DNA of 64,000 bases. Origin: Eledone cirrhosa. Its lineage: Eukaryota. Of the stretch, positions 1 through 64,000 are shown in pieces. A program made the position numbers and the translations under genes. The DNA lies in assembly GCA_964016885.1 (NCBI GenBank), contig OZ024761.1, forward strand, positions 6,262,001-6,326,000, written 5' to 3'. The notes beneath the pieces were generated by a model, which had not been told where the DNA came from, made no database searches, and worked only from the letters and a program-made list of their open reading frames with translations. How positions within the stretch are numbered: the stretch's first letter is position 1; each line of letters opens with the position of its first letter.

Positions 1-7
1 CCATTTA

Positions 8-56
<49 letters not shown>

Positions 57-61
<5 letters not shown>

Positions 62-1920
62 ATAAATGCTCTGAAATAGCGATATATATGTGAATATAGA
101 CATAGAATATTCGAAAATATTCTGTATGTTTATAATAAACATTTTGAAGACCTAATCGCTATAGAATAGAATACGTCACGTATTAAAATTAGATTCTCGA
201 TAAAAGCAAGGGAAGTAATCTACGCGTTTCATTCTAGTTAGAAATCATCAGGACTACATATCCAGTGCTTTTATCGAGAATGACACAGCTAGAGACTTAT
301 AGAATACTTAGCTGTGTACAGGAACTGGTTTGAAAGAGCGGTTGCCGGTCCGGCAGAAATTAGAAATTGGAATAAATGCTCTGAAATAGCGATATATATG
401 TGAATATAGACATAGAATATTCGAAAATATTCTGTATGTTTATAATAAACATTTTGAAGACCTAATCGCTATAGAATAGAATACGTCACGTATTAAAATT
501 AGATTCTCGATAAAAGCAAGGGAAGTAATCTACGCGTTTCATTCTAGTTAGAAATCATCAGGACTACATATCCAGTGCTTTTATCGAGAATGACACAGCT
601 AGAGACTTATAGAATACTTAGCTGTGTACAGGAACTGGTTTGAAAGAGCGGTTGCCGGTCCGGCAGAAATTAGAAATTGGAATAAATGCTCTGAAATAGC
701 GATATATATGTGAATATAGACATAGAATATTCGAAAATATTCTGTATGTTTATAATAAACATTTTGAAGACCTAATCGCTATAGAATAGAATACGTCACG
801 TATTAAAATTAGATTCTCGATAAAAGCAAGGGAAGTAATCTACGCGTTTCATTCTAGTTAGAAATCATCAGGACTACATATCCAGTGCTTTTATCGAGAA
901 TGACACAGCTAGAGACTTATAGAATACTTAGCTGTGTACAGGAACTGGTTTGAAAGAGCGGTTGCCGGTCCGGCAGAAATTAGAAATTGGAATAAATGCT
1001 CTGAAATAGCGATATATATGTGAATATAGACATAGAATATTCGAAAATATTCTGTATGTTTATAATAAACATTTTGAAGACCTAATCGCTATAGAATAGA
1101 ATACGTCACGTATTAAAATTAGATTCTCGATAAAAGCAAGGGAAGTAATCTACGCGTTTCATTCTAGTTAGAAATCATCAGGACTACATATTCAGTGCTT
1201 TTATCGAGAATGACACAGCTAGAGACTTATAGAATACTTAGCTGTGTACAGGAACTGGTTTGAAAGAGCGGTTGCCGGTCCGGCAGAAATTAGAAATTGG
1301 AATAAATGCTCTGAAATAGCGATATATATGTGAATATAGACATAGAATATTCGAAAATATTCTGTATGTTTATAATAAACATTTTGAAGACCTAATCGCT
1401 ATAGAATAGAATACGTCACGTATTAAAATTAGATTCTCGATAAAAGCAAGGGAAGTAATCTACGCGTTTCATTCTAGTTAGAAATCATCAGGACTACATA
1501 TCCAGTGCTTTTATCGAGAATGACACAGCTAGAGACTTATAGAATACTTAGCTGTGTACAGGAACTGGTTTGAAAGAGCGGTTGCCGGTCCGGCAGAAAT
1601 TAGAAATTGGAATAAATGCTCTGAAATAGCGATATATATGTGAATATAGACATAGAATATTCGAAAATATTCTGTATGTTTATAATAAACATTTTGAAGA
1701 CCTAATCGCTATAGAATAGAATACGTCACGTATTAAAATTAGATTCTCGATAAAAGCAAGGGAAGTAATCTACGCGTTTCATTCTAGTTAGAAATCATCA
1801 GGACTACATATCCAGTGCTTTTATCGAGAATGACACAGCTAGAGACTTATAGAATACTTAGCTGTGTACAGGAACTGGTTTGAAAGAGCGGTTGCCGGTC
1901 CGGCAGAAATTAGAAATTGG
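57..1920 (-). repeat. Tandem array of a 310-bp hammerhead-containing unit (retrozyme-like), 6 copies, left arm of a giant palindrome
   Basis: 'aataaatgctctgaaatagc' recurs at 61, 371, 681, 991, 1301, 1611. Copies are near-identical (one C>T seen at ~1192). Begins directly after (TA)n. HHR on minus strand at 215-257 and every +310. Confidence 0.95.
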
Positions 1921-4370
1921 AAATTTCTAATTTCTGCCGGACCGGCAACCGCTCTTTCAAACCAGTTCCTGTACACAGCTAAGTATTCTATAAGTCTCTA
2001 GCTGTGTCATTCTCGATAAAAGCACTGGATATGTAGTCCTGATGATTTCTAACTAGAATGAAACGCGTAGATTACTTCCCTTGCTTTTATCGAGAATCTA
2101 ATTTTAATACGTGACGTATTCTATTCTATAGCGATTAGGTCTTCAAAATGTTTATTATAAACATACAGAATATTTTCGAATATTCTATGTCTATATTCAC
2201 ATATATATCGCTATTTCAGAGCATTTATTCCAATTTCTAATTTCTGCCGGACCGGCAACCGCTCTTTCAAACCAGTTCCTGTACACAGCTAAGTATTCTA
2301 TAAGTCTCTAGCTGTGTCATTCTCGATAAAAGCACTGGATATGTAGTCCTGATGATTTCTAACTAGAATGAAACGCGTAGATTACTTCCCTTGCTTTTAT
2401 CGAGAATCTAATTTTAATACGTGACGTATTCTATTCTATAGCGATTAGGTCTTCAAAATGTTTATTATAAACATACAGAATATTTTCGAATATTCTATGT
2501 CTATATTCACATATATATCGCTATTTCAGAGCATTTATTCCAATTTCTAATTTCTGCCGGACCGGCAACCGCTCTTTCAAACCAGTTCCTGTACACAGCT
2601 AAGTATTCTATAAGTCTCTAGCTGTGTCATTCTCGATAAAAGCACTGGATATGTAGTCCTGATGATTTCTAACTAGAATGAAACGCGTAGATTACTTCCC
2701 TTGCTTTTATCGAGAATCTAATTTTAATACGTGACGTATTCTATTCTATAGCGATTAGGTCTTCAAAATGTTTATTATAAACATACAGAATATTTTCGAA
2801 TATTCTATGTCTATATTCACATATATATCGCTATTTCAGAGCATTTATTCCAATTTCTAATTTCTGCCGGACCGGCAACCGCTCTTTCAAACCAGTTCCT
2901 GTACACAGCTAAGTATTCTATAAGTCTCTAGCTGTGTCATTCTCGATAAAAGCACTGGATATGTAGTCCTGATGATTTCTAACTAGAATGAAACGCGTAG
3001 ATTACTTCCCTTGCTTTTATCGAGAATCTAATTTTAATACGTGACGTATTCTATTCTATAGCGATTAGGTCTTCAAAATGTTTATTATAAACATACAGAA
3101 TATTTTCGAATATTCTATGTCTATATTCACATATATATCGCTATTTCAGAGCATTTATTCCAATTTCTAATTTCTGCCGGACCGGCAACCGCTCTTTCAA
3201 ACCAGTTCCTGTACACAGCTAAGTATTCTATAAGTCTCTAGCTGTGTCATTCTCGATAAAAGCACTGGATATGTAGTCCTGATGATTTCTAACTAGAATG
3301 AAACGCGTAGATTACTTCCCTTGCTTTTATCGAGAATCTAATTTTAATACGTGACGTATTCTATTCTATAGCGATTAGGTCTTCAAAATGTTTATTATAA
3401 ACATACAGAATATTTTCGAATATTCTATGTCTATATTCACATATATATCGCTATTTCAGAGCATTTATTCCAATTTCTAATTTCTGCCGGACCGGCAACC
3501 GCTCTTTCAAACCAGTTCCTGTACACAGCTAAGTATTCTATAAGTCTCTAGCTGTGTCATTCTCGATAAAAGCACTGGATATGTAGTCCTGATGATTTCT
3601 AACTAGAATGAAACGCGTAGATTACTTCCCTTGCTTTTATCGAGAATCTAATTTTAATACGTGACGTATTCTATTCTATAGCGATTAGGTCTTCAAAATG
3701 TTTATTATAAACATACAGAATATTTTCGAATATTCTATGTCTATATTCACATATATATCGCTATTTCAGAGCATTTATTCCAATTTCTAATTTCTGCCGG
3801 ACCGGCAACCGCTCTTTCAAACCAGTTCCTGTACACAGCTAAGTATTCTATAAGTCTCTAGCTGTGTCATTCTCGATAAAAGCACTGGATATGTAGTCCT
3901 GATGATTTCTAACTAGAATGAAACGCGTAGATTACTTCCCTTGCTTTTATCGAGAATCTAATTTTAATACGTGACGTATTCTATTCTATAGCGATTAGGT
4001 CTTCAAAATGTTTATTATAAACATACAGAATATTTTCGAATATTCTATGTCTATATTCACATATATATCGCTATTTCAGAGCATTTATTCCAATTTCTAA
4101 TTTCTGCCGGACCGGCAACCGCTCTTTCAAACCAGTTCCTGTACACAGCTAAGTATTCTATAAGTCTCTAGCTGTGTCATTCTCGATAAAAGCACTGGAT
4201 ATGTAGTCCTGATGATTTCTAACTAGAATGAAACGCGTAGATTACTTCCCTTGCTTTTATCGAGAATCTAATTTTAATACGTGACGTATTCTATTCTATA
4301 GCGATTAGGTCTTCAAAATGTTTATTATAAACATACAGAATATTTTCGAATATTCTATGTCTATATTCAT
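1921..4370 (+). repeat. Reverse-complement tandem array of the same 310-bp unit, ~7.9 copies, right arm
   Basis: 'aatttctaatttctgccgg' recurs every 310 bp from 1922 to 4092. Exact reverse complement of the left arm. Ends where the unit's internal ATATAT merges into (TA)n. Confidence 0.95.
2033..2075 (+). ncRNA. Type I hammerhead ribozyme (representative of 14 copies in the array)
   Basis: GTAGTC [stem I] CTGATGA t-TTCT-aact-AGAA-t [stem II] GAAA CGCG TA / GATTAC [stem I']. Stem III is the palindrome ACGCGT; predicted cut after GUA at 2069. Stem I is extended by ATTCTCGATAAAAGCA (2009-2024) pairing with TGCTTTTATCGAGAAT (2082-2097). Confidence 0.88.
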
Positions 4371-4387
4371 ATATATATATATATACA

Positions 4388-4588
4388 CACACACACATAT
4401 ATATTATAATAATTGTTTCTATTTTTGGCACAAGGCCAGCAATTACCCAGTGCATTACTGGTACTTTATTTTATCGACCCCGTAAGGATGAAAGGCAAAG
4501 TTAACCTCGGCAGGATTTGAACTCAGAATGGCAAGGACCATAACTCTATGCGTCAAAGCATGGCGTCCGACCCTCTACCGATACTGCC
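4388..4588 (-). mobile_element. tRNA-derived SINE family A (other copies ~9615-9677, 10598-10770, 11632-11790, 35725-35905, 37220-37290, 37668-37855, 42850-43000, 46490-46672, 54445-54570, 56508-56665)
   Basis: Sense strand reads GGCAGTATCGGTAGAG (A-box-like)...CTGAGTTCAAATCC (B-box)...CTTTGCCTTTCATCCTTACGGGGTCGATAAA...TAGAAACAATTATT. About 10 dispersed copies in the window. Confidence 0.85.
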
Positions 4589-4591
4589 TAC

Positions 4592-4905
4592 GTTTATTGG
4601 TTGGTAACGCGCGTTTCGCTATTGATCTGCTCAAGGTTTGGTCTGTTTCGATCTGGCCTGACTCTGGAATCAAAAGCCCGTCGGACCTCTGTTGTAGTCA
4701 TTACTACAACAACTTTTGATTCCAGAGTCGGGCCAGATCGATATAGATCGAACCTTGAGCAGATCAATAGCGAAACGCGCGTCACCAACCAATAAACATA
4801 ATGAAGGTTTAACCAATCGTCCTTATATTATTATATTACACTCTGTCTGGCTCTACACCTCGATACAGACGTGAACTTACAGTAACTTCATGGTACACTT
4901 CCAGG
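4592..4905 (+). mobile_element. Non-coding pLTR-like element with 5' inverted copy; degenerate HHR with long stem II (family also at 25762-26005, 61150-61260, 63610-63650)
   Basis: 4592-4676 is the reverse complement of 4712-4797. Consensus GGT CCGACGA gcttttgatt...gatcaatagc GAAA CGCGCG TC ACC. Ends in TA repeats. Confidence 0.6.
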
Positions 4906-5039
4906 ATATATATATATCATCTTCTACCTGGAGTTGCGACCGATAGATAGTATTAGCAATTGGAAAGACCAACGGAAACATTGATTCCTCGGTCCAATTT
5001 GACAAAAGTCGATCGACTTATATATATATATATATCATG

Positions 5040-5415
5040 AGGTCATTAACATAGCTTTGTATATGAAATGGCTGAAGTTGTATATCTGGCGATATACGGT
5101 ATGTTTATAAATAAACATTTTGAAAGCCTTCAGTTATGAGCCGGGAAACTGATGGCGTACGCCATCTAGTGTGTTCCAACAGAAGCTAAGTACGGGTAAC
5201 TAGAGTTGATGACGTCATCATTTCTGACTCTGGTCGTTATCAAGGTAGTACTCCCCGACCCGCTTAATACTGGAACTTATTATGAGCTATAACATATAGT
5301 TTAGAAGCCTCTGTACATGGGCTGATCAGTCACATTTGAATATAGAGTAACGACTGGATATCGCCAGATATACAACTTCACGTATTTCATATACAGAGCT
5401 ATGCTAGAGTCAATG

Positions 5416-5420
<5 letters not shown>
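5040..5420. mobile_element. TA-flanked element with ~45-bp imperfect inverted ends
   Basis: 5055-5097 (catagctttgtatatgaaat..tgaagttgtatatctggcgatat) pairs with 5357-5403. Contains GTATGTTTATAATAAACATTTTGAA, shared with the 310-bp unit. Confidence 0.55.
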
Positions 5421-5484
<64 letters not shown>

Positions 5485-5486
<2 letters not shown>

Positions 5487-5637
5487 CAAAGGAATTGCGG
5501 TAAGGAACCAGATGGACCGTAACGCACCAGAATACTCAATACTTAGGGTAGTAGAGTGGGAAATAGGAAAAAGTATGACCCTGGAGTCCAGAAATAGCCG
5601 TCGAAGCGGCTTGAGCTCTGCCGTCGGGGACATATTT

Positions 5638-5642
<5 letters not shown>
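5485..5642. mobile_element. TA-inserted short element family carrying the 3' half of an HHR (copies 11248-11375, 43812-44008, 50100-50165, 50390-50460, 58546-58705, diverged 63505-63575)
   Basis: Shared GAAACGGCTTGAGCTCWGCCGTCGGGGTC plus a body 'tacccactctac..gtattgagtactttggtgcgttatggtccacctggttccttaccacatttcct'. Frequently rearranged as inverted pairs. Confidence 0.7.
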
Positions 5643-5671
<29 letters not shown>

Positions 5672-5725
5672 CGGCGATGAATTAGTTTTGCGAGGTTTTT
5701 GATATGAAATTGTGTGTCGAAACAA

Positions 5726-7256
5726 ATATTGTTATACTTGGGGAGGGTCATATTTGTGTAATAATATTGCCAGAATTAATAACAGAACACATTCACTGTT
5801 TGGTTGGTTTTCGCTTCTGTATCTTTTATATCGGTTAATTTAATTTATTCGGTCCTCAATGTAACCATTGACTGACCAACGGTCAAAAATACAGATACAA
5901 TATAGACACAAACACATATATATAGTCTAACAAAGTTCTTTCGTTGCACATCTGCAAAACTCAGCAATGTCCAGTAGTGCCAAGTTTAATATTCTGATCG
6001 CAGACTTGGTACGAGTGATGAAGAACGTGTCCCGCATGTGCGACTCAACAAAAATGGAAAGACACATCCAACACTTCATCAACCGCATGCAGTTCTCTGG
6101 CTACAACCAAAGAGACAGAATCAGAGTATACGAAGGAGCCACGGAGAAGTATAAGACCCTCATAGAACTGGACATGAAAGGAATTTGCCCATTATACAGG
6201 AGCAAATCATGAAATAGCTTAGATAGGACTAGACATAAGATAGGGAAAGCCACCTCATGGTACGACAACCAGAGATACCAGAGTGTCATGTTTGTGGACG
6301 CTACCCCTGGAGGGAAATTAGCTAACCAGTGTAGAAAGGCCCTGAGAAAGACCCACTTAAAGATTAAGGTGGTAGAAAAGCCAGGAACCAGGGTAGGTTT
6401 TGCTGATCAGGGATTTTATGGTGATAAAATCCCTGATCAGATGTACAGAGGGTACTTGCAGAAACATGACAACATACATAGGCGAGACAGCTCGTAGCAT
6501 AGGTGAAAGGATAGACCAACACTGGGGGGAACTAATAGGACAGCAATAAAACGGTTCAGTACTATACGAACACGACAGACAAAGACATGACTGTAATATA
6601 GACAACATAGAAATTAGAATAATATCTAAACATAGAAATGACCCAGCAGATAGGCAAATCAGAGAGGCCAGCGAAATAGAACTTAGAAGGCCAAGGCTAA
6701 ACAGAAAGAATGAATGGAATAACAACACCCAAACAAAGAACACTGACCTAAGAGAAGTATAAATAAATAAATAAATACATAAGCACAATAACAATAAACA
6801 TATATAAACACACACTAGTAAACTAAGATAGAATACTATAACCAATACACAGTCACCCAAACAAGAACACACATCAAACAAAACACTATACACATACGCA
6901 AACGCATGCGCAGAGAAGACAAAAAAAAACAAAAACAAATAAATAAATAAATAAACAGACTAAATAAAGATGGCATAGGCATACAATGCAACGGGAGGAA
7001 ACATAATAGCAACACTGACGATGTTGCAGATGTGCAACGAAAGAACTTTGATAGACTATATATATGTTTGTGTCTATATTGTATCTGTATTATTGTTGAC
7101 CGTTGGTCAGTAAATGGTAACATTGAGGACCGAATAAATTAGATTAACCGATATAAAGGACACAGAAGCGAAAACCAACCAAACAGTGAATGTGTTCTGT
7201 TATTAATTCTGGCAATATTATTACAACAATATGACCCTCCCCAAGTATTACAATAT
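5726..7256 (+). mobile_element. 5'-truncated Penelope-like element (Neptune-like) with upstream inverted partial pLTR
   Basis: Degenerate coding 5960-6725: ..ADLVRVMKNVS..MQFSGY.., MFVDATPGGKL..KVVEKPG, then GIY-YIG YIGETARSIGERIDQH..RQIREASEIELRRPRLNRKNEW in another frame. 5726-5957 is the reverse complement of 7024-7256. Partial pLTR copy also at 23660-23800. Confidence 0.85.
7011..7052 (+). ncRNA. Minimal hammerhead ribozyme in the PLE pLTR
   Basis: AACA CTGACGA t GTTGCA gatg TGCAAC GAAA GAACTT TGAT. Stem I has one mismatch; the related copy at 62656-62698 has a perfect GTCA/TGAC stem I. Confidence 0.7.
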
Positions 7257-7359
7257 ATATATATATATATATATATATAGGCTTAAAAATGGATTGAGAG
7301 TAAGAAAAAAGCAAGAAAGGGGGACGGGCGAGTAACTAGCAACTACACAGCCACCATAT

Positions 7360-7386
7360 TCTATCTCTCTTTCTCTCTCTTTCTCG

Positions 7387-7422
<36 letters not shown>

Positions 7423-7475
7423 TTCTCTATCTCTCTCTCTATCTATCTATATATACACACACACACACACGCACG

Positions 7476-7523
<48 letters not shown>

Positions 7524-7550
7524 CATATATATATGCATATATATATATAT

Positions 7551-7627
<77 letters not shown>

Positions 7628-8470
7628 CCACTGTTCTCCAAAAATGGAATTGTGTATTTGTCTGCATGTGTATGTGTACATTTTAAATAACCGTATATGA
7701 TTATGTATGCATGTGTATTTAAATGAATGTGTATAAATGGGCATGTTTGTATGAATATCTGAAATTGTGTGAGTATGTATGTATGTTTGTATCTGTATTT
7801 ATGTATGAATATAATTATGTTTGTATGTATGTATGTATGTATGTATGTGTGTATGTATGTATGTATGTATGTATGTATGTATGTATGTATGTATGTATGT
7901 ATGTATATATGTTGGTATGTATATATGTTGGTATGTGTGTATGAATGTATGAATGTATGTATGTATGTATGTGTGTATGTATGTGTGTATGTATGTATGT
8001 ATGTATGTATGTATGTATGTATGTATGTATGTATGTGTGTGTGTATGTATGTATGTATGTATGTATGTGTGTATGTATGTATGTGTGTATGCATGTATGT
8101 ATGTATGTGTGTATGTATGTGTGTATGTATGTGTGTATGTATGTATGTATGCATGTATGTATATATGTTGGTATGTGTGTATGAATGTATGAATGTATGT
8201 ATGTATATATGTATGTATGTATGTATGTATGTTTGTATCTGTATTTATGTATGAATATAATTATGTATGTATGTATGTATGTATGTATGTATGTGTGTAT
8301 GTATGTATGCGTGTATGTGTGTATATATGTATGTATGTGTGTATATATGTTGGTATGTGTGTATGAATGTATGTATGTATGTATGTATGTGTGTATGTGT
8401 GTATGCATGTGTTTCTATATATATATGTGTGTGTGTATTTATGAATATATGCAAATGAGTATGTGTGTAT
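7360..8470. repeat. Compound microsatellites (CT)n, (CA)n, (TA)n, (TATG)n
   Basis: Directly visible simple repeats; source of the HTYI/MYVC ORFs. Confidence 0.95.
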
Positions 8471-8705
8471 AACAGGCATACATAAATGGAAATAAAATAT
8501 CTTGATTTGTTCCATAAAACCCAATGGAAATATCATATTTCAGAACATCCTCATGTGATAATAGAGAAACAAGAATAAATATATTTTGTATGACAAAGCA
8601 GAAAATAATCACAACAGCTCAATAATGAGGAAGTATATTTCGTGAATAATGGAAAATAATGTAATTTTGGGCAAGATGGAAGAGTCGATAGTGTAAACAT
8701 ACCTA

Positions 8706-9321
8706 CACATGTACACCAGGTCTGAACACAGAGGAGCCAAACTCCCACTGTCACCGCCTCCGTCTCTCTCGCCCTCCCCATCTCTTACATGTACACCAGG
8801 TCTGAACACAGAGGAGCCAAACTCCCAGTGTCACCGCCTCCGTCTCCCTCGCCCTCCACATCTCTTACATGTACACCAGGTCTGAACACAGAGGAGCCAA
8901 ACTCCCACTGTCACCGCCTCCGTCTCCCTCGCCCTCCCCATCTCTTACATGTACACCAGGTCTGAACACAGAGGAGCCAAACTCCCACTGTCACCGCCTC
9001 CGTCTCTCTCGCCCTCCCCATCTATTACATGTACACCAGGTCTGAACACAGAGGAGCCAAACTCCCACTGTCATCGCCTCCCATCTATTACATGTACACC
9101 AGGTCTGAACACAGAGGAGCCAAACTCCCACTGTCACCGCCTCCGTCTCTCTCGCCCTCCCCATCTATTACATGTACACCAGGTCTGAACACAGAGGAGC
9201 CAAACTCCCACTGTCATCGCCTCCCATCTATTACATGTACACCAGGTCTGAACACAGAGGAGCCAAACTCCCACTGTCATCGCCTCCATTTCCATCGCCC
9301 TCCCATCTATTACATGTACAC
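8706..9321. repeat. Minisatellite, 80-bp unit with 63-bp deletion variants, ~8 copies
   Basis: 'tacatgtacaccaggtctgaacacagaggagccaaactccc' at 8786, 8866, 8946, 9026, 9089, 9169, 9232. Confidence 0.95.
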
Positions 9322-9334
9322 CGCCGTCCACATT

Positions 9335-9460
9335 ACAGATGCAAATCAGGCCGATCAGTCAATGTATATTCTAGAAAATAGCATATATTATCACTAGCTC
9401 TGACAGTTTAGCAAGTGAACAGTGAGCTGTACTGATGAAGGGTGATACCCAGAAACATTA
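9335..9460 (+). mobile_element. Octamer+HHR short element family (also 13690-13840 minus, 19505-19795 minus)
   Basis: ATGCAAATCAGGCCGATCAGTCA...CTGTA CTGATGA a GGGT gat ACCC a GAAA CATTA (truncated here). The 19608-19652 copy supplies CATTAGTG TC TACAG, completing stems III and I in the consensus. Confidence 0.65.
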
Positions 9461-9557
9461 ATTTAAATAATTTAAATAATTTAAATTATTGAAGAAAGAA
9501 GAAGTGAAAGACACTTCTTCTTTCTTCAATAATTTAAATTATTTAAATTATTTAAAT
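9461..9557. repeat. Perfect hairpin, ~46-bp arms, 5-nt loop
   Basis: atttaaataatttaaataatttaaattattgaagaaagaagaagtg-aaaga-cacttcttctttcttcaataatttaaattatttaaattatttaaat. Confidence 0.9.
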
Positions 9558-9836
9558 CTCTAACAGTTATGTAGGTTTATATTATATTAGTAGTTGTTTA
9601 TTATGTACCTTTATAAATAAAGTACCAGTAATGTACTGGTTTATTGATGGCCTTGTGCCTGAAGTAGAAACAATTATGTATCTTTATAAGCTTTCTCACA
9701 CGCACCCTCTGTATTATATATAATGTTTTCATGTCTCAATCTTAAGGGATATAAATATTGAGTTTTGTCCTATCTTACTCACTGCCATGACTGAATATTA
9801 ACCATCTACTTAGTCAAGGTATGTCAAGCATCGTCT

Positions 9837-9903
9837 TATTTTATCTGATGAGGACGTACTGTTGAAGTTAGCTCAGTACCTCTGAAATATGTATAATAAA
9901 ATA
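9837..9903 (+). ncRNA. Type I hammerhead ribozyme in a TA-inserted element (family also 12339-12402 +, 23953-24017 -, 55580-55645 -, half copies 10095-10230)
   Basis: TATTTTAT CTGATGA ggac GTACTG..CAGTAC ctct GAAA TATGTA TA ATAAAATA: perfect 8-bp stem I, quasi-palindromic stem III. Confidence 0.8.
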
Positions 9904-9945
9904 TACTTGATCACACGAATGTCTATATTTGTTAATATTTTGAAT

Positions 9946-10006
<61 letters not shown>

Positions 10007-10094
10007 GCAAAAGTTTTATTTAAAATTGTTGGGTTACAACAAGTAAATATTTTATAACTGATATAAAGCACTCGACAAGTTTTTGGAGTAGATA

Positions 10095-10230
10095 TACGAT
10101 ATTAAACAAATGGAAACTATATTTATAAAACCATATTTATTTCATTATACATATTTCAGGGATATCCCTGAAATATGTATAATGAAATAAATATGGTTTT
10201 ATAAATATAGTTTCCATTTATTTAATATCG
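10095..10230. repeat. Near-perfect palindrome of the 3' half of the 9837 HHR family
   Basis: Centre 'tttcagggat|atccctgaaa' at ~10162, arms ~68 bp. Confidence 0.9.
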
Positions 10231-10254
10231 TATATATATAATATATATATATAT

Positions 10255-10303
<49 letters not shown>

Positions 10304-10470
10304 ATATATATATATATAATATATATATATATAATATATATATATAATATATATATATAATATATATATATAATATATATATATATATAATATATATATA
10401 TATATAATATATATATATATAATATATATATATATAATATATATATATAATATATATATATATATAATAT

Positions 10471-10523
<53 letters not shown>

Positions 10524-10774
10524 TATATATTATATATATATATGTATATATAAATTATATATATATAATAAATGTAATCTGAGTTTTTCGAATATCAATA
10601 ATTGTTTCTACTTTTGGCACAAGGCCAGCAAATACCCAGTACATTACTGGTACTTTATTTTATCGACCCCGTAAGGATGAAAGGCAAAGTTAACCTCGGC
10701 GGGATTTGAACTCACACTGTAAAGGGACGTAACCATGCTAGAAAGCATGGCGTCCAACCCTTCGATTCGATATG

Positions 10775-10806
<32 letters not shown>

Positions 10807-10807
10807 G

Positions 10808-10883
<76 letters not shown>

Positions 10884-11158
10884 GTATATATAATATATAT
10901 ATGTGTATATAATATATATATATGTATAATATATATATATGAGATATATATATGTATATATATATATGTATATATATATATGTATATATATATATGTATG
11001 TATATATGTTTATATGTATATATATATATATATGCATATATGTATATATATATATACATATGTATATATATATATGTATATATATATGTATGTATATATA
11101 TATGTATATATATATGTATATATATATATGTATATATATGTATATATATATGTTTATA

Positions 11159-11203
<45 letters not shown>

Positions 11204-11211
11204 GTATATAC

Positions 11212-11242
<31 letters not shown>

Positions 11243-11398
11243 TATATAGGAACAAGTATGACCCCCCACGGCAGAGCTCAAGCCATTTCGACGGCTAATT
11301 CTTATTACCCACTCTACGTATTGAGTACTTTGGTGCGTTATGGTCCATCTGGTTCCTTACCACATTTCCTTCGTTATATACATATATATACATGTATA

Positions 11399-11452
<54 letters not shown>

Positions 11453-11465
11453 GTATATATATATT

Positions 11466-11522
<57 letters not shown>

Positions 11523-11527
11523 TATAC

Positions 11528-11564
<37 letters not shown>

Positions 11565-11792
11565 TATATAATATATATATATGTGTATATATATATAATA
11601 TATATTTATATATGTGTGTGTGTATATATATAATTGTTTCTACCTTTATTTACTGGTACTTTATTTTATCGACCCCGTAAGGATGAAAGGCAAAGTTAAC
11701 CTCGGCGGGATTTGAACTCAGATCGTAAAGGGACGTAACTATGCTGGAAAGCATGGCGTCTGACCCTCTACCCACACTGCCAATCCACCGCC

Positions 11793-12130
11793 CAGTGTCT
11801 GTCCTTAGGGCATCAACATGTGTCAACCTCGGTCTTCCTCTGCCAGTGTGTCTGTGCAGGGGCTCTCACAGGAGCACTGAGTGCAATGTCAACTCTAAAA
11901 GTCGGTAAGCATGTCCAGCTAACCTCAGTCTCCTCTGTGTCACTTTTGAGCTGGCTTTTGGGAGGCTCCCGTACAGCTCTGAGTTTTTCATCCTCAGTGT
12001 ATACTGATTAATGTTCAGAGCCATCCTCAGCATTCTCGTGTAGCACCCATCCACCATCTGAGTGAGTTTCTTGGTCAGTGTCCAAGTCTCAGACCCGTAC
12101 AGCAGCACAGACTCCACTACAGCAACAAAT
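11793..12130 (-). mobile_element. RTE-type LINE ORF2 3' fragment
   Basis: [49 protein letters not shown]; same family at 12488-12622 (+), 13309-13670 (+), 26078-26276 (-), 38360-38713 (-). Confidence 0.85.
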
Positions 12131-12148
12131 ATGTATATATACATATAC

Positions 12149-12222
<74 letters not shown>

Positions 12223-12244
12223 GTATATGTATATATACATATAC

Positions 12245-12288
<44 letters not shown>

Positions 12289-12621
12289 TACTGGAATAAT
12301 CAAGACCGTAGTGGTATGTCGCATATCCAATCTCTCATATATTTTATCTGATGAAAACGTACTGAAACACCATTGTACCTTTTAAATATGTATAATGAAA
12401 TATATATTTTGATTATGAGAATATTTTTCATTTATTAATATTTTGAATAATATATATATATATACATATGTATATGTATATATACATATTTGTTGCTGTA
12501 GTGGAGTCTGTGCTGCTGTACGGGTCTGAGACTTGGACACTGACCAAGAAACTCACTCAGATGGTGGATGGGTGCTACACGAGAATGCTGAGGATGGCTC
12601 TGAGCATTAATCAGTAAACAC

Positions 12622-13308
12622 TGGTGTAGAGCAATGATATCAGGTTCACTATCTTCTTGGGTATTCCATAAGCCTGTAAGATCTTCATCAGGCAGTGACG
12701 GTCCACAGAATCAAATGCCTTCCTAAACTCAATGAAAACCACGACAGCAGGAGGGCTCTTTGCTCCCTCTAATATCCTCTCAGAATCAGGATGTGACTGG
12801 TGGTTGATCTTCCCTCTCTGAAGCCGTTCTGGTTGTCCCTGAACTTCATCCTGTTAAGAATCATCCTGTTGAGGGTCTTTGCCACAAGTGACGTCAGTGA
12901 GATCCCTCTGTAGTTGTTGGTGTTAGAGAGATCTCCCTTCTTTGGCACTGGGACGATGTTACTGATCCTCCACTGATTCGGGGCAACTTATTTCTCCAGT
13001 GCCTGGTTACAGAACTCCAGGAGGATATCATCAAAATCACACCTCTTCATCACCTCTGATGCCACTCCATCTTCTCCATGAGCCTTGCTCTCCTTGATCT
13101 TCTTGCATCTCTCAAGCTCCTCTCTGGTGAAGGGTCCTATCTCAATATCCAGTTCCTCAAACAGCCGCCTGATCTCCCCAGTGTTCTGGGCTGTGGAGGG
13201 CGACTCTCCTAGTAGGGTCCTAAAATGGTCCAGCCATTTCCTCTTCCTATCCTCGGGCCCTGTTCCCTGGATCTGATTCGAACACCTTCTCTTCCTCCCC
13301 TTGATCTC
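12622..13308 (-). pseudogene. Degenerate reverse transcriptase fragment of RTE-type LINE
   Basis: Minus-strand reading gives ..KAHGEDGVASEV..NQWRISNIVPVPKKGDLSNTNNYRGISLTSLVAKTLNRMILNR..QNGFREGRSTTSHILIL..FIEFRKAFDSVDR, with stops/frameshifts. Confidence 0.85.
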
Positions 13309-13670
13309 GTGGATGGGTGCTACACGAGAATGCTGAGCATGGCTCTGAACATTAATCAGTATACACTGAGGATGAAGAACTCAGAGCTGTACGGGAGCCT
13401 CCCAAAAGTCAGCTCAAGAGTAGCACAGCGGAGACTGAGGTTAGCTGGACATGCTCACCGACATCCAGAGTTGACACTGCACTCAGTGCTCCTATGGGAA
13501 CCCCTACATGGACACACTGGAAGAGGAAGACCAAGGTTAACATATGTTGATGCCCTAAGGACAGAGACTGGTCTGTTGGAGATGCAGGACATGGCAACGA
13601 TAATGAGGGACAGAGACGCTGGAGAGAACTCATCCATGGATCTCGGGAATTTTACCCGTCCTACTAGAGA
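13309..13670 (+). mobile_element. RTE-type LINE 3' end (inverted relative to the adjacent RT fragment)
   Basis: [36 protein letters not shown]..; tail CGGGAATTTTACCCG then TA. Confidence 0.85.
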
Positions 13671-13856
13671 TATACATATGTATATATATATACAACTGTC
13701 AGAGCTAGTGAAAATATATAGTATTTTCTAAACTATACAGTGACTGATCAGCCTGATTTGCATATTAGCAGACTAGCTGAATATTCGAAAAACTCAGATT
13801 ACATTTATTGTATTCAGCCATGTAGAGCAACAACATTTTTATATATATATATATAT

Positions 13857-13937
<81 letters not shown>

Positions 13938-13954
13938 AGGCGTGTGGCTGAGTG

Positions 13955-14905
13955 GTGGAATCGTTCGCCTTGTTCTTCTGAGTAGGCGCCCATATTGTCC
14001 TTGAATTTTTCCAGGTGAGTGTCCAGCATACGGAGTTTAAGCGACATCCTGCATCCCATGGCACCAAAAGCCTTTATCAGATCCTGCACCAGTTGCTGGT
14101 AGTTTTCAGCTCTGTAGTTGCCCAGAAAGCCCTTAACAACTGCCTTGAAACAGTTCCATGCTGTTCTCTCAATCCTATTGAGCTTATTGGAGAACTCGGT
14201 AGACTCAAGCACCTTCTTTATCTGAGGTCCAACAAAAATTCCACCTTTGATTTTGGCCTCAGATAACTTGGGGAAGAACTCAAGAAGGTACTTAAAAGCG
14301 ACTGATTCTTGGTTGAGAGCCTTCACAATCTGCTTCATCAACCCCAACTTAATGTGCAGTGGCGGCATGAGCACAATCCTGGGATCAACCAGTGGCTCCC
14401 ACATGACGTTCTGGGTCCCAACTACAAATTCTGTTCGCTGCTCCCAGTTCTTTCTTTTGTAGTGGCCAGAGGTGGCTCTGCTGTTCCAAAGGCAGAGGAA
14501 GCATTGGAATTTGATAAAGCCTCCTCAGAGTCCAAGCAGGAAAGCCACCATCTTGAAGTCTCCAATGATTTCCCAATTGTATTGGTTGTATTGCAGAGCT
14601 TCCAAGAGGACTTTCACACTGTAGTAATCTTCCTTCGGGCAGACTGAATGAGCTAGGGGAAGTGTCGAGAACTTGTTTCCATTGTGGAGGAGGACAGCCG
14701 TGAAATTTGTGGTGGAACTGTCTATAAATAGCCGCCACTCCTTGGGCACAAGCGGCACCCCAATAACGTCAAACAGTCCAGGCACGTCATGGCAGAAGCA
14801 GAGGCCATCCCTAAGAGTGTAAAAGCCGGAGAAAGGTTCGTGTCGACTTCTCTGACTTGTCACCTGCACTTCCTCCTTGACCAAGTTCCACTGCTTCATC
14901 CTGGA
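13955..14905 (-). pseudogene. Chapaev3-like (CMC superfamily) DNA transposase fragment
   Basis: [70 protein letters not shown]; one in-frame stop at ~14525; no TIRs seen. Confidence 0.8.
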
Positions 14906-15261
14906 GACGAATGCTTAAAACACAACTTACCATTTATTCAGGGTGCGAAAATCCAGTATCAATAAATCTCTTTAATCCACTTTTTAACAATTTTATACTT
15001 TATTGCACTTTTCTAATTTTCTTTAGGTATTACTCTTTATTTTATAATTTTAATTTAACCTGAAATATATATAAAAAAATCATTTAACATAAAATTAAAC
15101 TTACATACAACGTAAAATCCAGCACACAAATAATTCTAGTGAATAGCTTAGAATTTTTACAAACCCAAACTTTTAACTGTTTAATAGAACTTTTTTATTT
15201 ATTTGGGACCTAAGCAACACAAACAAAGTGATTACAAGCCAGGGACAGAGAAAAAAAAAAT

Positions 15262-16130
15262 GTGTTACACGGTGTTATCAAGCCATCGTTTTGTCTGCCG
15301 GCCTCTGCTTCTCTTACCTGCCAACTTTCCTTCCAGGTATAACCTACTCATACCACGAGTTGATATTTTTATATGACCGTAGAGTTTGAGTACTCTTGAC
15401 TTGACAATTGATGTAATTGGTCTAAGTTTGATAAATGTTGAGCAGCTCACTGATACAGATACGGTCGCTGAACCGTTTACCTGTCATGAGTCTCACGATG
15501 TGGTTCTGGAATGTAGAGAGCTTCTGAAGTGACCTTGTCGTCCAATTAACTCAATCAAGACCATATAACACAACTGGTATGATGTAAGTATTGAAGATCT
15601 TAGCCTTCAAATGATAGGAAACTTGTTTTGATGTTAGTACTTCCTTGTTCTTGTTGAAAGCTGCCCAACCCAGAGCAATGCGATACTGCGCAACAACCAT
15701 TCCATTGTTGTTTGATGATAGCTTGTGACCGAGATATACGAACTCTTTAACTTGAGCAATTTACTGGTTGTAGATCGTGAGCTGGAGATTGGCATTGTTT
15801 TTATCAGTTGTCATACATTTTGTTTAGGAGATGTTGATGTGTAAGCCAGCCTCCAGCAAATGTTTGGCCAGTACATTGAGAAAGTCTTGCAGATCAGTTC
15901 TAGAGTAACTCATGATAGCCAGATCGTCTGCATAGCTAAGATTTGATAGGATTTTACCTCCTATTTGACAGCCAGTGTAGCATTTTTCTTCAGTTTGGTA
16001 GATAAGTGCAGCTATAACTATACAGAAAAGACGTGCTGATAGTACATCTCCCTGCTTAACTCCCTTCAAGATGTCTATACAGTGTGTAGTTCCCAAGTCT
16101 GTTTTGATATATGTTGTTGAGTTGGTGTAA
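15262..16130 (-). pseudogene. RTE-clade LINE reverse transcriptase fragment (second family)
   Basis: KGVKQGDVLSARLF..LSYADDLA..GLHINIS*TK..EFVYLG..AGKRSRGRQTKRWLD, with stops and deletions. Confidence 0.85.
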
Positions 16131-16384
16131 GTATATATGCTGTATATGATATATGATGTATTATATATGGTGTTGAGTTGGTGTATATATATACATATGT
16201 ATGTATGTATATGTTCATACACTGCCGGTGTACTCAATATATTTTCAACAGTTGTTTCAAGCCGTTTTACTAAGAATACGATACACGTAAACAACTTGAC
16301 TCTCTATCTTTATATTTCCTTCTCAGGGTTACACGCCCATGCAAGTATACACCGAAACACACGTATACATACATTCACACATTA

Positions 16385-18990
<2,606 letters not shown>

Positions 18991-19288
18991 ATGCTTAGTA
19001 CCATTACTTGTTTCCTACCTGGTTATTCTGTACATGCCTAACACCTCTGTACTCTTTCTATACGTTTGCCTATGTACCGCTCATGTCCTCGTTTTGCGAG
19101 TAACTTTCTTCTTTAGTTCCTCTATAATTGTTGTATTATTCTTTTATAATCTTTGTCGCATCCACTGATACTGACCTCATCTTCTTCACTCTTTAAATAT
19201 GACACTGTTAATGACAACACTAACATCTATGTATCTTTACGATTGTTCTGTGGAATAGGAGGTTAATTATATGTCTAAACTTTGCTAG

Positions 19289-19335
19289 TGCTCCGATGAA
19301 TCCAAACGAAAGTTTGGAAGAAACGATTGTCAGCA
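19289..19335 (+). ncRNA. Hammerhead ribozyme variant (CCGAUGA core) in TA-flanked element ~18990-19380
   Basis: TGCT CCGATGA a TCCAAAC gaaa GTTTGGA a GAAA CGATTG TC AGCA: 7-bp stem II with GAAA tetraloop, GUC site. Confidence 0.7.
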
Positions 19336-19389
19336 ATAAAATGTTTTTGAACATAGCTTTGATTATTCTGTATTTTATATATATATACA

Positions 19390-19512
<123 letters not shown>

Positions 19513-19793
19513 GTAATCTAAGTTTTTCGAATATTCATTCGCTTGCAATTATGCAATGTCAGTAGAATGAGGCCTTCATTCTCGCTCTTGTGTTGGGATG
19601 CAAACAGAACTGTAGACACTAATGTTCCTGGATGATTACCCTTCATCAGTGCAATTACTTGTCAATTATAATTAAAATATATGATATTTTCTAAAATATA
19701 CAGTGACTGATCGGCCTGATTTGCATATTAGCAGACCCACTGATCAGCCAGATTTGCATATTGTATTCAGCCATGTAGAGCCATAAATAGTTG

Positions 19794-19887
<94 letters not shown>

Positions 19888-20079
19888 TCAGGTTATCAAT
19901 AATCTAGTGATAATATATCGTTACGTTAGAGATGAACAGCGTACGTGCAGGTTTGCTCAACGAGTATAAATTCCGGAGATCAAATTATATCATGGAGATC
20001 AAATTTATATCATGGAGATCAAATTTACAAAAGGTTTGCTCAACGAGTATAAATTATATCCCGGAGATCAAATTATATC

Positions 20080-22161
20080 ATGGAGATCAAATTTACAAAA
20101 CGGAAGAACAATAAACTACAGAATGACATCACGGCACTGCTCAATAATCTAAAAAACGCCAATGGAATTATTGTTAGAGCAGACAAAACATCAAACGTAT
20201 ATACCATGGATGTGGACACTTACAATAACTTCATCCGTAAGGAATTGCATAAAAAATACAGGAAAACTAATGAAGCTACACTTAAAAACATCAACAACTC
20301 GGCATGTGATATTGTTAAAAAACTTTGTATTGACGATAGAACGCAACCCTTAACACCAGCTACACCATCCTTCAACCTGAAGGACCACAAGGTAAACTTC
20401 GATACTAACCCTAATATTAGACTTATATGCCCCTCTAAATCTGATATAGGCAAAATTAGCAAATATATACTAGACAGAATTATCCCCCAAGTTAAGGTTA
20501 AAGTAGAGATTAAACTATGGGGTAACACTCATGAAGCAATAAGATGGTTTAATAACATTACTGATAAGAAAAAAATCAAAATTTATTCAGTTTGATATTG
20601 ATGAATATTATTCCTCAATTTCACCTGATACTCTACATGAAGCTCTTTCGTTCGCTAAGGATAATTCCGACCTTACGGATGCTGAAATTAAAATTATTAT
20701 GGAAACGAGGAAAACTATAGTTAAATTCGATGATAGCTACTGGGTTCGCAAAGATAGACCTTCTAATTTTGATATCACTATGGGTTCTAATGATTCGGCG
20801 GAAGTAACAGATCTAGTGGGAATTTATATCACCCACAGATTACAAGGAAAATTCAAGGATCTCCACGGTGGAATCTACCGTGACGATGCGCTCCTATTAG
20901 TTAAGCATATGAATAACCAGAATTTAGAAAGGATGCGTAAAAATATCAGAAAGCTTTTTAAGGAACTAGGATTAAATATTACATTTGAATATAACCTCAA
21001 AGAGGTCAATTTCCTTGATGTTACTTTCAATCTCAATACAGATACGATTAAACCGTTCCATAAACTAAATGAGAACCTTAAATATGTAAATACGAGTTCT
21101 AACCATCCACTCTCTATAATTAAATCCATCCCTAGAAATGTTTCTCTTAGAATCTCCCGCCTGTCGTCCAACCAACAAACCTTCAAAGAACATGCCGAAT
21201 ATGATGATGATGCACTTAGGAAAGCCGGTCACCTAGATAATATAGAGTATATAGTCAAAGATCACCAAAACACCCAAAATAAATCCCATAGGAGTAGAAA
21301 TAGCACAGAATCACCACCATACATACACTACCGCAATAGACACAATAATAGTCGCACACCACCAAACAGAAGGCGATGTAAGGAGTATATTTGGTACAAC
21401 CCGGTCTATAACAACTCTATTAAAACCAATCTACCCTCAAAATTCTTTCGATTAGTTAAAAAACACTTTCCAACATCACATAAATATAATAAAATCTTAA
21501 ACCCTAACACTATTCGACTTTCATATTCAACCGCCCCTAATATTGAACAACATATAAAAAAGCTTAACGCAAAATGGTTGTATAAACGCCTTCCAACACA
21601 TAACAATACACGTAAAACATTAGCTATAACATCACAAAACAACAAACAACATCCTGTCCTACATAAGCAACCTCATCAACCCATCCATGGCAATACAACA
21701 ACGCAAAATTATAATTGCAACTGTGTCCAACCAGGAATGTGTCCGTTGAACAATCAGTGTCTTGAACGCAACATCGTATACAAATGTACTATCGAATCGG
21801 ATAGACAGAAGTGGTACTATGTGGGATCTACAGCCACCTCCTTCAAATCACGCCTTTATAGACATCGTTACTCGATAAAACATGAAAACCAGCGTTATGT
21901 AACAACACTCGCAGACAAGGCTTGGCAGCTGCGTGAAAATAACCAACAATTTCACCTAAAATGGGATATAATAGCGGCTGCCCCCCCCCCCCCCCCCCCC
22001 CATATTCCCATGGACAGGAATTTTGTAAATTATGTAATGTAGAATTATTTTGTATTATGAAATCCAAAAACATTTTATTAAATAACAGAATAGAGCGATC
22101 GTTATACTGTAACCATCGCTTAAAATCTACATTTTCATATTATAAATACTACCAGGATTGA
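20080..22161 (+). pseudogene. PLE polyprotein (N-terminally truncated) split by two homopolymer frameshifts
   Basis: ORFs 20080-20595, (20577)20699-22042 and 21961-22161 join at an A-run (~20569-20575) and a C-run (~21982-22001). No other stop seen. Confidence 0.8.
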
Positions 22162-22629
22162 ACGCCTGTCTCTATCCCCGTTTGATTGTCAAAATAGATA
22201 TTAACATTCTTTATTAGTCTTAATTCTATCAACTCTTCTATTATTTACCTTTTAATACAAACTGCTATAGATAAAATGAGATTTCTGATTTCTTGATTCA
22301 ATTCCCTAATGCATATACCAGCTGGCTACTAGCATTGATGTTATTTAGTAGCAATCGAAATCTCCCCCTTTCCCAATTGACACTTTATAATTAATACTAC
22401 TGCACCAAATGACCAGCCCTGTCCACTGTCCAGTTGGTCAAGTAGAGATTAAAATTGGCACTCCCAAAATTCTTATTTAGATTTACTCATGGTATTCTCA
22501 TTAGAAACCCATTATATACTTGTTTAGCAGTAAATTAATTTACCATCTGTCATATACTATCCCCTCTGTTTCTTCCTCTATTACTAATATAAATACTTCA
22601 ATTTTTCTGATTTTATCCCATTTATCCAA

Positions 22630-22750
22630 AATCTCTGAAGAAGTGACAACTGATTATACATTTGCTATCGAATGCTTGCTAACATTATATGATTACGCAA
22701 GCAGCGATACATAGGTATTCCGTCTGTTACAGAAACATATGTCAATACCT
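22630..22750 (+). ncRNA. Candidate HHR with ~75-nt stem II insertion in the 3' region of the PLE
   Basis: CTGAAGA a GTGACA...TGTTAC a GAAA CATATG TC; palindromic stem III ACATATGT; stem I not convincingly paired. Confidence 0.45.
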
Positions 22751-22798
22751 AATAAATTCCTTTTTAAAAAAAAAGCACTTTCATTTTATATTCATCCT

Positions 22799-22858
<60 letters not shown>

Positions 22859-23524
22859 CAGCCTACCACTTTACCGTATTGTGACCTTCTCTCTACCTGT
22901 TTTGCTCGATTTGTTGTGCCAGCACACTTTCACATCGACTCTCTCCTTCTCTCGCTTCATTTTATCTCTCTCTCTTTCTCTCCCTCTCCCTCTCCCTCTC
23001 TCTCTTTCTCTCTTCTTCTCTATCCATTTGCTCGTTTTCGGCCTGGTTACCCACATGTCGTAAACCCCTTTTGGATTAACTCCCTTTCCTTTCTCCTCCC
23101 TCTCACTTCCGGTTTCTTCGTCTTTCTCTCTCTCTCTACACTCACTTTACTGAGGTCGCACGGAAAAACCTTGCTCCGCAGTTCACCGGGTTTAAATCCA
23201 TCAGTACATTATAACTTATTCTATTTTCTCCTCGGTTACTCATTTGCATGTGCCATTGTCCTCTCTTCCCCCTCTATTCAGTATGTTTACTTCGTTCTTT
23301 GCTCTTTCCCTTTTTTTCTTACTTCCTCTCTCTTCACTATCATTTTTTCCCTCGTGGCCTTTTGATGGATAAAGGCCTCGGGCGCGCTGCCGATCGATGT
23401 CCTGTTTTAAACACCGAAACATATCTATGATCCGCAGTAAACCGCTGATGAAGAGCTACTTTTCTTCTCTTGTTTACGTCCCTATTACCATCTTACACTT
23501 TGTTTACAGCCTGCCTCTTTACTG

Positions 23525-23557
<33 letters not shown>

Positions 23558-23952
23558 CCTAGAAACGATCGTTAAATAATGAACTTTTTTTGTTTAATAT
23601 AAGGAACTGTTTCATTGTTTTATTCATTATTTTTTTAATATTTTATATATATATATATATATATTGTTATACTTGGGGAGGGTCATATTTGTGTAATATT
23701 GCCAGAATTAATAACAGAACACACTCACTGTTTGGTTGGTTTTCGCTTCTCGCTTCTGTGTCTTTTATATCGGTAATCTAACTTATTCGGTCCTCAATGT
23801 TATATATATATAACCAAAAGTTTATATAGTTCGTTGATTATTCAACGAATTCAATTTTACAATAGATTAGAAGCACTCGACAAGTATTTATCTGGAGTAT
23901 CTATAATATTATTCAAAATATTAATAAATGAGAAATATCATAACCAAAGTAT

Positions 23953-24017
23953 ATATTTTATTATACATATTTCAAAGGTACAATGGTGTTTCAGTACGTT
24001 TTCATCAGATAAAATAT
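23953..24017 (-). ncRNA. Hammerhead ribozyme (9837 family)
   Basis: Minus: ATATTTTAT CTGATGA aaac GTAC..GTAC cttt GAAA TATGTA TA ATAAAATAT. Confidence 0.75.
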
Positions 24018-24099
24018 ATAAGAGATTGGTTATACGACATACCGCTAAGGTACTCGAATCTTCAATTCCTGTAGTGGCAGTTATATATATATATATATA

Positions 24100-24308
24100 T
24101 CTTATTTTGTTTGACACGTTTAGCTTGTTCGCTTTTTTGACTCTGGTGGTTAATGGCTTCTTAACCATCGTCTCAGTTTGTATGACCTTTTTAACTTATG
24201 TTTATAGCTCTGGTATCTTCAGATCCATGGAGCGCTTGTCTGCACAATACGGAAGTTGCGTTTCGCTAATTTCTACCAGCCGAAATGCGATTCTCGCTAA
24301 ATTTATAT
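24100..24308 (+). mobile_element. Dispersed diverged relative of part of the 615-bp unit (also 56115-56312 +, 32320-32530 -)
   Basis: Shared blocks gtttgNcccgaat, tatagctctg, gaattattgagc, cgattctcgcta; all TA-flanked and ending at the same point. Confidence 0.6.
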
Positions 24309-24319
24309 TTATTTATTTA

Positions 24320-24445
<126 letters not shown>

Positions 24446-24536
24446 TGTGGGGTGGGGGCGAGGGCGTGCGTGTGTGTGAATCCGTAGATGAAGATATTCA
24501 CTGCTCCATCTGTTTCAAGAGAGCTTATATAGTATA

Positions 24537-24660
24537 TGTGGGCATAGTTTAATGGTTAGAGCTTCGAACTTACACTTATGGGGTTGTGTGTATAATTCCC
24601 AGACTCGGCTGTGTGTTGTGTCCTTGAGCAAGTCACTTTATTTCACGTGGCTCCAGCCCA
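24537..24660 (+). mobile_element. tRNA-SINE family B head (degenerate)
   Basis: Matches the 5' part of the fuller copy at 58230-58512: ..TGGTTAG..GTGTTGTGTCCTTGAGCAAG..TTTCACGTTGCTCCAG. Confidence 0.7.
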
Positions 24661-25650
24661 CTGTGTCCTTGGGCAAAACACTTTATTTCACATTGCTCCA
24701 GTCCACTGTGTCCTTGGGCAAAACACTTTATTTCACATTGCTCCAGTCCACTGTGTCCTTGAGCAAGACACTTTATTTCACATTGCTCCAGTCCACTGTG
24801 TCCTTGAGCAAGACACTTTATTTCACGTTGTTCTAGTCCACTGTGTCCTTGAGCAAGGCTCGAGATCTCCCGTTGCTCCAGTCCACTGTGTCCTTGAGCA
24901 AGACACTTTATTTCACGTTGCTCCAGTCCACTGTGTCCTTGAGGAAGACATTTTATTTCACGTTGCTCCAGTCCACTGTGTCCTTGAGGAAGACATTTTA
25001 TTTCACGTTGCTCCAGTCCACTGTGTCCTTGAGCAAGACACTTTATTTCACGTTGCTCCAGTCCACTGTGTCCTTCAGCAAGACACTTTATTTCACGTTG
25101 CTCCAGTCCACTGTGTCCTTCAGCAAGACACTTTATTTCACGTTGCTCCAGTCCATTGTGTCCTTCAGCAAGACACTTTATTTCACGTTGCTCCAGTCCA
25201 CTGTGTCCTTCAGCAAGACACTTTATTTCACGTTGCTCCAGTCCACTGTGTCCTTCAGCAAGACACTTTATTTCACGTTGCTCCAGTCCACTGTGTCCTT
25301 GAGCAAGACACTTTATTTCACGTTGCTCCAGTCCACTGTGTCCTTCAGCAAGACACTTTATTTCACGTTGCTCCAGTCCACTGTGTCCTTCAGCAAGACA
25401 CTTTATTTCACGTTGCTCCAGTCCACTGTGTCCTTCAGCAAGACACTTTATTTCACGTTGCTCCAGTCCACTGTGTCCTTCAGCAAGACACTTTATTTCA
25501 TATTGCTTCAGTCCACTGTGTCCTTGAGCAAGACACTTTATTTCACCCTGCTCCAGTCCACTGTGTCCTTCAGCAAGACACTTTATTTCACGTTGCTCCA
25601 GTCCACTGTGTCCTTCAGCAAGACACTTTATTTCACATTGCTCCAGTCCA
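24618..25650 (+). repeat. 45-bp minisatellite amplified from the SINE B central domain, ~23 copies
   Basis: Unit ctgtgtccttgagcaagacactttatttcacgttgctccagtcca; gives the [15 protein letters not shown] pseudo-ORF. Confidence 0.95.
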
Positions 25651-25677
25651 AACCCATGGACATTCGTGACCGGAGTG

Positions 25678-25761
25678 TCTTCTTCTTCTTCTTCTTCTTC
25701 TTCTTCTTCTTCTTCTTCTTCTTCTTCTTCTTCTTCTTCTTCTTCTTCTTCTTCTTCTTCT
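25678..25761. repeat. (TTC)n microsatellite
   Basis: Directly visible. Confidence 0.95.
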
Positions 25762-26010
25762 AACAGCAGAGGTCCGACAAGCTTTTGATTCCAGAGTCGG
25801 ATCAGATCGATACAGATCGAACCTTGAGCTGATCAATAGCGAAACGCGCGTCACCTATCAATAAACGTAATGAAGGCTCAACAACTCGTCCTTGTATTAT
25901 TATATTACACTCTGTCTAGCTCTACATCTCGCTACAGACGTGAGCCTAAACATCGAGTGCTCACCTGGGTGAAGAACCTACAGTAACTTCATGTTACACT
26001 CCCTGTATAT

Positions 26011-26073
<63 letters not shown>

Positions 26074-26276
26074 TATCAACATACGTTAACCTTGGTCTTC
26101 CTCTTCCAGTGTGTCCACGTAGGGGGCTCCCACAGGAGCACTGAGTGCAATGTCAACTCTGGATGTCGGTGAGCATGTCCGGCTAACCTCAGTCTCCTCT
26201 GTGTCACTATTGAGCTGACTTTTGGGAGGCTCCCATACAGCTCTGAGTTTTTCATCCTCAGTGTATAACAGTGTAT

Positions 26277-28405
26277 AACAAGCAGTACTCCTCCCAAGAA
26301 GAGGCGAGAATGCCCTAGACCTCTGCTTTACAAACAATGCAGTGCTCATCCACAATGTAAAGGTGACACCAACAATTTTCTCGGATTATTACTTAGTAGA
26401 ACTAATGATATGTGGTCCGAGAAAACCAACAGAGACACGACCACCAAGAAGCACCGTGACCTTATCCAGCCTTAACTTCTATAAGGCTAACTGGAAAAAG
26501 ATCAAAAGAGAAATCCGGAAGCAAATATGGAGCGACACCATCGCCACACAAGTCACCAACACACATTTTCAACACTTCATGACAACGAAACAAACTATAT
26601 GCCAAAAGTTTGTCCCGGAGAAAAAGGTCAATAGACACAAAAATCTTATTCCCAGAGATAGGAAAATCCTTATGAGACGAAGAACTAAGCTCTCAAACCA
26701 GTTGAATGCACAAGAAGAAAACAAAAACAAGAAGGAATCCTATTGGAAACGTGCACTACTTGACACCGAGATTGCACTCAAACTTTCCCATGAAAATGAG
26801 AGGGCAAAGAAAGAAAGCAGGGCCATAGAAAATATTAAAATAAACCCCAAGGCCTTCTTTAAATTTGCAAAAAGACTGCCTCGGTACACTGCAAGATTGG
26901 GCCACTCTTCCATAAAGACGGTTCATTAACCGAGAATCCCCAAGTGATAAGTGAAATACTGAACGAACAGTACAAAAGTGTGTTCACATGTCCACTGAGA
27001 CACATGCAAATAACAAAGCCAGAGGATTTCTTTGATGCCACAACACTTCATGAAGAAATGGCGAACATCAACCACATAGACATAACGGAGGAGGATGTGG
27101 TATATGCCATAGATGAAATTAGAACAGACTCAGCTGCTGGACCTGATGGATTCCCAGCAGCCCTCTTAAAATATGTAAGCGGGCCTTAGAAACTCCACTG
27201 ACGACGCTCTTTAGAAGCTCCTTGGCTAGCGCTAGACTACCCGGCGAGCTGAAAGAAGGCACAATATGCCCTATCCATAAAGGAGGTAGCAGAGCAGAGG
27301 CCAAAAACTTTAGGCCAGTCTCCCTGACGTCACATATATGTAAGGCCATGGTGCGAATCATCAGAAAGAAACTGATCACTTTCCTCGAGGAAAATGACTG
27401 CCTGACTAGCACGCAGCATGGCTTTCGCCCAGGAAGAAGCTGCCTTACACAGCTGCTGCATCACTACGATTGGGTACTGAAACAACTGTTAGACAGCTCA
27501 CATGTGAACGTGATATATCTTGACTTTGTGAAGGCCTTTGACAAGGTCGACCAGGGAATGATATGTCACAAACTACACAGAGTCGGCATATCTGGAAAAA
27601 TAGGTGAGTGGCTGCATGACTTCTTAAAGGACAGAAGCCAGACAGTCGTAGCAAACGGGGCCCTCTCAAAGGAAACATCAATAACAAGTGGTGTGCCCCA
27701 AGGCACAGTCCTGGGACCACTATTGTTTTTGGTGGCTCTCTCAGACATGCCTTCTGTAGTACATACAACATCCCTCACTAGCTATGCTAATGACACTAAG
27801 GTAGCACAGGCAATCAAAAACCTGACTGACGCTGCCCTTTTACAAGATCTGGATGCCATATACAAATGGGCGGAAGACAACAACATGCAGTTTAATGCGG
27901 GCAAATTCCAAGCCCTACAATACAAACCTGCAAACACAAATACAGTACAACCCAGTTACGCCGGACCAGGAGGGACCGATATTTCCGCGTCGAAATCGGT
28001 ACGGACCTGGGTATAGACATGAGCAACGATGTATCTTCTTCCTCACACATCATGAAAGTGGCGACAATGTGCAGACCACTCGCTGGCTGGATCTTGAGGA
28101 CTTTCCGGACAAGAGACCGAGACGCCATGTTGACACTATGGAGGACATTTGCCCTAAGCCGCCTGGACTATTGCTCCCAGTTGTGGTCACCCAATAGTGT
28201 CAAACTAACCACGGAGCTTGAGGCAATCCAGTGAAGCTACACCAAGAGGATTACCACGATGAAGGAGATAAGCTACTGGGAGAGACTAAAAGAACTGAAC
28301 CTCTACTCCTTGGAACGAAGACGGGAGAGATACACAGTGATCTACATGTGGAAAATCTTGGAGGGACTAGCACCTAACTTTGGCATTGGGAGCTGGACCA
28401 GTTCC
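26277..28405 (+). pseudogene. CR1/L2-like LINE ORF2 fragment (AP-endonuclease end + RT)
   Basis: ALDLCFTN..FSDY; SAAGPDGFPA; PIHKGGSRAEAKNFRPVSLTS; QHGFRPGRSCLTQLL; YLDFVKAFDKVD; GVPQGTVLGPLLF; YAND (degenerate YADD); LDYCSQLWSP; several frameshifts. Confidence 0.9.
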
Positions 28406-28419
28406 CATTAAAATATCCA

Positions 28420-28858
28420 ATGCCTCTCAGACCAAAAATGAAATCAAAATATAGGAGAGATAATGAAAAGCGAAGACAAATTCATTTACGAAACAATAAT
28501 ACAAATAAATATTGTTGATTGTATTGGTCAGGTGAAAAAATGTTTGTCAGAGAAGTTGAGTGTTGCTATAAGGAGAAACATAGATCCCCCATTAGGGTGT
28601 CTTAATGTAATTAAAATTTGCTGAAATTTTGTGAATAGGCATCATATCTTGTCATTTACCTATGGCTTAAATTTCATATAAATCGAAGGGGAAAATGTTC
28701 AGCGTGGGTTTGAGGCCCCGGGGAACCCTTTGATTAAAATAAAATGTACGTAAGAAATCGAATGGGCATGAGCCCCACACACGTGTGACGTTTCATCAAG
28801 ATTGGTTTGGTAGTTTTTGAGTTTTAGGTTCACAAACAAACAGACAGAAATTGCCATT

Positions 28859-28862
<4 letters not shown>
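28420..28862 (+). mobile_element. Possible non-autonomous Helitron-like end fragment
   Basis: 'tttcatcaagattggtttggtagtttttgagtttt..acaaacaaacagacag..tttatgtata' resembles termini of such elements; resemblance only. Confidence 0.3.
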
Positions 28863-28903
<41 letters not shown>

Positions 28904-28906
<3 letters not shown>

Positions 28907-31900
28907 ACAGTCTAAGGATTTACAGAAACCCATGAAGCTAGATTTAACACCTTTCTAGTGGGTCCGGGTATGATTTTACATTCATTTAAATTATTGACGT
29001 ATTGTTTTATTGATATTTTTTATCTGTTTGGCCCGAATCTTCCTTTATCGATTTTAAATCGTATGGTTGATTGTAGACTTGTTCTATATGTGACGGTATT
29101 TTAACGATAGTTATAGCTCTGATTCATCTGAATTATTGAGCCCTCTGCCGCTCATATCGAATTTCGTTTATCGTGAACTCGTGCGCCGATTTTTCGATAC
29201 TCGATCTTTCTAATATATTTAGCTCTGGACATAGCTATCCACCAGTTAATTTTATTGCTCATTTTTTGTCGATTCTATTGAGTGATGAATAGCTTTTGTT
29301 TTATTTTAACATGTCTATTGAGCACTCTAATTCGATATGTGTATTTCCACATTCACTCGAATTGTTTTCGCGGATATAGGGGTCATCTCCCTTGTCTAAT
29401 GCCATGTGCGTTTTTCACCGCTAGTTGACTCCTCTGCCGCCAGGAAAAAACTCGTTGATAACGTAAACTCCGTTCCACTTACTCTAGTAGGCTTTTATAT
29501 TTATATGTGAGCTGATAGAGTACAGTCTAAGGATTTACAGAAACCCATGAAGCTAGATTTAACACCTTTCTAGTGGGTCCGGGTATGATTTTACATTCAT
29601 TTAAATTATTGACGTATTGTTTTATTGATATTTTTTATCTGTTTGGCCCGAATCTTCCTTTATCGATTTTAAATCGTATGGTTGATTGTAGACTTGTTCT
29701 ATATGTGACGGTATTTTAACGATAGTTATAGCTCTGATTCATCTGAATTATTGAGCCCTCTGCCGCTCATATCGAATTTCGTTTATCGTGAACTCGTGCG
29801 CCGATTTTTCGATACTCGATCTTTCTAATATATTTAGCTCTGGACATAGCTATCCACCAGTTAATTTTATTGCTCATTTTTTGTCGATTCTATTGAGTGA
29901 TGAATAGCTTTTGTTTTATTTTAACATGTCTATTGAGCACTCTAATTCGATATGTGTATTTCCACATTCACTCGAATTGTTTTCGCGGATATAGGGGTCA
30001 TCTCCCTTGTCTAATGCCATGTGCGTTTTTCACCGCTAGTTGACTCCTCTGCCGCCAGGAAAAAACTCGTTGATAACGTAAACTCCGTTCCACTTACTCT
30101 AGTAGGCTTTTATATTTATATGTGAGCTGATAGAGTACAGTCTAAGGATTTACAGAAACCCATGAAGCTAGATTTAACACCTTTCTAGTGGGTCCGGGTA
30201 TGATTTTACATTCATTTAAATTATTGACGTATTGTTTTATTGATATTTTTTATCTGTTTGGCCCGAATCTTCCTTTATCGATTTTAAATCGTATGGTTGA
30301 TTGTAGACTTGTTCTATATGTGACGGTATTTTAACGATAGTTATAGCTCTGATTCATCTGAATTATTGAGCCCTCTGCCGCTCATATCGAATTTCGTTTA
30401 TCGTGAACTCGTGCGCCGATTTTTCGATACTCGATCTTTCTAATATATTTAGCTCTGGACATAGCTATCCACCAGTTAATTTTATTGCTCATTTTTTGTC
30501 GATTCTATTGAGTGATGAATAGCTTTTGTTTTATTTTAACATGTCTATTGAGCACTCTAATTCGATATGTGTATTTCCACATTCACTCGAATTGTTTTCG
30601 CGGATATAGGGGTCATCTCCCTTGTCTAATGCCATGTGCGTTTTTCACCGCTAGTTGACTCCTCTGCCGCCAGGAAAAAACTCGTTGATAACGTAAACTC
30701 CGTTCCACTTACTCTAGTAGGCTTTTATATTTATATGTGAGCTGATAGAGTACAGTCTAAGGATTTACAGAAACCCATGAAGCTAGATTTAACACCTTTC
30801 TAGTGGGTCCGGGTATGATTTTACATTCATTTAAATTATTGACGTATTGTTTTATTGATATTTTTTATCTGTTTGGCCCGAATCTTCCTTTATAGATTTT
30901 AAATCGTATGGTTGATTGTAGACTTGTTCTATATGTGACGGCATTTTAACGATAGTTATAGCTCTGATTCATCTGAATTATTGAGCCCTCTGCCGCTCAT
31001 ATCGAATTTCGTTTATCGTGAACTCGTGCGCCGATTTTTCGATACTCGATCTTTCTAATATATTTAGCTCTGGACATAGCTATCCACCAGTTAATTTTAT
31101 TGCTCATTTTTTGTCGATTCTATTGAGTGATGAATAGCTTTTGTTTTATTTTAACATGTCTATTGAGCACTCTAATTCGATATGTGTATTTCCACATTCA
31201 CTCGAATTGTTTTCGCGGATATAGGGGTCATCTCCCTTGTCTAATGCCATGTGCGTTTTTCACCGCTAGTTGACTCCTCTGCCGCCAGGAAAAAACTCGT
31301 TGATAACGTAAACTCCGTTCCACTTACTCTAGTAGGCTTTTATATTTATATGTGAGCTGATAGAGTACAGTCTAAGGATTTACAGAAACCCATGAAGCTA
31401 GATTTAACACCTTTCTAGTGGGTCCGGGTATGATTTTACATTCATTTAAATTATTGACGTATTGTTTTATTGATATTTTTTATCTGTTTGGCCCGAATCT
31501 TCCTTTATCGATTTTAAATCGTATGGTTGATTGTAGACTTGTTCTATATGTGACGGTATTTTAACGATAGTTATAGCTCTGATTCATCTGAATTATTGAG
31601 CCCTCTGCCGCTCATATCGAATTTCGTTTATCGTGAACTCGTGCGCCGATTTTTCGATACTCGATCTTTCTAATATATTTAGCTCTGGACATAGCTATCC
31701 ACCAGTTAATTTTATTGCTCATTTTTTGTCGATTCTATTGAGTGATGAATAGCTTTTGTTTTATTTTAACATGTCTATTGAGCACTCTAATTCGATATGT
31801 GTATTTCCACATTCACTCGAATTGTTTTCGCGGATATAGGGGTCATCTCCCTTGTCTAATGCCATGTGCGTTTTTCACCGCTAGTTGACTCCTCTGCCGC

Positions 31901-32281
31901 CAGGAAAAAACTCGTTGATAACGTAAACTCCGTTCCACTTACTCTAGTAGGCTTTTATATTTATATGTGAGCTGATAGAGTACAGTCTAAGGATTTACAG
32001 AAACCCATGAAGCTAGATTTAACACCTTTCTAGTGGGTCCGGGTATGATTTTACATTCATTTAAATTATTGACGTATTGTTTTATTGATATTTTTTATCT
32101 GTTTGGCCCGAATCTTCCTTTATCGATTTTAAATCGTATGGTTGATTGTAGACTTGTTCTATATGTGACGGTATTTTAACGATAGTTATAGCTCTGATTC
32201 ATCTGAATTATTGAGCCCTCTGCCGCTCATATCGAATTTCGTTTATCGTGAACTCGTGCGCCGATTTTTCGATACTCGATC

Positions 32282-32292
<11 letters not shown>
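28904..32292. repeat. Tandem array of a 615-bp unit, 5.5 near-identical copies, inside (TA)n
   Basis: 'gtacagtctaaggatttacag' at 28905, 29520, 30135, 30750, 31365, 31980; two substitutions seen in copy 4. Confidence 0.95.
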
Positions 32293-32323
<31 letters not shown>

Positions 32324-32529
32324 GAATAATCGAGAATCGGAATATCAGCCCACGAAATCTCGATAAACAATATCCGACATGTGTGGCAGAGGGCTCAATA
32401 ATTTGGATAAATCAGAGCTATAACTATCGTTAAAATACCAACACATAGAGATCATGCCTAAAATCACCCGTGCAGCCGAAAAAGAACGACCAGGAAGATT
32501 CGGGTCACTCAAATAAAATATCAATAAAT

Positions 32530-32561
<32 letters not shown>

Positions 32562-32872
32562 CTCATACAAATATATGTATGAATATACATATATTTAAAC
32601 ACACACACACTAACATATATATATGTGTGTGTGTGTGCTCGTGAGAGAGAGAGTTAGAAGGATTATCGAATCTTTTACGATAGAAAAATAGTCTAAATTA
32701 ATAGGGCATATATGTCCACTTCAGGGGAAACTGGACATTAGCACATGCACGACTGGAACTGACCCCTTCATGTTTGCTGTCTGAAGAGCTACCCTTGGTA
32801 AACCTATTTATCCGTACTGTTGCATATGATCTCTTCAGTGCTGCTTAATATACATTCTTCTTGTCATGTCCT

Positions 32873-35056
32873 CTAGAGTGTCAGTTACAAAGCTTGGATA
32901 GATGTGGTTCTGTCACAGCTGAACACATTGCTGTCCTTTTGTCCCCTAGAGTGTCAGTTACAAAGCTTGGCTAGATGTGGTTCCACCACAGCTGAACACA
33001 TTGCTGTCCTTTTGTCCCCAAGAGTGTCAGTTACAAAGCTTGGCTAGATGTGGTTCTGTCACAGCTGAACACATTGCTGTCCTTTTGTACCCTAGAGTGT
33101 CAGTTACAAAGCTTGGCTAGATGTGGTTCTACCACAGCTGAACACATTGCTGTCCTTTTGTCTCCTAGAGTGTCAGTTACAAAGCTTGGCTAGATGTGGT
33201 TCTACCACAGCTGAACTCATTGCTGTCCTTTTGTCCCCTAGAGTGTCAGTTACAAAGCTTGGCTAGATGTGGTTCTACCACAGCTGAACACATTGCTGTC
33301 CTTTTGTCCCCTAGAGTGTCAGTTACATAGCTTGGCTAGATGTGGTTCCACCACAGCTGAACACATTGCTGTCCTTTTGTCCCCTAGAGTGTCAGTTACA
33401 AAGCTTGGCTAGATGTGGTTCTACCACAGCTGAACACATTGCTGTCCTTTTGTCCCCTAGAGTGTCAGTTACAAAGCTTAGCTAGATGTGGTTCTGTCAC
33501 AGTTGAACACATTGCTGTCCTTTTGCCCCCTGGAGTGTCAGTTACAAAGCTTGGCTAGATGTGGTTCTGCCACAGCTGAACACATTTCTGTCCTTTTGTC
33601 TCCTAGAGTGTCAGTTACAAAGCTTGGCTAGATGTGGTTCTACCACAGCTGAACACATTGCTGTCCTTTTGTCCCCTAGAGTGTCAGTTACAAAGCTTGG
33701 CTAGATGTGGTTCTACCACAGCTGAACACATTGCTGTCCTTTTGTCCCCTAGAGTGTCAGTTACAAAGCTTGGCTAGATGTGGTTCTGCCACAGCTGAAC
33801 ACATTGCTGTCCTTTTGTCCCCCAGAGTGTCAGTTACAAAGCTTGGCTAGATGTGGTTCCACCACAGCTGAACACATTGCTGTCCTTTTGTCCCCTAGAG
33901 TGTCAGTTACAAAACTTGGCTAGATGTGGTTCTGTCACAGTTGAACACATTGCTGTCCTTTTGTCCACAAGAGTGTCAGTTACAAAGCTTGGCTAGATGT
34001 GGTTCTGTCACAGTTGAACACATTGCTGTCCTTTTGTCCACAAGAGTGTCAGTTACAAAGCTTGGCTAGATGTGGTTCCACCACAGCTGAACACATTGCT
34101 GCCCTTTTGTCCACTAGAGTGTCAGTTACAAAGCTTGGCTAGATGTGGTTCTGTCACAGCTGAACACATTGCTGTCCTTTTGCCCCCTAGAGTGTCAGTT
34201 ATAAAGCTTGGCTAGATGTGGTTCTACCACAGCTGAACACATTGCTGCCCTTTTGTCCACTAGAGTGTCAGTTAGAAAGCTTGGCGAGATGTGGTTCTAC
34301 CGCAGCTGAACACATTGCTGTCCTTTTGCCCCCTAGAGTGTCAGTTATAAAGCTTGGCTAGATGTGGTTCTACCACAGCTGAACACATTGCTGTCCTTTT
34401 GTCTCCTAGAGTGTCAGTTACAAAGCTTGGCGAGATGTGGTTCTACCGCAGCTGAACACATTGCTGCCCTTTTGTCCCCTAGAGTGTCAGTTAGAAAGCT
34501 TAGCTAGATGTGGTTCTGTCACAGTTGAACACATTGCTGTCCTTTTGTCCCCTGGAGTGTCAGTTACAGAGCTTGGCTAGATGTGGTTCCACCACAGCTG
34601 AACACATTGCTGTCCTTTTGCCCCCTAGAGTGTCAGTTACAAAGCTTGGCTAGATGTGGTTCTGCCACAGCTGAACACATTGCGGTCCTTTTGTCCCCTA
34701 GAGTGTCAGTTACAAAGCTTGGCTAGATGTGGTTCCATCACAGCTGAACACATTGCTGTCCTTTTGTCCCCTAGAGTGTCAGTTACAAAGCTTGGCTAGA
34801 TGTGGTTCCATCACAGCTGAACACATTGCTGTCCTTTTGTCCACTAGAGTGTCAGTTACAAAGCTTGGCTAGATGTGGTTCTGTCACAGCTGAACACATT
34901 GCTGTCCTTTTGTCCACTAGAGTGTCAGTTACATAGCTTGGCTAGATGTGGTTCCACCACAGCTGAACACATTGCTGTCCTTTTGTCCCCTAGAGTGTCA
35001 GTTACATAGCTTGGCTAGATGTGGTTCCACCACAGCTGAACACATTGCTGTCCTTT
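32873..35056. repeat. 73-bp minisatellite, ~30 copies
   Basis: Unit ctagagtgtcagttacaaagcttggctagatgtggttctaccacagctgaacacattgctgtccttttgtccc. Confidence 0.95.
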
Positions 35057-35269
35057 CTCATTAAACTCTGCCAAGTCCAATGTTGCGCAAGGGTGTTCCA
35101 GCAGGGGTCATATCAGGAGGTGCTGCGTAGTCTGTGGTTCAGTGCCACAGTCACACACAACGTCCCTATCCTTTAAATATCACTATTTTGCAAGAGTGAC
35201 TTTTGCATGTCCAACACCTGATCTTAGTCTGTTTAGACATTTCCACACTGCATAGTTTGTATCTGCTCC

Positions 35270-35615
35270 AGGGGTCAGTGTGTCGCTCATCTTTAGTTCC
35301 AGGGGGAAGTGTGTCGCTTATCTTTAGCTCCAGGGGGGGGGGAAGTGCCTCGCTCACATTTAGGTCCAGTGGGCAGTGCCTCGCTCACCTTTATCTCCAA
35401 GGGGCAGTGCTTCACTCAGCTTTAGCTCTAGTGGGCAGTGCCTCGCTCACATTTAGCTCCAGTGGACAGTGCTTCACTCGCCTTCAGCTCCAAGGGGTAG
35501 TGGCACACTTGCCTTTATCTCCAGGAGGCAGTGCTTCACCCACATTTAGCTCTAGTGGGCAGTTCCTCGCTCGCCTTTTGCTCCAGGAGGCAGTGCCTCG
35601 CTCGCCTTTATCTCC
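35270..35615. repeat. Imperfect ~30-bp tandem repeat
   Basis: gggcagtgcctcgctcacctttagctcca-like units. Confidence 0.8.
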
Positions 35616-35931
35616 ATTGATGTTACATGACACCATAATATCTCTGCTGACGTTTGTTCCACTGAAGGTATGCTGGGATAAACAGTATGTTGCTAAATAT
35701 TAAATCGATCATACGAAACTATATAAATAATTGTTTCTACTTTTGGCACAAGGCCAGCAAAATACACCAGTGCATTACTGGTACTTTATTTTATTTACCC
35801 TGTAAGGATGAAAGGCCAAGTTAACCTCGGCTGGATTTGAACTGAAAACGTAAAGGGTCGTAACTCTATGTTGCAAAGCATGGAATCTGACGCTCTACCG
35901 ATTAATCCCATTCCACGATATAAATAATGAG

Positions 35932-37046
35932 ATGGTATAGTATGGTGTGGTATGGTATGGTGTGGTGTGGTATAGTATGGTATGGTATGGTATGGTGTGG
36001 TGTGGTATAGTATGGTGTGGTATGGTATGGTGTGGTGTGGTATAGTATGGTATGGTATAGTATGGTATAGTATGGTATGGTATGGTATGCTGTGGTATGG
36101 TATAGTATGGTATGGTATGGTATGCTGTGGTATGGTATGGTGTGGTATAGTATGGTATTTTATGGTATGGTATGATATGCTGTGGTATGGTATGGTGTGG
36201 TATGGTATGGTGTGGTATGGTGTGGTATAGTATGGTATGTTATGGTATGGTATGGTATGCTGTGGTATGGTATGGTGTGTATAGTATGGCATTTTATGGT
36301 ATGGTATGGTATGATATGCTGTGGTATGGTATGGTGTGGTATAGTATGGTGTGGTATGGTGTGGTATAGTATGGTATGGTATGGTATGGTGTGGTGTGGT
36401 ATAGTATGGTATTTTATGGTATGGTATGGTATGATATGGTATGGTATGCTGTGGTATGGTATGGTATGCTGTGGTATGGTATGGTGTGGTATAGTATGGT
36501 ATGGTATAGTATGGTATTTTATGGTATGGTATAGTATGGTGTGGTATAGTATGGTATGGTATAGTATGGTATGGTATGGTATGCTGTGGTATGGTATGGT
36601 GTGGTATAGTATGGTATTTTATGGTATGGTATGGTATGGTATGCTGTGGTATGGTATGGTGTGGTATAGTATGGTAGTTTATGGTATGGTATGGTATGCT
36701 GTGGTATGGTATGGTATGGTATGGTATGGTATGATATGGTATAGTATGGTGTGGTATGGTATGGTATGGTATAGTATGGTATGGTATATTATGGTATGCT
36801 ATGGTATTTTATGGTATGGTATGGTATGGTATGGTATGTTATGGTGTGGTATAGTATGGTATGCTATGGTGTGGTATGGGTATGGTATAGTATGGTGTGG
36901 TATGGTATGGTGTGGTATAGTATGGTGTGGTATGGTATGGTATGGTATAGTATGGTGTGGTATGGTATAGTATGGTGTGGTATGGTATGGTGTGGTATAG
37001 TATGGTGTGGTATAGTATGGTATGGTATGCTATGGTGTGGTATGGT
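35932..37046. repeat. (TGGTA)n pentanucleotide satellite
   Basis: Directly visible with TGGTG/TAGTA variants. Confidence 0.97.
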
Positions 37047-37414
37047 CCCGTAACTCCTGATAAAGTGGTAGGAGCACCGTATTGACATACAGTGTTTCTT
37101 GGGTATTTTAGACCTGGCAGAGCCCTTCCCTCTCCAGGCCTCAGTACAGCAGATTTCTTCCAGAGAAAGATAGAAAGTGAGAGAGAGGAAATGAGAAAGA
37201 GACATAGAGGAAGAATCTACCCCAGTACTACACTGGTAATTTTTTCATCGACCTCGAAATGGTGAAAGGCAAAGTTGACCTCGGAAATAATGAGATACAA
37301 TATTGTGTGTGTGTGTGTTTAATGGGTGACGGAATACAAACGTTTTATTGTATTTTTTCTTCATCTTCTTTCCGTTCCTACCTCTTTATCTTTCTATATA
37401 ATCTTTTATTTCCA

Positions 37415-37450
37415 TCTTTTGATGAAGGACTAGTGTTCGAAACGTTAAGA
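37415..37450 (+). ncRNA. Degenerate minimal HHR family (also ~38290-38322 and 61381-61416)
   Basis: TCTT (C>T)TGATGA a GGAC tagt GTTC GAAA CG TT AAGA. Each copy has a different core mutation, so the consensus is canonical. Confidence 0.6.
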
Positions 37451-37577
37451 CTTTTTTTCCTGCTATTTCAAGCCTTAAACTTGAATATATTTCTTCAATA
37501 TACTGTGCCGTTTACTTTGTCATTTCTCATTACTTTAAACACATATATATTCTATATACACACCCTCTCTCTCTCTC

Positions 37578-37672
<95 letters not shown>

Positions 37673-38359
37673 ATTGTTTCTATTTTAGGCACAAGGCCAG
37701 CAATTACCCAGTACATTACTGGTACTTTATTTTATCGACCCCGTAAGGATGAAAGGCAAAGTTAACCTTGGCGGGATTTGAACTCAGAATGGCAAGGGCC
37801 GTAACTCTATGCATCAAAGCATGGCGTCCGACCCTCTACCAATACTGCCAATCCAATAAAATAATGGTAGTTAAGACGGGATAAAATCACCATAATGTTT
37901 TATTTCATGATATATATTTCAGTTACATGATTATTCATGTGACTTTGCCTACGCAATCATTGCTGCAGTTAAGCAATCATTGTGATATGCCATTGGCCAT
38001 GCACGTCCATCCAGTAGTGGATTGATTTGACATATGTATCTTCTGTTTGATAAGTTCTAGCAGTTTGAGTTTTCTGATTGGTTATTTTACTGTTTAAGGA
38101 TTGTCTAGTTTTTTACTAGTCTGTCGCTAATCTCAACATGTGATCCATGGGTTCTAGGACCAGCTTATCCTCGGGAACTTACAACGTAACAATTATAGAC
38201 AGCATTCTACTATATATATTTTATCTAAAGACATTTTTCCAACTCCATCCCGCCCGTCCCCACAATCTATTTTATTTCTCATTCTTTTTTTTTATGAAGG
38301 AGTAGCGTCCGAAACGTTAAGACCCTCTTCCTGCTATATCAAGCGTTAACCTAATATCT

Positions 38360-38713
38360 ATCTAGGGCGGGTAAAATTCCCGAGATCCATGGACGAGTTC
38401 TCTCCAGCGGTCTCTGTCCCTCATTATCGCTGCCATGTCCTGCATCTCCAACAGACCAGTGTCTGTCCTTAGGGCATCGACATACGTTAACCTTGGTCTT
38501 GCTCTTCTAGTGTGTCCATGTAGGGGCTCCCACAGGAACACTGAGTGCAGTGTCAACTCTGGATGTCGGTGAGCATGTCCAGCTAACCTCAGTCTCCTCT
38601 GTGTCACTTTTGAGCTGACCTTTGGGAGGCTCCCATACAGTTCTGAGTTCTTCATCCTCAGTGTATACTGATTAATGTTCAGAGCCATCCTCAGCAGTCT
38701 CGTGTAGCACCCA
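38360..38713 (-). mobile_element. RTE-type LINE 3' end
   Basis: GCYTRLLRMALNI..RDRDRWRELVHGSREFYPP*. Confidence 0.85.
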
Positions 38714-38802
38714 TATATATATATATATATATAGTGGTAGAACACTGGAAGGTAATATCCGTAGTGGTAGAGCACTCAGTCCATGGGACGAGTTAGGTAG
38801 AA

Positions 38803-38948
38803 GTGGTTACACAACAGTTAGTTCACCATACCGAGAACAATTGTTTCACCTTAGCGGATCCTCAGCTCGTAAAGGTCCATTACGAGCTGATGATCCGCTA
38901 AGGTGAAACAATTGTTCTCGGTAGGGTGAACTAACTGTTGTGTAACCA

Positions 38949-38950
<2 letters not shown>
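38803..38950. ncRNA. Inverted pair of hammerhead ribozymes (minus 38832-38869, plus 38883-38920)
   Basis: CGAG CTGATGA t CC gctaa GG t GAAA CAATTG TT CTCG; the other arm has CTGAGGA (change at the free N7 position); stem III palindrome ACAATTGT. Confidence 0.8.
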
Positions 38951-39022
<72 letters not shown>

Positions 39023-39380
39023 GGGTTCAATGCGGGGTAACCACAGTAAGGTACTCAATACATAGCAGAGTATACATATTTAATATAGAAATGGCTTCTA
39101 CAGGACTAGAACTGTTTCATTGTGGTGTGTGTTTAGTGTGGTGTGTGTGTATTGTAGAGTGATGTGTGTGTGTGTATGTAGTATATGTGTGTGTATATAG
39201 TATGATGTGTGTGTATGTAACATATGTTTGTCAGTTTCTCCCTCTACATAAATATACATTTATATATACAAACACAAACACACACACTTATATTTATGTA
39301 TATAGATGTGTGTATGTATGTATATATGTAAGTTTATATATATATATATATATGTATATTGATGTTTATATAGAGAGAAT

Positions 39381-39440
<60 letters not shown>

Positions 39441-39879
39441 TATATATATATGTGTGTGTGTGTGTGTCTGCGTGTGTATGTGTGTGTGTATATGTGTATG
39501 TGTGTTTGTGTGTGTGTATTAAAGACGAGATTGCTAAATAAACTTTAACAACATAAACTCGCACACACATTCATACATACACACACACATTCATACACGC
39601 ATGTGTGTATGTACGTGTGTATGTATGCATGTATACATACATACATACATACATACATACATACATACATACATACATACATACATACATACATACATAC
39701 ATACATACATACACACAAACACATAGCAATGCACCGTTATACACATGTACACAAGTTATCTGTTTAACCACAGAAAGGACCCTAATCTCTTCTAATTAAC
39801 ATTTTTGTATTACTTCCCTGGGGTGGGGGATTTTAAAGGGAGCGGCCTGGGGGGACATCAAATAAAGGTTCCATCGGTA

Positions 39880-40285
39880 GAACAACAACAACATTGATAC
39901 AATAAAAACAACAAAATCTGTAAAGAATACAACAACAATAACAACTAATAACAGCAGCAACAACTAACAACAACAGCAACAACAACAGCAACAACAATAA
40001 CAACAGTAACAACAGCAACAACTAACAACAACAGCAACAACAACAGCAACAACAACAGCAACAACAATAACAACAGTAACAACAGCAACAACTAACAACA
40101 ACAGCAACAACAACAGCAACAACAATAACAACAGTAACAACAGCAACAACTAACAACAACAGCAACAACAACAGCAACAACTAACAACAACAACCACAAC
40201 AACAGTAACAACAACAACAACAACAACACAGCAACAACAACAACAGCAACAGCAACAACAGCAACAGCAACAACAGCAACAACCA
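39880..40285. repeat. (AAC/AGC)n trinucleotide repeat
   Basis: Directly visible. Confidence 0.95.
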
Positions 40286-40723
40286 TAATTATATTAACAA
40301 CACCATTATGCCCTAAGATCAATAAATCCTTTATATTTATTAATTTGCTATTTTTTTAAATAAATCATATCAAGGGTTAGTGTTTTATATATATATGGTA
40401 TATATATATAGTATATATATATATTGTGTATATACATCGTATATTTATATATATGCATGGTATATATATATGCATGGTATATATGTATATGTATGGTAGA
40501 TATGTATATGTATGTTATATATATGCACGTTATATGTATATACATGTTTTGCATATGCATTATATATATATATATATATATGTATATACATATATATATA
40601 TATACATATATATACATATACATATATATATACATATACATGTATATATATATACATATACATATATATATATATACATATACATATATATATACATATA
40701 TATATATACATATATATATATAC

Positions 40724-40790
<67 letters not shown>

Positions 40791-40849
40791 CATATGTATA
40801 TATATACACATATTTATGGTATATATACTTATATATATATATATATACC

Positions 40850-40908
<59 letters not shown>

Positions 40909-41061
40909 CATATATATATGTATATATATATATATATGTATATATATATGTATATATATATATATATATACACATATATATATATATATATATACCATAT
41001 ATATATACATATATACATATATATATATACATATATATATATACATATATATATATGTATA

Positions 41062-41093
<32 letters not shown>

Positions 41094-41456
41094 CCATATA
41101 CATATATATATATATTCCATATATATATATATATACCATATATATATATATATATACCATATATATATATACCATATATATATATATACCATATATATAT
41201 ATATACCATATATATATATACCATGTATATATACCCTGCCAACATAGATTGCCATTTGTTTTACATAGAAACAAACTACTTTCCTAAATATCAGAATTTC
41301 GTTAACCCTGAAATTAGATTAGGCTTAAGTAAATTAGAACTATAATTTATTCATACAGAAATACCCCCCCCCCCCTTATATATATTTCTATTTGTGTGTT
41401 TGTATATATATATATGTGTGTGTTTTATATATATATATATATATATGTGTGTGTTT

Positions 41457-41491
<35 letters not shown>

Positions 41492-41640
41492 ATATATATA
41501 AGTGTGTGTTTTATATTTATATATGTGTGTGTGTATATATATATATATGTGTGTTTTATATATATATGTGTGTGTGTGTGTTTATGTTTGTAAGTGTATA
41601 TTAATATATATATACATATATATATATGTAACACGCACAC

Positions 41641-41690
<50 letters not shown>

Positions 41691-41772
41691 GTAGTATTAC
41701 TAAATACAGAAAATCTCGCTTTAGAGTGAAAGCAGAAATTGTTTGTTTAAACATTTAATCTTTGCTAATAAT

Positions 41773-41817
<45 letters not shown>

Positions 41818-41819
<2 letters not shown>

Positions 41820-42790
41820 GAGAAAAACAACCTATACAAATACGTGACCTATAGTAAGGAGCCAATGCTCAGAACTGTACTGAAGGAGGGGACAGTAGGC
41901 CAGGGGATGTCCAAGGAGGAAATAACATCAAGGAGGAAGAGCAGCCTTAAGGGAAAATCCCTTCATAGTACCTTCTTTGAGAAAACTGAATTTAGAGATC
42001 CACAGACATGGAACTGGTTGAGAAGAGGAGACCTCAAAAAGGCTACAGAAGGAATGCTAATGGCTGCGCAGGAGCAGGCCCTCAAAACGAAGTGGTTGAA
42101 GCACCATATCTACAAGGAGGAGGCTAGCCCACTGTGCAGGATCTGTGGAGAGAGAGAGGAGACTGTGGCTCACATTGTGTCCGAGTGTAAACACCTAGCC
42201 CAGACCCACTATAAGGGCTGGAGACACGATGTGATGGGCAGGGTGATCCACTGGCACCTGTGCAAAGTAAACAATTTACCACATTCTGAGAAATGGTATG
42301 AGCATAGGCCAGAGGCGGTGATGGAGAACAATCAGGTGAAGGTGCTGTGGGATTTTAGGATACAGACGGACAAAAAACTGGAACACAATAGACCTGACCT
42401 GGTGGTTGTGGACAAAGAAAAAAGATCGTGTCTGATTGTGGATGTGGCCTGCCCGTTCGACACAAGAGTGCAAGAGGAGGAGAGGGAGAAAATTAACCGA
42501 TACCAGGACCTAAAGTGGGAGGTGAAAAGGATTTGGAACTGCCATGAAGTCAAAGTGATCCCGATTGTCATAGGCGCACTGGGGACTATCTCCAAAAGTT
42601 TCCAGGGATGGTTAAAGAAAATCGGCCCCTTCACGCTTTTTGGAACGCTTCAAAAGGCATGCTTGCTTGGAACAGCAAGAACCCTCCGATACGTCCTGAA
42701 TATCTGAGGCTGCAGGTAGTGGCTTGATATTCAATCCAACGGACTTTCCAGTTAACCAACATCAATGACTGAGATTCAAGGAATAACAAT
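41818..42790 (+). mobile_element. 5'-truncated Dong/R4-clade LINE (restriction-like endonuclease) inserted in (TAA)n
   Basis: Open 296-aa frame: TEGMLMAAQEQAL, CRICGEREETVAHIVSEC, RHD, RPDLVVVD..IVDVACP, KINRYQDL, VIPIVIGALG; (TAA)n on both sides. Confidence 0.92.
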
Positions 42791-43051
42791 AACAATAATA
42801 ATAATAATCATAATAATAATAATAATGATCATAATAATAATAATAATAATTCTTTCTACTTTTGGCACAAGGCCAGCAATTATCTCAGTGAATTACTGGT
42901 ACTTTATTTTATCGACCTCGCAAGGAGGAAAGGCAAAGTTAACCTCGGCGGGACTTGAACTCAGACCGAAAAGGGACGTAACTCTATGCTGTAAAGCATG
43001 GATCTTTGTGAGAGTGTGTGGGTTTGTAAAATATGTGTGTGAGTGAGTGTG

Positions 43052-43413
43052 TACGAGGGTAATCCCAAAAGTAAGGTCTCCAAAGCGATGGGGACGCAGA
43101 GAAACTGTTCGTACGGCTGTTGGCAACACTGTTGTGATTGGTGCTTCCTTCACTCCCAAACAAGGATGCGCGCGCTTCGCTGGGATGCTGAATCTTGGTT
43201 TGGCAGCCGTTGAGAATGGAGCTCCCGTTGAACGCTACCGCAGCCAAGTGCGAATTTCGCGCAGTTATTATATAGAGGGCAATCCCAAAAGTAAGGTCCC
43301 CTTCCGAGGAAAACATGCGTAAAGATCGGCGGATCACTCTGGATGCTGTCTGCATTTTGGTTCCTGAGGTTTCCCGAAGCACCAGAGAGCTTACTTTTTG
43401 GATTGCCCTCGTA
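43052..43413 (+). mobile_element. Internally deleted mariner-like element / MITE with duplicated left TIR
   Basis: TA-CGAGGGTAATCCCAAAAGTAAG at 43052, again at ~43273; inverted CTTACTTTTTGGATTGCCCTCG-TA at ~43390-43413; HTH remnant RKDRRITLDAV..VSRST. Confidence 0.8.
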
Positions 43414-43418
43414 TATAA

Positions 43419-43454
<36 letters not shown>

Positions 43455-43648
43455 CTATATCTACGGAGGCCATAATCAGTTGATTCAGGTTTATTTAAAA
43501 CTCCGTTATACATAGTCCACTAAGGACTACCAGTTACGACAGCCTGTGCTCTTCAGACGGGAAAACCTAAAATACATTGAAAGTTCCTAAGAAATCTTTA
43601 AATTTGGATAAATTCAATAATTTCCCCGAAAAAGATATATATATGTAC

Positions 43649-43729
<81 letters not shown>

Positions 43730-44005
43730 TAAATATATATATATATATGTGTGTATATATGCAAAAGTTTTATTTAAAAAGTTTTATTTATGTGTATATA
43801 TATATATATAGTAACGAGTAGGACCCCGACGGCTGAGCTCAAGCTGTTTCGACGGCTAATTCTGGACTAGTCCAGAATTAGCCGTCGAAACGGCTTGAGC
43901 TCAGCCGTCGGGGTCCTACTCGTTCCTATTACCCACTCTACTACCCTAAGTATTGAGTACTTTGGTGCGTTATGGTCCACCTGGTTCCTTACCACATTTC
44001 CTCCG

Positions 44006-44103
<98 letters not shown>

Positions 44104-44207
44104 ATATATATGTATGTATATATATATTATATGACAAATGTAAAGATATTCAACATTTGAAGATGTGGCAGAGTTACTTTACTAGTGCGCCACTTTTGCG
44201 CCACGGT

Positions 44208-44628
44208 ATACAGTGTACTCCAGGTATTCGCGGTACTGACATTCGCAGAACTTTCCTCGCGGAATCGTAAATATCTTCTGCGATTTTTCATGGCGTTTCT
44301 CGTGGCAATATATATATATATTTTTAACGCTAAATTATTAATAACAATATACTGTTTTTGCCCGGCCTATTGGACGCCCCTTCGCATAAAACGCTCCCTC
44401 TTTATTATATTTTACGTTTTATTTTGACGTTTACAGGCATTTTTATCAACCACATCTGATATTCGCGGTTTTTCACTCTTCGCGGGTGCTCTTTTTTTGT
44501 TATTTTTTTTACGTTATATTTTGACATTTATAGGCACTTTTATTGACCACGTCCAATATTCGCGTATTTTCAAAGTTCGCGGGTGCTCTAGGGACGTAAC
44601 CCCCGCGAGTACTGGGGGGCATCTGTGT
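44208..44628. mobile_element. Tigger/pogo-like MITE (inverted diverged copy at 57885-58223)
   Basis: TA-CAGT..CCAGGTATTCGCGG at left, CCGCGAGTACTGGGGGGCATCTG at right; internal 'cctattggacgccccttcgcataaaacgctccctc' shared with 58010-58050 minus. Confidence 0.65.
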
Positions 44629-44639
44629 ATATTAGTGCT

Positions 44640-46098
44640 TGTGTGTGTTTGTGCATGTTTATGTACGGCTATGTGTTTATGCATGTGTATGTATGTCTAT
44701 GTGTGTGTTTGTGCATGTGTATGTATGTCTATGTATGTGTTTGTGCATGTGTATGTATGTTTATGTGTGTGTTTGTGCATGTGTATGTACGGCTGTGTTT
44801 GTTTGTGCATGTGTATGTATGTCTATGTGTGTGTTTGTGCATGTGTATGTATGTTTATGTGTGTGTTTGTGCATGTGTATGTACGGCTGTGTTTGTTTGT
44901 GCATGTGTATGTATGTCTATGTGTGTGTTTGTGCATGTGTATGTATGTCTATGTGTGTGTTTGTGCATGTGTATGTATGTCTATGTGTGTGTTTGTGCAT
45001 GTGTATGTATGTTTATGTGTGTGTTTGTGCATGTGTATGTATGTTTATGTGTGTGTTTGTGCATGTGTATGTACGGCTGTGTTTGTTTGTGCATGTGTAT
45101 GTATGTCTATGTGTGTGTTTGTGCATGTGTATGTATGTCTATGTGTGTGTTTGTGCATGTGTATATGTGTCTATGTCTGTGTTTGTGCATGTGTATATGT
45201 ATGTGTGTGTTAGTGCATGTGTATGTATGTATATGTGTGTGTTTGTGCATGTGTATATGTGTCTATGTCTGTGTTTGTGCATGTTTATATGTATGTGTGT
45301 GTTTGTGCATGAGTATATATGTCTATGTGTGTGTTTGTGCATGAGTATATATGTCTATGTGTGTATTTGTGCATGTGTATGTACGTCTATGTGTGTGTTT
45401 GTGCATGTGTATGTATGTCTATGTGTGTGTTTGTGCATGTGTATGTATGTCTATGTGTGTGTTTGTGCATGAGTATATATGTCTATGTGTGTGTTTGTGC
45501 ATGTGTATGTACGTCTATGTGTGTGTTTGTGCATGTGTATGTATGTACGGCTGTGTGTGTCTGTGCATGTGTATGTATGTACGGCTGTGTTTGTTAGTGC
45601 ATGTGTATGTACGTCTATGTGTTTGTGTGTGCATGTGTATGTATGTCTGTGTGCGTGTTTGTGCATGTGTATGTACGTCTATGTGTGTGTTAGTGCATGT
45701 GTATGTACGTCTATGTGGGTGTTAGTGCATGCGTATGTATGTCTATGTGTGTGTTAGTGCATGTGTATGTACGTCTATGTGTTTGTTTGTGCATGTGTAT
45801 GTATGTCTATGTGTGTGTTTGTGAATGTGTATGTATGGCTATGTGTGTCTGTGCATGTGTATATACGTCTATGTGTGTGTTTGTGCATGTGTATGTATGT
45901 ACGGCTGTGTGTGTCTGTGCATGTGTATGTATGTACGGCTGTGTGTGTTTGTGCATGTGTATGTACGGCTATGTGTTTATGCATGTGTATGTATGTCTGT
46001 GTGCGTGTTTGTGCATGTGTATGTACGTCTATGTGTGTGTTAGTGCATGTGTATGTATGTCTGTGTGTGTGTTAGTGCATGTGTATGTACGTTTATGT
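44640..46098. repeat. ~32-bp GT-rich minisatellite
   Basis: gtgtgtgtttgtgcatgtgtatgtatgtctat units. Confidence 0.9.
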
Positions 46099-46099
46099 C

Positions 46100-46352
46100 T
46101 AGTCCTGGGTATGACATTAAACTACATCCAGTGGCAAGGTTCCAGTTCGGGAGTTCAGGAGCTGTAGGGAATGTGGAGTTACCCCTTAGTAGGTTACCTT
46201 TTAGTAACTCCCAGGTTTGCTCTGGCCCGGAGTAGAAGTACCTGTTGGGAACCCATATATGGGTTAAATAAATACCTTACTCGAGTGGCCCCGGTAAGGC
46301 ATTATCAGCCATTGAAAAGAAATCTCGGCAATTTTACCCGCCTTAGCTAGAT
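46100..46352 (+). mobile_element. Possible SINE fragment with a tail shared with the RTE LINE family
   Basis: Ends 'atctcggcaattttacccgccttagctag', matching the LINE end 'atctcgggaattttacccgccctagatag' (38360-38385 minus). Confidence 0.5.
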
Positions 46353-46752
46353 GTTCGTCTATGTGTGAGTTTTACTGGTAAAACCTTTGTTTAAACAGGA
46401 TATATAGTATTTGTAATCAACACACCTCTGCCCGTTTCTCGCGGTAATTTACCATCTGCCTTCAACCATTATCTAGTGAGCGACTGGGGAGTGGCACTAT
46501 CGGTAGAGGGTCGGACACCATGCTTTGAAACATAGAGTTACGTCCCTTTATGATCTGAGTTCAAATCCCGCCGAGGTTAACTTTGCCTTTCATCCTTACG
46601 GGGTCGATAAAATAAAGTACCAGTAATGCACTGGGTAATTGCTGGCTTTGTGCCAAAAATAGAAACAATTATCTAGTGAGCAACTGTTTTTACGGTTGTT
46701 TTCTGCGTTTGGGACTCTCACATTATCAAATTTTGAAGCGTGTGCGCGGACA

Positions 46753-46791
<39 letters not shown>

Positions 46792-46797
46792 ACACAA

Positions 46798-46836
<39 letters not shown>

Positions 46837-47124
46837 GATATACACACAAACGCACACACACACACAGATATATATATAGAGAGAGGGGTAAGGAGAGGGA
46901 GATAGTGGGAGTGAGAGAGATAGACTTACGTGTATGTGTGTGTACAGACCCCTTGTGTGTGTGAACGCCCCCTCCCCTGTGTGTAGTACTGCACGTAATG
47001 TTTGATATCACCACTCTACCACTTTCAAGTATCAAGTACCCGGCTTTACTGGGTGGTTGACTAGGGAGGAGAGATAGAGAGATTGTATTTTATCTTTTAA
47101 TCCTCCCATCAATAACAACAATGG

Positions 47125-47472
47125 AGATAAAGGCAAGCGAAGCACTGCCCCCTGGAACTAAAGGCAAGCAAGGCACTGCCCCCCTGGAGCAGACACAAAC
47201 TATGCAGTGTGGAAATGCCTAAACAGACTAAGATCTGGTGTTGGACATGCTAAAGTCACTCTTGCAAAATGGTGATGTTTAAAGGATGGGGACGTTGTGT
47301 GTGACTGCCGCATTGAACCACAAACTACACACCACCTCCTGATATGCCCCCTGCGGGAACACCCCTGCATAGCATTGGACTTGGCAGAGTTTAATGAGAA
47401 AAGACAGCAATGTGTTCAGCTGTGACAGAACCACATCTAGCCAAGCTTTGTAACTGGACATGACACGAAGAA
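47125..47472 (+). mobile_element. RTE-X-like LINE ORF2 C-terminus and 3' UTR
   Basis: LPPGADTNYAVWKCLNRLRSGVG..CDCRIEPQTTHHLLICP zinc knuckle; tail GAAGAAG. Confidence 0.75.
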
Positions 47473-47479
47473 GGCAAGA

Positions 47480-47765
47480 GATCCATTGATGTATCTTTCC
47501 TAGTTAATCCAATCTTGTGCCATCTCTTTTAATTCATCTTAACATTCTTCACTCATTTCCCCCCTTCATCCTTCTTATCTATGTTTCTGTTGGTCTACCT
47601 CGTCTACCGTCCAACTGGATAAATTCCCGGACAAGGTTTCCTTCTCGTCCATAAACATACCCCAACCATTGCCTTCGTGGCAAGCTTATAAACTTATCAA
47701 TTGCTCTTATATTAAGCATCTCTTTGATCATATCACTTAGTCATGTCAGCTGATTCCTGATATTC
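47480..47765 (-). mobile_element. Old RTE-like LINE 3' fragment
   Basis: ..RRQWLGYVYGRE..GRRGRP.. on minus with stops. Confidence 0.5.
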
Positions 47766-47805
47766 TACAAAAAAAACTATCAATTTAACATCAGATGTAG
47801 TGGTG

Positions 47806-48608
47806 CTAAACTGAAGCTCATTTGAGATAACCTCAACACGGATATTTAAACATCAGTCTCAGAGTTAAACTGAAGCTCATTTGAGCTATCCTCAACATGG
47901 ACTTATAAACATGAATCTCAGAGCTAAAGTGAAGCTCATTTGAGCTAACCTCAACATGGACTTATAAACAAGAATCTCAGAGTTAAACTGAAGCTCATTT
48001 GAGTTATCCTCAACATGGACTTATAAACATGAATCTCCGAGTTAAACTGAAGCTCATTTGAGCTAACCTCAACATGGACTTATAAACATGAATCTCAGAG
48101 TTAAACTGAAGCTCAATTGAGCTAACCTCAACATGGACTTATAAACAAGAATCTCAGAGTTAAACTGAAGCTCATTTGAGCTATCCTCAACATGGACTTA
48201 TAAACATGAATCTCCGAGTTAAACTGAAGCTCATTTGAGCTAACCTCAACATGGACTTATAAACATGAATCTCAGAGTTAAACTGAAGCTCATTTGAGCT
48301 AACCTCAACATGGACTTATAAACATGAATCTCAGAGTTAAACTGAAGCTCATTTGAGCTAACCTCAACATGGACTTATAAACATGAATCTCAGAGTTAAA
48401 CTGAAGCTCAATTGAGCTAACCTCAACATGGACTTATAAACATGACTCTCAGAGTTAAACTGAAGCTCAATTGAGCTAACCTCAACATGGACTTATAAAC
48501 ATGAATCTCAGAGTTAAAGTGAAGCTCAATTGAGCTAACCTCAACATGGACTTATAAACATGAATCTCAGAGCTAAAGTTAAGCTCATTTGAGCTAACCT
48601 CAACATGA
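47806..48608. repeat. 59-bp minisatellite, ~13 copies
   Basis: Unit ctcagagttaaactgaagctcatttgagctaacctcaacatggacttataaacatgaat with internal AGCTCA/TGAGCT inverted motif. Confidence 0.95.
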
Positions 48609-49023
48609 AGTTCAGTAGAAAAATAGTACATTATATGTCTCCGAGATGTGGAGCCTCACAGCGGAATTACAGAGGCAAATACTTGCTCAAGGACAGAACT
48701 CACCACCGGGAATCGAACTCTCGACCTTACGAGCGTGAGACCCGAAAGCCCTAACCACTGTTAGGGTGCTCAGCTATGATATATATTATGTATACATGTA
48801 TATGCATGTATGGTTGTCCATATATATATATATATATATAATGCGTGTATATATATAGATAAATATACTTATACACAGATATATGTGTGTGTGTTTAATA
48901 TATATATATATATATATATATGCAGAGGTTATATTTAATTTGTTGGGATTCAACAAGCTTAATATTATATATGTATATATATATGTATATTATATATATA
49001 TATATGTATATATACATATAGAT

Positions 49024-49137
<114 letters not shown>

Positions 49138-49592
49138 ACGATATAAACATATGTAGAACTCGTGTATGTATGTGTGTAAGGGTATGTATGTGTATCTGTG
49201 TGTATGTATGTATGTATATGTGTGCATGTGTATGTGTGTAAGTGTGTATGTGTATATATGTGTCTATGTGTGTAAATGTATATATATGTGTGTATATGTA
49301 TATATATGTGTATATCTGTATCTGTGTGTATATATATATATATATATGTGCGTGTGTGTGTGTATGTATGTGTCTGTATATATGTGTGTATGTGTGTATA
49401 TGTGTATATGTATATATATCTATATATGTGTGTGTGTGTATGTGTATGTTTGTATGTGTGTATGTATGTATATGTATGTGTATATGTGTGTATGTCTGCG
49501 TCTGTGTATATGTATATATGTGTGTGTATGTGTGTGTATCTGTGTATATGTATATATGTGTATGTGTGTGTGTATCTGTGTATATATATATA

Positions 49593-49633
<41 letters not shown>

Positions 49634-49688
49634 AAATATATATGTATATATATATATGTGTGTATGTGTATCTATGTGTATGTGTGTA

Positions 49689-49733
<45 letters not shown>

Positions 49734-49838
49734 ATGTGTATCTATGTGTATGTGTGTGTATCTGTGTATATATATGTGTGTGTAAATATATATGTATATA
49801 TATATATGTGTGTGTGTGTGTATCTGTGTATATATATA

Positions 49839-49891
<53 letters not shown>

Positions 49892-49892
49892 A

Positions 49893-49937
<45 letters not shown>

Positions 49938-49975
49938 ATATATGTATATATATATATATGTGTGTGTGTGTGTAA

Positions 49976-50011
<36 letters not shown>

Positions 50012-50176
50012 ATATATGTATATATATATATATGTGTGTGTGTGTATATATGTATATATATATATATGTGTGTGTGTGTATATATGTATATATATATATG
50101 AAAAAGTATGACCCCGACGGCAGAGCTCAAGCCGTTTCGGCGCCTATTTCTAGACGGTGTATAGATTATATATATA

Positions 50177-50275
<99 letters not shown>

Positions 50276-50302
50276 ATATATATATATATGTGTGTGTGTG
50301 TA

Positions 50303-50365
<63 letters not shown>

Positions 50366-50618
50366 ATATATGTATATATATATATATATAGGAAAAAGTA
50401 TGACCCCGACGGCAGAGCTCAAGATGTTTCGACGGCTATTTCTAGACGGTGTATAGATGATATATATATATATGCGTGTGTATATATATATATATATATA
50501 TATAAGTTGTAATAAAATGAAAACGAAATTTCATTTCTCACTCTTAGTACGACACTTACTTAAATGTAAGTATGTATGTATACGTACATACATATATGTA
50601 TACAGACGTACAGTAGCA

Positions 50619-50664
<46 letters not shown>

Positions 50665-50666
<2 letters not shown>

Positions 50667-51274
50667 CAGGTACACATACATATATGCACGTATCAGTTTA
50701 GCGGACGCTTATTATAACGTCCGCTTTGTTCGTTTGTAAACAAACTGAACAGCCTGAATTTATGCCGTACGGTGTTAAGGCAACAATGTCACCTTTTTGT
50801 TCAACACTGACACAGGAACGATGTACTAGTTTCAAGCTTGTTAGCTATCATCAGCACCGTATACCCTTCTGCCAGATGGTTGAACGTTCGAAAGTATATA
50901 CTTTCCTTATGAAAATTAAGAGTGAGAAATGAAATTTCGTTTTCATTTTATTACAACTTATCGTTTTCGGTACGCCTGGCCGTCTGAACTCACTCGATAT
51001 GCAAATTAGGCTGCTCAGCCGTTAATTTTCATAAGGAAAGTATATACTTTCGAACGTTCAACCATCTGGCAGAAAGGTATACGGTGCTGATGATAGCTAA
51101 CAAGCTTGAAACTAGTACATCGTTCCTGTGTCAGTGTTGAACAAAAAGGTGACGTCGTTGCCTTAACACCGTACGGCATAAATTCAGTCTGTTCAGTTTG
51201 CTTACAAATGAACAAAGCGGGCGTTATAATAAGCGTCCGCTAAACTGATACGTGCATATATGTATGTGTACCTG

Positions 51275-51282
<8 letters not shown>
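50665..51282. mobile_element. Inverted pair (~250-bp arms) of an HHR-bearing pLTR-like element in (TA)n
   Basis: ~50665-50917 is the reverse complement of ~51023-51282 with a few substitutions; extra nested inversions 50500-50546/50918-50961 and 50560-50625/51553-51617. Confidence 0.85.
51081..51123 (+). ncRNA. Type I hammerhead ribozyme (mirror copy at 50818-50860 minus)
   Basis: ACGGTG CTGATGA t AGCT aaca AGCT t GAAA CTAG TA CATCGT: 6-bp stem I, 4-bp stem II, palindromic ACTAGT stem III, GUA site. Confidence 0.88.
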
Positions 51283-51327
<45 letters not shown>

Positions 51328-51408
51328 GTTATTCCGGGTTGAATCGGAGGTAACCACAGTAAGTAAGGTACTCAATACATAGCAGAGTATAACAGTTTTA
51401 ATATAGAA

Positions 51409-51514
51409 GAGATTCTACAGGACTAGAACTGTTTCATTCATTAGAAATCATCAGGAATCTCTGATGATTCCTGATGATTTCTAATGAATGAAACAGTTCT
51501 AGTCCTGTAGAATC
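51409..51514. ncRNA. Inverted pair of hammerhead ribozymes (minus 51409-51461, plus 51466-51514) in element 51328-51530
   Basis: GAGATTC CTGATGA t TTC taat GAA t GAAA CAG ttctagtc CTG TA GAATCTC; truncated family members at 39020-39120, 61843-61938, 60357-60411. Confidence 0.82.
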
Positions 51515-51611
51515 TCTTCTATATTAAAACTATATATATATATATATATATATATGCATGCTACTGTACGTCTGTATGCATATATGTATGTACGTATACA
51601 TACATACTTAC

Positions 51612-51707
<96 letters not shown>

Positions 51708-51996
51708 TATAATTGCTAGTGAAATATCAATGATATTGTAAGTTAGAGCGTCTGTCTCGTCGTTTTATCTCATCCATAAAAAATATCGCCCAACTTCCAC
51801 AAATAAATTCTGACTAATATTCCGGTTAAATCGATCACTTTTATTAAACTACTGGGACTACGTTTATCAAATTATTGTTGGCGGCGCCATCTTGAAATAT
51901 GGAATAACTTATCTTTCTTCTTCTCCTCCGCCTCACTCTATCACTCTCTCTATGTTGGTGTGGCTGTATATGAGTGTATGTGTGTGTGTATGTTTA

Positions 51997-52032
<36 letters not shown>

Positions 52033-52184
52033 CATGCATATGTATATATATAATAGTGTGTGTGTGTGTGTGGATGTATGTATGTGTGTATGTATGTGTG
52101 TGTGTGTATGTGTGTGTATATATATACATGCATATGTATATGTATAAGTGTGTGAGTGTTTATGTGTGTAGGTGTGTGTGCGTA

Positions 52185-52219
<35 letters not shown>

Positions 52220-52970
52220 GCATATGTATATATATAATAGTGTATGTGTGTGTTTATATATACATGCATATGTATATGTATAATTGTGTGTGTGTGTAGG
52301 TGTGTGTGTGTGTGTGTGTATATATATACATGCATATGTATATATATAATAGTGTGTGTGTATGTGTGTTTGTGTGTGAGTGTATCTGTGTGTGTGTGTG
52401 TGTATATATATATACATGCATTTGTATATATATAATAGTGTGTGTGTGTGTATGTGTGTGTGTATGTGTGTATGTGTGTGTGTGTATGTGTGTGTGTATG
52501 TTTGTGTGTATGTGTGTATGTGTGTATGTGTGTATATTGATATAGACACACACAAAGTTACACATATATATATACATATACATATATATCTACATATATA
52601 CATATATATTCGTGTGTGTGTTTATGAGTGTGTATGTGTATAAATATAAGTATGGATGTGTGTTCACATACACATCCATGCGCGCGTAATTTTCCTTATA
52701 TATACTTTTACTATTTTAGCCATTGGTTTTCGGCCATGCTGGGGCATCGCCTTCAATTGTTTTTTTAGTTCTTCATATAAACAGTAATATTTTCCGTCTC
52801 ATATATTTTATCTGTCTTTGTTTGTCGAATCTCTACAGAACATCAATAGACACCCCGTAAAACGGTGCCTCTACAACTCCACAAGGAATTAGGGGTTCTT
52901 TTTACTTTATTAAATGGACACAACATTAGAAATACCGCCACAGCTAGATATATATTTCTGCGAATCTGTC

Positions 52971-53642
52971 ACAACATGTAAAGAGAGAGGAGTAGTTTGA
53001 CTACCTCATACTACTCCTCTCTCTCTTTACCTCTGCTGCCTGTGTACAACATGTAAAGAGAGAGGTGTAGTTTGACTACCTCATACTACTCCTCTCTCTC
53101 TTTACCTCTGCTGCCTGTGTACAACATGTAAAGAGAGAGGTGTAGTTTGACTACCTCATACTACTCCTCTCTCTCTTTACCTCTGCTGCCTGTGTACAAC
53201 ATGTAAAGAGAGAGGGGTAGTTTGACTACCTCATACTACTCCTCTCTCTCTTTACCTCTGCTGCCTGTGTACAACATGTAAAGAGAGAGGTGTAGTTTGA
53301 CTACCTCATACTACTCCTCTCTCTCTTTACCTCTGCTGCCTGTGTACAACATGTAAAGAGAGAGGTGTAGTTTGACTACCTCATACTACTCCTCTCTCTC
53401 TTTACCTCTGCTGCCTGTGTACAACATGTAAAGAGAGAGGAGTAGTTTGACTACCTCACACTACTCCTCTCTCTTTACCTCTGCTGCCTGTGTACAACAT
53501 GTAAAGAGAGAGGAGTAGTTTGACTACCTCATACTACTCCTCTCTCTCTTTACCTCTTGTGTCTGTGTACAACATGTAAAGAGAGAGTAGTAGTTTGACT
53601 ACCTCATACTACTCCTCTCTTTTTACCTCTGCTGCCTGTGTG
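52971..53642. repeat. 75-bp minisatellite of hairpin units, ~9 copies
   Basis: gtaaagagagaggagtagt-ttgactacctcat-actactcctctctctctttac in each unit; period 75 (52971, 53046, 53121..). Confidence 0.95.
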
Positions 53643-53689
53643 AATGTATGTGAGTGTAAAAGGAAGGAAGGGGATGGTGAAAAAACTAC

Positions 53690-54210
53690 GGTGTGTGTGA
53701 GTGTATGTGTGTGTTTGCGTGAATGTATGTGTGTGTGTTTGCGTGAATGTATGTGTGTGTTTGCGTGAATGTATGTGTGTGTTTGTGTGAATGTATGTGT
53801 GTGTGTGTTTGTGTGAATGTATGTGTGTGTGTTTTCGTGAATGTATGTGTGTGTGTTTGAATGTATGTGTGTGTGTCTGTGTGAATGTATGTGTGCGTGT
53901 TTGTGTGAATGTATGTGTGTGTTTGTGTGAATGTATGTGTGTGTGTTTGCGTGAATGTATGTGTATGTTTGTGTATCTGTGTGTGTCTGTGTGAATGTAT
54001 GTGTGTGTGTTTGCGTGAATGTATGTGTATTTTTGTGTATCTGTTGGTGTCTGTGTGAATGTATGTGTGTGTGTTTGTGTGAATGTATATGTGTGTTTGT
54101 GTGAATGTATGTGTGTGTTTGTGTGAATGTATGTGTGTGTGTTTGTGTGAATGAATGTGTGTGTGTTTGTGTGAATGAATGTCTGTGTGTATTTTTGTGT
54201 ATCTGTGTTT
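53690..54210. repeat. 22-24-bp GT-rich minisatellite
   Basis: gtgaatgtatgtgtgtgtgtttgc units. Confidence 0.9.
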
Positions 54211-54579
54211 GCACGTTTATATTTATATACTCATACATATAGATGTATACATATATACATACACACATATATACACACACACACACACACGCACACGCAC
54301 ACGCACACGCACACACACACACACATACATACGCGTCAGCGTGTTGAAACATATTCTAGTGTATCAAAGTGTTAAACATAAACTCATACAGCCACACCCA
54401 ATGTGGGTGTGGCTGTATGAGTTTATGGTAAGTTTATTATAACGACCCCAGTATTATACTGGTACATTCTCTTATTGACACTGAAAGGATGAAAGGCTAA
54501 GTTGACTTGAAGTCAAAACTTAAAGTACCGTAACTAAATCCACAATGTATTTTCTCCGACGCTCTACTGCTTAATTAAG

Positions 54580-55130
54580 TGCAAGAATTACAGGAGATGG
54601 TGCAGCAATGTGCCAGCTTCAACATTCAGTTATCGGAAGAAGGTGTGTAAGCCAAACTTGCTATCTTCAATTTAGTTTTCATGCCAACCCTTACCTATGG
54701 TCATGAATCTTTAGTAATGGCCGAAAGAATACGATCATGGATATAAGCGGCCGACACGAGGTTTCTCCGAAAATTCTTTGGAGTAATGTTACTCGATAAA
54801 GTGCTGAGTTCAGAAATCAGGGAATCATTCCAGGCAGAGCCGCTACTTCTCCAAATTGAGAGATCACAGCTCCGATACTACAGACATGTGGTTAGAAGGT
54901 CTCAGGAAAGAATCGCTGGACAGATTTTAAGGCCAAAACCATCTGGCAGGAGATCCAGGGGTAGACCACGAGTAAGATGGTTGGATAACATCAATGAGCT
55001 TGGCTGGTCACGTTTGGGTATCCGGCTGGATCTGTTGGAGACGGGTGCTTCTGACAGGACCTACTGGAAGGAGGGTTTGAGGATTCTGGCCCCCACGACC
55101 CTTTCAGGAATAATGTGCGAAGAAGAAGAT
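54580..55130 (+). mobile_element. RTE (Expander/Rex3-like) LINE 3' end, with its tail duplicated in inverted orientation at 55143-55225
   Basis: [46 protein letters not shown]; GAAGAAGAAG tail. Confidence 0.85.
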
Positions 55131-55223
55131 ATATATATATATCTTCTTCTTCGCTCATTATTCCTGAAAGGGTCGTGGGGGCCAGAGTCCTCAAACCCTC
55201 CTTCCAGTTGGTCCTGTCAGAAG

Positions 55224-55340
<117 letters not shown>

Positions 55341-55341
55341 G

Positions 55342-55411
<70 letters not shown>

Positions 55412-55413
55412 CA

Positions 55414-55541
<128 letters not shown>

Positions 55542-55579
55542 ATATTAACAAATGGAAACTATATTTATAAAACCATATT

Positions 55580-55645
55580 TATTTCATTATACATATTTCA
55601 AAGACACCAAGTTAAATTATGGTGTGCTTTCATCAGATAAAATAT
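55580..55645 (-). ncRNA. Hammerhead ribozyme (9837 family, different stem II)
   Basis: Minus: TATTTTAT CTGATGA aagc ACACCA taatttaact TGGTGT cttt GAAA TATGTA TA ATGAAATA. Confidence 0.75.
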
Positions 55646-56051
55646 AATATAGAGCAGTTTTATAAATAAATATTGACATACCCATTTGTTAATATCGTAT
55701 TTTTACTCCAATTATTTGTTGAGTGCTTTATATCAGTTATAAAATATTTGCTTGTTGTATCCCAACAATTTAAATAGAACTTCTACATATATATATATAT
55801 AAATATATATATATATGTGGAAGAAGAAGAAGAAGAAAAAGAAGAAGAAGAAGAAGCTCTACTGCTTCTACCAGTTCTGCCAATCTTCCGCTCCTCTCAG
55901 AGAAAGCCAGCAATTGGAAGTAGCAGTAAGTGATTGGTAGTTTATCTTATCCCCCTCCGAAGAATTACCCTCCAACTATTTGCCGCTTTTACCGCCTTTA
56001 AGTGGCAATTTAAAGATTTTGTTTAATTTTGCTCAAGGAAATTGGCAGCAA

Positions 56052-56100
<49 letters not shown>

Positions 56101-56316
56101 TATATATAATCACATATTTTTTTATTTGTTTGACCCGAATTACTTGGTCGTTTCTATGGTTGTGCGGATGACGGTTTAACCATCGTCTCAGTGTGTTTGG
56201 CCTTTAACGTATGTTGTAGCTCTGGTTCGTCAGAATTATTGAGCGCTTACCACACATCTCGGAAGTTGTTTTTCGCTAATTCCAAAGCCGAAATACGATT
56301 CTCGCTAATTTATATT

Positions 56317-56356
<40 letters not shown>

Positions 56357-57064
56357 AGTAAGAAATAACTATAATGCTGTATCATACGTACAAATGCATA
56401 GGTATCTGTGTGTGTGTACCCCCCCCCCCCCCACACACACAGACCCCCCCACACACACACGCACACACGCACACACACACACACATACACACACACATAT
56501 ATATATGTGCGACGAATTGGCAGAGTCGTTAAGACGTCGGATAAAATACTTTACGGGGTTAGCCCCACCTCATTGCACAGTCTGAGTTCAAAACCAGCCG
56601 GGGTCAACTTTGCCTTTCATCCTTTCGAGGTCGATAAAAAAGTACCAGTCCAGTACTGGGGTCGATTCTTCCTCTATAGAAAGAATCAACTGTGTTCAGA
56701 CCTGGAGAGGGTTAGGCTCCACCAGGTTTAAAAGTGCCCTAGACACACCATATGACGGTGCCTCTACAACTCCACAAAGAGTTATGGGATATCTATCCGA
56801 TATTCCTACTATACTAGTATGAAAATGATATATATTTTCATTGTTCTTCGTTGTCTCTTAGTTTTCCGTTTACTTTTCACATATATATATGTGTATATAT
56901 ATATATAAAATCGTAGATATACTATACTTCCCACCTAGATTGATGTTGTGATTATTTCAAATAATGTGTTGCTATCATTGTTAGTATTGTTGTTATTGTT
57001 CTGATTGAATGCCATTACTACTATATATAGTAGCCATGCCTGTATATGCCTTTCATTCTCACAA

Positions 57065-57170
57065 GCTCCGATGAATTGACTGGTTACAACTTTGTATTGG
57101 TGATCGAATAACGTGAAAATAAGCGGATAGCGATCTCTAGACCTACCAGTTTAGAGAAACAATTGTCAGC
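57065..57170 (+). ncRNA. Candidate HHR (CCGAUGA core) with long stem II insertion
   Basis: GCT CCGATGA att GACTGGT ..~60 nt.. ACCAGTT taga GAAA CAATTG TC AGC; related to the 19289 motif. Confidence 0.55.
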
Positions 57171-57470
57171 AATGAGATTAAAAACCTTTTTTGTATAGCA
57201 AACCGTGTCACTCTTCTTTCCTGATTTATATATATATATTGAAGGATAGGTATTTTAAACTTTATTTTATCATGAGTTAATGGTCTATTGATTTTTCCCT
57301 GGATTTCACTAAATTCTGTGGATGAATTTGTATCCTGATTCTCTTTTGAGATGAGTTTGAATTATTTTTCCTACATCTTACGTTAACTATTTTTCCCATC
57401 TTGACGACATAGTCGCATATATGTTATAGAATACTGTTAGCTTCTCGCTAAAACAATTTCTATACCTTTC

Positions 57471-57515
<45 letters not shown>

Positions 57516-58229
57516 AATTTTAGTACAGCATTAACGAAGCTTTAGTTTGCGGCCAAGCTAACGAATGCAAATTCGGTCTGTAGCTTTAGCACTCGAATGG
57601 GGATAGTACCCCACAGTAATAACAATACGTTTAGACAGCTTAGCAAATCAAATATAGCGATCGGCAGTCCAGCCGCATTACCACAGCAACGAAAATACAG
57701 GACTCAGGATAAGATTTTAGACTGACCTCAGACACATACACATATAGATCGTGTTAAAGTGTAGTAAATTGTATTCACCAGTGGTAGGTTAGAGTCGCAG
57801 AAGACTCACATTCAATGTGCCACCTTGTCAGATCGAACCCGGGATCGTACTTCCTAAGAATATGGTTATAATTACTCATATATACACAGTTATCTCCGGT
57901 ATTCGAGGGAGTTGGGTTCCTAGAGCACCCGCGAAGAGTGAAAAACCGCGAATATTAGATGTGGTCGATAAAAATGCCTGTAAACCTCAAAATAAAACGT
58001 AAAATATAATAAAGAGGGAGCGTTTTATGCAAAGGGGCGTCCAATAGGCCGGCAAATACGGAATGTTGTTATTAATAATTTAACGTTGATAAAAATATAT
58101 TGCCATGAAAAAATCCATTAAAAAATCGTGGAAGTTATTTACGATTCCGCGAATATGCCGTGGTTTCTACGAACAATTATTTATTAGGTTCTAAGGAACC
58201 GCGAATGCTGGTGACACACAGTATATCTA

Positions 58230-58512
58230 AAAAGTCTAAAGTCTGCCTTAAGCCAGAAGGCTCATTTGGCCGGTGCTTATCCCGGTTTCATGGCGTGAAG
58301 CGACTGAGAGTACAAGACTCCCCCCTGGACAGGACGCCAGTCCATCGCAGGGTTAAACCTCCAGCTATTGCTGGTACTCATTTTCAGCTGAGTATACTGG
58401 AGCAACGTGAAATGAAGTGACTTGCTCAAGAACACAACACGCAGCCCAGGAATCGAACCCGCGACATTGTGATCGTAAGTCCAACACCCTAACCACTAGG
58501 CCACGTGCCTCC
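58230..58512 (-). mobile_element. tRNA-SINE family B, near full length (partials 61617-61737, 48678-48760, 13934-13957)
   Basis: A-box TGGCCTAGTGG, B-box GGTTCGATTCC, central GTGTTCTTGAGCAAGTCACTT, then TGGACTGGCGTCCTGTCCAGGGG. Confidence 0.85.
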
Positions 58513-58726
58513 AAACATACACACACATATATATATATATATATAGGAACCAGTAAGACCCCGACAGCTGAGCTCAAGCCGTCGAAACGGCTTGAGCTCA
58601 GCTGTCGGGGTCTTACTGGTTCCTATTACCCACTCTACTACCTCAAGTATTGAGTACTTTGGTGCGTTATGGTCCACCTGGTTCCTTACCACATTTCCTT
58701 CGTTATATATATATATATATATATGT

Positions 58727-58765
<39 letters not shown>

Positions 58766-58782
58766 CATACACATACATACAC

Positions 58783-58839
<57 letters not shown>

Positions 58840-58857
58840 CACACACTCACAAACACA

Positions 58858-58929
<72 letters not shown>

Positions 58930-58982
58930 CACACATATATGTATATACATATATATTTATATATGATTACATATATACACCC

Positions 58983-59020
<38 letters not shown>

Positions 59021-59406
59021 GGGTGTATATATATATATATATTATATATATATGAACACCAATTAATTCCAGTGACGAGATGACGTAGTAAGAAGACTGA
59101 TATATTTAAACTGACCAATAGCAATGTTAGCCATGGTAACCAAGACAAAATGTAGGTGGCAGCACATACTCTGGTCCATCCTACATTTGACAGGGGTGGG
59201 GATGATTCTTAAGAAAACATTTCAATATAAAACCAGTATCGATCTTAATCAGATCAATAATTCAACCCTATTCGCTGCTTTCTTAATTATGAAATATATA
59301 GTTTGATATATGTTATATACATGCGTTTTTTGTATGTTTATATATACATATATATATATATATATAAACAACATACATATTATATATATATATATATATA
59401 CATACT

Positions 59407-59489
<83 letters not shown>

Positions 59490-59712
59490 TCATACTTACA
59501 TATATACATATACATACATATATATATACATATATATAAATACATATATATATATACTTATATATATATATGTATACATACATACTTACATATATACATA
59601 TACATACAATATATAGATACATATATATATATATTATATTACTTATATATATATATATGTATACATACATACTTACATATATACATATACATATATATGT
59701 GTGTGTAATGTA

Positions 59713-59744
<32 letters not shown>

Positions 59745-59779
59745 CACATATATATATACATACATACTTACATATATAC

Positions 59780-59842
<63 letters not shown>

Positions 59843-59860
59843 ATGTAGACATACATATTA

Positions 59861-59974
<114 letters not shown>

Positions 59975-60019
59975 GCACACAGGCAAGCTGTTGCTTGGTG
60001 GTAGTTGGACGTTACTGAC

Positions 60020-60292
60020 AATGGTGATGGTGATGATGGTGATGATGGTGGTGGTGGTGATGGTGATGATGGTGGTGGTGGTGATTGGTGATGGTGATGA
60101 CGGTGATGGTGATGATGGTGGTGGTGGTGATGGTGGTGATGGTGATGGTGATGGTGGTGATGATGGTGGTGTTGGTGGTGATGATGATGGTGGTGGTGGT
60201 GGTGATGGTGTTTGGTGATGGTGATGATGGTGATGATGATGGTGGTGGTGGTGGTGATGGTGGTGATGATGGTGATGATGATGGTGGTGATT
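60020..60292. repeat. (GGT/GAT)n trinucleotide repeat
   Basis: Directly visible. Confidence 0.95.
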
Positions 60293-60433
60293 GTTACGTC
60301 TGGTAATTCTACTGCGCGTGAATGTAGCATGCCTCCATATTAAAGATGATGTGTGTATACTCAACTAATGTAATGAGTACGACCTGTGGTTATCCTCGAT
60401 TGAACCCTGGACTCACACTCACACTCACACACA

Positions 60434-60491
<58 letters not shown>

Positions 60492-60599
60492 CATATATAT
60501 ATAACAATCATTTTATGAAGCAACACTGCGGACATGAAAACAAAGACGGTCGAACGCAGGATTTGGACGAACAATTTTGTTGCCATGGGCAACAAATCG

Positions 60600-61125
60600 T
60601 GGAGTTTCCACCCTGATCTTCCTCTTCAAGTGAAACTTGAAAAAGTTATTCAGGGATTGGCCGGAGAGGAAAGTGTCCGTCTTCAACCCTTTCAGCCTTG
60701 TCCACCACACAATCGCTTTCGCCATGGCCACCAGGCAGATGAAAACTGCCTGCCCTTCCTCCTCTTTAAAGTACGATGACGGGGCTATCTGCACAATGGA
60801 CTCAGTCGATAACCGGATCCGTCAACACGCGACAACAGCTGTCCGACATAGCTCCACAAGTCAGCAATCCTCGGGCATTGAATGAGTGCGTGCAGGACGG
60901 TTTCATCGGCCTGCGAGCATCTCGCACAGGTTCGTCTGACGGCACTTCTGTGCCTGTAGAGCTTATCTCGAACCGGTAATGCTCCCCGGTAGCACTGCCA
61001 GGCCAGGCCAGGGATTTCTGGAAGTTGTCAATAGACCCCGGAATAAAAGTTCTCTTAAAGAGAGTGAATAGCTGATCCTCTTCGACGCCCAGGGTCTCCC
61101 CGAGGCCAGCGTCGCTCTACCCCTT
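60600..61125 (-). pseudogene. L1/Tx1-like LINE ORF2 C-terminal fragment
   Basis: KSLAW..RGALPVRDKL..ETVLHALIQCPRIADLW..AMAKAIVWWTR across frames. Confidence 0.65.
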
Positions 61126-61735
61126 AATAATAATAACGATGAGGTTTTAGATTTTCATTACATTCATTGAGGTGTGACGCGCTTCGCAATTGATCAGCAC
61201 AAGGTTCGATCTATATCGATCTGGCCCGACTCTGGAATTAAAACTTCGTCGGACTTATGACAGAATTATTCCCTAGCCTATATATATGTCAACATGAATG
61301 GATCTGTTATTTTTATCTAAAGACATTTTTCCTATTCCAACCCGTCCGTCTCCTCAATCTATCTTATTTCTCAATCTTCTTTTTCTGGTGAAGGACTAGC
61401 GTCCGAAACGTTAAGACTCTCTTCCTGCTATTTCAAGCATTAACCTAATATATCCCTTCCATATACTGTACCGATTGTGTTGTTATTTCTGTTTACCTTT
61501 TACATACATACATATATATATATAGGAGACGATCGACTTTCGTCAAATCGGACCGAGTGTTTCCGTCGGTCTTTCCAATTGCTAGTACTATCTATCGGTC
61601 GCAACTCCAGGTAGAAGGAGCAACGTGAAATAAAGTGTCTTGCTCAAGGACATAACGCCATCACCCGGTCCAGGAATCGAACTCACAACCTTACGATTGC
61701 GAATCCAATTCTCTAACCACTCAGCCACACGCCTT

Positions 61736-61843
<108 letters not shown>

Positions 61844-61937
61844 TTATTCCGGGTTGAATCGGGGGAAACCGCAGTAAGTAAGGTACTCAATACATAGCAG
61901 AGTATAAATGTTTTAATATAGAAAAGCTTCTACAGGA

Positions 61938-61986
<49 letters not shown>

Positions 61987-62089
61987 GAGGAATGAGAATG
62001 AGAATGAGAAAGAGAGAAAGAGAGTGAGAGAGAGAGAGAGTGAGAATGAGAAAGAGAGTGAGAGAGAGAGAGACAGACAGACAGACATA

Positions 62090-62363
62090 TACAGCAGAAC
62101 CTCGGTGCACGAAGAATTTTTCCGATCATAAAACGTCTCGGCTCACGAATGGTGTCTGGAGTAACGAACACGGCACCAAGAGATGGCAACAAGCTGGGAG
62201 TATCGGCGGGAAAGTGTCACATGTTAGTTACTATAGTAACCCTATCAGACTTCCACATAGTCGCTCACAACATTTCTCTTTCAAAATTAGAATAGTTCCG
62301 GCTTTCAAACATTTCGACTGACGAATGGTCGTCGGGAACCAAGTAAGTTCTGCACCGAGGTTC

Positions 62364-62370
<7 letters not shown>
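62090..62370. mobile_element. Tigger/pogo-like MITE
   Basis: TA-CAGCAGAACCTCGGTGCA ... TGCACCGAGGTTCCACT-ATA inverted ends. Confidence 0.75.
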
Positions 62371-62461
<91 letters not shown>

Positions 62462-62496
62462 CGTTTCTGAATTTGTTTAACGTGTGTTGAAACCGA

Positions 62497-62870
62497 TATT
62501 GTTATACTTTGGGAGGGTCATGTTGCCAATAAGAAACACACGCACCAGTTGCTTTCACTTCAATTTATTATAAATTAAATTTATAAATTTAGGAATTTAT
62601 AAATTTCCGGTTGGTTGGTTGGTTGGTTCCACAACCAGATGATTGTTCATATATTGTCAAAGTTCTTTCGTCACACATTCTGTGACCTCTTCAGTGACTT
62701 GGGATTCTTTTCTTCGTTTTTGTGCCTCTCCTTTGTTCTGTCCTACGCCATCTTGTTTTTGTGTGTGTTGTGTGCTTAATTTGCGCATGTGTTACATCCG
62801 GGTGCCTGTGTGTGTTTATATTTGTGTGTTTCTTATTGGCAACATGACCTTCCCAAAGTATAACAATATA
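62497..62870. mobile_element. PLE pLTR-like element with inverted termini and HHR at 62656-62698 (minus)
   Basis: Termini ATATTGTTATACTTTGGGAGGGTCATGTTGCC resemble the 5726/7256 pLTR end; HHR GTCA CTGAAGA g GTCACA..TGTGAC GAAA GAACTT TGAC. Confidence 0.75.
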
Positions 62871-63055
62871 TATATATATATATATGGGATAACAAAATAT
62901 CGTTATAGGTAATCCAGTTAGAGGTTGTGAATACTTCGTATTGTGGATAGTTTTAGCGTACGGCGTTGTTTGACGCAACAAGAGGTTTCCGTAGGTGGCG
63001 AGTTTATGATTTCACTTGTATTCCTATGTAAGTTTATCTTGGAGTAATAAAATTG

Positions 63056-63378
63056 AAAGAGTGAAGAATAAGATGGTCAACAGTACAAAAAAGGGTTTTA
63101 TTTACAGTATTAACAATTGTTTCACTGATTAAGTTGTCTAAAAATTGCTGAATACTTGAAGCTGAGCCACTCAATTTTAAATACGGTGTAAGCTTAACCA
63201 GATCACCAAAAAGGACTTTCTGATTTCTGGTGATCTGGTTAAGCTTACACCGTATTTAAAATTGAGTGGCACAGCTTCAAGTGATTAGCAATTTTTAGAC
63301 AACTTAATCAGTGAAACAATTGTTAAGACTGTAAATAAAAGCCTTTTTTGTATTGTTGACCATCTTATTCTTCACTCT

Positions 63379-63381
<3 letters not shown>
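63056..63381. mobile_element. Inverted pair (~150-bp arms) with degenerate long-stem-II HHR
   Basis: Plus arm: CTGGTGA t CTGGTTAAG..~60 nt..CTTAATCAG t GAAA CAATTG TT (63227-63324); core has A>G. Confidence 0.6.
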
Positions 63382-63447
<66 letters not shown>

Positions 63448-63659
63448 ATTATGTAACAAGACGAAGAAGCACGAATGAAAACGTCTCTCTTACTTATTAT
63501 ATACATTTTACCCATTCTACTCCCCCAGGTATTGAGTACTCTGGTGAGTAATGGTCTAACTGGGTTTTACTGCATCCATTCTCAAAGTATCATTATTGAG
63601 TTTATTCGAGTGTGACGCATGTTTCGCTATCGATCAGCTCAAGGTTCCATCTCTCTCTC

Positions 63660-63695
<36 letters not shown>

Positions 63696-63783
63696 GTGAA
63701 ACAGTTGTATGATTGTAAGATATAGAAGTTAATAAATTAAATTAAGATATATCTGCATTTATCTATATATGTGTGAGTGTGAC

Positions 63784-63846
<63 letters not shown>

Positions 63847-64000
63847 TTGTGTGTGTATACATACATACACACTTATATATATATAGTTAGATAGATAGAT
63901 AGATGGATAGATAGATAGATGTATATATATATATATGAGTGTGTGTGTGTATGTGTGTTAGTGGAGGGGTGTATATATACACACACACATATATATTATA

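What the first reader, a model, noticed from the sequence alone, without database searches (positions are those of the whole stretch)
57..4370. 310-bp hammerhead unit forming a 14-copy concatemer folded into a ~4.3-kb palindrome
Seen: 6 copies on minus abut ~7.9 copies on plus with almost no spacer (tagaaatt-gga-aatttcta at ~1920). Copies are near-identical, each has one intact HHR and no ORF, and both ends run into (TA)n. Inference: a fresh retrozyme insertion made by rolling reverse transcription of a ~310-nt circular RNA with a strand switch. The HHR-sense directions point away from the centre, so read-through from either side would give long dsRNA and also self-cleave into 310-nt monomers.
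Basis: partly seen in the sequence, partly recalled or inferred. Interest (0 to 1): 0.9.

Follow-up and report, generated by a model that had tools for sequence, protein, structure and literature searches.

The report
Two-ended rolling insertion of hammerhead circle
This mirror-image array is one of well over a thousand similar insertions of a 310-base repeat that carries a predicted self-cutting RNA motif, and their fixed, paired ends suggest that each was likely made when both ends of a DNA break primed copying around one small RNA circle, probably by a Penelope-type retrotransposon enzyme.

Summary
In detail: 6.0 minus-strand and 7.9 plus-strand copies of a 310-nt non-coding unit, each with a type I hammerhead core, set head-to-head in (TA)n. 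It is not a one-off. The genome holds 16,519 exact copies of an internal 29-mer and about 1,250-1,290 exact copies of each of two end types. All 89 two-armed insertions with both outer ends visible (47 not chosen for pairing) have one arm ending at site A and the other at site B, 26-35 nt upstream. Both arms share one sequence type in 67 of 69 insertions (11% expected by chance). Centre positions are uniform, carry 1-5-nt microhomology, and either arm can be longer. These are the inverted-copy, 'tail' and (TA)n marks of Penelope-like elements (PLEs). Best reading (0.72): a non-LTR retrozyme, likely copied by a PLE enzyme from both target ends on one RNA, usually a monomer circle. A fold-back 'strand switch' fits poorly, and an assembly artefact is very unlikely. 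Self-cleavage, circular RNA and the partner PLE are not shown. The element class is known; the strict A+B pairing on one template was not found in the papers searched.

The parts
56..1922 (-). Left arm, 6.02 copies; RNA-sense 3' (outer) end at unit phase 164 = site A (phase 0 = window 2070)
1922..4378 (+). Right arm, 7.93 copies; outer end at phase 129-138 = site B; 4370 onward is likely target-derived
1918..1922 (.). Centre junction, 1-nt overlap; inner ends at phases 158 and 162
2033..2075 (+). Type I hammerhead of the first plus copy (14 in the insertion); 4-bp helix II above a U-U mismatch; very short helix III formed by the self-complementary ACGCGU; predicted cut 2069/2070
   Evidence: sequence; activity not tested
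2148..2186 (+). Two stem-loops just upstream of site B, kept with compensatory changes in related subfamilies; candidate RT-positioning signal (inferred)
2199..2241 (+). Internal copy of the interval from site B (2199-2208) to site A (2234-2241): the PLE-type 'tail', present in full at the site-A outer end only
11..55 (.). Left (TA)n target; it follows the 3' end of another hammerhead-bearing element just upstream of the window
   Evidence: L233
4370..4384 (.). Right (TA)n target; replaces unit C130 by T

Best explanation
The array is one insertion of a high-copy 310-nt non-coding repeat with a type I hammerhead core (a non-LTR retrozyme), likely pasted in by a Penelope-like element's enzyme that would cut (TA)n on both strands and use both DNA ends as primers on one RNA, probably a monomer circle. 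Shown: head-to-head tandem arms, (TA)n flanks, one outer end at site A and the other at site B, one sequence type across both arms, random centre with short microhomology. Inferred steps: (1) array transcripts self-cleave, perhaps as dimeric hammerheads, and monomers are ligated into circles; (2) a PLE RT-endonuclease, probably a dimer, binds near the two stem-loops; (3) one DNA end primes at site A with about 2 nt of pairing, the other at site B by pairing with AUAUAUAU; (4) each RT rolls for a variable number of turns (median 4.4 at A, 3.4 at B) and stops at a random point; (5) the two cDNA 3' ends, which are not complementary, are joined through 1-5-nt microhomology or short inserts and filled in. 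A minority of insertions used multimeric or switched templates, and very long arms probably expanded after insertion.
For: Family size: 16,519 exact internal 29-mers; 1,287 site-A and 1,249 site-B ends. Geometry: 62 of 94 listed A ends pair divergently with a B end within 20 kb (0.4 expected), and there is no divergent A-A pair. End rule: 89 of 89 two-armed insertions with both ends visible are A+B, 47 of them not selected for pairing. Priming mark: C130>T in 59 of 94 terminal copies against 9 of 360 internal copies. One template: arm types agree in 67 of 69 (chance 0.108), with 30 types among 88 typed insertions. Within arms a variant is in all passes (245) or one pass (92), rarely in between (16, plus 6 all-but-one). 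No template end: inner ends are uniform (p = 0.64) and 2 of 172 lie near the ribozyme cut, 6.1 expected. Joining: overlap of 2 nt or more in 32 of 54 clean junctions against 18% for random junctions. PLE precedent: inverted truncated copy, one-sided tail and (TA)n targets (PMC8557442); both strands cut and extended, two internal RT start sites bounding the tail, predicted dimer (PMC11167929). The same rule appears in a 316-nt sister family (19 of 21) and in an ORF-bearing PLE family of this genome (8 of 9).
Against: No RNA evidence: neither cleavage nor a circle was observed. No PLE ORF is joined to, or similar to, this unit or its relatives in the fetched loci, so the partner is unidentified. 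Some insertions do not fit a single monomer circle: L088, L075 and L127 carry the same non-fixed variant at the same turn in both arms, and L042, L099, L049, L033, L104 and L062+63 carry shared non-fixed variants at different turns. The in vitro PLE study saw no difference in start site between strands, found uncleaved RNA to be the main substrate and the hammerhead dispensable. The absence of fixed variants in the 11 core positions is not significant on its own (p = 0.07). About 10-15% of insertions are single-armed. Exceptions to the end rule exist in relatives (L220, L214, L160).
Confidence: 0.72

Rival explanations
1. The same two-site, two-ended priming, but on an uncleaved linear multimer (or multimer circle) transcribed from an existing array; arrays are regrown and homogenised later at the DNA level.
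For: L088, L075 and L127 show the same variant pattern counted from both outer ends. Uncleaved RNA is the main substrate in vitro. Arms of 15-45 copies show scattered intermediate variants typical of later expansion.
Against: Thirty sequence types, each fixed through whole insertions, many seen once, call for a single-unit bottleneck followed by amplification. Intermediate variants are rare. No single-copy variant recurs at the same turn in different insertions, apart from centre-junction alignment artefacts. Ribozyme cores and helices are conserved with covariation across subfamilies.
Confidence: 0.14
2. One priming event followed by fold-back or self-priming (the first reader's strand switch; the antisense self-priming model of PMC3846280), the second arm being a copy of the first.
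For: It explains the shared sequence type directly. The window's own centre is a near-perfect hairpin. 10 of 86 centres are within 10 nt of symmetric. In L042 both inner ends carry the same minor variant.
Against: A copied arm cannot exceed its template, yet the A arm is longer in 43 of 83 and shorter in the rest, with no length correlation (rho 0.13). 76 of 86 centres are asymmetric, and the symmetric excess is not significant (p = 0.065). Both ends are fixed, including site A, which has little match to (TA)n.
Confidence: 0.06
3. Two primings on two different RNA molecules, with arm identity produced afterwards by gene conversion in the palindrome or by one dominant source locus per cell.
For: Palindrome arms can convert each other (general knowledge, recalled). 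One germ cell might express one master array.
Against: Single-copy variants persist unmirrored (window 1192; 122 singles). Arms are asymmetric in length and phase, yet identical in type out to the last copy. Types seen in only one of 88 typed insertions are shared by both arms.
Confidence: 0.06
4. Fold-back chimeric reads or mis-assembly.
For: Palindromes are a known read artefact (recalled). No read spanning this centre was examined.
Against: Artefacts would mirror the flanks and give matching ends. Here the two ends are different fixed sites at more than a thousand loci, arms are unequal, and an independent data set holds the same variant letters (X1).
Confidence: 0.01

Closest known systems
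Animal non-LTR retrozymes (Cervera and de la Pena 2020, PMC7229834; review PMC7761336; Li, Clavereau and Pollet 2026, bioRxiv 10.64898/2026.07.22.740005)
   Same: About 300-nt low-GC non-coding tandem unit, one type I hammerhead per unit, weak helix III, dispersed arrays; proposed rolling RT of a circle by a PLE.
   Different: Those texts describe tandem arrays only: 'inverted' occurs 0 times in the main text of PMC7229834 and only in a reference in the other two. The review says the repeats show no motif pointing to the mobilising element. Here the insertions carry the PLE tail and inversion. The supplement of PMC7229834 could not be read.
Endonuclease-bearing Penelope-like elements: tandem/inverted insertions with a 30-40-bp tail (PMC8557442, PMC3846280); in vitro PAc (PMC11167929)
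   Same: Head-to-head inverted 5'-truncated copy, tail on one end, (TA)n target, two internal start sites, hammerhead about 130-165 nt upstream of the start sites.
   Different: No ORF; many seamless turns of one short unit; inversion is the rule (about 85-90% of insertions); start sites are strictly complementary, whereas PAc showed no strand difference in vitro; the data argue against the published self-priming explanation for this family.
LINE-1 twin priming (mechanism recalled; PMC2837659 seen as search listing and abstract start only)
   Same: Both target ends prime cDNA, giving an inverted 5' part joined by microhomology.
   Different: In L1 it is a minority event, the first primer uses the poly(A) end, the second site is variable and the arms do not overlap on the RNA (recalled). 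Here both sites are fixed and internal, and both arms copy the same sequence many times.

Membership tests
Non-LTR retrozyme | Tandem unit of about 170-400 nt, low GC, non-coding | tested here: met
   310 nt, GC about 34%, longest stop-free frame 59 aa
Non-LTR retrozyme | Type I hammerhead core and helices in every unit | tested here: met
   14 of 14 cores in the window; conserved with covariation in subfamilies; no Rfam hit
Non-LTR retrozyme | Dispersed multi-locus family | tested here: met
Non-LTR retrozyme | Self-cleavage activity | not testable with these tools
   needs in vitro transcription
Non-LTR retrozyme | Expressed as linear and circular monomer RNA | not testable with these tools
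   no RNA holder listed; only indirect genomic signs
PLE-type insertion (works like) | Head-to-head inverted 5'-truncated copy | tested here: met
PLE-type insertion (works like) | Short tail at one end only (two start sites) | tested here: met
   26-35 nt between sites B and A; 89 of 89
PLE-type insertion (works like) | AT-rich / (TA)n target | tested here: met
   162 of 187 listed arm ends run straight into 6 or more nt of TA repeat; most others are interrupted TA tracts, and some are locus edges or centre fragments
Autonomous PLE | RT and GIY-YIG ORF | tested here: not met
   no ORF in the unit
Derivative of a known PLE pLTR | Sequence homology to the terminal repeat of an ORF-bearing PLE | tested here: inconclusive
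   none in 30 PLE loci, in the loci held, or in 16 loci of relatives; the genome could not be scanned exhaustively
PLE-type insertion (works like) | Target-site duplication | tested here: inconclusive
   cannot be read inside (TA)n without an empty allele

The most novel reading that the evidence does not exclude
Penelope-type integration is an asymmetric, near-obligatory double priming. The two active sites of one enzyme dimer take different fixed start sites on the same RNA molecule, one per DNA end. On a retrozyme circle both roll, so each palindrome is a clonal DNA record of one circular RNA, and this genome is a library of roughly 1,500-2,000 such records. This would explain the PLE inverted copy and tail as one event and tie animal retrozymes mechanistically to PLE enzymes.
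Probability: 0.55. Interest if true: 0.8.

Novelty: new variant of a known kind. Interest (0 to 1): 0.66.

Why it matters
Two questions are called open in the papers read: which enzyme and route integrate animal retrozymes (so far argued from co-occurrence and pLTR similarity), and how PLEs make their inverted and tailed insertions. A young family with more than a thousand near-identical insertions gives single-base constraints on both: complementary start sites, one template for both arms, random stops, microhomology joining. A 310-nt template with known start sites is a small, ready substrate for the existing in vitro PLE assay. The family also adds about 5 Mb of kilobase-scale palindromes to this genome (16,519 x 310 nt).

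Tried and rejected
Rfam found no hammerhead, and Pfam found nothing for the window's PLE frames; that family was assigned to the Hydra type only from its CxCX5C and DKT motifs against PMC8557442 section 11. Partner search failed: no similarity between the unit and 30 loci of that PLE family; a four-sequence profile of the start-site region hit only non-coding relatives; a pattern for other CGCG-loop hammerheads gave 1 isolated match; 16 loci of older subfamilies had no joined ORF. Sequencing runs: no RNA holder listed. Twenty runs from 17 studies hold the unit. X23 (same organism label as holder X2) gave 0 reads in 1,938 million letters, and two same-sample runs of X20 hold next to none, so the wide spread may be trace carry-over; horizontal transfer is not claimed. 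The first junction analysis was distorted by sequence types and redone with each locus's own copy, 12 of 86 junctions skipped. and two rows used wrong coordinates and are not used. My note that the sister family has a palindromic helix III loop was wrong: it has 3 bp and a variable 5-nt loop. Enrichment of inner ends at the cut site, at site A or at site B was tested and not found. Look-ups of earlier scan notes by sequence and by genome were empty.

Full report
Observation. The window is G000:C22:6262001-6326000 of a 3.0-Gb animal genome rich in (TA)n. Positions 56-1922 hold 6.02 minus-strand copies and 1922-4378 hold 7.93 plus-strand copies of a 310-nt unit. The only departures are a private change at 1192, not mirrored at 2648, and one at 4370. 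Each unit has a type I hammerhead core with a predicted cut at 2069/2070 and a very short helix III formed by a self-complementary hexamer, which pairs between two copies in a dimer fold. There is no ORF. Rfam does not recognise the motif. Below, phase 0 is window 2070.

It is a large young family. An internal 29-mer occurs 16,519 times. Exact patterns for two end types followed by TA repeat occur 1,287 times (site A, phase 164 or 169) and 1,249 times (site B, phase 130-138). From these and the density on C1 I estimate 1,500-2,000 insertions. Single-copy substitutions amount to 4.3e-4 per base over 284,599 bases in 104 insertions, errors included. One independent contig set (X1) holds both the host's flanking repeat and the same variant letters.

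The palindrome is the rule and its ends are complementary. Among the first listed ends on C1, 62 of 94 A ends have a divergent B end within 20 kb (0.4 expected); no divergent A-A pair was found, and the single B-B geometry was two neighbouring insertions. Of 20 A ends without an exact partner, 16 still had an inverted arm; of 20 such B ends, 11 did. In a list anchored on an internal motif (C1, first 36 Mb) 14 of 18 insertions were two-armed, 3 single-armed and 1 cut by a gap. In all, 89 of 89 two-armed insertions with both outer ends visible are A+B (83, 3, 3). Two more were cut by my fetch limits, one has a complex centre counted once (L051), and two entries (L069) may be one duplicated event. 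Forty-seven of the 89 were not chosen for pairing. Site A is taken as phases 156-172 and site B as 125-139.

The outer ends look like priming sites. Read inward from either flank the DNA is complementary to the ribozyme-sense RNA. At site B the unit's C130 is replaced by T in 59 of 94 terminal copies but 9 of 360 internal ones, as expected if a (TA)n primer pairs across a mismatch. Site A has only about 2 nt of match to the target, so its position must be set otherwise. Two stem-loops just upstream of B are kept across six sequences from related subfamilies: 92.9% of cells paired, 7 cells with two-sided change, 2 of 500 shuffles as high. That control ignores relatedness and the rows are few.

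Both arms come from one template, usually one unit. Arm types agree in 67 of 69 insertions where both arms cover a full unit, against 0.108 for random draws, with 30 types among 88 typed insertions. In arms with at least four passes a variant is in all passes 245 times, in one 92 times, in all but one 6 times and intermediate 16 times. Inner ends are uniform around the unit (p = 0.64; Rayleigh p 0.49 and 0.24), and only 2 of 172 lie near the ribozyme cut, so there is no sign of a template 5' end. By contrast, a ~200-bp hammerhead palindrome family in the same window has both arms stopping at one fixed point with only the centre letters varying (11 loci), as a linear template would give; those loci were picked by likeness to the window copy, which biases this control. 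Against a pure monomer circle, nine insertions share non-fixed variants between arms, three of them at the same turn, and arms of 15-45 copies show later expansion.

The centre. Of 74 junctions resolved (12 of 86 skipped), 54 are clean and 20 carry inserts; 32 of the 54 overlap by 2 nt or more, against 18% for random junctions. Arm lengths are uncorrelated, and the A arm is longer in 43 of 83. Only 10 of 86 centres are near-symmetric (5.8 expected, p = 0.065). A fold-back origin is therefore unlikely for the family, and the hairpin at 1920 is probably chance.

The ribozyme appears to be under selection. Insertion-wide variants touch 23 positions, 8 of them in the 43-nt hammerhead, all at N7, loop II, the base of helix II or wobble-tolerant helix I sites, and none in the 11 core positions (p = 0.07, suggestive only). 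A 316-nt sister family replaces the C3-G8 core pair by U3-A8, and other subfamilies keep the core with different helices. That U3-A8 is a functional natural variant is recalled, not tested.

The pattern is general to PLE-type elements here. The sister family follows the A+B rule at homologous positions in 19 of 21 clean two-armed insertions (exceptions L220, L214; two complex loci not classed). A PLE family with Hydra-type motifs and open frames up to about 780 aa (window 20053-22800) has two ends about 107 nt apart. In 8 of 9 divergent pairs one arm stops at the first end and the other reads past it (seen to stop at the second in 5); L160 is an exception. Its ends are unrelated in sequence to our unit, and no partner PLE was found.

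Comparison with print. PMC7229834 (abstract, Discussion, passages), PMC7761336 (passages) and the 2026 preprint (parts 1-3 of 5 and a term search) define animal retrozymes and propose PLE mobilisation, without describing inverted arrays in the text I saw. PMC8557442 (passages and section 11) describes the inverted copy, tail and (TA)n bias and calls their origin undefined. PMC3846280 (passages) explains head-to-head repeats by self-priming on an antisense template. PMC11167929 (parts 1-2 of 4) shows both-strand cleavage and extension and two internal start sites, with no strand difference. Eight searches found no paper reporting strict complementary start sites or palindromic retrozyme insertions. 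The library lacks most subscription papers, and supplements were not seen.

Verdict. A real feature; by sequence a non-LTR retrozyme, with activity and circle untested; it works like a PLE-driven two-ended insertion. New variant of a known kind, interest 0.66.

Noticed in passing
window 51330-51530: A ~200-bp palindromic hammerhead element with a helix II like ours, a 64-nt one-sided tail and (TA)n flanks; 2,107 candidates. Both arms stop at one fixed point, only the centre letters vary, and arm variants are shared.
   Followed up: partly
window 50660-51275: A ~600-bp palindrome with a hammerhead core in each arm (self-complementary helix III loop) and a (TA)n flank.
   Followed up: no
window 5035-5420: Older ~330-nt tandem family, head-to-head, sharing the two stem-loops about 60 nt before its end; my scan found no hammerhead in its loci.
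   Followed up: partly
window 19880-22800: PLE copy with Hydra-type motifs, an inverted arm and (TA)n flanks; very abundant family (52,683 candidates) with a ~107-nt tail; no full hammerhead found in its 3' region.
   Followed up: partly
window 5670-7260: 3' fragment of a PLE (Neptune-like by recalled motifs) with an inverted arm and two different ends in (TA)n.
   Followed up: no
window 9845 (+), 24008 (-), 55636 (-), and L233 just upstream of the window: A further hammerhead-bearing family; our insertion sits in the (TA)n at the end of one copy.
   Followed up: no
L078+L079 (G000:C1:97461204-97476782): A 45-copy arm with two linked variants in 9 scattered copies: a retrozyme arm apparently growing into a satellite.
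   Followed up: no
L088 (G000:C1:136719198-136726207): Both arms switch sequence type after the second turn from their outer ends.
   Followed up: partly
L113; L051; L064: A 7-nt micro-arm at site A in a seemingly single-armed insertion; a centre with repeated switches; a 272-nt foreign insert at a centre.
   Followed up: no
run X20 laid on window 4050-5000: A 340-nt cyclic contig of the unit at depth 17.7 with none of the host's abundant flanking repeat; carry-over or RNA origin both possible, unresolved.
   Followed up: no
L244-L259, L203-L232: At least three further ~315-nt subfamilies with intact or covarying hammerheads, i.e. a long-lived non-autonomous lineage.
   Followed up: partly
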